In this document: piece after piece, positions 1 to 64,000 of the stretch
How positions within the stretch are numbered: position 1 is the stretch's first letter
Layout: each line of letters opens with the position of its first letter
NCBI RefSeq assembly: GCF_006345805.1
Contig: NC_043016.1
Span: 27,156,001 to 27,220,000 of the forward strand
Source: Octopus sinensis
Taxonomy: Eukaryota
DNA: 64,000 nucleotides
Direction: 5' to 3'
Translations under genes and position numbers: made by a program
Notes under the pieces: model-generated
What the model saw: only the letters and a program-made list of their open reading frames with translations
What the model was told of the DNA's origin: nothing
The model's database searches: none

Positions 1-42
1 AAAGAAAATATGACTGATTTTACATGTTTATTCCTCTTGCAG

Positions 43-239
43 GAAGGGCTTTATGTGCAAGCAGTGAGCACTCCTTTACAGCGAGCCACTTCTGAAGAAA
101 GTCTTAACAGTAGCAAAAGTTCCGCAGTCCCGAATATAAATGTGGAAAATTATGCCACTACAGACCTTCGGTTTAGCAAAAATGCACCTGTCAGGAAACA
201 AGTTGCAATGATCAAATCAGAAAAAGATCCTAGGGATAG
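43..239 (+). CDS. SIPA1L: SIPA1L-family Rap-GAP, internal coding exon (first in window)
   Basis: Acceptor ttcctcttgcAG at 41-42 and donor GT at 240-241. Encodes EGLYVQAVSTPLQRATSEESLNSS...KDPRD. Phase 0 in, phase 2 out, compatible with the 3712 exon. Confidence 0.8.
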
Positions 240-1030
240 GTCTGTGTGTTTTTTTTCTTTTCTTTTCTTTATTTTTTTTTTATTTTACATTGCTTAATGT
301 TGTATTTAAAATAAATTTTATTTTATAAAATTTCATTTTAACCCAATCCTCATTGCCAAGCCTTGAAGCTATGGCTGAATACACTTGTTTGTCTAAAGTG
401 TGTGCATAGCAGAATTGAACCCAGCACCATGTGACTGCAGAGTAAACTTCTTTAGGCACCCAGTCGTACCTGCTTAGCTTCTACCCCTATAAACGTTATA
501 GACCTTTCCTCCTAAGCACAAATGATTTATTGAACAAATCTTCTTTCACATACCGTTGTGCTGCTCTCTTTCTCCCCCCCACTCTCTCTCTTGCACACAC
601 ACACCCACCCACACACACACACACCCACACAATGACTACAGTGGCATCTGGTCCTCTGGCCTAGAAAATTGTTTAACTACCTTTGTACTAAACACTGCAT
701 GTAATTTTTCCTCTCAGAACCTGTTTCTTGCTTCTGGAACCTCTCCTAACTCTCAATTCCCTTACAGTCAGCAATCTGCAGAAGTTCATATTAAATCTCA
801 TTAATTATACATATGTATACAAATACACACACACACACATGCACTTGATTTGAACTTTCTATTTGTAAAACAGTATTTTGGATAGAAAGTTAAGAAGCTA
901 CTATTTATAGCTTTATCTACTTTGAATTCTATTGTTAAAAACAAGTTAAATATTACATGTTCCCCGAAAGTTTCTAAAGTCTTATGACATAAACAAAATA
1001 TTTACTTATACATATATATATATATATATA

Positions 1031-1198
1031 CTACACTCATGGAGTGGTTGGTGTTAGGAAGGGCATCCAGCTGTAGAAACACTGACAGATCAGACTGGAG
1101 CCTGGTGCAGCCTCCTGGCTTCCCAGACCCCGGTCGAACCATCCAACACGTGCTAGCGCAGAAAACGGACGTTAAACGATGATGATAATGATGATGAT
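1031..1198 (+). mobile_element. 5'-truncated RTE 3' end
   Basis: CTACACTC..GGAGTGGTTGG..TTAGGAAGGGCATCCAGC...(GAT)n, same as the LINE 3' UTR at 39090-39254. Confidence 0.85.
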
Positions 1199-1210
1199 AT
1201 ATATATTTAT

Positions 1211-1409
1211 AAGAAAATTAGATGTCAAAGGAATATCTTAAGAACTTCACTAGCTTACAGTTGTTTCTTCTGTAAGATGCGGTGGACTCTGATGAAGCTA
1301 TAAGGTGTTACTCAGACACTCAGCTGTGAGTCCACTGCATCTTATAGCAGAAACAGTTGTAAGCTTATGAAGTTCATAATCACTTATTCCTTTGTCATCT
1401 CATTTTCTT
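1211..1409. repeat. ~200-bp palindromic element
   Basis: Arms 1211-1235/1385-1409 and 1243-1289/1328-1374 are roughly 80-90% reverse complements. Confidence 0.85.
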
Positions 1410-2299
1410 ATTACTGTTCTGTACTTGAGTAATACTTCGTTTTGAAGCATATGTATATTGAGTTCTACACCAGGTTGTTTGTATTGCAACACATAACCAA
1501 AGAATATATATATATATACAATCATCATCGTTTAATGTCCATCTTCCATGCATGCATAAGTAGGACAGTTGACAGGAGCCGGCCAGATAGAAAAACTACT
1601 CTAGGCTACTGTGTCTGTTTTGGCAGAGATTTTACGGTTGGATTTTACCAACCACTCTGCAAAGTGTTTTTTATGTAGCACTAGCACAGATGAAGTCAGT
1701 TTCAGCATGATTTTTACAGTTGGATGCCCTTCCAAATGCCAATCACTTTATAGTGTGGTCTGGATGCTTTTAATGTGGCACCAGCACTGGCAGAGTTACC
1801 AAGTAACTCACAAGATAAGGAATTATGAGAGGAGCATTTGAAGAGGGGGACTTGTGCCAGACAATGAAAGGTTAGAGTGAAACAGAGAAATAGAGAGGCA
1901 GAAATAGATGTCTCGCTATAGAGGAGGTACATGGTTACCTAGTAAGATAGAGAATTAGTGAGAGGTACAAGAAAGAGGCCAGAAACAAGTGTGCTGATGT
2001 AAAGGAGATACTTGGTTACCTTGTCAGAAGAAAAACAATAGAAGAGAGAGAGTGACCAAAGGCAAGAGAGAGAGAGTAGGAAACAGCAAAAGTGGAAGAG
2101 AGAGTAAAGAGATGATAAGTAACAAGAAAATGAGCGTAGAACCTGGGTAGAAAAATAGGGAGTGAATGTTGGGGGTGTGGGGATCAGCAACACAGCGAAC
2201 AGGGCAATGAGAGCAAGAAAGAGGATTGGAAAACAATCGCAATTTATGAAGAGGAAATGTAAAGAAGAGAAAGATGCAGTTAGAGGAGAAGTTGTAGTT

Positions 2300-2870
2300 C
2301 GGTTTCTTAGGGTAGATTGGGTGAAAAGTGTGTTGTTACATGTGGGTGGGACTCAGTTTTGTGGATGGGTCTTCACTAGAACCTCATATTGCCAAACACC
2401 TCGGTGGACTGTCATTTCCTCCATGAGCCCCAACATCCTAAGATCATTCCTCACCACTTCATCCCATGTCTTCCTGGGTCTCCCTCTTCCACAAGTACCT
2501 TCCACTTTCAGTGACAGGCACTTCTGTATACAGCTGTCTTCACTCATATGCACCACATGTCCAAACCAACGCATTCTCTTCTCCTGCATACCACATTTAA
2601 TCCCTCTTATGCCTAACTTTTCTCTCAACACAATTATGCTTTGCTGGTCATGCATACTGGTGTTGCAAATCCAACAGAGCATACTACCTTCATTCTTTTC
2701 CATCCTACGCATGTCCTCCACAGTCGGTGCCTATGTTTTACTACCATATAACATAGCCGTTATCACACGTGCAATCATACAATCTACCTTTCACCCTCAG
2801 AGAAACAATCCTTTTGCTGCCAACAGAGGTAGTAGTTCTCTGAATTTCCTCCACCCTGATCTTATACTTT
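2300..2870 (-). mobile_element. Older RTE LINE fragment (RT C-terminus)
   Basis: ORF 2353-2721(-) contains MRWFGHVV...GTCGRGRPRKTWDEVVRNDL, homologous to the young copies. Confidence 0.85.
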
Positions 2871-3711
2871 TGGTTTTTGCATCTGGTTTGCACACATGCA
2901 TACAAACAAACAAAGGGAACACGGCTCTGATAAACAGACTGTCAACAACTATTGAGATGGTTGCCAGAAACAATGAAAATTCTGGAAGGAAAAATATATA
3001 TAAATCAATTGAATGGAAGTTGAAGCAGTGTGTTAGTTAATAAGGCAAAATGACTCTCCCCAGACACAGTAATGTGTGTGTGTGTGTGTGTATTGTTGCT
3101 ATTGTGTAAAAGTGTTGTAAGTCCAAAATGAAAATGGAAAAATAGTTTCACCATTCTATAGCAAAAGCATTGTACTGCACTTTGACAGTTTTTGATATCT
3201 TGCCAAATAAGTAGCCAGAGATATGATAGTTTAACAAAAAGGAAGTGGCTATTGCAAGCAAAAATATTGAAACAAAAAATGCATTTGGACATACAACAGT
3301 TTAACATAATAGTAATGATATATATACAATGTGGTTGTGTGATCATTTACTGGTGACAGCCATTGGTCTGTCATTGTGATAACACATACACACATAAGTA
3401 TATTCTTTTATTATTAGTTCTACTGAGACTTTAATCAATTAGGAACTAGAATGTTAAAACATTCATTAATTTGCATCATGTCTCCATCAGTGCACTGTGT
3501 TCAATGTCAAATCATTTATCTGCTGATAGCTGTGTTTACTTAGCTCCAAGTAGACACCAGTGTGTGGTAGATCACAGTGTGAATGTGTGTTTTATATTCT
3601 TCCCATCTCTGCTTTGTCAAGATATAAATTTGTCTTAAATCTGCTTAAATTTGTGTAATATGTTATCAGTTTTCTTTCTTTCTTATTTATTTCCTTTTTT
3701 TTTTTTCAAAG

Positions 3712-3869
3712 ACTCTCTCCAAGTGTGCGAAGTGATAAATCCTTAGTGTCTCCTCCAACCAGGCGAAAATATTCATCCCCATCACCTAACTCCCGAATTC
3801 CGTTAGTGGGGTCCACTGCTTCATTAGAATGGTCAAACCTTGTGAATGTTGCAACAAAGGCAATAGAAA
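3712..3869 (+). CDS. SIPA1L: SIPA1L-family coding exon
   Basis: Long poly-T acceptor (AG 3710-3711), donor GTAAGT at 3870. Encodes (R)LSPSVRSDKSLVSPPTRRKYSSPSPNSRIPLVGSTASLEWSNLVNVATKAIE(S). LEWSNLVNVATKAIE matches the recalled SIPA1L motif LDWxHLVDAAKAFE. Confidence 0.9.
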
Positions 3870-4210
3870 GTAAGTGTACATTTTGATTATTTCTAAAGAA
3901 TGTTTTATTTTTTCTTTCTTTTTTTCAGAGTTGGTACTGAATTGTGTCTGGGTGATTTCTGTACGTGAGGTACATATGTTGTAGAATACATGTGTTGAGA
4001 AATACATGTAGAGTGTGTGGTTAGGTTTATTGGTGGGTTATGTATGAAGTGAAAACATGTAAGGGAGTGAGGTAGTCTGTATGGAAGACACATGGTAAGC
4101 TATGCATACTGAAAGACATGCATTGAAAGTGTTTGATAAGTAGTATAACGGTGAGTTACCTATTTATATGGTGATTATTCTCCCGAGTAGACTTCGTAAT
4201 CAACATCGGT

Positions 4211-4606
4211 TACTCTTTTACTTGTTTCAGTCATTTGACTGCGGCCATGCTGGAGTACCACCTTTAGTTGAGCAAATCGACCCCAGGACTTATTCTTTAT
4301 AAGCCTAGTACTTATTCTATCGGTCTCTTGTCGAACCGCTAAGTTACGGCGACGTAAACACACTACCATCAGTTGTCAAGCAATGTTGGGGGGACAAACA
4401 GATACACAAACACACACACACACACATATATATACATATATACGATGGGCTTCTTTCAGTTTCTGTCTACCAAATCCACTCACAAGGCTTTGGTCAGCCC
4501 GAGGCTATAGTAGAAAACACTTGCCCAAGGTGCCACGTTGTGGGATTGAACCCGGAACCATGTGGTTGGTAAGCAAGCTACTTACCACACAGCCATTGCT
4601 GTGCCT
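4211..4606 (-). mobile_element. tRNA-derived SINE family A (head + internal TA/TG microsatellite + 3' body)
   Basis: A-box TGGCTGTGTGG, B-box GGTTCAATCCC, shared 3' body ending (AAGAGTA)n. Many copies in the window. Confidence 0.88.
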
Positions 4607-4714
4607 ATTGGTCACCAATTTATAATGTGTTCAAACTTGGAAAAGTGAATAAATATAGATGTTTATTGAGTGGAAATCTATGGTGATAAACCCGTCACTT
4701 GTAACTTAATTATA

Positions 4715-4890
4715 AGTATTATCATCATCATCATGTGTCCGCTTTCCATGCTAGCATGGGTTGGACGGTTCAACTGGGGTCTGTGAAGCCAGAAGGCTGC
4801 ATCAGGCCCAGTCTGATCTGGCAGTGTTTCTACGGCTGGATGCCCTTCCTAACGCCAACCAGTCCGTGTGTGTAGTGGGTGCTTTTTACA
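4715..4890 (-). mobile_element. 5'-truncated RTE 3' end
   Basis: Matches the 3' UTR subtype of the 39397-43879 copy. Confidence 0.85.
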
Positions 4891-5625
4891 TAAATCTTAA
4901 CTATACATAAATCTTAACTCAGGCTGAGTAAACGCTGTGATAAATTATACACTCCAAGACACTGAACGTGCATGTATGTTGAAGATGAATAAAGCTTGCT
5001 CTTTTCCACCGCTATAATAACAGTTTCATAGTTGCAGAAGTAAATTTCATTATAAAATTTATATTAATTAATTCTTCCATACTAAGCTACTAGAGTTTTA
5101 CACAAGAAATCAAAATAACCTTGTTGAATTAAGTAATAGACATGGCATAACAATAGCCAATATCTCAAGAGTGAGTGTCGTGGAAATAAGCGACAGCCAA
5201 TGAACACTGAGTGTGAATGTCATGGAGTCGATTGACAACCAACGATCACTGATTAATCTCTCAAAAATCAGGGTTTTTATAACTGCTCATACCTGAATTC
5301 TAGGAACCATATTTCCTGAAAGATTTCTCTTTGACGAAAGTTTAGAATTCAAATATGGGCAGTAATTTCAACCAATGGGAAACTAACAATTATACCTATT
5401 TGGGCAACATGACCGTTATGTCGTATTACCACTGATTAAAGGTTTATAATGACTTACGTCACTGCAGTAACAATGGATCTCTTGTACAACACTTAACTCG
5501 TTCATGCTTGTATATGTGTGCACATACAAATAAAACTACATAAACATTCACAATACTGTTGACACATCAGATGCACACTAGTCCGGTCCTATGTTATACT
5601 GACATACACAAACGATACGTTACAC

Positions 5626-5804
5626 CAGTGCTTTTCAAACTTTTTGCTGGAGCGGAACCCCAAGGAAACATTCCACTGGCTCGAGGAACCCCTGTGCAAT
5701 AATTTAATAGTTTTATGCACACATATCTGCACAGGAGAATTAAAAATTACTGCTGATTTTAGCAGTTTTGTAACTTCTGGCGGAACCCTGGTTGAAAACC
5801 ACTG
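5626..5804. mobile_element. hAT (Charlie-like) MITE
   Basis: TIRs CAGTGCTTTTCAAAC / GTTGAAAACCACTG. Perfect 8-bp TSD CGTTACAC (5618-5625, 5805-5812). Confidence 0.9.
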
Positions 5805-6056
5805 CGTTACACAATGACTCACACTGTTACACTGTTGTGCACACACATTATGTAGATGCACCATGCATAACATCATACACACAATATTATACTGTATGTG
5901 GTGTGTGTGTGTGTAAATGTATAGTGTTGGTATACACAAGCATACTATACACCCACCCACATCACCAGACTCTATACACACCTAACCAGTATGTATAGGG
6001 AACATTATTTTCACACGTGGATGAACTTAGATTATTTGTATTTTATTTCTCTGCAG

Positions 6057-6150
6057 GTACACAAATGAAGAATCAAAAACAGTCAAGTGAACAAGTATTA
6101 CAAGCAAAAGAGAAAAATGAACTCTTAACTCCTCAGAATAAAGACAAAAG
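6057..6150 (+). CDS. SIPA1L: SIPA1L-family coding exon
   Basis: Acceptor ttttatttctctgcAG (6055-6056), donor GT 6151. Phase 1 in, phase 2 out, open frame TQMKNQKQSSEQVLQAKEKNELLTPQNKDK that links the flanking exons. Confidence 0.85.
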
Positions 6151-6175
6151 GTACAATTTTATCTCAACTTCTTCC

Positions 6176-6403
6176 TTAACCCTTTAGTGTTTAAACCGGC
6201 TGTATCCGGCCCAAATATTCTACACATTTTATGCTCAAACTGGCCAGAACCAGCATCTCACACCTACCCTGCAATGTCATTCTAAAAATAAGCAAATTAT
6301 ATCTTTCCTATCTTGAAGCTACAAAATAATATTAGATAAATTTTTTAAATGTGAATAAATAAGGATTATTTTTGTCAAATTAATATGAATGCTTAAGGGT
6401 TAA
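6176..6403 (+). mobile_element. piggyBac-like TTAA MITE, family 1
   Basis: TTAA-CCCTTTAG...CTTAAGGG-TTAA. Homologous copies at 9383 and 36924. Confidence 0.8.
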
Positions 6404-8181
6404 GGATGTTGTTAGACTTTGTAAAGGGACTGTACTCTTTTATTTGTCTCAGTTGGGCATTTATTTTTATTGACCCTTATTTGTTGAAGTGACTAGGTAA
6501 CAGACAGCACTGAAACTAGAAACATAACCAACACCAGTTTTCATTCTGGTGTGAAGAGAAACATGCATTCATGCGCGCACGCACACACACACACCTTTCC
6601 TTCTTTTTTTTCTGTCTGTCTTTCATGCTGGTGTGAGTTTAACAATTTGATGGGATCCAATGAGTTTGGTGACTGAATCATGCACCAGTGTCTACTTTTG
6701 AATAGTTTCTATGTCTGGATGCCTTTTGCAATGACAACCACTTTAATACTTGAAGTGGGTGTTTTTTTTTTTTTTGTCATGGCGCAGCACTACTGAAATT
6801 GTCAGGCAGCTTGCAAGACTAAAATCCCCTTCAATTGAGTTGGGCTGCAGTAGAGAAGGAGGTAACTTTAGTCAAGGAAACTAGAGCATAAAGTACAAGA
6901 AAAAGAACCAGATCAGAACAAGTTTCTTCCTGTAGGGAAGCTACTTATGACAGGAAGGGTATTTCATTGTAAAACATACCTTTGTAATACATTTCTCTAA
7001 CTAATGGGAAAGTGGACATAAAATGAATGTGTGTATGACAAGCATCTGCTCACTTTCCATTTGCCAAATTCCACTCATTATTAGTCGATCTGGCATTTGT
7101 CTAAGGTTATGTACTCAGATTAAGGCTAAATTCTTAACCATGTATACCTGCACCTGTGTTGTGTGTGTAGTAAATCAAAAGATTTAACTACAGAATTTTT
7201 AATGGTATGTATTCAATTAACCTTGGGATTCTTGGTTCCTAACAAGTGCCAGCAGAAGGATTTGAAATCAGAACAGAGATGGATCAAATTTAAATAATTT
7301 GAAAAGTGCATATAATGTAACACCTTAGCATCTCATTTAAATTTGCTGTCCTCAGATGTAATGATAACTTATATAATTGTTGCAATAAATGTTATTACAT
7401 GAGAAGTGAGTAGTGTTACATAGCAACAAGTGTTGTTAGCTAATAATAAATAGCGTTACTTAATAAGTGGTGCATAGTATAGAAGTCAGGTGTCTTTATT
7501 TTGATTCTCAGTTGTAGCCATTTCACTTGGGTAGCATTATCAATGGCCCTAGGGAGAGGCATGAACATATCAAAAATTTATGTTTTATCCTATAAAACAC
7601 GTAAGTTATGCATATTTGACACATTGTACATGTTATGATTATATGCATGAACTTACATGTAACAAATGTGAGGTGCCAGGCAGCTTGTCTATAACAAGAA
7701 CTTGCTCTTCTCTCATACCTTAACCTTCACCGCCTGGCACAAAGCTGTATCCCTCCCTCAGGGTTTGTAGTATTATGAGCTGCAGAGTCCTTTCAGAAGT
7801 GCACACTGTACACACTAAGGTAGTTGATGTTAGGAAGGGCATCCAGCCTTAGACACTGGAGCATGATGTAGTCTTGGAACCCTTTGAATATTACACAATG
7901 TTGATGATGATGTAGCAGATATGTAAAACACAGAATGTGCACATAGGCATATATGAAGCATATATTAGAATCATTCACATTCTTACAATGATTATACATA
8001 CATACAACAGAAACACACTCAACATGCAGCATACATAGAAATTCATACAAATATGAAAATATGCATTTGCACATAACACATTTGCATTACACATACGTCT
8101 GCATGCATAATACAAGTTTGTGCACACAAACAACTTAAATTTGTTATCATTTGCTTTGATAATTATTTTTTCTATATTCAG

Positions 8182-8269
8182 TATGTCAAGAACAGTTGTA
8201 TCAAATCCACAACAAAGAATCAAAGAACTGGAACAAAAAGTACAGCAAACCTGTAATGATTTAGATAAG
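8182..8269 (+). CDS. SIPA1L: SIPA1L-family coding exon (start of C-terminal coiled coil)
   Basis: Acceptor ttctatattcAG (8180-8181), donor GT 8270. Encodes (S)MSRTVVSNPQQRIKELEQKVQQTCNDLDK. Confidence 0.88.
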
Positions 8270-9382
8270 GTTTGTAATTATATTCCATATATTCATGATA
8301 TTTTCTGTTTGTGTTTAAATATATTACCTTAATCTTTATAGTGCTAACATTATAAAGAGCTGTTCTAATAAAACATATTCACAGTTGATATATACTTTCA
8401 GCTTTTCTATATGCTATATATACTGTTCTTTGTTCTCCACTTTTTACCAATTTTGCCAAGTCTGTCTTCAGCTTTTATGGCTCTAACTAATGTACCATTC
8501 CACCACATGTTATTTTCTGCCTGGTTAGGGCTTTATTACACCCAGATGTGCTCTATTGCTTATAATTGATTTTCTTCTAGTAACCCATAGCTTCCTCCAT
8601 GTTATAAGTTGCTATTTACTTCTGATCATACGTGTCAACTGCTACTTTGAACCTACTTCTTGCCAAAAGGTCTTTTGGCTTTTATAATTCTTTCTTCAAG
8701 CAGTCGTATGTCTCTAAATCTTGAAATGTTAACCACTAGACTTATGTTGAGTTTTACACTCTTCACTGTGCTAGTGGCATGTAAAAAGCAACATTTGAGT
8801 GTGGTTGATGCCAGTACTGCCCTACTAGCCTCCGTACCAGTGGCACGTAAAAAGCACCCGCTACACTTCACATTTCTGATCACAGAACATAGCATAGGCA
8901 AACTCTTACTTTCAGCTTTTCTATATGGTATATATACTGGAACTTAGCTTCTCTTCTGGCTTTCTGATATTGTTCTTTGCTCTCCACTTTCTACCAATTT
9001 TGCCAAGTCTGTCTTCAGCTTTCACTGAGGAAAGCATTATTATTCACAATCTTCTGTCTTGTAGTTCCTGGTGTGTCCCCATTTGATTAGTAGGGAGTCA
9101 AGTGACTAGTCAGTTTCTTAAGTAAGTGTTGTAAATGGATCAGGTCATTTGTGTCATAAAACTCCAAGATCATTTACCCTTCTCATTCCTCATACCATAA
9201 TCTTACTTTCCATATTTTACTAGAGTAGCTAACATAGTGTTACCCAACATGTCTATTAATGTGACCAGCCATTTTAATAAGGTTGCTGTCATCTGTTTTC
9301 AAGTTGGTCTGGAAGAGAGCCTGAAAGATTCAGTCCTTATGCTTATCTACCATTCCTAATTGTGATACATATGTAAAGTTAA

Positions 9383-9610
9383 TTAACCCTTTAGCATTTA
9401 AACCGTCCATATCTGGCCCAAATATTCTACATGTTTTATGTACAAACTTGTTAGATCTAGCCTCTTACACCTACCCTATGATGTAATTTTAAAAATATAC
9501 AGTCACATCACCAAAATCTTGAAGTTGTGAGACAATACATGATTATTTCAAAACAATGTCAATAAATAAGCATTACATTTGACAGAGTAATATGAATGCT
9601 AAAGGGTTCA
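9383..9610 (+). mobile_element. piggyBac-like TTAA MITE, family 1
   Basis: TTAACCCTTTAGCATT...AATGCTAAAGGGTTCA. Confidence 0.8.
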
Positions 9611-9832
9611 AGCTATGGAGTTGCTTGTGACTGGATTCAACTTAAATATTCCATCACTTACTATACCTGAATAATTTTATCTGTTCCTTGCCTGTGAGGA
9701 ATCTGGTCGAGGTGTTGTGTATGTAGGTATATATGTGTGTATAATTTTGATTCTTTTATTAGGGTATTTTAAGCTATTAATTTTTATTTACTGATAAAAT
9801 ATAACTTAAAACAAATAATTATGTTATTACAG

Positions 9833-10054
9833 GAAAAACAAAAGAATTCTCAGTATGAATCTGAAATAACCAAATTACGAGCTGAAAATCAACGACTCCA
9901 AGATGAATCTCAAACAGCTGCTACAGAGTTACGAAGATTTACAGAATGGTTCTTCAACATTGTTGATAAGAATTGCTTACAACAATCACCGACAGGACTT
10001 TCACAATTTATGCAAGCTGGTTTCTCAGAAAAGAATATAGATCGACCATTATAA
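9833..10054 (+). CDS. SIPA1L: SIPA1L-family terminal coding exon
   Basis: Acceptor ttattacAG (9831-9832). EKQKNSQYESEITKLRAENQRLQDESQTAATELRRFTEWFFNIVDK matches the recalled SIPA1L C-terminus (LxxENxRLQEESQxAxxxLxKFTEWVFNTID). Stop TAA at 10052-10054. The paralog cannot be resolved. Confidence 0.92.
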   Translation, partial: EKQKNSQYESEITKLRAENQRLQDESQTAATELRRFTEWFFNIVDKNCLQQSPTGLSQFMQAGFSEKNIDRPL

Positions 10055-10240
10055 AGCTTTACATATGTTTATTTATCTCACAATAAAACTAATGAAAGTA
10101 TATATTTGTGTATATGTGTATATAATATAAATGCATGTGTAAATTGTATGTCAGTGTGTGCGTACACACACACATATATGTATATATCACTTTGTGTATG
10201 TATATTCATCACAGTATGCTTCTGTGTATGTGTGCATGTG

Positions 10241-10284
<44 letters not shown>

Positions 10285-10929
10285 TCACAGTATGTTTGTG
10301 TGTGTGTGTGTGTGTATATTACTGTATTGTATGTTTTCATTTTTCTACCCTATCTCTTTTTAATTGGGGCTAACTTTTAGGGACAGTCAGACAGACACAG
10401 GGCGTGTGTTTGAATGTACGATGGGTATTTGTTCTGTTGGCAGTGATATAGGAGTTACAGATAGATGTTGTTGAAGTTAGATAATGCATGCCAACCAGTG
10501 TGCTGAATAACTACCTGCCATAGAAGCCCTATAGTTGAGCAGGGATTTCAGCTCTACTATGCAATGCTAGCCAATTGAATGTTGATACAGATTGGTGGTT
10601 AATTAAATTGGTACTGGTACTCAATTTGTGTACTAGTCTTTTGTTTTATCAAACCTGGAAGGATGAACAGCAAAATTAACAATGGTAGGATTTAAACTCA
10701 GAGTATAAAGGACTAAATAAATTTTGCAATAATACTCTAATGCTGTAACAATACTGCTGGTCCCCTGCTCTATTGTGTGCGAGCATGTGTTAATGAGTGA
10801 TGAGAGAGAAAGAGGCTTGTATATAAACTCTGTATATGTATATATCTCCCTGTGTGCGTGTGTTTATATCAACATATGTAATGAATATGTACGTAGATAT
10901 TTTCACATCCTCCTTTTTTCTGGGTTAAG

Positions 10930-12090
10930 ACGTCTGTTGGTTGGGGTGGGGGGAGGGGTGAAGACAGCAGAATTTTATATGTCCTCTATGTTTGAGTGAC
11001 TGGCTGCAACTGATGGCTTGTGAAAAACCGTGCAAGATTTCATGTGTAGACAGGAAGTAGTAGGAAAGAGAAATTAAGTACAGGAGATGAAATAGAGGAA
11101 GAGAGGCAAGTAAGGGGAAGGGAAAAATTGAGGTGAGAAGGGGAGTTGAAGAATGAGGATGGGATTGTTGAACTGACAGGAGGTGTAAGAGTAGATGGAA
11201 CAGTGTTCGTGTAAATCTGTCTCCCATGGTTCTGAGTTTGAATGCAAAATTCTATTTTCTTGTGTGTGCAAATCCCTGATGTGCAGAAATTTCACACACT
11301 GATAAGTGGGGTAATGGAATGGCCTGCTGAGTTGGATGAGGAACCAGTTCATCTAGCTTACATGGAGAGTGCTTCAGATGTACTCACAAAAGTGATCAGT
11401 AAGGTGATAGCTTGTTTTCCCCCACTGTAAATTGTGCAGCAAAGTTTGCACATAATGCAATATTCATATAGATATGTGCAAACTTTGCAGCAGTCAGAAG
11501 ATGCACAAGTTCTGAGTAATGTGTTAGACCCAATGATGGTTGTAATGTTGCTAGTGTATGAATAGGTGTTTCCTCATGGTGAGCACATTTAAATATACTT
11601 GGTTGTGTATTACTGGGAATTTGCTGAAGTTCCTATCCTTTTTGGAAAGGTAAGGATAGATGGTGCAAGCCGGATGGCAGTGGTTCTGGGATTAGAGAAT
11701 AAGATCTGAAAATTAAGAATGAGTTTGTGTTTCAATGGAGATTGAGAGAGTAGAATCCAGTCTTAAAGTGTGCATAAAGAAGGAAGGTGGGTGGGGACAT
11801 AGTTGATGCCCCAGGAGCTGGCAGAATGCAAGGTCCACAAGTGACCAAAGTTATCCATGATTCACATTGGAATTTGAAATCCAAATCAATTGAGAGAATG
11901 GTATAGCAGATTTAGTGTGCTTGGGATGAGAAATGTTGTGGAGATGGAAGTGGGATTCTGTAGGTTTGCAGTGGACAGGTGGATATTGTTGATAGTGATT
12001 GAGATGTTGAGAAAACTGATGTGTTGGATACAGTGGAGGTAAATTCCAAGCCAGGCTAACCTGTCTCCACCCACTCTAACAAAACAAGAT
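10930..12090 (-). mobile_element. Penelope-like element relic (RT thumb + GIY-YIG)
   Basis: Minus strand FLNISITINNIHLSTANLQNPT (cf. FLDI.I......L.T..Y.KPT), CIMCKLCCTIYSG (GIY-YIG cysteine region), FAFKLRTM (cf. IFKLGTL). A non-coding part is repeated in inverted orientation at 12625-12830. Confidence 0.65.
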
Positions 12091-12104
12091 TCTATTTTCC
12101 ATTT

Positions 12105-12466
12105 GTGTAGTGGGTGCTTTTTACGTGCCACCCGCACAGGTGCCAGGCAAGGCTGGCAACGGCCACGGTTGGATTGATGTATTTTACGTGCCACCGGCAC
12201 GACTGGCTTCTGTGCCGGTGGCACGTAAAATGCACCAATCCGACCGTGACCGTTGCCAGTCTTGCCTGGCACCTGTGCAGGTGGCATGTAAAAAGCACCC
12301 ACTACACTCACGGAGTGGTTGGCGTTAGGAAGGGCATCCAACTGTAGAAACATTACCAGATAAGACTGGAGCCTGGTGCAGCCTCCTGGCTTCCCAGATC
12401 CCCGGTCGAACCATCCAACCCATGCTAGCATGGAGAACGGACGTTAAACGATGATGATGATGATGA
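12105..12466 (+). mobile_element. RTE 3' end with 96-bp fold-back inversion, inserted in the Penelope-like relic
   Basis: 12212-12466 matches 39005-39254. 12105-12200 is the reverse complement of 12212-12307. Confidence 0.88.
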
Positions 12467-13204
12467 TTTATAGTCTGCACCATCTCTGTACATAATAGAT
12501 TTGTGCACTCAAGGAAACTGAAGGAGCAGCATTTTATATTGTAACTTAGAACCATGGCAATGCTGGATTTAAATAAAGGTTTTAAGTTCTACTCTTACAT
12601 CCCCACTTAATTCAGTAGTACTATTTTCATTCTTCGGCCTCCCCCTCATTTTCCCCTCCACTTCACTCTCATCACTTCTTATCCTTTTACATTTCTCTTT
12701 CTTTTAACTTCTTTTGTCTACTTTTTCCTACCAATGTATGCAAGTCCAAGTTGTCTTGCAGCCAGTTTCTCAAACATAGAGGATGCAAAATTTTGCTGAA
12801 TCTTTTATTTCCCTCGTGTATTCTTGACCTCGAAGAAAGATTCTGTCCAAAACATTGGTTACTGCACTCTCCAAACAGTTTCACTGCGTACTTTGTTGCT
12901 TTTGCCAAATAATTCTAGATATATATGCAGGCATGTGTGTGTGTATGCATGTGTGTTTATATATATAATGTAATATATGTGGTAAAGTTTCAACAAGTAA
13001 AATAGCACTTAGCTAAGAGAGTAAAGATATAATAAAAACCCACAAGGCTTGTGAAATACAATGGCCCAGGGTTTCCTGATCAAAACAGTTATTGAGACGG
13101 TAATTTAGTTTACCATTTATCAAGCTGGTAAAAGCAAGACAGTTTATTTACTTATCTGTCTTATTGAAATGGTGAGACAAATATTTCAGCCACCCACGAA
13201 ACCT

Positions 13205-13235
<31 letters not shown>

Positions 13236-13819
13236 CATTTTCAAGGTGGGTAATGCTGTAAATGATAGCCTGTAAATATGAGGTTAAAAAAACCTATTGG
13301 ATAGAAAAAGTTGAAGACTGCCTGTGGGGCTTGAACCTACATCTTCCAGATGTTTTACCATTGGATTGAAGCAATCTTTTGAATTTATCTCTGCAAAGGG
13401 TCTTTTATCCCAATATTTCCTTGCTATCATTTATCAAGTGCAAGTTCATCAGTTAAGTTATTTCACATCTCTTGAAGCTTCTAAATTCTTTTGATGTAAA
13501 CTATACATTATGTGTGTGTGTGTGTATATACATATGCAAAAGATAAAAATTGTTTGAATTTTGCTCTTTTTGATTGATGAATGTGTGTTTTTGTATTGTC
13601 CATGTAAATGAGTTTTGTCAACATTTTATGAAATTTTTTTTATTTTGAAATATTTTCACACTTTTTATTATTTTTTTTAGAAAAAGATATTTGCTGCCAA
13701 ATTCCTTATAAAGCCATGACACAAAATTCTGTTTTCTTATTAAAATATTCCCAAACTGAATTATAAATATATTAATATTTGCCAGTTTCCTTTGTATAAT
13801 GTACTAACTACTGTGATAA

Positions 13820-13820
13820 A

Positions 13821-13851
<31 letters not shown>

Positions 13852-14010
13852 CATTATTACTATTATTATCATTATCATTATTATTTATTATTATTATTAT
13901 TATTGCTGCTGCTGCAACTACTATTATTTTTGTTGCTTAGAGGTATATATTTATCATTGCTGCATTATCATTTTATTATTCTCATCAATATTATTACTAT
14001 TATTATTAAT
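13820..14010. repeat. (TAT/CAT/GCT)n trinucleotide microsatellite
   Basis: Direct reading. Source of the poly-Tyr/poly-Leu ORF. Confidence 0.9.
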
Positions 14011-14126
14011 CTATGTCAATGTTACATAATTTAGAGTAATTTTGTTACTTTTGCCAGTGTTACAAACTTGATACTTAAGTTTGGTTTGAAATTGTTTTTG
14101 TTTATAAATTTCTTGGCTAAATATAC

Positions 14127-14190
<64 letters not shown>

Positions 14191-14751
14191 TATGAATGAA
14201 AGGCTTTTTAATGTAAAAATTTCAAAGGAAGAATACGTTACATATTTTTTTTAATGTTTTGAATTATATCTTTTTTTCATTTCTAAAAATAATTTGTATT
14301 GAACATTTATATATATAAGCCAAATTCTCAGTTTTTAAAATAATAAATTAAAAGATGGATAGTCAATTGATTTAAGCCTTGGTGTATTATTAACAGCCCT
14401 GCATCATATTCCATGGGAGTATATCGGCTTCAGTAGTCTGGACAGATATTGTTTTTTTTCATTTGACTCATCTCTTAACCCCTTTGCACCAACTCCATTG
14501 CCAAAGAGTCAATGAGAACTTTATTTATTTATTTATATATATTTATTTTTTTTTTGTGATTGGGAACAAGGTTGTCATCTGTTACAGGTTTCTGAAGGTC
14601 AGTCACTGATTCATCGCTCTTATGGCAATGAAAGTGGAATGGGCTAATACCTTTACGCTTAGCACATTTTTACTGATTTCTTTACCAATTTATTTTCATG
14701 AAAGATATTCACATGCATTCACACACACACACATGCACGCATAGTAGGGAT

Positions 14752-14916
14752 TGATATTTTATTTTGGTCACATCAGTCTGTTGCTACTCTTGAGTTTCAC
14801 CTGTGGGTGCACAGGGTCTTAAGGCAGATTAAGTCATAACTTGTCTGAAGACCCATGTGCACCCACAAGTGAAATTTAGATTAAGAAGAAACTGACTTGA
14901 CTAAAGTAAAATATCA
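14752..14916. repeat. ~165-bp palindromic element
   Basis: Outer arms 14752-14783/14884-14916, inner arms 14795-14827/14841-14874. Confidence 0.85.
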
Positions 14917-14963
14917 TATAAACCTCTTCACTAACATGCTCCAGCATGGACTGAAACTTAAAA

Positions 14964-15028
<65 letters not shown>

Positions 15029-16103
15029 AAATAAGCAAACCAGGAGATTATTTACAAGATATTTAGTTTTCCCATCTTGCGTATGTTTAGTAAAATATGA
15101 TTATTGGTTATATATTGTAAATTACGTAATGAAAGCATATTGTCAAATCTTCAGAGACATGTAATCTTTATAGATAACATTACTAGATTGAATTGTTGAC
15201 AAGTAGCTATCATAAGGATAGTGAGCAACTGTGTAGCTGTCCTTATGGTGGTTACTTCTGTTGACATTTCAACAGTCCAGTAATGTTATATATAATATAT
15301 TGGATGTTTATGTAACTAATTATCATTTTTTTGTTAATGAAACCTATGTAAGATGGTGTAACTAAATATAAGCAATCATCAATCTCGCATGTTTTGTTTC
15401 ATTTTCTTCACGTACTCTATGGTACTTCAAAACACTGAATTCATACTAAATGACAGAAGTACGATAACGTAATTAGGAATGCACATGGGTTCTAAATACT
15501 GGTTGTCATGCAGTTTAAGCTTAAATTGCACTTTGTGTTAGTGTGTGTGTGTGTGTGTGAGCGAGAGAGAGAGAGAGAGAGAGAGAGAGTGTGTGTGTGT
15601 GTGTGTGAATAGTAAAGCTTCTGTGTAGTTACTGTCTACCAAATTCCACTCATAAGGTATTAATCAACCTAAAACTATGGTAGAAACTCTTAATCAAGGT
15701 ACTGTGCAATGAGATTGAACCTGAATCCAGGTGATTGTGAAGTAAAGTTCTTAACCATACACCATGCCTGTTTTATTAGACATGCTCGGGGTTGTACAAA
15801 AATCTCACATAATTTGTATTCTGACTTAAATTTATGTTCTTGTTTTAAAGTATTTTTTTTTCTAATATTTCTGATATTAAAATTAAGAGTTAAATATAAT
15901 CATAATAATATATTATATAATATTGGTTTTTTTAAAATTTTAAGTCATTTATTTAAAGGTTAAGCATTTTCTATTAATATTATCTAAACATAGAAATTGA
16001 AGGTGTATAGCTTAATGGTTTGAGTGTTGTATTCACCATCATAAGATCATAGTTTTGATTCCGGGAGTGGATGGTGCAATGTGTTATTGTCTAAAACACT
16101 TCA

Positions 16104-16460
16104 CATGCCACTGGCACAAGTGCCAGTAAGGCGTTACCAGCGTCACCTTACTGACATTTGTGCCCGTGGCATTTGAAAAAACATTTTGAGTGAGGTTGTT
16201 GCCAGTGGACTGACTCCTGTGCAGATGGCATGTAAAAAACACCATTGCCAGTACTGCCTGACTGGCCCTCATGCCAGTGGCACGTAAAAGCACCCACTAC
16301 ACTCTCGTAGTGGTTGGTGTTAGGAAGGGCATCCAGCTGTAGCAACTCTGCCAGATCAGATTGGAGCCTGGTACAGCCATCTGGTTCGCCAGTCCTCAGT
16401 CAAATCGTCCAACCCATGCTAGCATTGAAAGTGGGCATTAAACGATGATGATGATGATGA
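16104..16460 (+). mobile_element. RTE 3' end nested in a family C SINE
   Basis: GGCACGTAAAAGCACC modules and a (GAT)n tail. The SINE sequence resumes after 16460. Confidence 0.8.
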
Positions 16461-17277
16461 CTTCAGTTCACACCACTCTTGTCTGCTCAGCTGTAAATGA
16501 GTTCCATCAATAGCTAGGAAGTTACTCCTGTAACATACTATTGTCCCATTCTGTGGAAATTGTTGTAATTTCAGTCACTTACACTCTATAGAAACTGAGT
16601 TAATCTCTGGTCCAATGAATCCTAAAGCTCATGACAGACCTAAAACATTAAAATTATTTATTGCAGTATTTTAACACTAGCAAAGGCATTTCAGCTTTAC
16701 AGAAGAAAAAAAACAAAAAAACAGAAGAAAGAATCCCCTCAACCACTACCACTACCATCATTAGTGTTTGAAAGGTTGTTAGATGAATATTTTTGTGTAT
16801 CATCTCATTTTATTGCTCCTTTTGATCCTGCCGTAGCTAACTTTATCTTTCATCCCTCCGAGAACCTGAGTTAGTGTGATTGACTAAACCCCTCCTCTCC
16901 AAAATGCTGACCCTGCGCATAAATTAGAAACAGTAATCTCATTTTTTAATTATTTGTTCTTTTGTAATATATTAAATTTACATTCTTTGTTTGTAATATA
17001 TTTTAAATTGTACTTCTAGGTTATATAAATAAAACTTGGATGAAAATGCACAATAACATTAAATTAGATGTAATCTTCTAAGAAAAATTATAAGACAAAA
17101 AAAGCAATTCTTTACTGAACACTTTTTGTCTTGTAACCTGACCCCCTCCAGCTCCAAATTCACCTCAATGTAATTCAACTATTGTAGCTACATTCTTGTT
17201 TTTCTTTGATAAGCTCCTTGGATAAATGAAATTGGTTCAAGTAAAAAGATCTAATATATATAAATGAACTAATAATC

Positions 17278-17670
17278 TTTACTCTTTTACTAGTTTCAGT
17301 CATTTGGTTGTGGCCATGCTGGAGCACCGCCTTTAGTCAAGCAAATCGACCCCAGGGCTTTGTTAGCCTAGTACTTATTCTATCGGTCTCTTTTGCCGAA
17401 CTGCTAAGTTACGGGGATGTAAACACACCAGCATCGGTTGTCAAGTGATGTTGAGGGGACAAACACAGACACACAGACATATACACACACACACACACAC
17501 ACATACATATATCTATACATGTATACGACGGGCTTCTTTCAATTTCCATCTACCAAATCCACTCACAAGGCTATAGCAGAAGACACTTTCTCAAGGTGCC
17601 ACGCAGTGGGACTGAACCAGGAACCATGTGGTTCGTAAGCAAGCTACTTACCACACAAACACTCCTACAT
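17278..17670 (-). mobile_element. SINE family A
   Basis: Colinear with 4211-4606. Confidence 0.88.
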
Positions 17671-18329
17671 TTATTTTTTTTTTTTTTAGTTTGTCTAAAA
17701 AATATAATTGTTTTAATGTTATTTTGCATTTTCAATCATTTTCTGTTTATATAATACAACTTGTATGGAAACTTTTAACCACTTTTCAATAAGTTTGTAT
17801 GTATGATTTTTCATCCTGAGTTCAAATGCCACTTGGGGTTTACTTCACCTTTCATCTTTTTGGGGTTGATAAGATAAGTACCAGTTGTGTATTGGGGTCA
17901 ATGTAATCAACTTAAGCTCTCCCCTGAAATTGCTGGCCTTGTGCTAAAATTTAAAACCAATATGTATGTATGTATGTATGCACGCATCGTCATAGACAGA
18001 AAATATATTATATATAAAATTTCTAAGTTGTGGCAGGTGGTTTGATCTGAAACTCTGTGGTGAAACTAAAACAATTACAGCATGGAAGACATGTTAAGTC
18101 CTTCAAGAACATACAAAAACTGCTCACTTATTATTTGGTGTCAGAATATTTGTTGCACCAACTGTAACCATGTCACTGATGTGGTTCCACAGCATATATA
18201 CTGAACTATAATCAAGTTTTATCCAGAAAAAACACCACATTGAAAGTACACAAACATTGGTAATTATATTATGAGATTATATAACCTATGTAAATTTCAA
18301 GACACCTCTCTACTCTATATTTTTTCTCT

Positions 18330-18532
18330 TTAACCCTTTCGTTACTGTATTTATTTTGAGATGCTCTGTGTTTCTTTCAATTACTTTAAATATAACAAAG
18401 AATTTAGTAGCTATCATTAAGCTGGTGTTAGGAATATAAATTGTGACTAAAGTTTGGGGGAAGATTTTAATTCAGAACTTTTGAAAACAAGACATTTGTA
18501 CTACAGAGCCAGTTTGGTAACGAAAGCGTTAC
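18330..18532. mobile_element. piggyBac-like TTAA MITE, family 2
   Basis: TIRs TTAACCCTTTCGTTAC / GTAACGAAAGCGTTA. Related decayed pieces at about 20417-20990 (split by a SINE) and 33050-33190. Confidence 0.6.
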
Positions 18533-19335
18533 TTAGCATGGAGACTCTGAAAGTTAAGTATGCAGGACATAGGTATATGGTTAGGATGCTTACTCTTCAG
18601 CTACACAGTTTTAGGATTAGTCTCTGTGCAGTACCTTGTTAGTGTCTTCTACGGCCAATCATTGTCTTGTGAGTGCATTTAGTAAAGGAAAACTGTATAA
18701 TGCCTTTTATGTGTGTGTGTGAAAGTTTATATTGTGCCATGAGCTACAAACAACAAAGCTTGTTGTCATTCTTTGTCAATCAGTCATCTGTTGTTTTGGG
18801 ATTTTCAAAGGCATGTGGAGTAAATGAAAATCCTTTATTGGAAAAACTGGTAAGGATTTTGTGTCCAGAAGGAAACCTTGTTGTAAAACTGTGTCTCAGT
18901 GATATGTAATTGTCTAACCCATGCCAACATGGGAAAACAGATGTAAAACAACCAATCTTCATCAGTTTAAGATGTATCTGCAGAAATCTGTACAAATGAC
19001 ACTAACAAAATTATATTATTTTGTTTTTTAAACACTTTTTAGATACTTTTTTTTCAACTGAATTACAAAATTATATTATTGATTAACCTCATGAAATACA
19101 TCAGGGAATAAGAAGGAATGACTATTGTATGTAGTTGTGGAATATTATGTTAAATTATGGTTCATGTTCGTCAAGTACTTGAAACAATGTTTTTTTTTTG
19201 TTTTTTTAAATTTTTTGAAGAATTTATTTGGGTTCAGTCATCATCTTAGTGCCTTGGAATATGCAAATATTTTTTTGTTTTTGTTTATCTTCTTTATATG
19301 GAAGTTAAATTGGAAATATGTCTTCTTTATATACA

Positions 19336-19366
<31 letters not shown>

Positions 19367-20031
19367 CTATTTGAGAAAATGTCGGAGAAAATATCTTCTT
19401 TATTTGGAAAAAGGAAAAAAAATATGAAAAAAAAAATTACATCACAAATATTAAAACTTTTGACTGTTGACATAAAAAAAAAGAATTTTGAATATATTAT
19501 ATATGTATAATTATATATAATTGATAGTCTACAGGTAATGTGGCCCACATTTCCCGATTTCTATACACTAAAAAAGGCCAGTCTGTACTATTGATACATC
19601 ATAATCTTACTTGTATGCACATCTGTTGCATTCTTCCAAATTTGGAATAAATTTGTTGTCTACAAGTTGTTTTTGTTTTTTGTTTGTTTATTCTTTTAGT
19701 TGTTTCAGCTGTTGGACCATGACCATACCGGAGCATTACCTTGAAGAGCTTTTTACTCAAATTGACACCCGGAATTCTTTATTTTTAAGTCTCTTTTGCT
19801 GAACGAAAATCTTAGTTACAGGGACTTAAATAAACCAACACTGGTTGTTAAGCAGTGAGAGATCAATACACATATATATGCAATGGGCTTCCACACGGTT
19901 TGTGATAGAAATTGACTCACAAGTTATTGTTAGACCAGTAGAAGACACTTGCTTGAGGTGCTTCAATGTGAAACTGAACCCCAAACCATGTAGTTAAGGA
20001 CTCTGATTTATATTTTTTCCTTGTCTAGAAT

Positions 20032-20243
20032 TACGAGGAATTTTTGAAAAGTCCCTGGCTTTAAGAGTATCATAAAAGGCCTGGTTGGAAGCCCAACTTT
20101 TGAGCTCTTTTACAGGATTAGAAAAACTGAAAGACTGCTGCAATGTGTGTGAATCTGAGAGGGGGATATGTTGAATCATAATTAACTGATCCTTCTGTAT
20201 TTTCTTTTACCCAAAACTAGAAGCTTTTCAGCACCCTCCCATA
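20032..20243 (+). mobile_element. Mariner-derived MITE
   Basis: TA-flanked ends TACGAGG..TGAAAAG / CTTTTCAGCACCCTC..TA. Retains the transposase ending (CVNLRGGYVE, cf. KCV...GEYVE). Second copy at 46399. Confidence 0.7.
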
Positions 20244-20493
20244 CATTCTAATTGATTTGATAAATTAGGCAGTTTATACTGGTATCGTCAAAGAATCTAT
20301 CTCCCATTCAGTCACTTCACTTGGAGCACCTGTTAACATCAAAGGCAATACCCTTTCCTCTAGACTCAACTAAAAAAAAAGTTTAGTAGCATGTTTGTAT
20401 TTGAATGATTCACTTGTTTACCCCCTTTGATACCAACCTACCTGAAACTGTGCCTGGTTCTACAAGACAAACTTTTGGTTTTTAAATTAACAT

Positions 20494-20852
20494 AGACACA
20501 GAAGTGGCTGTGTGGTAAGAAGCTTGCTTCCCAACCACATGATTTCGGGTTTAGTCCAACTGCGTGGTATCTTGGGAAAGTGTCTTCTAGCATAGCCTCG
20601 AGCCAACCAAAGCCTTGGGAGTGGATTTGGTTGACAGAAACTGAAAGAAGCCTGTTTGTATCTGTGTTTGTCCTCCATTGCTTGACAACCGATGTTGGTG
20701 TGTTTACACCCCCGTCACTTAGCAGTTTGACAAAAAGAGAATGATATAATATGTACTAGGCTTACAAAGAATAAGTCCTGGGATCGATTTATTCGACTAA
20801 AGGTGGTGCTCCAGCATTGCCACAGATATGACTGAAACAAGTAAAAGAATAA
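20494..20852 (+). mobile_element. SINE family A
   Basis: Colinear with the family. Inserted in a family-2 MITE relic. Confidence 0.85.
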
Positions 20853-21789
20853 ATTAAAATTTTCATCAAAATTGCATGTTAATTTGTCTCAAACATTAGC
20901 TTAAAATGACAACAAAGTTATTTTACCATATTCTTCATTATTTTCAAAATTAATTGAAATGAAGGCAGTGTATTTCAACAAAGGTGTTGTTATTTCTTGA
21001 CCTATTACTTTCTGAAGCTGAAATGCTCACTTCCTTCTAGAGGCATCGAGTTCATAGTCCTCATCTTTTGTGTTCCCATATTTTAGACCTGCACAGAGAT
21101 CAAACAGTTGCTATCATTATCATCATCATTTAACTTGTTTTCAATGCTGGCAAGGGTTGGGCAGTTTGACTGGAGTTGGTCAGCTGGGGAGCTGTTCAGA
21201 CTCCAGTTGTCTGTCTTGTTATGGTTTCTATGATGAAATGCTCTTCCTAACATGAACAACTTCACAGACTGTGCTGGGTGTTTTCACATACCACCAGCAT
21301 GGTTACATTTATGCAGCACTGGTACACCAGTGTCACTCCTGATGGTTTTACTGCCCCTCACTGGATGCAACCTCCAGGTCATTTTGTAAACCTGGATGCT
21401 GTTACCAATGTCCGTAATGTCTCTTAGGGAACCATTCTGGTTTTTCAACTTTTGAGCATCCACATTAATTTAATGTGAATGCTTGAACATAACACTTATT
21501 TATTTACATCATTTTGAATTAACCATGCATTATCTTGTTGCCTGAATATTTCGATAGTGTAATTGTTTCTATAATGATGTTGTTGGGTTGGTGTAAGAGA
21601 CCAGATCTAGCTGATATGAACATAGAACAGATAGAATTTTGGGCCAGTTTAAATGCTCAAAAATTAAAGCAACACTTTCACAGAGTTACCTATCAATTTC
21701 CTTGTCACAATTGACTATTAAACCTCTCCCTCTCTACATGTTTTCTGTAAACTGACTCCCTCTTTTACCTCATTTTGTCTCTTCCCACT

Positions 21790-22230
21790 GCAAGCACTCT
21801 ATATTTTCCATCCCCTATTCATAATTTTGACAAATTTGCCAACTCTGTAGAGACCCAATCTCAGCTGATGGCCTTCTAGTTTGTGCATTGTGGTTAACCC
21901 CAGAATATTGCCAATAATACCCACCTCTATACCCATAACACTGATCGAATCTCTGCTCTTTATTGCCTGTCCTTGCTCCTCATCTTTTCGATGTCCATCT
22001 TGCACATTTCCCATCTCCTACTACCTCACCCTTATTCTGGGAATGTCCTCTACTATTTTTCAAACATACTCCAATTTGCACGACCAGTTTGTAGCTCTTG
22101 AAGCCTTCCTAGCACTCAACCTGGATCTTTCCTCTGCTCCTGAGCTCAATGCAACATATGCTCTAATATCTATAACATTATTCCACTCTTTGGACTCAAC
22201 ATCACTTTCTTATCTCTCACCATTTCGCCT
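21790..22230 (+). mobile_element. Degenerate Penelope-like relic
   Basis: Remnants resembling the RT/GIY-YIG linker (..HIFP..P....NL.D.LV..), similar in character to 11600-11900(-). Heavily decayed. Confidence 0.35.
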
Positions 22231-25200
22231 GTACCATCAGAAATTTCATTTATTGTCTTAAATGTCACCAATATCAACCAAATTATTGGATGTTGTTTAT
22301 ATACATTGCTGATTACAATGCGTTTTCAATTCTTTCTTGATTATGCCATTCTTTTCCATCATCTTCCCATCATTGCAGAGACCATCTGAGTTAGCTTTTC
22401 CAGTCTCTTGGAAAAACAGGAGTAGGTTAGATGATCACATCTGCTTCAAGAAGATCGTGTTACCTGTTAGGTGTCACTTCAACTCATCTGTCATATTGTT
22501 TCATATCATGGCTTCCCTACTGCTTGCCATCACAAAAAAACAACTTTATCTTCTATCTCTGTTGCACCACCTCCCCAGGCATGGATAGCCCATATACATT
22601 CACATAATTGCATCCTATTGTTACCATAATCTATTCTCCTATATTGCACCTACATGTGATATACCATGTTTTTGCATAAATCTCACAAACTATACACACT
22701 TAACCTACATGTCTTTACATCCATGTAGATTGAATGTACTACACACACACACACATAATTACTCACTTCACACTAACATACAGAAGCACATTTTTAACTA
22801 ACTACTTCTACCCACATTTCTCACCTTAGCATGCCACATGTACACATCATGCACAGACAGACTTCATTTACCTCACATCTGTTTCTATACATCCATATTG
22901 CATAAACCTATTATAACATATATGCACAACATAACCAATTTTTATGTATGCATGTGTTTGTGCCAGTGTGTACATACATACATTTCTTCTTGTTTGGCTG
23001 TCTGTCATTGGGTGAGATTGACTATTCTTGTTCAGTGATCATCTCTGGCAGGCTCACATGTGGGCTATAGGTCCTGCTCTTGATCTGCAGCAGCAGTGAT
23101 GACATCTGCTGCAGGTGAAGTTACTTGACCCAACAGAGAAATGATGCCTCTTATGTGCTCTTTTGTAAAGAGCTTCAGCTATTGGTGTCAGTTATTGCAC
23201 TACAGGGCCTACTCCCACTAGGTAGTCTGGGGAGATACCAAAGTTCTTCATATGTCTCTTTAACACATTCTTCTATTGCAACTTCTGGCCAACACAGCTC
23301 TGCTTGCCTCAATGCAATTCAGCATAGAAAACTGACATTATTTACATTCTGAATTGGACATATATTAAAAGGGTGACTGTTGCATGCCCAAACACATGAA
23401 CTTTATATTCCTCAACACATTAGATGCTGCAATATTACAGATTCAACCATGCATTTCGCCCCTGCCTCCAACCACAGTCTCTCCTTCACTTACCCACACA
23501 ATAACCCACTCTTTCCCATCCCTAACTTCACTTACTCTCACAATGGCCCAAGTTCTGTTTCCACTTTGAATCTTGCTGTCTCACTCTAGAGCTTACTTTT
23601 TACACCAAACTTACAATATAAAGCTGTTATAAATTCAGTATCATTTCTATTTCTCTCCTATGTCTTTACCTGAAATGTTAAATCTCTTCTATTCCTTCCA
23701 GTGGCATACTTATTTTTGTTATCTTTTCTTTTACTTGTTTCAGTCAGACTATAGCCATGCTGGGGAACACTGCCTTCAAGAATTTCAGTTGTTCAAATCA
23801 GTACTTATTTTTTTGAGCCTTGTACTTATCTGTCAGTCTCTTTTGACAAACCACTAAGTTACAAGGATGTAAGCACATCAATACTAGTTGTCAAGCAGTG
23901 ATGGGGGACAGGGACACAAAGGTACACATACAAACATAGATATATATATTACATGGAGAAATGTGAGCATGAAAAGTAATATTCTTAAGATTATAAACCT
24001 GGAAAAGTACAGGACAAGTTATTACACCTGTAAAAGTTTAGGACAAGCTATTACTTCTAGTAAAGTAAAGAATAAGAAACTTTACTTAAAATATTGCAGC
24101 AAAGAATGCTAGTTCTTCTAATTTATCACTCTTTACAGTTCTCGTCTTTTAAATTTATTGTACAAAATTTGTAAGTTTGTCTAATTAGTCACTTTTTTCA
24201 GTATTTAAGGTAGTAAATTAGCCAAATTCTTCTTAAATAAGTATAGCGTTACTTCCTTACTGACATGAAATTTTGTGGCATTTTCTTCTACTAATTGTTG
24301 TTCAATGCGACTAATGACTCTGAATTCTTCATACGTTTTTCTATCAATAAGCCTAAGAAAGGTATACTTTTATTTTAAGATTAATAAATTTATGTTGATT
24401 GAAGATGAATATCTGCCTCACTGACCACTTGAGGTCTGACATATTTTGATGTAACTTTTTTTCTACTGAATCAAATCTCAAACTATTTATGCCAAAGTGT
24501 AGCTGAGGAGGTGTCCTCTTTAAAACTATTAACAGTTTGCAATTTAGTTGAGAACTGAATTAGTGGTGAAGCTTGGAAACTGCTGTAATTCTCAAAATGG
24601 TGGACTTAAGAATATATTCAACCACTACCGTGGTTGAATGGTGATGGGTTTCTTTCAATTTCCATCTAACAGATCTACTCATAAGGCTTTGATTGGTACA
24701 AGGCTATAATAGAAGACATTTGCCCAAGGTGCCACACAATGGGACTGAACCATATAGCTGGAATGCAAATTTCTTACTGGTACATATTCTTTGTTACTGT
24801 TTTATTTCATATTTCTATGCTTTTTTAAATGTTTTTTTATGTTTAATGTCATACTTACATCTTTGCTTCCTTCCCTTATTTATCTTTTTTTTTTGGATCC
24901 TTTTTTTTTTGTATTATATCCTTATGCCTTTGCTGAACAAATGAGTGCTACTTTGTTTTAGCTGCCCCACCAATTATTCAGACAGTTAATTAACTGGTCA
25001 TTGAATATGTAAGGCCAAGCGTTCTGTAGACATGTGTAAACTTAACATAAATCTCAGGCAGAAACTGCATGATACAGAGACTAGGCAGTACTTTATGAAT
25101 TGTAGTAACAATCTATTTAATGGGCTTCAACACAGTTTCCATTCAGAATATAAGGGTTGATCAAACTATAGATGACATTTGAACAAGATACCCAGCAATG

Positions 25201-27819
25201 GGATTGAACCTGGGACCTTGTTGCAAAGCAAATTTCTGAACAGCTTAGCTGTACTCTCACTACAACATTAACCATCACCACACATATCATCATCATCATC
25301 ATTGTGCAATTAATGTCCACTTTGCCATGCTTGCATTGATCAGATAAAATTTTTGTCGAGGCAGATTTTCTATGAATGAATGCTCTTCCTGTCTACAACC
25401 CTTACCTGTTTCCAGGTAAGTTAATATTTCCCCATGACCAGATATGTCTTGGAAAATTGGAAACAAAAGCCACAGGTTGTGTGATGATACCTACATAACT
25501 CTTACATGTTGTTAGACAAGAAGAAAGCAATATGACAGGCTTCTTTCAATTTCTTATTTCTTTATTGCTCACAAGGGACTAAACATAGAAGGGACAAGCA
25601 AGGACAGACAAAGGGATTAAGTTGATTACATCGACCCCAGTACGTAACTGGTACTTATTTAATCAACTCCAAAAGGATGAAAGGCAAAGACGACTTCGAC
25701 GAAATTTGAACTCAGAATGTAATTGCAAACGAAATACCTATTTCTTTACTACCCACATGGGGCTAAACATAGAAGGGACAAACAAGGAGAGACAAACGGA
25801 TTAAGTTGATTATATCGACGCCAGTGCATAACTGGTACTTAATTTATCGAGCCTGAAAGGATGAAAGGCAAAGTCGACCTCGGCGGAATTTGAACTCAGA
25901 ACATAGCAGCAGATGAAATACCCCTAAGCATTTCGCCCGGCGTGCTAACATTTCTGCCAGCTTGTCGCCTTCTTTCAGTTTCTATCAATTAAATTCATTT
26001 ACAAGTCATTGGTCAGTCCAGGGCTATAGCAGACAATGCTTGCCCAAGATGCCATGGAGTGAGACTGAACCTGAGACCATGTGATTGGGAAGCAAACTTC
26101 TAATCACACAGCTACACCTGTGCTTACATATTAAATTAAATATAGACTTAAATTAAAAGTGTGTGCAACCAAACATAATGAAGTGAGCTAAAAAGAATTT
26201 GTAGTTACAAGAGTTTCACACAATGGAAAGGAAAGTCATTACTGTTAATGATGAATTTTGCCTAAAGACAGTTGAAATTGATAGAAAAATGAAATAGGAG
26301 ACATGCAGTGGTAAGTAGAACCTTGTGGTTGGGAAGCAAGCTTCTTACCACACGGTGTCTTAAACATTTTTTCCTTCTATGTGTTCTTAGAAAATTGTTA
26401 AAGAAGAAATACTGACACAAAATACAACTGGTAACATATTTTTATTAGGATACTGGAATTGAAACAAAGTTTTAAATTAATATTACTATACACATATCAT
26501 TCACATTTCAGATTTCACTTTCTTCAAGTTGTATAAATAATCCTTGTGTAATTAATAATCTCCACCCACCACCATTAAATGAAGTTCATCTCTGCTGAAG
26601 CAATGATATAGGTAATTTACTTTTAAATAAGAAAAGATCCATAGATAATAATAATAATAATAATAATAATATTAATGGTTTGAAATTTTGGCACAGGGCC
26701 AAAAGTTTATGAGGGGCTGGTGCTTATTTTATTGACCTCAGAAAGTAAAAAGAGATGAAATGCTGCTAAGCATTTTGTCTGGTGTGCTAATTATTCTGCC
26801 AGCTCACTGCCTTAAACACTTAATAATAATAATAATAATACTTTCTACTATAGGCACAAGGCCTGAAATTTTGTGGGAGGGGACTAGTTGATTACATCAA
26901 CTGCAGTACTCAACTGGTAATTAATTTATTGATCCTGAAAGTATGAAAAGCAAAATCGACCTTGGAAAAATTTGAACTCAGAACGTAGTGACTAATGAAA
27001 TGCTGCTAAGCATTTTACCTGCTATGCTAATGATTGTGCCAGTTCACCACCTTAATAATAATAATGGTTACAAGTTTTACCAAAAGGGCAGCAATTTTTG
27101 GAGGAGGGGATGAGTTGATTACATTGACCGCGGGGTTCAACAGCTGAAAGGATGAAAGGTAAAGTCAACCTTGGCAGAATCTTATTATTATTATTGTTTC
27201 TAGCAGAGGTACAAAGCCAGAAATTTTGGGTTGGGAGTGAGGATGATTAGTTGATGCAATTAACCCCAATACTTGACTGGTATCCTATTTTTATGGACCT
27301 CTGAAATTATGAAGGGCAAAATTGATCCCAGAATATAAAGATCTGGAAGAAATACTGCAATGTTTTTTTGTTTTTTTTTTGCAATGCTTTAGCAATTTTA
27401 CCAAGCCATAGCTCTAGAAATAATAATGGTTTCAAATTTTGGTAAAAGGCCAAGAAGTTTGGAGTATGGGGTAAGTCAATTACATTGACCTTAGTGCTCA
27501 ACTGGCACTGATTGACCCTGAAAGGATGAAAGGCGAAGTCAACCTTGGCAGAATAATAATAATCCTTTTTACTATAGACACAAGACCTTAAATTTGTGGG
27601 GAAGGGACTAGTCAATTACTTTGACCCCGATGTTCAACCGGTATTTAATTTATCGACCCCTAAAGGATGAAAAGTAAAGTTGACCTCAATAGGATTTGAA
27701 CTGAAACTGTAAAGAGCCAGAACAAAAATCACAAAGCATTCTTTTCCTCAATGTTCTTATGAATCTGCTAATCTGCTGTCCTAGTAATAATAATAATAAT
27801 AATAAAGTTTATAACAATG

Positions 27820-27991
27820 CAGTTCTATATTTGAGAGATGAGGAATTGTATACATTATTTACATTTGACAGGTATTTATCCTCATCTTATTTGTTTTTAA
27901 CACAATGTTTCGGCTGTATACTCTCCAGCCTTCTTCAGGTGTTCATTGAAAAATACTTAAGGATCGAGAACCCAGGTTTGAAATTTCCCCA
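27820..27991 (-). mobile_element. 172-bp non-autonomous HHR-bearing insert
   Basis: Flanked by a perfect 12-bp direct repeat TTTATAACAATG (27808-27819 and 27992-28003). Contains the minimal HHR. Confidence 0.7.
27900..27942 (-). ncRNA. Minimal (Penelope-type) hammerhead ribozyme, one core-adjacent substitution
   Basis: Minus strand reads ACAC-CUGAAGA-A-GGCUG-gagaguaua-CAGCC-GAAAC-AU-U-GUGU. Stems I and II are perfect. The loop-less stem III is ACAU where the palindromic ACGU is expected. Confidence 0.7.
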
Positions 27992-28960
27992 TTTATAACA
28001 ATGGTTCTAATTTTTAGAACAAAGCCAGCAAATTCTTAAGGAAAGGGGAAAGTCATTTACATTGATTCCAGTACATAACTAGCATCTTATCTCATTGACC
28101 ATAAAAGGATGAATGGCAAAGTTAATCTTGGCAACATTTGAACACAGAATGTAAAAAACCAGAGGGAATGCTTATTCCTTTACTACCCACAAGGAGCTAA
28201 ACACAGAGGAGACAAACAAGGACAGACAGACAGATTAAGTCGATTATATAGACCCCAGTGCGTAACTGGTACTTAATTTATCGACCCTGAAAGGATGAAA
28301 GGCAAAGTCGACCTCGGTGGAATTTGAACTCAGAACGTAACGGCAGACGAAATACGGCTACGCATTTCGCCCGGCGTGCTAACGTTTCTGCCAGCTCGCC
28401 GCTGCTATGCATTTTGTCTAACATGCTAACAATAAAAATAACTTAATGATAATAATAATAATCCTTTCTACTAAAGGCACAAGGCCTGAAATTCAGGGTA
28501 GGAGAATGGACTAGTCAATTACATCGACCTCAGTATTTCAATGGTACTTAATTTATTGACCCTGAAAGGATGAAAAACAAAGCCAACCTTGGTGGAATTT
28601 GAACTCGGGACATAAAGACAGATGAAATACTGCTAAGTGTTTTGCCTGGTGTGCTAATGATTCTGCCAGCTTGCCGCCTTAATAATAATAATAATAATAA
28701 TCCTTTCTACTAATAGGGACAAGGCCTGAAAATTTGTGGGAGAGGGTTGTTAATCACAAAGGTCCCAGGGCTCAACTCATTTTATTGACCCTCAAAGAAT
28801 GAAAGGCAAAGTTGACGTTTGCGGAGTTTGAACATAGAACATGAGGAGAAAGAAATGTAACTAAGCATTTTGTCCAGCATACTAATGATTCTGCTAGTCA
28901 CCTTAATAATAATAATAATAGAAAATTTTCAATAACAATGTTATATAATGTTATATAGTA

Positions 28961-29371
28961 GGTGCAGGAGTGGCTGTGTGGTAAGTAGCTTGCTTACTAA
29001 CCACATGGTTCCGGGTTCAGTCCCACTGCGTGGCACTTTGGGTAAGTGTCTTCCACTATAGCCTTGGACCGACCAAAGTTTGTGAATGGATTTGGTAGAC
29101 GGAAACTCAAAGAAGCCCGTCATATATATGTATATATATATATATGTGTGTGTATGTTTGTGTGTCTGGTTTGTTCCCCTAACATTGCTTGACAACTGAT
29201 GCTGGTGTGTTTACGTCCCCCGTCACTTAGCGGTTCAGTAAGGAGACCGATAGAATAAGTATTGGGATTACAAAGAATAAGTTCCGGGGTCGATTTGCTC
29301 GACTAAAGGCGGTGCTCCAGCATGGCTGCAGTCAAATGACTACAACTAGAAAAAGAGTAAAGAGTAGAGTA
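28961..29371 (+). mobile_element. SINE family A
   Basis: GGTGCAGGAGTGGCTGTGTGG...GGGTTCAGTCCC...AAAAGAGTA. Confidence 0.9.
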
Positions 29372-30125
29372 ATGTATTTACAGTACAGTAAACTGCTCCC
29401 AGATACACAAAATGTAACTTCAGATTTTTAATCATCTTTTTCTTTCTTTTTACCTATTTAACAAATGAAAATCCAGTGAAAGTTTATAGTTCTAAAGTTA
29501 CAAATGATGGATATATTTTTGTTGTATTTTCTTTCTTTTTTTATTTTTTATTTGTTGTTGTTTCTTGGTATTTTTTCTAAATTTCTTGATAATTTTCTCA
29601 ACCAGAGACATTCAGGGCTTTTCCAGTGGGCTGAAAAAATAGAAAAGAAAAAAAAAAAAAAGTAAACAGATTTATTATTCTACATTTGCAAGTGAAAGAA
29701 AAGTTTTACTGAACTGATGTGCAAATGGTTTGTTGCAGTTCAGATAAATTATAAGCAATCATCACAATCATCTTTGTTGTTGTTTTCATGTCCACTAAAT
29801 GTTAAAATAACTGTGTGGTTCAGAAGCTTGCTTCCCAACCATGTGGATTTTGGTTCAGTCCTAAACACATGGTTGGGAAAAGTATTTTCTATTGTTATAA
29901 ACCCATACTCAAATATCAAAGTTTAAAAGGCTTCATGTACAGTCTCTCCAGAGTTTGAATTGCTTCTGTGTAATTCCCACATTCACTTATGAGTTTGTAA
30001 ATGTCTTTATCTATTTGTACTATTAAACACCTAAGTTTGCTTTCATCCGTGATAAGCAGTTCAGCAATATTTCCATTCTTTTGAAGCTTAACTCGAACTT
30101 GGATCAGTGGTGAACAAATTTGGTT

Positions 30126-30167
30126 TTATAAATTTGCTGTCCATTCTCTCTCTCTCTCTCTAGCTGG
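30126..30167 (-). CDS. TRAPPC11: TRAPPC11 putative terminal coding exon (PAREREREWTANL*)
   Basis: Phase-0 exon starting with Pro, as the human last segment does (K|PQGR...), after aaatatAG. Short ORF to TAA. The acceptor is weak and the match is essentially one residue, so this is tentative. Confidence 0.4.
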   Translation of the reverse strand, partial: PAREREREWTANL

Positions 30168-32201
30168 CTATATTTAGTCAATTAAATTGTTATAAACCCA
30201 AACTCGAATATCAAAGTTTAAAAGGTTTCACGTACTAAAGCTTTGTAAGTTGATGGAATCGTGTAGAAGCATTGTGTGTGTTCCCTTTTTTTTCCCCTTT
30301 TACTTGCTTCAGTCATTAAACTGCAGCCCATTCTGGAGCACCACATTGAATTTTTAGTTGAATGAACTGACCCCAAGATTTCTTTATTGGTACTTATTTT
30401 ATCAGTGTCTATGCTGAACCATCAAGTGATGGGGACATAAACACATACACATGATGGGCTTCTTTCTGTTTCCATCTGTGAAATCCACTCACAAGGCTTT
30501 GGTTGGCTTCAGGTTATAGTAGAAGACTCTTACACATGTGAATGGGAAGCTAACTTCTTACCACAACAGCCACACCTGCGTCAGTTACATATATATATAT
30601 ATATTTGTATCTATTTATGCATGTGTAATCTTGTCTACATCATGTGACAGTTATAAACAAACATACCAACATACAAGTAATATTGTTTATTTCTGGTCTT
30701 CCATAAAAGCATGTTAGCCATGGGGAAATTTTACCTTGCCTGGAAATAGGTGAAGGTTGGCAAGAGGAAAGGCATCCAGCTATAGAAAATCTGCCTCAAC
30801 AAATTTCATCTGAACCATGTAAGCATGGAAAAGTTGATGTTAAATGATGACATGAATGACGATCATATTTCATGCTCGCAAGAGTGAAACAAAATTTATT
30901 GAAGTACATTTTTCTACAGCTGGATGCCCTTCTGGTTGCTAACCCTCACCTGTTTCCAATCAAGGTAATATTACCCCAAGTCATTTAAACATGAACAGTA
31001 CAAAGCCAAACATGCTTTCATGGTAGACTGCTAATGAATGGCATCACTTCCATGATAGTGATGTTTGTTGAAAACTATTCAATGATGTCAAGTTAAGCCC
31101 ATACACATACAATAAACTGTCAGCTTCCATCTACCAATACATACACATATATATACAAATAAGAAAATGGAGGAACAAATTCATTTCGATCATCAACTTA
31201 CAGATATTAGAATTTCATATTATTTATTAATTATATAAATAGGAACATGAAAATCGAACAAAACAATATACATCAATATGCAAATTAATAATACAATAAA
31301 AATAATGCAAATAAACTGCTCCTTACAGCTGATATCCCATAGTGGGTTACCCTTATAACCCCTATCTTACTTTGTACTATATATATATATTATGACCAGC
31401 ATTGTTATTACATCTGCCTTTTCCATACAGGCATACACTGGGATCTGGGATGAGAATTTACTCGCCTTTGTTCAAGGTGTCATACATTGAGGTCACACAC
31501 ACACACATATTGTGTTACTGGTTCTAGTCATTCGACTCCTAGTGTACTATTTTTAAGGGTTTTAGTTAAATACATTGACTAGTATTATATCTGATACTTC
31601 TTTCATCGTTTGTTCAAGACAAAATGCAAAGTGGACTATTGGCACAAGGGAGTTAATTCCATTGGCCATTATTTGCTATCTGGTATAACTGTTTGAAAGT
31701 TCTGAATTACTCTTCATACAGACTATATATAAATATATATATCATCTAACGTCTGTTGTCCATGCTGGCATGAGTTAATGCACAGAAAACAAAAGACAGA
31801 GACAGGTGAGAGAACAACAATCAGGTGTATTAGTTTGATGCTCGGGGAAAAATGGAAAAGTCTTTGATGTTTGGAGTCAATGCTCTTCAACAGAAAGGGA
31901 TCAGAAGGAAAAAAAATAGTGAGAGAAAAAAAAAACATGTCTGGATTAATGGTTTCAAAATACACTGTTATGCATCCAGTAAAACATATGTACATAATTA
32001 TGTTTGCATTCAGTAAAAAATATGAGCAAACACATGTGGGGCTCCTTTGTTTTATAGTCACTACTCTTTGCATAAAAACAAGTTGAGAAAGGAGGCCTGC
32101 AAAACACAAGGTACCCACATAGATATGTTTTATCTGTACTACTTAACCAATGCATAAACATTACTCTGTATTGAATTACATAATTTGTTTTTGATATTAT
32201 T

Positions 32202-32245
<44 letters not shown>

Positions 32246-32400
32246 GTGTGTATATATAAAATTATCATTATCACCATTGTTTCAATTACAACTTTTTCAT
32301 GCTTGCATGGGTTTGCTTGAATTTGTCTTGATGTCCAATGTAAAAAAAAAATCCTTTTAAAGACCTATAACAATCATTGAAATGAAATTAAGAGATTTAC

Positions 32401-32586
32401 CTTAATAAATATATGAGAAGGTATTAGCTTCTGTAGTACTTCATCCATACTGTCTCCGGCAGCCGTACCACCACCTCCTTGACTTAGGTTTAAATGAAGT
32501 TTAGGAAGGCTCACATGACCAGGAATTAACGGAAACAAGTTATAAGTCAACTGATACTGACCAATAGGAGGGATACGAAAATGTAT
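32401..32586 (-). CDS. TRAPPC11: TRAPPC11 penultimate coding exon
   Basis: IHFRIPPIGQYQLTYNLFPLIPGHVSLPKLHLNLSQGGGGTAAGDSMDEVLQKLIPSHIFIK matches human IRLRILPG...YNFYPLMAGYQQLPSL...FIPTSIFVK. 186 nt, AG/GT bounded. Confidence 0.93.
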
Positions 32587-33194
32587 CTGAAATATTAAAA
32601 AAATAAAAACAAAAATGTAGTTAAAAAGTAATAAAAATTACAAGCATGCATTTAATGCATACCACATCAACCATTCTGATAAAAAAAAAATTAAAAGAAA
32701 TATTTGAACCAATATTAACTAAAATGTTAACTTATGAAATTAGAAACTTACTCTCAACTCATGTGGCCAATTTTTAAATGTATTTGGTGTTACTAAACTA
32801 CTATAATCTCAAATATCTACAATAACTACCAATACTAACTACTGCAGCCATTCAAATTATTATAGTAGTCAATGTCATAGCCACCAATACTAAGAATTAT
32901 AGCCACTACAAATAGTAGCTAATATACAAATATATAATAGTCATTAAAAAAAAGTATAATAGTTATCAATAATAACCATAGTTACCAATGAGTGAGCTTG
33001 TATGTAGTCACCTGCTTTATTAGAAACCCTGATCTGCCTGAAACTGCCATTGATTTTAAACTGGTCTAAATTAAAATCTTCCATGAAAATTTCATGTTAA
33101 TTTATGTTCCAAACACTAACTTTATAATCAGTTATTGTAATAAATTCTTCATTGCTCCCAAAATACATTGAAATAAAGGTAGTGTATTTCAATA

Positions 33195-33555
33195 TAGGGT
33201 AAAGGGTAAAAATCCCCATTGGTCATGAATGATCATGGGATTGCACCTAGAAAGTTCCCCTCTAAGGCACAAAGTCCAGATTGTAAGTAAGATTGTTTAT
33301 GGAATACCAGCAGTTGCCCATGCATACCAGCCTTTCCTCTCCACGCCACTGATGTTATCCAAGGGAAAGGCAAAGGCCGATACAAATTGGCACCAGTGAT
33401 GTTGCAACTCATTTCTACAGCTGCGTGAACTGGAGCAATGTGAATTAAAGTGTTTTGCTCAAGAATACAACACACAACACAGCCCAGTTCAGCAACTGAA
33501 CTCACTACCTCATGATCGTGAGCCTGATGCTCTAACCACTGAGCCATGCGCCTTC
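33195..33555 (-). mobile_element. tRNA-derived SINE family C
   Basis: AGGCGCATGGCTCAGTGGTTAGAGC A-box, GAGTTC B-box region, CTTGAGCAAAACACTT core. Related copies at about 35872-36140(+) and 16000-16520(+, interrupted). Confidence 0.75.
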
Positions 33556-34197
33556 ACATTTTTTTTTTATTTGAACATAAATATCGTATCAAAAGGATTA
33601 ACTCTAACTCCAATAAAAAAAAAGAAAAAAGAAGCATGCATTAATTATTGTAGTCTGATATATTCCTAAAATAATGATAGCTATAACATAAATGTTTCTG
33701 ATGATAAGCTTGTTCAACCAAGATTAATCTGGAACTAAACAAAACAGCAAAAACACTATAACAGTTAGCAAATACCAATTAGTATATCTATAAACACTGT
33801 TATAGCTGCCAATAACCACTGAATATAACCATCGATAATTACTATAACATCTATCATAGCCATTCATCTACAAGAAATAGCTGTTGAAAGTTCCTTAAAT
33901 TACATTCTTCTTTTCAATCATTTTTTAATCATGAATAACAATTGCTAAAAAAAAAAATGTGAACTTGCTAGCTTTAGCAGTTTCTGATATGTTACAATGG
34001 ACACTTAAGTAAAATGTTGTAGCACTGCAAGCTTAAACATATTTGCTGTTATGTGATTCAAACCACTGGTTGTGTGAGCTGTAGTATAAAAGGTTCATAT
34101 CACTAGGTGAAGCAAACTCTCAGACCAACTTTGTTTCTTTTTTGGAAGGGGTTTATGGATAATAATAAAAAAAAGGTCAATTGTTTGCATAACATAC

Positions 34198-34432
34198 CTG
34201 TTTATTTCCTGAGAACATAAAGCTGTCACTAGGTTCCATGACGGCTTCTAATTCTTGCATTAAAGAAGTTTTGTTATGGATTTCATAAATCAAAGGGAGC
34301 AAAGTTTTTACACTACCAAAAGCTGGTAAATGGAGGCCAACAGATATCGGAATGCATTCAATGTTCAAAGTTGGTAGTGGAAAGACTGTGCTTACATATG
34401 GACTCAACATACCATCATCATTTTCAGTTTTC
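34198..34432 (-). CDS. TRAPPC11: TRAPPC11 coding exon
   Basis: KTENDDGMLSPYVSTVFPLPTLNIECIPISVGLHLPAFGSVKTLLPLIYEIHNKTSLMQELEAVMEPSDSFMFSGNKQ matches human LPHVIVENIPL...LPSFG...[27 protein letters not shown]. Confidence 0.95.
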
Positions 34433-35074
34433 CTACAAATGATAACAAAAGAAAAGATTGATAACGTAAAGGACTTAATATACTTATGTTTTTAAAGTCA
34501 CTTAAATTACTATAAATTTCTAATAAACTTCAAACTTATCAATTAAAATAAAAAGCTTAAAACATTCAATGTAGAAAAGAGTAAGACAAATAAGAAAATA
34601 GATTGTTTCTAATTTTGGCACAAGATATCATCAACAACATCATTTAACATCCCATTTTCCATGCTGTCATGGGTTGGATGGTTCAACATGAACTCATGAA
34701 CCAAATATCTATGCTGAGTTCCAATGTCAGTACTAGAACGGCTTCTACATCTCAATGCTCTTTCTAACATCAACCGCTTTATAGATTGTACTGGGTGCTT
34801 TTTTTTTCAAGGTACCAGCACTAGTGAGGCTACCAAGTAACTTGCAAGACAAGACCCCTCAGCTGAGTGGTGGTGGTGGTGGTAAGTAGTATTGATTGAT
34901 ATGAAAGTATGATAGAGACACAGGAACAGGTGTTTTAACAGAATATAAAATTAGAGATAAATACTATTCTAATAGTAGAAGATTACAAGAATATTGTATC
35001 AGCAAGAATGTTCATTTTGGCAATGGTTATATGCAAAAAAATTTAATTTTTCTTAAAATTGTTTTCTGCTATAA

Positions 35075-35282
35075 CCTTTTACTTGTTTCAGTCATTTGAC
35101 TGCGGTCATGCTGGAGTACCACCTTTAGTTGAGCAAATCAACCCTAGGACTTATTCTTTGGAAGGCTAGTACTTATTTGATCGATCTCTTTTGCCGAACT
35201 GCTAAGTTATGGGGGCATAAACACACCACCATCAGTTGTCAGCGATGTTGGGGAGACAATCATAGACACAAACATATACACA

Positions 35283-35313
<31 letters not shown>

Positions 35314-35498
35314 CATATATTTGTATACATATACATATATACGAAGGGCTTCTTTCAGTTTCCATCTACAAAATCCATTCACAAGGCTTTGGTCGGCCAG
35401 AGATTATAGTAGAAGACACTTGCCCAAGGTTCCATGAGTGGAACTGAACCCAAAACCATGTGGTTGGTAAGCAAGCTACTTATCACACAGCCACTCCA
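35075..35498 (-). mobile_element. SINE family A
   Basis: Colinear with the family. Confidence 0.88.
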
Positions 35499-36380
35499 CA
35501 GGAATTTTTAAAACATATTTTCTGTAATTTTATTAACTAGCTTTAATATGTTAATATGTTTCAACATATCTGACCTGTAAAAAAGTAGCAAAATCATTTC
35601 AGAACAAAAGTTAGAATTTTTCTCCTTAGCAAACCACAGTGAAAATGTCCTTTTTATATGTTAAATATGTCCCAAACATATTTGAACTGATTTGAAAGTT
35701 TGTTTATTTCATAGCACAACATGTGCCAACCAAATATTTTATTCCAGCCACCAGACTGCAGCACAATGTGAGTATGCAATTTCTATTGATCTCTTATAAG
35801 AAAGTTAAAGTTTTCAGACATTTTGGAGTTCTCCATCTTGGTATCTAATTCTAACAGCCTGAGTATGAAGGCACATGGCTTCATAGTTAGGGTATTTTGG
35901 CTTGCAATCATAAGGTCGTGAATTTGATTCCATGCAACATGCTGTGTCCTTGAGCAAGACACATTATATCACTTTATTGCTCCAGATCACATTCTGTGTC
36001 ACACTGACTCTCCCCAAGAACTACATTAAGGGTATGCATGTCTGTGGAGTGCTCAGCCTCTTGCTCATTAATTTCATGAGTAGGTTGCTTGGATCCACTG
36101 GAGCCCTTGTCATTGTAACTGATGGAGTGCCAGGTTGAAATGCATGTATTAGTCTATAGGGACTGCTCTGAAATGAGTGGTGTTTTGCACCTTTTGCTTA
36201 AAGTGTGAATCTTTCTCCATGACATACCACAGAGAAAATGAGCTTTTTACAGGTCAAATATGTCCCAAACTGAACATAAAGTTTGTTTAAAAAAAATCAT
36301 AATGGCGGTGCCCCAGCATGGCCACAGCTCGTGAGCTGAAACTAGATAAAACAAAAAAGAAACAAAAAAGATTTACATAC

Positions 36381-36486
36381 CGCCTCCAATGTAACTTATA
36401 TGAGCCTAAGGGAACAGTCGAAGGTGTTTTAACAGCTATTTGTAAGCAAATACATTCAGTTGCGCATTCGTTTCGGGCAATTACCA
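36381..36486 (-). CDS. TRAPPC11: TRAPPC11 coding exon
   Basis: VIARNECATECICLQIAVKTPSTVPLGSYKLHWR(R) aligns to human ILQTGESASECFCLQ...TGHYIISWKR. Acceptor ttctacttaccAG, donor GTATGT. Confidence 0.9.
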
Positions 36487-36923
36487 CTGGTAAGTAGAAG
36501 AAATATAAAGAGAAAAACAAAAATAAGATTAAAACTGAAAATAACTAAAAACAGCTTCTTTTAAAAATATTTTATGATTAATAAAAGAAATGTAATTGAA
36601 TTTGAATAGAATGCAAAAACAAGATGGAATATAGTAAATTATATTAATGCGACCATAACATTATATGTCAAAACATGCCATTTAACTTCTTGTATCAGCA
36701 TGCTTAACACTGGGGAAATAAATACAAAATAAAAAAAATTAAAATTAAAACTGCAACTTGAGCTTGAATTAAAATTCTTTAAAAGCTAATTATTTTTTTT
36801 TTTATCATTGAATTTCAGTTTGAAGGTGAATTTAGAATATTTTACAAGTTTCACATAGTAGTTTATGACACATGTTTCATTTTTGAAATTTCAAACTGTA
36901 AAAAAATTATCTTACAATGAAGT

Positions 36924-37250
36924 TTAACCCTTTAGCATTCATATTAATTTGACAAAAATAATCCTTATTTATTCACATTTAAAAAATTTATCTGATATTA
37001 TTTTGTAGCTTCAAGATAGGAAAGATATAATTGCTTATTTTTAGAATGACATTGCAGGGTAGGTGTGAGATGCTGGTTCTGGCCAGTTTGAGCATAAAAT
37101 GTGTAGAATATTTGGGCCGGATACAGCTGGTTTAAACACTAAAGGGTTAAACCAGCCATATCTAGCCCAAATACTCTACCAGCTTTATGTTCGAACTAGC
37201 CAGATCCAATCTCTCACACCTACCCTATGCTGTCATTCTAAAAATGAAAC
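36924..37250. mobile_element. piggyBac-like TTAA MITE family 1: full copy (36924-37150, -) plus adjacent partial copy (+) running into the gap
   Basis: TTAACCCTTTAGCATT...CACTAAAGGGTTAA, then a second copy sharing the TTAA. Confidence 0.8.
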
Positions 37251-37350
37251 NNNNNNNNNNNNNNNNNNNNNNNNNNNNNNNNNNNNNNNNNNNNNNNNNN
37301 NNNNNNNNNNNNNNNNNNNNNNNNNNNNNNNNNNNNNNNNNNNNNNNNNN
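37251..37350. other. Assembly gap (100 N, true size unknown)
   Basis: Run of exactly 100 N. The left side ends inside a MITE and the right side starts inside a LINE RT region. Confidence 0.99.
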
Positions 37351-39254
37351 GCTGGATCAGGTAATGAAGGTTACGGAGAGGGTTATAGCTCAATTAATTA
37401 GAGAGAGAGTTAGCTTAGATGATATGCAGTTTGGGTTTGTGCCAGGGAAAAGTACTACCGATGCTATATCCTGGTAAGACAGCTGCAGGAGAAATACCTA
37501 GCCAAAAGAAAGCCCTTGTACCTGGCTTTTGTTGACTTGAGAAAGCCTTTGACAGGGTCCCCCGATCCCTTATCTGGTGGTCAATGAGGGGAAACTAGGG
37601 ATAGATGAATAGTTAGTGAGAGCTGTGCGCGCCATGTACAGAGACGCTGTAGTAAGGTGAGAGTTGGCAACGAGTACAGTGAAGAATTCCGGGGTAGAGG
37701 TTGGGGTCCACCAAGGTTCAGTCCTCAGTCCCCTCCTATTTATCATAGTCCTCCAGGCAATAACGGAGGAATTCAAGACAGGTGCCCCTGGGAGCTCCTC
37801 TATGCTGATGACCTTGCTCTAATTGCTGAGTCACTATCAGAACTGGAGAAGAAGTTCAGGTGTGGAACAAGGATTAGAATCGAAGGGCCTTAGAATCAAC
37901 CTAGCCAAAACCAAAGTCCTAATAAGTAGGAAGGTGGACCAATCACAAACGACTTCAGGTAGATGGCCCTGCTCGATCTGTAAACAAAGTGTAGGTAGAA
38001 ACTCTATAAGGTGCACCAAGTGTAAGCTATGGACACATAAGAGTGCAGCAATGTCAAAGGAAGGCTAACTAGGAAAATAGTTTTTGTCTGTGGCAGATGC
38101 TCAGGAGCAATAAACACTGGTAATGTGCAGAGACCAACTTCTACCACGTTCCAGGGAGACAAACTAGAAGTAGTTGATAGCTTCCGCTACCTAGGAGACC
38201 AAGTCAGTAGCGGGGGTGGGTGTGCTGAAAGTGTAACTGCTAGAGTAAGAATAGCCTGGGCAAAGTTTAGAGAGCTCTTACCCCTGCTGGTGACAAAAGG
38301 CCTCTCGCTCAGAGTAAAAGGCAGACTGTATGATGCATGTGTACATACAGCCATGCTACATGGTAGTGAAACATGGGCCGTGACTGCTGAAGATATGCGT
38401 AAGCTCGCAAGAAATGAAGCCAGTATGCTCCGATGGATGTGTAATGTCAGTGTGCATGTTCGACAGAGCGTTAGTACCTTGAGAGAAATGTTGGACCTAA
38501 GGAGCATCAGTTGTGGTGTGCAAGAGAGACGATTGCACTGGTATGGCCAGTGGCGAGAATGGATGAAGATAGGTGTGTGAAAAAGTGCCAATCCCGTGGA
38601 AGAGGTAGACCCAGGAAAACTTGGGACGAGGTGGTGAAGCATGACCTTCGAACTTTAGGTCTCACTGAGGACATGACCAGCGTCCGAGACCTTTGGAAAT
38701 ATACTGTGCGTGAAAAGACCAGACAGGACAAGTGAGTCCAGCCCACTTATGCATGCCTTTCCTCCCTTGGACACACAAAGACCTGTTGAGGCAAGCGAAG
38801 TCGATATCGAACCTCATCCGACGACAGGCACCTATGCCAACCTCACTTTGCTTGCGAAGACCTGTTGGGGCAAGTGAAATCGGAATCGAAATTGAACCAA
38901 TCCTATGACTGGCACCCGGCAGATGCCAGGACCCCTGGACTGGAGATACGTAAAAAGCACTATCCGAATCATGGCCGATGCCAGTCCCGCCTCGACTGGC
39001 TTCCGTGCCGGTGGCACGTAAAATGCACCAATCCGACCGTGGCCGATGCCAGCCTCGCCTGGCACTAGTGCAGGTGGCATGTAAAAAGCACCCATTACAC
39101 TCACGGAGTGGTTGGCGTTAGGAAGGGCATCCAGTTGTAGAAACATTGCCAGATAAGACCGGAGCCTGGTGCAGCCTTCTGGCTTCCCAGATCCCCGTCC
39201 GAACCGTCCAACCCATGCTAGCATGGAGAACGGACGTTAAACGATGATGATGAT
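37351..39254 (+). mobile_element. RTE-clade LINE, RT plus 3' UTR (5' part lost in gap)
   Basis: Nearly the same RT sequence as the 39397 copy (QFGFVPGKSTTDA, LLYADDL, FRYLGDQV, GSETWAV), (GAT)n tail. The 3' UTR is of a different subtype. Confidence 0.92.
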
Positions 39255-39396
39255 ATATATATATGTATATATATACATACATATATATACACACACACAC
39301 ACACACATATATACATACATATATATGTATGTATATATATATATTATATATATATATATAATATAATATATATAATATATATATACATATATATAC

Positions 39397-42300
39397 AGCG
39401 TGCCAAAAGTAAAGGCATTTGAAAGATACATTCGAACTTAATCGGTTGTACTTTTTGCATACGAGACTCCGGTATCGTTTTTCATCTAGTACAGCAAATT
39501 ATTTTCATAACAAACTGTGCTGACGAAGTTACAGATATCCTTGTGATATTAATAACTGAAACCGTTCGGTACACAGGTGATTATTCCTTTTCGTATATTT
39601 CTTTTGTCTTATCTATTGCTTTGGGTCGTGCTGAATTTTGTTTTATTTAAGTGAATCGTCCAACCTCGCTACGACTACCTTCTTTCTTGCACTTATCCTT
39701 ATTCTTTCTCTATTCTTCAATTTCCATCTCATTGTATTGTCACTCATTCTTTCAGTATTCCCTCATTACCCTGTCTAGCTCAAACATTTTTTTTTCGTTT
39801 AGACTTGTCTCCAGGTTCATAGCCACTCTGATTTTTCAATTTTTCATTTAGTATTGTCTCCCGATTCATACAAACCCATTTGTTAGCTCACGATTAAAGA
39901 AACTCTTTACTCAGCTACGGTGCACCCGCCCTCCCACCCCCACCACGCATGCCGGAAGTTCCTATTCTCTTCCATTCTGGGTTGCTTCCCATGAAGACTG
40001 CAAATGCTCTCCCATCCATACCCCTCCCTACCCCTAGTCTCGACCTATGTAAGGTAATGTTCATACAGTGCAAAATATGAAAGGCTAGCGTTATGCAGGT
40101 TGTACTGAAGGCTACTTTACTACTTCATTTCTTGCACATGAATTCTGCCAAATGCGAGCTTTCTTTTCAGGTACACGAAGCTACTGTCCACCGTCCCAGG
40201 GTCTCTAGAGCCCATGCCTTCCACACCCTCAGGGTTGGCACCCTCAACGTTGGCACCCTCAACGTTGGCACCCTCAACGTTGGCACTCTGAAAGGTAGGT
40301 CTGGTGAGATAGTCGAGATGCTTGAACGGAGATGTGGGATATATGTTGCATGCAAGAAATAAGGTGGAGAGGAGGATCAGCTAGGTTCCTCACAGGCAAG
40401 GAACGCAGGTACAGATTTTCTGGGCAGGGAACACTGACGGGGGGGTGGCGTGGGTATACTTATCGCTGAGAAATGGGTAGATAAGTAATTGAGGTAATCA
40501 GAGTAAGTGACAGAATACTTAAGATTAGATTAGTGCTTCATCATAGTTTAGCAACCATTATATCAGCCTATGCTCCTCAGTCGGGGCTACCCGATGGACA
40601 GAAGACCGATTCTATGACACTCTACTGCAGACTACCTCATTGACGAACGACAGAGACCTTATCTTTGTGGCTGGTGACTTCAATGGTCACGTTGGACGAC
40701 ATGCTGGGGGCTTCCATGGCGTACATGGAGGCTATGGCTATGGCTCCCGCAACGAGGAGGGAACCAGGCTGCTGGAGTTCTGCGATGCAAATAATCTTAT
40801 GATTTGCAACACTAACTTCAGGAAACCTACCAGCCACCTAGTCACTTACCAATCGGGCCAACATACCAGCCAAATTGACTACATCCTTACAAGGCAAAGG
40901 GAGAGATGGCTGCTTATAAATGCCAAAACCTTCCCAGGTGAAGAATGTACCCCACAACATAGACTGGTAGTTAGTGACTTTAGGATCAGGACTAGGAGGA
41001 CAACCAGAAGACGACAAATATGGAGAAGAAGGATCTGGAAGCTAAAGATCCTGCAAATGGACAGAGATTTAGGGACATATTACTTGAAGCCTCTGACGAA
41101 GTAGAAGGGGATAGAGCATCACAGGGGTAGAAGACAGCTGGACGTTTCTAAGGGACAACCTGCTGAGAGCCACTGACCAGATCTGTGGCTGGTGCAAAGT
41201 CCCCTCTCGACCTAGAATAACGTGGTGGTGGAACAATATTGTAGACAGGGCTATTAGAGAAAAGAGACAGGCTTGGAAGGTCTGGAAAAATGGGGGTAGC
41301 AGGGAATTGTATCAGACTGCCAAAAGAGAAGCTAGGAGACAGGTTTATTTAGCCAGAGGGGAAGCAGATAAGAAAAATTTGCCAATGTTCTGCGCCGTGA
41401 GGACCAAAGACTGGAGGTGTTTCGTGTTGCAAGACAGTGTGTGAGAGAGAATCGTGATGTGGTAGGAGAGAGAGAAGTGTGTTCGCATGGAAGATGGTTC
41501 ACTTGCGCTAAATGAGGATGCAAAGAGAGAGGTTTGGAGATGCCACTATGAAAGGTTGCTGAATGAAGAAAATGTATGGGATAAAGAGAGTCTGCCGAAT
41601 GTTGACCCAACAGAGGGACCAGCTATCCGAGTTGATAGTTCTGTGGTAGCTAAGGCAATTAGAAGCATGAAGACAGGGAAAGCCCCAGGCCCATCAGGAA
41701 TCACTGCAGAGATGCTCAAAATGTCTGGTAGTATGTCGGCTATAGCCTAGTCACCCATATAGTTAATCAGGTGATACACAAAGGGGTCATACCAATGACT
41801 GGTGTAGCAGTATAATAGTCAACTGCTACAAAGGTAAAGGTGATGCCCTAGATACAAATAACTACAGAGGTATCAAGCTGTTGGACCAGGTGATGAAGGT
41901 TACGGAGAGGGTCATAGCCCAACTAATTAGAGAGAGAGTTAGTTTAGATGAGATGCAGTTTGGGTTTGTGCCAGGGAAAAGTACTACTGATGCTATATTC
42001 CTGGTAAGGCAGCTGCAGGAGAAATACCTAGCCAAAGATAAGCCCCTGTACCTGGCTTTTGTTGACATGGAGAAAGCCTTCGACAGGGTCCCCCGATCCC
42101 TTATCTGGTGGGCAATGAGAAAACTAGGGATAGATGAATGGTTAGTGAGAGCTGTGCGGGCCATGTATAGGGACGCCGCTAGTAGGGTGAGGGTTGGAAA
42201 TGAGTACAGTGAAGAATTCCGGGTAGAGGTAGGGGTCCACCAAGGCTCAGTCCTCAGCCCCCTCCTATTTATCATAGTCCTCCAGGCAATAACGGAGGAA

Positions 42301-43879
42301 TTCAAGACAGGATGCCCTTGGAGCTCCTCTATGCTGATGACCTTGCTCTAATTGCTGAGTCGCTATCAGAACTGGAGGAGAAGTTTCAGGTGTGGAAACA
42401 AGGATTAGAATCGAAGGGCCTCAGAGTCAATCTAGCTAAAACCAAAGTCGTAATCAGTAGGAAGGTAGACAAATCACAAACACCTTCAGGTAGATGGCCC
42501 TGCTCGATCTGTAGAAAAGGTGTAGGTAGAAACTCTATAAGATGCACCAAGTGTAAGCTATGGACACATAAGAGATGCAGCAATGTCAAAGGAAGGCTAA
42601 CTAGGAAGATGGTTTGTTGTATGTGGCAGATGCTCAGGAACAATAAACACTGAAAATGCTCTGAGACCAACTTCCGTCACTTTCCAGGGAGAAAAACTAG
42701 AAATAGTTGATAGTTTCCGTTACCTAGGTGACCAAGTCAGCAGCGGGGGGGGGTGCTGAAAGTGTAACTGCTAGAGTAAGAATAGCTTGTGCAAAGTTCA
42801 GAGAGCTCTTACCTCTGCTGGTGACAAAGGCCTCTCGCACAGAGTGAAAGGCAGACTGTATGATGCGTGTGTACGAACAGCCATGCTACATGGCAGTGAA
42901 ACATGGGCCGTGACTGCTGAGGATATGCGTAAGCTCGCTAGAAATGAAGCCAGTATGCTCCGATGGATGTGTAATGCGGTACTCACACTCGGCAGAGTGT
43001 AAGTACCTTGAGAGAAAAGCTGGACCTAAGAAGCATCAGTTGTGGTGTGCAAGAGAGACGTTTGCGCTGGTATGGTCATGTGGCGAGAATGGATGAAGAT
43101 AGTTGTGTGAAAAAGTGCCACACCCTAGCGGTTGAGGGAACCTGTGGAAGAGGCAGACCCAGGAAAACCTGGACGAGGTGGTGAAGCACGACCTTCGAAC
43201 TTTAGGTCTCACTGAGGAAATGACTAGAGACCGAGACCTCTGGAAGTGTGCTATGCGCGAGAAGACCCGCAGGACAAGTGAGTCCACAACCCGTGGCCTT
43301 CTACATGGGATGGAGCCAGCCTACGTATGCATACCTTCCCTTCTTGGGACACAAAACTCTACTTGTGAGACGTGTTGAGGCAAGTGAGGATCAGAATCGA
43401 AATCGATCAATGGAAATTGCGGATGTGCTACCAGTGCCGGTGGCATGTCGAAACTCTGCTTGTGAAGACCCATTGAGGCAAGTGAGGATCAGAATCGAAA
43501 TCGATCAATGGAAATCGATCAATGGAAATTGCAGATGTGTTACCAGTGCCGGTGGCATGTAAGAGAACTTTCCGTTTCGTGACCGTTGCCAGCACCGCCC
43601 CGTTCGTTCGTGTCCGTTGCCAGCCTCGCTGGCACATAAAAAGCACCATCCGTTCGTGGCCGTTTGCCAGCTCTGTCTGGCACCAGTGCGGGTGGCACGT
43701 AAAATGCACCCACTACACTCACGGAGTGGTTGGCGTTAGGAAGGGCATCCAGCCGTAGAAACACTGCCAGATTTGACTGGGCCTGATGAAGCCTTCTGGC
43801 TTCACAGACCCCAGTAGAACCGTCCAACCCATGCTAGCATGGAAAACGGACGCTAAATGATGATGATGATGATGATGAT
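39397..43879 (+). mobile_element. Near-full-length RTE-clade LINE (APE endonuclease + RT), frameshifted; 5' boundary tentative
   Basis: Endonuclease motifs (LRVGTLNVGTLKGRS, AGDFNGHVG, SQIDYIL), RT motifs (QFGFVPGKSTTDAIF, FVDMEKAFDRVPR, GVHQGSVLSPLLF, LLYADDL), GRPRKTW thumb, 3' UTR and (GAT)n tail. Coding part about 40171-43280. Inclusion of 39397-40170 as leader is inferred. Confidence 0.9.
39515..39576 (+). ncRNA. Type-I hammerhead ribozyme (intact core)
   Basis: Stem I CUGUG/CACAG, core CUGACGA (39520-26), stem II AGUUA/UAACU plus distal GAUAUC/GAUAUU, GAAA (39558-61), stem III ACC/GGU with GUUC loop, GUA cleavage triplet (39569-71). Confidence 0.85.
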
Positions 43880-43964
43880 TGAGAACATAATCTTTGTGGA
43901 GAATGGCGATTTGATGTCTATATCTAGATGTTGACTGTCCACTTTTTCGTGTTCAGCCTTAATT

Positions 43965-44016
<52 letters not shown>

Positions 44017-44301
44017 TGTAGTATTCCATTAAGAATGTATTAGCATACAGTATAGAGCTGTTGTGTTGAGACAATCGTAGCAATAAGTGTCCATCCATAT
44101 TCCCTCTTCCTGACTCCAATTTTATTTATTTATTATGTATGTATATATATATATATATGCTTGTTTAATTTCAAATGAAGTTTTGTGACACTCAAGTGTC
44201 ATGTCACAGCAATCTGATTTGCAGCTTTAGTAATATAAACACACATACAAAGCAGAAAAATAAAAGGAAAATAGAAAAAAATTAACAAAAAATTTTCTTA
44301 C

Positions 44302-44460
44302 TTCTAATTGATTTCCAACATCCTCTTTCATAGGCAGAAATGAAAACCGATAAATTCTAGTTTTATTAGGAACCAAATACAAATCTCCATTTTCTCCTTC
44401 ACATTCAGATGCAGCAGTTATTCCATGGCCATCATTTACAACACAGTATTGATTGTATAC
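44302..44460 (-). CDS. TRAPPC11: TRAPPC11 coding exon
   Basis: VYNQYCVVNDGHGITAASECEGENGDLYLVPNKTRIYRFSFLPMKEDVGNQLE aligns to human EYNQFCVIEE...[26 protein letters not shown]. 159 nt, phase 0/0. Confidence 0.92.
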
Positions 44461-44624
44461 CTGTAAATATAATATTTACAATTCAGTTAAGCAGAGGTGA
44501 AGTAGTTTTTATTAACATTGCAAAATATTTAATTCATGATAATTTAACCATTTAGCATTTAAAACAGCCATATCTAGCCCAAATATTCTACTTGTTTGTT
44601 TAATGTTCAAAACTGGCCTGACCT

Positions 44625-44830
44625 GGCCACAATTCTTGGTCTATCATCACTGCCTTGAGGTCCTGGATACATTCTAGATCAGTGTCTGCAATCAATTTGT
44701 TGATTTGAGTTGACATTTTTCATCTTACATCACCACGAAGTGGGTTCCACAAGACTAATTTGAATGGCCCTAAATGTGAAATGGCAGCAACTTATGATAA
44801 ACAAATACTTTTATGAAGACCTGCCCTAAG
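44625..44830 (-). mobile_element. Degenerate RTE LINE 3' coding relic
   Basis: Minus strand QINKLIADTDLECIQDLKAVMIDQELW resembles the RTE ending (L..DTGL...DL...M.DR..W). Confidence 0.45.
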
Positions 44831-46398
44831 TTAGTAAGAAGATGGCTGTGACTATCTGGTCACTGTGTGTACCACCCTAAGCTTAGGGTGATGTACGCAA
44901 TGACCAGATATAATCTTTAGAAAAGTACAATTAAGTGTCCTTTTTGCTAGTTGACACAAACATAAAACGAATAATGATGTAATGGAAATTATGATGCAAA
45001 GCAAAAGTAAACAAATAATGCTATCGTCGTCATTTTGATGTCTGCCTTTTCCATGCTTGAAAAGATCAGAATTTCTATGGCTGGATGCCCTTCCTGTCAC
45101 CAACCCCACTACCTCAGCTGGATATGTTTTCATGAAAGTTTGTGAACAAACATCACTGCTTCTACAATTCACATGTAATATCAAAAGAAGGTGACGTACA
45201 CACGCATATGTACATAAAGCTTTTGTCTACTAAATTTACTCACAAGGTTTTATTTGGTTCTATAGTAGGAGACACCAAAGGTACCATGCTATGGGACTAA
45301 ATCTGAAACTAAATGAATATCTTAACCATACAGCCGTACCAAACCTTGAACTTGCAACGACTGACACAACTCAAATTAGTGTATGTGATTCAATGAAGAA
45401 TTAGAAAATTGACTTTTACATCTTCGTATGTGACAGTTTTTTAGGGTCTGTGTAAATTTAACCAATAATTTTCATAGATATGGGGTGTTGACAAGATTAC
45501 GAACTACTGCTTTAGAAAATGAAATGGTATGCAGCTGGGTTGATATGACTTTCTTTAACTTCATTATTTTATTTTACTTATAATCCCTAATGTAACCTCC
45601 TTCCTATTAAATAAAGTTTACAAAATAGACAAGTTCACAGGTTGTGTAGAAAGACAAGAATCATAACATTTTGAGTAAATCAATATTAATAGGTTTCATT
45701 TTCTTTTTTTCTTAAATATCTAATCTCAAAGATTTTATGTATATAGAATGCAATCTACATAGTAATAGTTATTACTTTTATCCTTTAAAATGATTTTTGT
45801 GCCTTATTTTTCCAAACAAACAATTTCAGTTACACCTTTTGATCTTGTTTTGAAAAGAAATTGATTCAATCCATCATTTACACTTTCTGAAGAAAAAATA
45901 GGTTGATGTGACCCAATTATTGCAATTTTCACATTAATATTCTTTTAAGTAAACAGGACAGAAAGTAAAGCCATAGGAGCAAATGTTATATTTCATTTAA
46001 ATACTTCAATTAAAATAAAATTAACTGTCCATATATTTCAAGTCTCTTATTTACTGATTATTCACAATGACATCATGACAATTACACACATGAAAAAATT
46101 CTTTCATTCAATATCATAAATAAATTTTATATATATCATCATTTAATTAATGTTCATTTTTCCATGTTTGTATAGGTCATCCAAAATTTGTTGAGGCAAA
46201 TAATCTATGGCTAGACACCTTTCTTGTTGCCAATCCTCACCTGTTTCCAAGCGAGGTAATATTTCTTCGTGGTTAGACAATTATTTTACATAAGACTGGA
46301 AACCAAAAAAACACCACTTGTATGACCCGTGATGTCCATTTACAAACACCATAAGACGTCAAGACAAGGCTACTCACACACACATAAATATATATACA

Positions 46399-46596
46399 TA
46401 GGTGTGCTGAAAAGTTCCTGGCTTTAAGAGTATTGCAAAAGGCCTGGCTGGAGGCCCAACCTGAGTTTTTTTTTTACAGGGCTTAGGAAAACCGAAGAAC
46501 TGTTGCAATAAGTGTGTGAATCTGAGAGGGGAATATGTCAACTAAAATCATAATCAACTGATCTGCCTGTATTTTCCTTTATCTAAAGCCAAGAAC
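46399..46596 (+). mobile_element. Mariner-derived MITE, second copy (3' end truncated)
   Basis: Colinear with 20032-20243 (GCTGAAAAGTTCCTGGCTTTAAGAGTAT...GTGTGAATCTGAGAGGGG). Confidence 0.7.
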
Positions 46597-46624
46597 ATGT
46601 GTGTGCGCTCGTGCGTGCATGTAT

Positions 46625-47040
46625 ATATATATATGGCTGTCAGGCAATTGTGTGGCATGGTGCAGAGTCCTGTTGGCAGAGATAGGGTCTTCCAGCAGCC
46701 ACCCTCTCGACCCAGGGCAGTACTACCTCCTCTAGGCACTTGATGTAGGTGTTGAGTCTGAGACTGTGTGGGAAGATGAATGGAGACCATCACTAGTGAT
46801 TACTCCAAACACCATGATGTTGACTGAACGATTGATTTTTATCACTCTCAGTACATGTTTTGGGAACACAGCAAATCCTCAGACTGACACCCAAACACTC
46901 TGAAATGTTCGTATTGGAGCTTCTGGTGTGAATGCCAAGCAGTTACAGCATGTTGTTTCCAAATTTCTGGCAGAGTGAATTGCATCATGGTGGTACTTTT
47001 CTCCCAGACGGTGCCAAACTGACCCTACCATACTGTATAA
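46625..47040 (-). mobile_element. Internally deleted Tc1/mariner transposase relic
   Basis: Minus strand MVFGVITSDG...PFIFPHSLRLNTYIKCLEEVVLPWVERVAAGRPYLCQQDSAPCHT (second D of the catalytic triad, QQDxAPxH), plus N-terminal remnants. Confidence 0.75.
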
Positions 47041-47106
47041 TTGATAAACTCGAAAACAATGCATGAAATAAAAAAATATAAAATAGTGACAATTTACCCA
47101 TTGCAC

Positions 47107-47200
47107 TATGTATGTATGTACGTACGTACATACATACATACATGTACGTACGTACGTACGTACATACGTACATACATACATACGTACGTACGTATATATA
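47107..47200. repeat. (TACG/TACA)n microsatellite
   Basis: Direct reading. Confidence 0.9.
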
Positions 47201-47857
47201 TATAATATATATTAGATAACTGGTTTCTTTCAGATTTCATCTACCGAATCCACTCACATGCTTTGGCTAGCCTGGGGCTATAATAGAAGAAACTTGCCCA
47301 AGATGTTGCACAATGGGACTGAACCCATGGCTGCATGGTTGGAAAGTAAACTTCTTAATCACACAGCTACACCTGGTTTGTGTTGGCAAAAATTCTTATT
47401 TAGTTGGTGAAGTTAAAAATTTTATATAACTTGATATGCTATCCCCACAGCATATCAGTTCCATTGAAGGTTTTGGACCGCAGCCATTTGAAATAAATAT
47501 TTTAATTTGATAATCAAGGATAAGTTCAAAGTCAACATAATGAAGCCTAGCTCTCACCCTTCCTCTCTCTACTAAGGCAGCAGTTCAAAACCTTACCAAG
47601 TCTTTGTCTTACTTGTACATTAGTAAAGAACCTTACATGACTTGTATCATCCACTGTAATTCAATCATTATTCCGTCTTTGTTTAATTAGGAAGAAATCT
47701 AATTAGTAGCATAAAGCTGCTGTCTAACTGTCTGTCTGTCTGTTTCTCTGATCAAAAGAGATGAATGATTATTAGAGATGTGTTTTGAGATGAGTTGGAG
47801 GTAAGTTTGTGGTGAGGATACATCTGAGCAGGTGGAGTTTCAAAGAAATAAATAATA

Positions 47858-49407
<1,550 letters not shown>

Positions 49408-49610
49408 ACATTTTAATTGTCAAGAGATAGCTATCAAGATACTGACAGAGCTTTTATGTGATTAACCAACCTCCTAGAAATAGTAAGCAAATTGCTATGT
49501 TACACCACACTGTCTAAAGAAAAGGACAGAATACTTATGGTTCAAGACTGACCTAGGGTTAAACAGCAACATAAGTAAAAAAAAAACAACAAAAAATAAA
49601 ATTAACTTAC

Positions 49611-49668
49611 TTGATTGCTCAGAAGAACTGATAGTCTTGCGAATCTTACAGGAAATGGACAACTAACT
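49611..49668 (-). CDS. TRAPPC11: TRAPPC11 coding exon
   Basis: (R)VSCPFPVRFARLSVLLSNQ aligns to human ADCPHPIRFSKLCVSFNNQ. Acceptor ctattactcAG, donor GTAAGT. Confidence 0.9.
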
Positions 49669-50089
49669 CTGAGTAATAGAATAAAAGTTATGTCATTTGT
49701 AGAGCAAAGTTGACTAAAATATATAAATTATTAATTCTATATTTAAATAAAAAATATAGTTAAGTGTAACTGACAATCAACAAACATGTATTCATGCTGA
49801 GTTGAATGGCTGTGAATATTATCGCTGTTATAATCATAGTAACACAGTTGGTCAGCTGTGGATATTATGGCCATTATAAATTGCTTACGATGGTTATAAT
49901 ATCGTAATAAATATCGAATAAAAATGAAAAAAAAAAAAACAAACAAACAAACATTAACACTTTGTGAATCTGAGTAACGTCAACATTATTCTGCAATCAT
50001 ATAAGGTCGAAGTATGAAGTATATGATTATAAAAAATTTTTTAATCTTTTTCGGTCAGGAGGAAAGGCAGTGCCAATTACTCTTTACAG

Positions 50090-50463
50090 GGCCCCTGAGA
50101 TCGGTGTGAGGAGAGAGGGAGGAAAGAATTCTCAATGTGGAGATGGTCTGAATGCTTGCAATAAAGTGGACTTTGCTGAAGCTGCTCCAAAGTACTTGGA
50201 AATGGTGTTAAACTAAGTGATGGATTAAGTTCAGGGTTGGCAAAAGTGATGTGGTAGACAACGAAAAACCTGGCTCACAGTCAAGACTGATCTGGAACCC
50301 AACCTAGGACCCCATATCTATGGCGTTTGCCGCTGGAATAAGGAGTGGTTGGAGATCACACGGTCGTTAGTCTCAAATTGCCAGGTCTGGTCGGTGTTTG
50401 TGAGAGATGCAGCACTGAGGATGAATGAAGCCAGCTCAACCCACCCCGGATGAATGTACAATA
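50090..50463 (+). mobile_element. 3' end of a second RTE-clade LINE family
   Basis: Translates to ...KTDLEPNLGPHIY...WNKEWLEITRSLVSNCQVWSVFVRDAALRMNEASSTHPG*, resembling the recalled RTE ending W..VRDA....GSTRPG*. Confidence 0.6.
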
Positions 50464-50779
50464 GGATTTCAACTCAGAACATAGAAACAGGATAGATATC
50501 ACTTTGGTATCTGGCGTGACATTCTTACAGTTCCTCTAACTCACTGCCTTGGGTTAGTACTTATTTTATCAATCCAAAAAGAAAGATAAAGTTGACCTTA
50601 GCAGGATTTGAACTCATGAGTCAGAATAAATATCTTGAGATATTTGATCTGATATTCTATCACCTCTGCCGATTTGTTCCATAATGCAGATGTAGAGGAT
50701 TTAATTTTCAAGGAGTGTCAGACAACAAACTACTTATTAAAACTAATATATAATATTAGTCCCCTCTCAAAATTCCTTA

Positions 50780-51330
50780 TCTTACAAGTTACTTGGTGAC
50801 CCTGCCGGTGCTGATGTCAGTCCACACTGTAAAGTGGTTGGTATTTGGAAGGGCATCCAGCTGTAAAAACCTTGCCAAAACTGATCTTGCCTGTGCTGGT
50901 GCCAAGTAAAAAGCACTTGGTCCACTCTATGGGGTGGTTGATGTTAGGAAGGGCATTTGGCCATAAAGACCTTGCCAAAATAGATACAGAAATCTGGTAT
51001 GAAGGCGGCGAGCTGGCAGAAACATTAGCACACCAGGCGAAATGCTTTACAGTATTTTGTCTGCCGCTACGTTCTGAGTTCAAATTCCACCGAGGTCGAC
51101 TTTGCCTTTCATCCTTTTGGGGTTGATTAAATAAGTACCAGTTATGCACTGGAGTCGATGTAATCAACTTGATCCTTTTGTCTGTCCTTGTTTGTCCCCT
51201 CTACGTTTGGCCCCTTGTGGGCAATAAAGAAATAAGAAATCTGGTACAGTCTTCTGCCTGGCCGGCTTCTGTCAAACTGTCCAATCCATTCCTGCATGGA
51301 AGGCAGATGTTAAACAATGATGATGATTTC
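50780..51330 (+). mobile_element. RTE 3' end interrupted by a family B SINE. Similar short RTE-type ends occur at about 1522-1930, 21115-21310, 25290-25490, 30650-31100, 34630-34860, 45030-45190, 46140-46370, 54960-55200, 58650-58850, 60120-60340 and 63110-63290
   Basis: GGAAGGGCATCCAGCTGTA(G)AAA / CATGC.AGCATGGAAAA..GGACGTTAAA-(GAT)n motifs. Confidence 0.7.
51000..51234 (+). mobile_element. SINE family B nested in an RTE 3' fragment
   Basis: Full copy with a 12-bp TSD AGAAATCTGGTA (50988-50999, 51235-51246). Confidence 0.92.
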
Positions 51331-52179
51331 TTCTTCACTTAGTATATAACCAACTTAACAGAAGAAAAAGAATAATCTCGATACATAAAAGTCAATGTAT
51401 ATATGTATCTATGATTATGCATATATGTTCCAAGATGTGGATTGCACACTGTGACATTTTCTGAGAATTGAAAAAGGAATTGCTTGGATGCAATAATTCT
51501 GAGTGAATCAAATGAAGATTGCAGATATCTTTTTAAAGTTAATTTATCCCAAAATATAGTAAATTCATGAGAATGTATTTACTTCAGACATTATGCAGGA
51601 AAAAATGTATATAGCTGCTAGTAAATAATACTTTCAACCTCATCACATTATAGCATTTATTTCATTAATCATGAATAGTTAGACATTAAAGCAAGTTTTA
51701 AACTAAAAGAATCACTGTAGACATGTCATCAGGATACAATATAATGGCTATATTTTGTCATGACACCAACATTGGTGAGGCTGCCGGGTTTCCTGCAAGA
51801 CTAAAATATCTTTTCCTTATTGTCAACATTTGTTCAAAGCAAACCTGATGAAGAGGGTGAATAAAAGAGAAAGTGACAATAATTATAGAAATTAAATGCA
51901 ACTACTGCTACTGACAAGCAGCAGTAGCAATAACAGCAGTGATGGTGGTGATAGTGGCCATAATAAACACTGGTTTTAACTACCTGTAAAACTCAAACCG
52001 GTATAACTGGTGACACATTGAAAGCTACTACTGTAATAACGATAATTGTTTCTAACATAAGTACAAGGCCTGAGATTTGATGAGAGGAAAATAGTCAATT
52101 ATACTGGTCCAAAATTCAACCATGGTACACTTTTGATTAATAATAATAATAATAATAATGATAACAATGATGATGATAG

Positions 52180-52670
52180 GCATCATAAAAGGAATACAAA
52201 AGGAAGTATGTTAACAAAGGAATACAAAAGAGGCATGATAAGAAAGGAATACCAAAGGGGACATGATAAGAAAGGAATACAAAAGGGGACATAAGAAAGG
52301 AATACAAAAGGAGACATGATAAAGGAATACGAAAGGGGACATGATAAGAAAGGAATACGAAAGGGGACATGATAAGAAAGGAATACAAAAGGGGACATGA
52401 TAAGAAAGGAATACAAAAGGGGACATGATAAGAAAGGAATACAAAAGGGGACATGATAAGAAAGGAATACAAAAGGGGACATGATAAGAAAGGAATACAA
52501 AAGGAGACATGATAAGAAAGGAATACAAAAGGAGACATAAGATGGGAATACAAAAGGGGACATAAGAAAGGAATACAAAAGGAGGCATGATAACAAAGGA
52601 ATATAAAAAAAAGCATAACAAAAGAATACAAAAGGAGGTACAACAATAAAAGGAATACTATAGGAAGCAT
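52180..52670. repeat. 28-bp minisatellite (ACATGATAAGAAAGGAATACAAAAGGGG)n, about 17 units
   Basis: Head-to-tail units, best conserved centrally and degenerate at both edges. No spacers. Confidence 0.92.
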
Positions 52671-52674
52671 GGTA

Positions 52675-53227
52675 ACAGCTACATATGTCTTTGGAGGTTG
52701 TGTGAGAAGTACAGTCTAGAAAGGACACTGAAATGATATAAGCATATAAGATCTTGTGGAATTTACAATCCAGTGTGAGTCATTGTTTGATGCTCATAAG
52801 ACCAGGCATTGCTGTACTTGACAAACCAATGAAGGAAACCCAAGATCATGGATATTGCTATACCTGGGGATGTATGAATGGATGATAAAGAACTGGAGGA
52901 AATTAAGAAGTACAAACTACTAAAAGATGTGATTGCACTGAAGACAGTAACTGTTATCCCAGTAGTTGTAGGGGTTATTGGGAGCATTAACAACCAGGTT
53001 TGAGAAATTTGTTGGAGAAACTGGGATGGACATGAGAGTACAACATGCTCAGAAAAAACTGCTTCATTGGGGATAGTGAGGAATTTGAGACTGGTACTTG
53101 GATGTTAAATATTGTGGAAGAAGACCCTGTGAGACCCTTGACAACAGGTTTGTTGTCCACTCTTACAGAATTGACTGGAGCAAGTAAAATCGAGAGCTCT
53201 GAGAAGTGAAATGATAATAATAATAAC
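52675..53227 (+). mobile_element. R4/Dong-like (restriction-like endonuclease) non-LTR element, 3' relic
   Basis: Frameshifted segments: YVFGGCVRSTV/WRLCEKYSLE, KILWNLQSS, RPGIAVLDK, KIMDIAIPGD, VTVIPVVVGVIGSI. These match the RLE domain (KILWDF.IQ...RPDI....K...IIDIA.P.D...V.VIPVVVGALG). Ends in (TAA)n. Confidence 0.7.
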
Positions 53228-53643
53228 TAAAATTCAAAGCTGACTTTGGCAGAATTTGAACTCAGAATGTAAAGTGAATAATAGTAGTAATAACTTCTGT
53301 CACCAGCACAAATAAAACATAGTAAAGATATAAAAGACAATTTTAACAATAAAAAATAGTAATGATCTATTGAATTAAAAAAAAAAAAGAAATGGCACCA
53401 TAAAACAGTGTAAAACAGAAAATAAGTTCAATTATTAAGGAAATGTGAAAGGTCAAAAGTAAACAGACTGAAAGAGAAGAATGAAATAAATGCCATCCAG
53501 TGTTTGAAGTGAAGGAGTGCAGTAAAAGATGAGAGCAAGACAATAGAAATGCTAAGTGAAGATAAAGATGGAGTGCAATATATATGCAAGCAAAAGTTAT
53601 TCAAGAAGAATAATATGAGAGAGGGGAGAATTTTTACAAAAGG

Positions 53644-53713
<70 letters not shown>

Positions 53714-53890
53714 CATATACTATTCTGATATTGGTAGGATCAAGTAAAAGGACTCCATCCAGCAAAAATATACACAGGATTTAAATGTGAGCTACCATAA
53801 GATTTATTCTTTGATAACACTAATTGAATGAGCTTGTATAGTAGTCTTTCCTGAGCCTGACATGACACACTATATAAATTCATTCAATTA

Positions 53891-54112
53891 CAGCAATCCC
53901 TTGCCATATCGTGATTCACCTATCATGGTTTATTATTTAAGATTACATCGATTCCTTTGTGGTGTTGTTTTGCATTTATAATAAAATAAAGATATACAAA
54001 TTATAAAAATAATAATAAAAAATATACAGTACAGTACTGCTTCTACTTTGCGGATTTTCACCTATCGCAGGGGTTTTGGAACATAACACCCATGATAGTT
54101 GAGGGATTACTG
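53891..54112. mobile_element. Tigger/pogo-like MITE
   Basis: Imperfect ~22-bp TIRs CAGCAATCCCTTGCCATATCGTG / CATGATAGTTGAGGGATTACTG, with TA on both sides. Confidence 0.75.
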
Positions 54113-56309
54113 TACTGTACTACCAGGTCATGAAACTTATAGTTGCTCACATTTAAATCCAGTGTTTATTATTAAATTATATATACCTACAGAAAGAGAG
54201 AGAGATATATACACACAAAAAAAATTTCATCCGAAAGATGAATAAGTTTTTGGATGAATCAGGTTGAAAGCCTGTGGTAAGATTTCACAAAAAATTTACT
54301 AAATCATAAATTTAACAGGAGACTTTTATGAATATATATAAAAGATACACTAGCACACACACACAAGAAAATATTTCTACAGAGTGAAATGTGAGCAAAA
54401 GAAGATACAATTTGTCCACTTCTCCAGTTAGTATTTAACTGGGAAAGTTGAAAGAGAAACTCAACTCCTGTTCCAGTTGGAATTTGAAGTTAGAACATAA
54501 AAGAACATAACTAAATAAGGTACCAAAACACAAACTTGTAATACAACAAACTAAACAATCTGACAAACTGATACAATCCAATAATAATATTAAGTTGAAA
54601 TAATAATTATATGTTGTATTGTTTATTGTGATTCTAAATTATCTTAAATTATAAGAGTTCAATGTGAAAAAGAACATCATTTGTAAAAAAAAAACAAAAA
54701 AACTGAGAGTATGGGTGGGGGCAATTAAAGTAAACTATTAATTAATAAAGACAGTGGTATGCACATTCACAAAGCATGTTTCTCTCCAAAAATTTGTGAG
54801 ATAAAGGTACAGGTATGTTTTTATGGTTAAGAAGCTCCCTTTGAAACCACATGGTTTTGGATTCAGTCCAATTGCACAGAATTTTGGGTGTTTTCTACTA
54901 TAGCTCAATCAATGGCTTGTGAGTGAATTTGGTATACGGAACTAAAGGGAATCTGTTGTGCATACATGTGTGTGGTCTAGATATCACATGATGGTTTGAA
55001 ACGAGTGAAATTGTTTGTTATAAGTTTTCCTTGAAAAACATATCTGGCCATAGAGAAATATTACCTTGCTTGGAAACGGGTCAGAGTTGTCAACAGGAAA
55101 GGAATCCAGCTTTAGAAAATTTACTTCAAAACATTCCATCTGACCCATGGAAAAGGGGACATTAAAGGAGGATTATAATGATGATGACGTTGATGATAAA
55201 ATGGTAAGATGGTTTAATTCCTATTTTTTCTTTTACTTAATCTTTTCATAATTATTTTATAATGATACACACAAGATTTTCAATTGGTTTTGAAAATAAT
55301 GAATTTGGAAGGATTAAAAATAAAACAAGTAACTTGTTTCCATTATTAAGCTGAAAGTTTATAACTAGTCTTAACAAAAAGATTCTTATATAAAAATAAT
55401 AATAGAGGGGTTTAAATTTAAACAAAAACACTAAAAAAAAAAGAGCTAATTCTGTATGATAAGAATCAGGTGGTCTCAAGCAAGGAACTGGATGAAAAGG
55501 GTTAAGAAATCACATGACTTCTAAGTTTAAGCTGTCTGTACAAAAGACTGAGAACAAATTAGAAAACTGCACTATGAAAATACAAGGTTAAGAAAATGTA
55601 TAACCATCTAACATAAACACACCACTGAAAAGCATGATGCTGTGGGTTTTTCTGTCTGACAGAAACACATGTCAATGAAAAGCTTTTTCTCAGACAAAAC
55701 CCACATCATGCCTTTCATTCTCATCAGTCAGTGCAGGGACAATCTTGTATCACTCTGATATATACTGTTTTGTAACAAACACTCACACACACATACAAAA
55801 TACAACCCCCACCCCCCCAAAAAAACAATAGTAAGCCTTTCAATGGTGTGTATATACATTAGGTATGATACACAGATGGCTATTTTAATTGAAGACATTG
55901 AGAAAATGTTTTGAAATATCACACATATTTCTGAAGACTATTTTTACCTTTGGGAGTTTACAGTCTATTATAATAATTTGTTATAAACTTAATATGTATA
56001 AATGACACAGCAGTGGTTCCCAAACCCTCCTTGGCACTCAGACCACATTCCTAATGCCCCCCATCTCACCCTCCCCACCACTTTCAGCAGCAAATTCAAA
56101 ACAACCTATCAATATTTTATTTTACACCTATCACTCCATTATCATCCCACTTTTCTTCAACACCCCTGATATACAGGGATAAGTGTGTATAAACAATATA
56201 CACAGGTGAGTATATAAGCTGAAAATTTTACTAACCATTACTTCATTATAATGAATAAGATAGATACAACTTATTAACATGTATTGTCTGCACAATTGTG
56301 TTTGGTGCC

Positions 56310-56530
56310 ATAACATAAATAATCCTTCCTACTATAGGTAGGAGGCCTGAAATTTCGCAGGAGGGGGCCAGTTGATTATTATGTTGACACCAATGCTTGA
56401 CTGGTGCCTTGTTTAATCTACCCCAGAAGGATGAAAAGCAAAGTTGACCTTTATATGATTTGAAATGTAAAGAATTGGAAGAAATACCACTAAGCATTTT
56501 GCCTAATGTGTTAATGATTCTGCCCACCAT
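56310..56530 (-). mobile_element. SINE family B, older copy
   Basis: CCTTCCTACTATAGG..GGCCTGAAATTT..GGATGAAAAGCAAAGTTGACC body. Confidence 0.75.
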
Positions 56531-57131
56531 AACATAATAAACATAGATGAACATGTACAAATATATAGAAAAAAATATATATATACAAATATGTATACAT
56601 AATATACATTCATATTAATGAATACAATATGCAACAAAAAATATAAAATATATAGAGGAACTTGCTGCATGGGCATTAAATATTAGAAAGTGGTAGTGGA
56701 AATGGTGGTGTTCATGGTGATGGTGGTGGTTATTTATACAGGGTAGCAGTGATGATAAAAAAAAAAATGGGGATCTTTACATTCTAACATTGTATGAAAA
56801 TGACAAAATAATATTGGAATTTGTAAAATTTGCATTATAATAACAAAAATCCTTTACCAAAAGTGAAAACAACTACAATCTCATTTCATTGGGAATTTAC
56901 TTGCACTACAGAAAGCTGACTTTAAATTCACTCCTCATACTAACTTAAAGACATCATTGGGATTTAACAACTCTTCTTTTGAGAAATGTTTCCTTGAGTT
57001 TGGGGACAGTACAATATGAATGGATTTGAATTGTTGATCGCTTACAGCTTAGTTGCTACATACTCACTCAATTGAGCAATCTGTATCCCATATCAAATAA
57101 TATTAACTTGTCATGTTCTTAGTGACCAGTG

Positions 57132-57168
<37 letters not shown>

Positions 57169-59471
57169 ATGTGTGTGTGTGTGTGTGTGTGTGTCATGTC
57201 ATGTTCTTTAGGAAAAAACTTTATGAACCCACAAGCCTAAGTTTTTTAGACCCAGCATATTTATTTGTATATATTCATACATATATACAGAGATGTATCT
57301 AATTATAAAAGCACTGGTTCTAATAGTGTTTGTTCACTGGTTTGCTCCAAGTTGACTAAACATTAGTCCAGTATCTAAATTTTTTGGGGGAGGGGGAGGT
57401 ATTTAAAAAAGCACAAAATCCCGCTCTCCAAAAAAAAGAAAAAAAGAAAAAGAAAAATACATTAAGTGAATAACTAATTAATTAATATAAATTTTTAAAT
57501 GTTAAAATCCACACTGCAAATATAAATACCAGAAATAGAAGAACCCATGAATATAAAGCATCAACCTTAAATTTAAGGTGAATATATTTAATTCCAAAAA
57601 TTGTTTGAAGAACTTGAAGATAAATAATGTAAAAAACAGGCACCGTCAAATAGTTTAAACCAGAATAGTTTAGAAAGAAAGAAAAAAAAAAGAGACCCCT
57701 CAACAGGTAGAATTCTATCTGGATAATTCTTTTGTTTCTAAGGAATGTGAGAAAATAGGTCAGAGTGTTCTAAATAAAATTAGTGCATTGTTAGCTAAAA
57801 AATATAACATCAAATTTAAAGGGATATTGCTCTTAGAATATTTATTTTAGGTAAGAGGTTTAAAGGTTGCAGATCAAGTGTACTTACTGCTTTATCCTGG
57901 GAAAGAACAAAAAAACAAAATAATTTCATTATTGACTTTTAATAAGTGAATTTGGGCCAGAAATGTAATTTTTTTCATTTTTGTATTTGGTTTGCAAGGT
58001 TCTTGATGTGAATACATATGTTGAAACAAATTTTGTTGTATCTTGGTAGGGTCATTATGTTAATAATACTCACATACACACTAGTTCTACGTCACCTCTT
58101 TATTATTAGTCAATTGGTAAAGTGGAGTAGAGAGGGCATATCATTGATGAGGTTGCGAATGGTGACGAAAGGACTTTGACAACCATAACTGATTGATTAA
58201 TTAACCAAACAATCTATTAGTTAATTGGTTAAATAATTTACCAACTGAAAATTAATCAAGAAATGTAACAACTACTCTGTGTGTGTGCGCTTATGAGATA
58301 CAACCAAATTGTTATTTAGTTTTACCTTTAACAAAGTTATGTTTGATTCCTTTTTAAGTGAGTCCTTTTGTTTAATTTCATCTGAAGCGAATCTGTGTTA
58401 ATTTATCAAACCTTATTACACACACACACACAAAAAAAAAAGTCAGAAATTTCATAAATTATGAAAAAATGATTTTAAAAAAAAATATAAATATGCAATT
58501 GTGGTGTGAAGCACCTAAGTGTTCATTATTTTGCTATAAATTAATAATAAAATTTGTTTTCAGGAACTAGAGTATTTTATAAAATGGAATGAGGTACTCA
58601 TGTCTGATTGAACCGACAGTATTTATTTTTAACTATCCAAGATAATATGGAAAACAAGTTGTAAACGAGTATCACCATTATATCGTTGTTTGTTTCCAAT
58701 CCTCCATAAAAACATATCCAGCCATGCTGTAATATTATCTTACTTGGAAACAGGTGGGGCTTGGCAATATGAAGAACATCTAGTCATAGAAAATCTGCTT
58801 CAATCAATTCTCTCTGACACATGCAAACATGGAAAAGTAGATGTTAAAATTATTATGGTTGTATTTAATAAATATATCTTAAACTGAAAGGTAATAACCT
58901 TATTCTGCTTAAAATATTAGTAATATCACATACACTGTAATCAGAATTTTCCATTCCCATAATCCAGAACAGTATGAAATTTTTATTTTGAAAATTAAAA
59001 AGCTCAAACCATTGCTTTTGATTCTAACATTTTAAAGAAAACTTGGTCAAAAAATAAAAAATTTTGCCATCAAATTTTTCATATGGACATTGGACATTCA
59101 CTCTTTCCATGAATAAAGGGAGACTTTCACCAATTCCTCTAGACACAAAGATACCACTGTAAATGGTAAATAACATAGAAGAGGAAATGTAACTTACTTC
59201 AAGAAACAAAACCACATCACATTCTCACTTATAATAGACAGCTTCCAAAGTGGAACACCCCACCAACTTCCTTATATCTGTTAGTAATAAACATTACCGT
59301 ATGACTTAAAGCTATTCATGTTATTAACACTCACTATTTCTGCCTAAGAGATACTGGTGTTATAAAATAGTATTTGGAAAATTGTTGTACTATAATTTCA
59401 GTCGCTCAATGGAAGTTAAAATTCATAAAGTTGGGAATCACAAAAGGAAATTTAAAAAAAAAGTGATTATA

Positions 59472-59884
59472 GGCGTAGGAGTGGCTGTGTGGTAAGTAGC
59501 TTGCTTATGAACCACATGGTTCCAGGTTCAGTCCTACTGCGTGGCACCTTGGGCAAGTGTCTTCTACTATAGCCTCGGGCTGACCAAAGCCTTGTGAGTG
59601 GATTTGGTAGACGGAAACTGAATGAAACCCATCGTATATATGTATGTGTATATATATATGTATGTATGTGTGTGTATACGTTTGTTCCCCCCCCACTTCA
59701 ACATTGCTTGACAACTGACGCTGATGTGTTTACGTCCCTGTAACTTAGCAGTTCGGCAAAAGAGACTGATAGACTAAGTACTAGGCTTACAAAGAATAAG
59801 TCCTGGGGTCAATTTGGTCAACTAAAGGCAGTGCTCCAGCATGGCCAGTCAAATGACTGAAACCAGTAAAAGAGTAAAGAGTAT
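59472..59884 (+). mobile_element. SINE family A
   Basis: GGCGTAGGAGTGGCTGTGTGG...AAAAGAGTAAAGAGTA. Confidence 0.9.
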
Positions 59885-61595
59885 AACAATATTATAATAT
59901 GGTTATAATAAAGCTATCCTTATTTACATACACACACGAAGGTGTGGTTAAGAAGTCTGCTTCCCAACCATATGGTCTCAAGTTCAGTCCAACCGTGTGG
60001 CACCATGGGCAAGTGTATTCTATTATAGCACTGAGCTGACTAAAATCTTGTGTGTGGATTTGGTAGAGGAAAAACTTTAAAGAGCCTGTCATGTACCTGT
60101 GTATGTATGTGTGTGTGTATGTATGTGTATTCTTGCCTTGATATGTGATGGTTGTAAATGAGTACAACTGACATACAAGTGAGGATGTTTGTTACCAAAC
60201 TTCTGTGAACAATATGACCTTGCTTGGAAACAGGTGAGGGATGGTGACAGAAAGGGCATCCAACTGGAGAAAATCTGTCTCAATGAATTCCATCTGCTCC
60301 ATGCAAGCATGGAAAAGTAGACGTTAAATGACGATGACACACAAACCTTTACTAAAATACATACATACAGACACAAATTCATTTAAGTGCATGTGATTTA
60401 AAGAATGCTTTCATTTTAATCTGAGGTTGTTTATTGTTTTGGTTCTTATATTCCCTGAAAGTTAACAATTCCATTGAAGAATGCTGACATGCAATATTTA
60501 GAGAATGACATACATTTCAGGAGATGCTAAATAGAATGCATTTCTGAAGAAGATAAAAATTCTAGGATCCAAAGGAATAAATTTCACAAATTAAGAGCAA
60601 GGATTTAAAATATTGCTATAAATCATTCACAGGATGGTGTCTTGAAATGTTCCAATGACATATAGAGATGGTAAACTTTAGATAATTTTCAAATGATCTG
60701 GGTATATTCAAAAGTAAAGAGTGGAAACTGATATCATGGCAATTTATATCTTCCCTAAAATAAAGCTATATCAATGTTTAGTATAATCAGTGTGACATTA
60801 CAGAAGACTAGGTCTTTCGATTACACTGGCAATGACCTTAATTGCTTTTCATCACAGTCAAGATTTCAAAATTTAGATAGTTTACTTTATGTAGAGCAAA
60901 CAATCTGGACTTTTATATGTTTATGTAGAGTGATCCTGCAAGTGAAAGGTATCAAACCAACTAAAATAGATCAATTATTTATATCTTAAAAAAAAAAAGG
61001 TAAATGATTTCACAAACTAGAAAAGCTAAGACAGCTCGTACTTATATCTTCAGATACTCTAGAATTAAGAAGATGAAGGAGTACAGAGGTTTGGTAACAA
61101 TTATTCATTTGCCTGAAATTGGGTGTAAAGGATTAAGGATGCTGTACTGACTGTCCTTATACTATAACTACGTGGTCAGTTTACTTTCAATTAATTACAT
61201 TAGAGGTAGCTGGTACTAAAGACCATTTATTTATTACATGTGGACTATGATGACTAATTAGAGAGAGAGAGAGAGAAAGAGAACACTGATAAGAATTGAT
61301 GATAGCTTTGAAGCTTAAAACATTCAGTAAATATCACAATAGAAATATCAAAGAGATATAGAGAGAGGGAGGAAGAATGAAATAAGAGAATATAGATGGA
61401 ATCAGAGAGACAAGCAAAGAGAAAGATAAAAGCACTTAAGCAAGACTAAGGCACTTAGGCAAAAAGCAGGCATATACAAAAGATACAGGAAAAGATAGAG
61501 AGCAAGAAAGAGAGAAAATAGCAAGAGAAAGGAGAGAAAGAATAAAACAATTTTGTATAAAGTATGATCAGTGCCAACAGTAAGAACAGTAAGAT

Positions 61596-61599
<4 letters not shown>

Positions 61600-61666
<67 letters not shown>
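61600..61666. repeat. (GA)n microsatellite
   Basis: Direct reading. Confidence 0.95.
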
Positions 61667-61671
<5 letters not shown>

Positions 61672-61849
61672 ATGGGAAGGAGTGAGAATTCATAAATTTT
61701 TGAGAAAAAGAACATACAATTGTTAGAAACTAAACAAGAAAAAAAAAAATAATGATTAAAACTATATTATTGATTTATGGGGGACAAACTGACATAAATT
61801 AGCTACACAACAACAATAATATTGAAAAATGTAAATAAAATCAACTAAC

Positions 61850-61922
61850 CTTAAATATATTTCAAGTTTCACTTCCGAATCGGCAGAAAAGCTGTCACTT
61901 GTAAATCTTCCTTTACATTCAA
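61850..61922 (-). CDS. TRAPPC11: TRAPPC11 coding exon
   Basis: (V)ECKGRFTSDSFSADSEVKLEIYL(R) aligns to human [25 protein letters not shown]. Canonical splice sites, phases 1 and 2 fit neighbours. Confidence 0.92.
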
Positions 61923-62029
61923 CTGAAAATAGAACCAAAATTCATCATCACTCTCATAGTCACATAATTTCAACTTTTAAAAACGTGTGTGTGTGTGAAT
62001 TCTGACTGATCCTTACAAGCATGGAAAAG

Positions 62030-62600
62030 TCAATGTGGGTAGTGATTTTTCCTTTCTCTGTTTGAAGTTAGGGTACTCCTAATATTGTACCGCTGGTGGC
62101 TTACAAAGTTAGGGTTAGGTGCTGTATTTTGGGGTGGGGGGTGATGGTTCCGATTTTTAGATGGGTGTGAATCAGTGTTTGAGTGTTGTTTAGAATTTCG
62201 TATTTTCAGGAAAGGGTTGTTGGAAGCATGCTCTGTTTGAAAGATGGTTTCTAGTTTGAGAACCAAGAGATGCTTTTCTCCCAGCGTTGGAGGGATTTCA
62301 GTTCTTCTTTAACACAATTCTTTTTCCATAGTTTGGAGATCTTGTGAATTTGTGTTTCAGGTTCATCTGTAATGGCTTTGATCTGGAATTTATGTGGGAG
62401 AATTAATGGTGTCCAATTGAACCATTTTTCATATACATCAAAAGAGATATCTCAAGAATTCAATCACTACTACCATCCACAAGTCACTTTCAGGGCACTT
62501 GACCATTTAACATCCTACTACTATCATGGCACTCCCACATTCTTCTTCTTCTCCTCCTCCTCCTTCCTCTTCTTCCCTGCCAAGAATTCACAATGACCTC
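62030..62600 (-). mobile_element. Degenerate Penelope-like GIY-YIG 3' relic
   Basis: GEKHLLVLKLETIF resembles the GIY-YIG ending RE..WI.KL.T. Confidence 0.3.
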
Positions 62601-62864
62601 AAACCCACAAGAGTAAACAAGAGAGACAGAAACAAGGAAAATGCCCCTTGTGTCTGAATACTATGCAAATATTCTTTTGAAAAATTTTTCTTTGAATTTT
62701 TCCAAAATTTAATTGTTTCCCATACTTATAGTTGAAAAAGTCTCAATGACTGAAACCGGTACTGAAATGTTTTTTATAAAATTATTTTAGCATTTTCTAC
62801 CTTGACTTTTTTTTTCCAGATATATATATGTATGTATATATATATAAAAGAATTCAATACATAC

Positions 62865-62991
62865 CAAAAGGTACAATATTCTGCATTTCCACTCTGAACA
62901 TTCCAGTAGCGACATCACTACAAGTCCATAAATTACGAGCCTTTTCAACGCAGCCTGGTTCTAATCCTGGTTCTGGTTCAGGAGAGTCATT
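62865..62991 (-). CDS. TRAPPC11: TRAPPC11 coding exon (most 5' in window)
   Basis: AG/GT bounded. NDSPEPEPGLEPGCVEKARNLWTCSDVATGMFRVEMQNIVPF aligns to recalled human [22 protein letters not shown]...VQDFVPF. Phase 1 out. Confidence 0.92.
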
Positions 62992-64000
62992 CTGAAATAG
63001 ACATATATCTATAATAATCAAAAATGGATACGTAATAATGTTATCGGAGGCTGTTTAATGTATTTTCTTCCACTACTTACTCTGCCCATGCTAGTACAGT
63101 TTGGACTGATATTTATATAAAACATTATCATGGCCAGATGCCTTTCCTGTTACCAACCCTTACTTGTTTCTCATGTAAGGGATTTTTTTCATTCCAGAAT
63201 TCTGAGTTATTCCAAAGTGCAGAATACATTGACAATGAATGTAAACATGGACATCATATTTGCTGCTCAGATGGTCCCATGTGAAAATGCAGAACATTTA
63301 CACACACACACACACACACACTTTATATATACCTATGAAAAACTTTGTTTTTTTAACTGTAGAACTCAAGGTAAAGCTATAAATAACGGCATGCAAATAT
63401 TGGGTTAAAGACTCTTTCCTATTGCTCAAATTCAGTTTTGAAATATAGGGTGGCTGGAGGTCAAAAGTAGACCTGGCCAAGGTGACAAGCAATTTTTGTC
63501 TCCACATAATCATTCTTGTAAGCACAAGTTCTTTCCTATGAATACACTTATACCAGTTTCAGTTTCTGTTATTAAGTTTAGGGCCATCATTACAATTGTC
63601 TCTAGTTGCTAAAGGGTCAGCATTTTGTACTTTCTTAGTGTACTGGAAGTGATGTGCTCAATCACACATGCTTTTAATCTTACCAAGCTCGACCAAGCTA
63701 GGCATTATTATGTAGGTACCAGTAATACAATGGTTCAGAAGGACATCTTTCAAGAACATGCAAACTCACAAAATAACCTAAAAACTGTTCAGCTCAAGGT
63801 TAGGCTTGATCACGTTTAATCTTGAGAGTGCTGCCTAAATTTGTTTAAGATGGCAGGGTGTGATCTGAAGAATACTTTGCTTTTTCTAACAGGTAGATCA
63901 ACGATGTAGAGGCTTCCTTGATGAGTAAAAATACTGAAAAGGTGTAATATTAGATGATGATGATTGATAATAAAGAATCTCACTGCATGGCAGCTTAGAC

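What the first reader, a model, noticed from the sequence alone, without database searches (positions are those of the whole stretch)
39397..40233. Possible hammerhead-led 5' leader of an RTE LINE (Penelope-like leader on an APE-RT element)
Seen: an ~830-nt block between a (TA)n tract and the endonuclease ORF that keeps many CpGs, like the young LINE body, and carries the HHR about 120 nt from its start. Established: where self-cleaving ribozymes are described in R2/RTE-type leaders they are HDV-like, whereas HHRs typify Penelope-like elements. Inference: either this RTE family processes its 5' end with a hammerhead, which would be unusual, or the RTE sits next to an unrelated HHR element. No TSD was found to fix the boundary. 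TTATTCCTTT just 3' of the HHR also follows the HHR-like core at about 1384-1393, which could point to a separate HHR repeat family.
Basis: inference. Interest (0 to 1): 0.8.

Follow-up and report, generated by a model that had tools for sequence, protein, structure and literature searches.

The report
Lone hammerhead motif beside octopus LINE
A complete hammerhead-ribozyme motif sits in a 183-base fragment right in front of a decayed octopus RTE jumping gene, but two related full-length copies lack it, so it looks like a neighbouring Penelope-type remnant, not the LINE's own leader.

Summary
The block is real but is made of two parts. Bases 39398-39580 (183 nt) have balanced base composition and CpG o/e of about 1.6. 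They carry a complete type-I hammerhead (HHR) motif at 39515-39576, with predicted cleavage at A39571|C39572. It is the only such motif in the window; the chance rate is about 0.0008 per window. No Rfam hammerhead model detects it, and it has an A10.1-U11.1 pair.

Bases 39581-40137 are the RTE's own 557-nt 5'UTR. This has a pyrimidine-rich, CpG-rich variable part (39581-39917) and a leader (39918-40137) shared with two other 5'-complete copies, L001 (O. bimaculoides) and L055 (O. vulgaris). Neither copy has the HHR or anything like the 183-nt module upstream.

In a type-I HHR almost the whole ribozyme lies 5' of its cut. A 5'-processed LINE RNA would therefore lose it, unlike the HDV-like ribozymes of R2 and RTE.

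Best reading: a solitary Penelope/retrozyme-type HHR fragment lies next to the 5' end of a dead RTE. The HHR ends only 5 nt before the LINE's 5'UTR starts. A template-switch chimera or a lineage-specific leader therefore cannot be excluded without genome-wide copies. The supposed second HHR near 1384 is a long hairpin, not an HHR.

The parts
37353..39252 (+). RTE copy B: the 3' 1.9 kb of a second RTE, cut at its 5' side by an assembly gap (100 N, 37251-37350), ending in a (GAT)n tail
   Evidence: 83% identical to 41882-43870. Tail compared with 14 other RTE 3' ends.
39253..39397 (.). (TA)n/(CA)n microsatellite following the tail of copy B
   Evidence: TRF period 2, 73.5 copies; sequence.
39398..39514 (+). 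Upstream 117 nt of the HHR module: balanced base composition (Y=0.50), CpG-rich, no match elsewhere
   Evidence: Composition; CpG o/e 1.57 for 39398-39600. No copy in the window or in about 120 kb of other octopus loci.
39515..39576 (+). Type-I hammerhead motif. Helix I is 39515-19/39572-76 (CUGUG/CACAG). Core is CUGACGA (39520-26). Helix II is AGUUA/UAACU plus GAUAUC/GAUAUU (39527-57). GAA is at 39558-60. Helix III is ACC-GUUC-GGU (39561-70). H17 is A39571, with predicted cleavage at 39571|39572.
   Evidence: Descriptor scan; shuffles. The HHR fold scores -11.2 to -13.7 kcal/mol against an MFE of -16.2. Near-palindromic helix III, intermolecular duplex -13.2 kcal/mol. No Rfam hit.
39581..39917 (+). 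Variable part of the RTE 5'UTR: pyrimidine-rich (Y 0.62-0.73), G-poor, CpG-retaining, with a 49-nt tandem duplication (39791-39839/39840-39888)
   Evidence: R/Y change-point at 39581, LLR 10-12; composition like the upstream stretches of L055 and L001. 39825-39858 matches L001 9655-9687 (0/200 shuffles). Weak global match of 39581-39824 to L001 9458-9654 (p about 0.03). Direct repeat D1.
39918..40137 (+). Leader conserved among RTE copies, up to the ATG at 40138 (MNSAKCEL...)
   Evidence: Three-way alignment of window, L001 and L055; homology starts at CGGTGCACCC. The same N-terminus is seen in P0001.
40138..43283 (+). Degraded RTE ORF: APE endonuclease from about 40233, RT at about 41880-42460, PHD-like finger at about 42500-42600, broken by at least 6 frameshifts or stops. 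A 15-nt unit is repeated 4.2 times at 40224-40286.
   Evidence: ORF list and frames. Pfam Exo_endo_phos 36.9 bits and RVT_1 104.5 bits. Homologues are named CFDP2-like, from Octopus spp.. ORF end taken from L055. TRF.
43284..43882 (+). RTE 3'UTR (shared with SINE-like tails elsewhere in the window) and (ATG)n tail
   Evidence: Self-BLAST hits at 12216-12467, 4718-4889, 1030-1198 and 16258-16460; tails.

Best explanation
The 830-nt block is two things placed side by side.

(a) 39581-40137 is the 557-nt 5'UTR of a dead, full-length RTE-clade LINE (39581-43882).

(b) 39398-39580 is a separate, young-looking 183-nt fragment. Its 3' end is a complete type-I hammerhead with Penelope/retrozyme-type minimal architecture: a 5-bp open helix I, a long helix II, and a short near-palindromic helix III that favours action as a dimer.

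The fragment most likely comes from an HHR-bearing retroelement RNA, either a truncated Penelope-like element pLTR or a non-LTR retrozyme. It is not a heritable part of the RTE family. How it came to abut the LINE is inferred, not shown. It may have inserted on its own at the edge of the (TA)n tract. Alternatively, the RTE reverse transcriptase may have jumped from the 5' end of its own RNA onto an HHR-bearing RNA, giving a chimera.

If the locus is transcribed from upstream and the ribozyme is active, it would cut at A39571|C39572 and release an uncapped LINE RNA that starts 9 nt before the 5'UTR. That RNA would no longer carry the ribozyme.
For: Shown:
- The HHR core and three helices are present and unique in the window. 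Chance rate is 0.0008 per window.
- HHR-like motifs are enriched in octopus DNA: 4 in 182 kb against 0.067 expected.
- The composition change-point at 39581 lies 5 nt after helix I. Upstream Y=0.48-0.50; downstream Y=0.62-0.73, like the conserved leader and like the upstream stretches of L055 and L001.
- In L055 the analogous change-point coincides with the element's start at a (TA)n tract.
- The RTE leader is shared by three copies from 39918.
- The HHR module has no counterpart within 9.6 kb upstream in L001 or 4 kb upstream in L055.
- The module is single-copy in all sequence held.
- CpG o/e is 1.57 in the module against 0.49 in the RTE body.

From the literature:
- PLE min-HHRs have a helix I of 4-5 bp, a large helix II and a short palindromic helix III. 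They occur mostly as single motifs from truncated PLEs (PMC4209133).
- PLEs favour (TA)n or AT-rich targets (PMC8557442, PMC11167929).
- Penelope families are recently active in O. vulgaris (PMC13282606).
- The published octopus RTE-2_OV has a 5'UTR of about 600 nt (PMC9115989), which matches 557 nt.

From HHR topology (established): the type-I core lies 5' of the cut.
Against: - No PLE ORF, pLTR pair or tandem retrozyme unit is nearby.
- No second copy of the module was found, so a 'repeat family' is not demonstrated.
- No Rfam hammerhead hit, and A10.1-U11.1 replaces the usual G-C pair.
- The MFE fold competes with the HHR fold; z is only -1.7.
- The 5-nt adjacency of the HHR's end to the LINE's 5'UTR start would be a lucky accident for an independent insertion.
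- All three 5'-complete copies carry different CpG-rich sequence upstream of the shared leader. RTE 5' heads therefore seem exchangeable, and the module could be one.
- Only two comparator copies were available, both from other loci and probably other species.
Confidence: 0.55

Rival explanations
1. Heritable HHR-containing 5' head. The 183-nt module is the promoter-proximal start of this particular RTE variant, gained by 5'-UTR switching. Transcripts that begin in or before it are partly trimmed by the HHR to a defined 5'-OH end. Uncleaved transcripts pass the module on.
For: - The HHR ends 5 nt before the 5'UTR proper.
- The module is CpG-rich like the 5' extensions of other copies.
- The three copies have unrelated sequences upstream of a sharp common junction, as in the plant RTE '5' switching' described in bioRxiv 10.1101/2022.11.04.512097.
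- RTE-2_OV has a 5'UTR of about 600 nt (PMC9115989).
- A review notes that some LINEs and SINEs use hammerhead or HDV-like ribozymes (PMC6765202).
Against: - 0 of 2 other 5'-complete copies have it.
- Its composition differs sharply from the rest of the 5'UTR.
- Cleavage removes the ribozyme and any promoter from the RNA, so processed RNAs cannot transmit it.
- The short helix III predicts poor activity as a single copy (PMC4209133).
Confidence: 0.12
2. One-off chimera or 5' transduction. The module was copied together with this RTE insertion, either by RT template switching onto an HHR-bearing RNA or by read-through from the source locus. It has no role and no family.
For: - Direct abutment with no intervening microsatellite or tail.
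- No TSD at 39581, 39825 or 39918.
- Retrozyme and PLE RNAs are abundant possible templates for LINE RTs (PMC7229834).
- Template switching and 5' fusions are known for LINEs (discussed in bioRxiv 10.1101/2022.11.04.512097).
Against: - There is no TSD for 39398 either.
- CpG o/e is higher in the module than in the LINE body, which mildly suggests a different age. The numbers are small.
Confidence: 0.2
3. Chance motif. The sequence merely satisfies the HHR consensus and is not ribozyme-derived.
For: - No Rfam hit.
- A-U at 10.1-11.1.
- A competing MFE structure.
- No homologues to show covariation.
- At 0.0008 per 64 kb, a 2.7-Gb genome would hold a few dozen chance cases.
Against: - All invariant core positions and three helices (5, 5+6 and 3-4 bp) are present.
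- HHR-type motifs are 13-60 times enriched in the octopus DNA sampled.
- It lies in the most CpG-rich 200 nt of the region.
Confidence: 0.1

Closest known systems
Minimal type-I hammerheads of Penelope-like elements (pLTR HHRs; Cervera & de la Pena 2014, PMC4209133)
   Same: Type-I topology; short open helix I (5 bp); long helix II; short near-palindromic helix III (ACCGUUCGGU) suited to dimers. It occurs as a single motif, lies next to a (TA)n tract, and the host genus has active Penelope families (PMC13282606).
   Different: No RT/GIY-YIG ORF or second pLTR nearby. No related copies were found. A10.1-U11.1 with no bulged base at the start of helix II. Helix II is interrupted by a 2x2 internal loop.
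Metazoan non-LTR retrozymes (Cervera & de la Pena 2020, PMC7229834)
   Same: Type-I HHR in a short, non-coding, AT-rich unit of a few hundred nt. They are proposed to be copied by LINE or PLE reverse transcriptases.
   Different: There is no tandem array and only one HHR. The 183-nt piece is shorter than a full unit or is truncated.
HDV-like ribozymes at the 5' ends of R2, RTE, baggins and L1Tc LINEs (reviewed in PMC6765202)
   Same: A self-cleaving motif at the 5' edge of an APE/RT LINE that could free the LINE RNA from an upstream transcript.
   Different: HDV-like ribozymes cut at their own 5' end, stay in the LINE RNA and are conserved in the family. This HHR cuts at its 3' end, would be lost from the LINE RNA, and is absent from related copies. 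No HDV-like model hits the region.
RTE-clade LINEs with exchangeable 5'UTRs (SolRTE '5' switching', bioRxiv 10.1101/2022.11.04.512097) and octopus RTE-2_OV (PMC9115989)
   Same: Conserved body and leader with unrelated upstream 5'UTR sequence in different copies. The 5'UTR length (557 nt) matches the reported value of about 600 nt. Microsatellite tail.
   Different: The sequence of RTE-2_OV was not available for comparison. 5' switching here rests on only three copies.

Membership tests
Hammerhead ribozyme, type I | Invariant core C3 U4 G5 A6 N7 G8 A9 / G12 A13 A14 / A15.1-U16.1 / H17 (not G) | tested here: met
   CUGACGA ... GAA ... A39561-U39570, A39571.
Hammerhead ribozyme, type I | Three helices around the core, helix I open (5' and 3' ends in helix I) | tested here: met
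   Helix I 5 bp; helix II 5 bp + 6 bp; helix III 3-4 bp. It is the only hit in the window, and 2 of 2500 shuffles reach this quality.
Hammerhead ribozyme, type I | Match to a curated covariance model (Rfam Hammerhead_1/3/II/HH9/HH10) | tested here: not met
   No hit at gathering score or at E<=10 on 1 kb or on 101 nt. The long helix II and A10.1-U11.1 probably cost score. A second clean octopus motif (L002) is also missed.
Hammerhead ribozyme, type I | Conservation or covariation of helices in related sequences | not testable with these tools
   No homologue of 39398-39580 in the window, in about 120 kb of other octopus loci, or in the metagenome, genome and viral collections.
Hammerhead ribozyme, type I | Self-cleavage 3' of H17 | not testable with these tools
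   Needs an in vitro transcription assay.
Penelope-like element (pLTR hammerhead) | HHR with short helix I, large helix II and short palindromic helix III | tested here: met
   Compared with the description in PMC4209133. Intermolecular helix III duplex is -13.2 kcal/mol.
Penelope-like element (pLTR hammerhead) | HHR lies in a repeat flanking an RT + GIY-YIG ORF, or is a truncated copy of such an element | tested here: inconclusive
   No PLE-like ORF in the window or fetched loci. No reference octopus PLE was available to align with.
Non-LTR retrozyme | Tandem units of about 170-400 nt, each with a type-I HHR | tested here: not met
   Single HHR and no direct repeat of the flanks.
RTE-clade LINE (the neighbour) | Single ORF with N-terminal APE endonuclease and RT; short-repeat 3' tail | tested here: met
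   Pfam PF03372 and PF00078 above cut-off. Best homologues are Octopus CFDP2-like/RT proteins. (GAT/ATG)n tails. No tree was built to place it within the RTE clade.
Ribozyme-led LINE 5' leader (R2/RTE/L1Tc type) | Ribozyme lies inside the element, downstream of its own cleavage site, so it is inherited | tested here: not met
   Type-I HHR: 57 of 62 nt lie 5' of the cut at 39571|39572.
Ribozyme-led LINE 5' leader (R2/RTE/L1Tc type) | Ribozyme conserved at the 5' end of other full-length family members | tested here: not met
   Absent from L001 and L055, whose leaders align from 39918. Only two comparators.

The most novel reading that the evidence does not exclude
The HHR module is the lineage-specific 5' head of this RTE variant. 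It would have been captured from a Penelope or retrozyme RNA by 5' switching. It trims upstream-initiated or read-through transcripts at A39571|C39572, giving the LINE RNA a defined 5'-OH end 9 nt before its 5'UTR. This would be the first hammerhead-processed APE-type LINE, a functional analogue of the HDV-like ribozymes of R2 and RTE built from a different ribozyme with the opposite polarity.
Probability: 0.12. Interest if true: 0.7.

Novelty: new member of a known kind. Interest (0 to 1): 0.3.

Why it matters
If the best explanation holds, this is one more solitary Penelope/retrozyme-type hammerhead in a genome known to carry active Penelope elements. That is useful for annotation but not surprising.

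Two by-products may matter more to people who study octopus LINEs:
- This RTE lineage has a long 5'UTR of about 560 nt. Its distal part is pyrimidine-rich, CpG-rich, partly tandemly repeated, and differs between copies at a sharp junction (window 39918). This suggests exchangeable 5' heads, as described for plant RTEs.
- The HHR abuts that 5'UTR to within 5 nt. If this recurs genome-wide, it would show either LINE/HHR-RNA chimeras made by template switching, or a hammerhead used for LINE 5' processing.

Tried and rejected
- Rfam at gathering score and at E<=10 found no hammerhead or HDV-like hit.
- A self-BLAST of the block found no second copy in the window.
- An exact-product look-up of the 66-aa ORF inside the block found nothing on record.
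- A metagenome scan for CTGACGAAGT-N(10-35)-ACTGAAACCG gave 48 hits. All are chance: none has HHR helices and none matches the block.
- Scans of genome contigs and viral contigs for RTE relatives or the conserved leader found nothing.
- The O. vulgaris transcriptome supplement of PMC9115989 is truncated and holds neither RTE-2_OV nor the k-mers tested.
- A TSD search at four candidate 5' boundaries found none.
- A chain of short collinear matches seen by eye between 39478-39574 and 39840-39925 hinted that the leader junction is a decayed HHR. It is not significant against shuffles and I dropped it.
- The '1384' HHR-like core was rejected as a hairpin.
- The sigma-70 promoter scan is irrelevant to an animal genome.
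- The RTE copies in L002, L003, L005 and two further copies in L055 are 5'-truncated or too diverged to inform the 5' end.
Full report
**Context.** The window is octopus DNA. The best protein matches of the LINE are 'craniofacial development protein 2-like' and RT proteins of Octopus bimaculoides, O. sinensis and O. vulgaris.

The local layout is as follows.
- RTE copy B (37353-39252). It is 5'-truncated at a 100-N assembly gap, 83% identical to copy A, and ends in (GAT)n.
- A (TA/CA)n microsatellite (39253-39397).
- The block in question.
- RTE copy A. It has an APE endonuclease (Pfam PF03372, 36.9 bits) and an RT (PF00078, 104.5 bits). Its ORF is broken at least six times. It ends in an (ATG)n tail at about 43882.

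**The observation.**
- The hammerhead motif is there. It reads CUGUG / CUGACGA / AGUUA...UAACU (extended by GAUAUC/GAUAUU) / GAA / ACC-GUUC-GGU / A | CACAG, at 39515-39576 on the + strand.
- A descriptor needing helix I >=4, II >=3 and III >=2 bp finds only this site in both strands of the window.
- Dinucleotide or block shuffles give 0.053-0.057 such hits per window, and 0.0008 at the observed quality.
- A looser 'min-HHR' descriptor gives 4 hits in 182 kb of octopus DNA against 0.067 expected. Hammerhead-type motifs are therefore genuinely enriched in these genomes.

Points against the motif:
- No Rfam hammerhead model reports it, even at E<=10 on 101 nt.
- The 10.1-11.1 pair is A-U, not the usual G-C.
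- The MFE structure pairs part of the core. The HHR fold scores -11.2 to -13.7 kcal/mol against -16.2, and z is -1.7.
- No homologue exists to test covariation.

The CpG observation holds. o/e is 1.10 for 39398-39917 and 1.57 for 39398-39600, against 0.49-0.52 in the RTE bodies and 0.23-0.32 in background.

The second 'HHR-like core' near 1290-1350 is the apex of a 57-bp hairpin (-71.1 kcal/mol, z -9.5) and is not a hammerhead. The shared 10-mer TTATTCCTTT occurs four times in the window.

**Where the LINE begins.** Only two other copies with an intact 5' region could be fetched.
- L001 is on an O. bimaculoides chromosome and was reached via P0001.
- L055 is on an O. vulgaris chromosome and was reached via P0071. 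It holds a nearly intact copy 88% identical to copy A, with ORFs of 594 and 443 aa.

A three-way alignment shows common homology starting sharply at window 39918 (CGGTGCACCC), which equals L001 9794 and L055 24104.

Upstream of that point the three sequences do not align with one another, with two exceptions:
- a 34-nt match of 39825-39858 to L001 9655-9687 (0/200 shuffles);
- a weak global match of 39581-39824 to L001 9458-9654 (p about 0.03 by two nulls).

Yet all three upstream stretches share a character. They are CpG-rich (o/e 1.0-1.7), pyrimidine-rich and G-poor, like the conserved leader itself and unlike background. Two contain short tandem duplications: 3 x about 60 nt in L055 and 2 x 49 nt at 39791-39888 in the window. 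A younger copy from another assembly (L004) has more than 800 nt of CpG-rich tandem repeats in the same place.

I therefore read these stretches as exchangeable distal 5'UTRs. This is the pattern described as '5' switching' for plant RTEs (bioRxiv 10.1101/2022.11.04.512097).

A maximum-likelihood purine/pyrimidine change-point puts the start of this stretch at 39581 in the window (LLR 10-12). In L055 it falls at 23787/8, exactly where that element meets a (TA)n tract. With the ATG at 40138, the window's 5'UTR is 557 nt. This is close to the roughly 600 nt reported for the brain-expressed RTE-2_OV (PMC9115989).

**What the hammerhead belongs to.** The 183 nt from 39398 to 39580 have balanced composition (Y 0.48-0.50, skews near 0) and the highest CpG retention of the region. 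They match nothing else held. They have no counterpart upstream of the L001 or L055 copies.

The motif's build is what Cervera & de la Pena describe for Penelope-like-element hammerheads, which they found mostly as single motifs from truncated elements (PMC4209133):
- a 5-bp open helix I;
- a long helix II;
- a short helix III whose sequence ACCGUUCGGU is nearly self-complementary, with an intermolecular duplex of -13.2 kcal/mol.

Penelope-like elements prefer (TA)n or AT-rich targets (PMC8557442, PMC11167929). Thirty Penelope families are recently active in O. vulgaris (PMC13282606).

I could not find a Penelope ORF, a second pLTR or a tandem retrozyme unit nearby. I had no octopus Penelope reference to align. 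The assignment therefore rests on architecture and context, not on homology.

**Mechanism.** In a type-I hammerhead, 57 of the 62 nt lie 5' of the scissile bond. If a transcript coming from upstream were cut at A39571|C39572, the LINE RNA would start 9 nt before its 5'UTR, with a 5'-OH and without the ribozyme.

This is the opposite of the HDV-like ribozymes of R2, RTE, baggins and L1Tc. Those cut at their own 5' end and stay in the element (PMC6765202). A hammerhead in this position can be inherited only through uncleaved transcripts. Together with its absence from two related copies, this argues against a family-level 'hammerhead leader'.

This step is inference from established hammerhead topology. 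Activity was not tested. Copy A is in any case dead.

**The loose end.** The hammerhead stops 5 nt before the LINE's 5'UTR begins, with no microsatellite or tail between them and no TSD at any candidate boundary. An independent insertion would land there only by luck.

Two other routes explain the abutment directly and remain open:
- a chimera, made when the RTE reverse transcriptase jumped from the 5' end of its RNA onto an HHR-bearing RNA, since retrozyme RNAs are abundant and proposed LINE/PLE templates (PMC7229834);
- a lineage-specific 5' head.

I rate the options as follows:

| Reading | Confidence |
|---|---|
| Foreign HHR fragment, origin of the juxtaposition unresolved | 0.55 |
| One-off chimera or 5' transduction | 0.20 |
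| Heritable leader | 0.12 |
| Chance motif | 0.10 |

**Limits.** The comparison rests on two other copies from other loci. The species of the window was not determined.

**Verdict.** This is an ordinary kind of object, a solitary Penelope/retrozyme-type hammerhead motif, in an unusual position immediately in front of an RTE 5'UTR. The 'hammerhead-led RTE leader' reading is not supported as a property of the family. It survives only as a low-probability, testable possibility.

Noticed in passing
window 1245-1372: Near-perfect 57-bp inverted repeat that folds into one long hairpin (-71.1 kcal/mol, z -9.5). It lies just after an RTE/SINE-like tail. It could be a foldback or MITE-like element, or a hairpin-RNA locus.
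   Followed up: partly
window 27899-27943 (-) and 13409-13457 (-): Two further hits to a minimal type-I hammerhead descriptor. The first reads AACAC/CUGAAGA/A-GGCUG..CAGCC/GAAA/CAU-U/GUGUU, with the bulged base typical of PLE min-HHRs. It lies among SINE copies at 27.5-28.8 kb.
   Followed up: partly
L002 19404-19451 (-), O. sinensis CM016860.1: Compact, clean type-I hammerhead motif: helix I 6 bp, helix II 4 bp, helix III 4 bp, also with A10.1-U11.1. It is unrelated in sequence to the window's motif and is also missed by Rfam.
   Followed up: partly
window 39918; L001 9794; L055 24104: Three RTE copies share a sharp 5' homology boundary. Upstream of it each has different CpG-rich, pyrimidine-rich, partly tandem-repeated sequence. 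This suggests exchangeable 5'UTR heads in octopus RTEs.
   Followed up: partly
L004 1-840 (GCA_024449705.1 contig JAANSU014725947.1): An RTE copy with more than 800 nt of CpG-rich (o/e 1.6-2.0) tandem repeats of about 30/60 nt upstream of the ORF. The gene caller annotated them as a 232-aa 'protein'. They probably form a monomer-type LINE promoter.
   Followed up: no
window 44230-44475 (-): An ORF with an AG acceptor and a GTAAG donor at its borders (VYNQYCVVNDGHG...GNQLE), which looks like an exon. It has no homologue in the protein collection.
   Followed up: partly
window 40224-40286: A 15-nt unit (CACCCTCAACGTTGG) repeated 4.2 times at the very start of the endonuclease domain of RTE copy A. 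L001 and L055 have one copy, so this is a copy-specific in-frame expansion.
   Followed up: no
window 37251-37350: A run of 100 N (assembly gap) that cuts the 5' side of RTE copy B. The true upstream structure of copy B is therefore unknown.
   Followed up: no
window 48020-49200: About 1.2 kb of (TA)n-rich microsatellite. It is the largest of many TA/CA tracts in the window.
   Followed up: no
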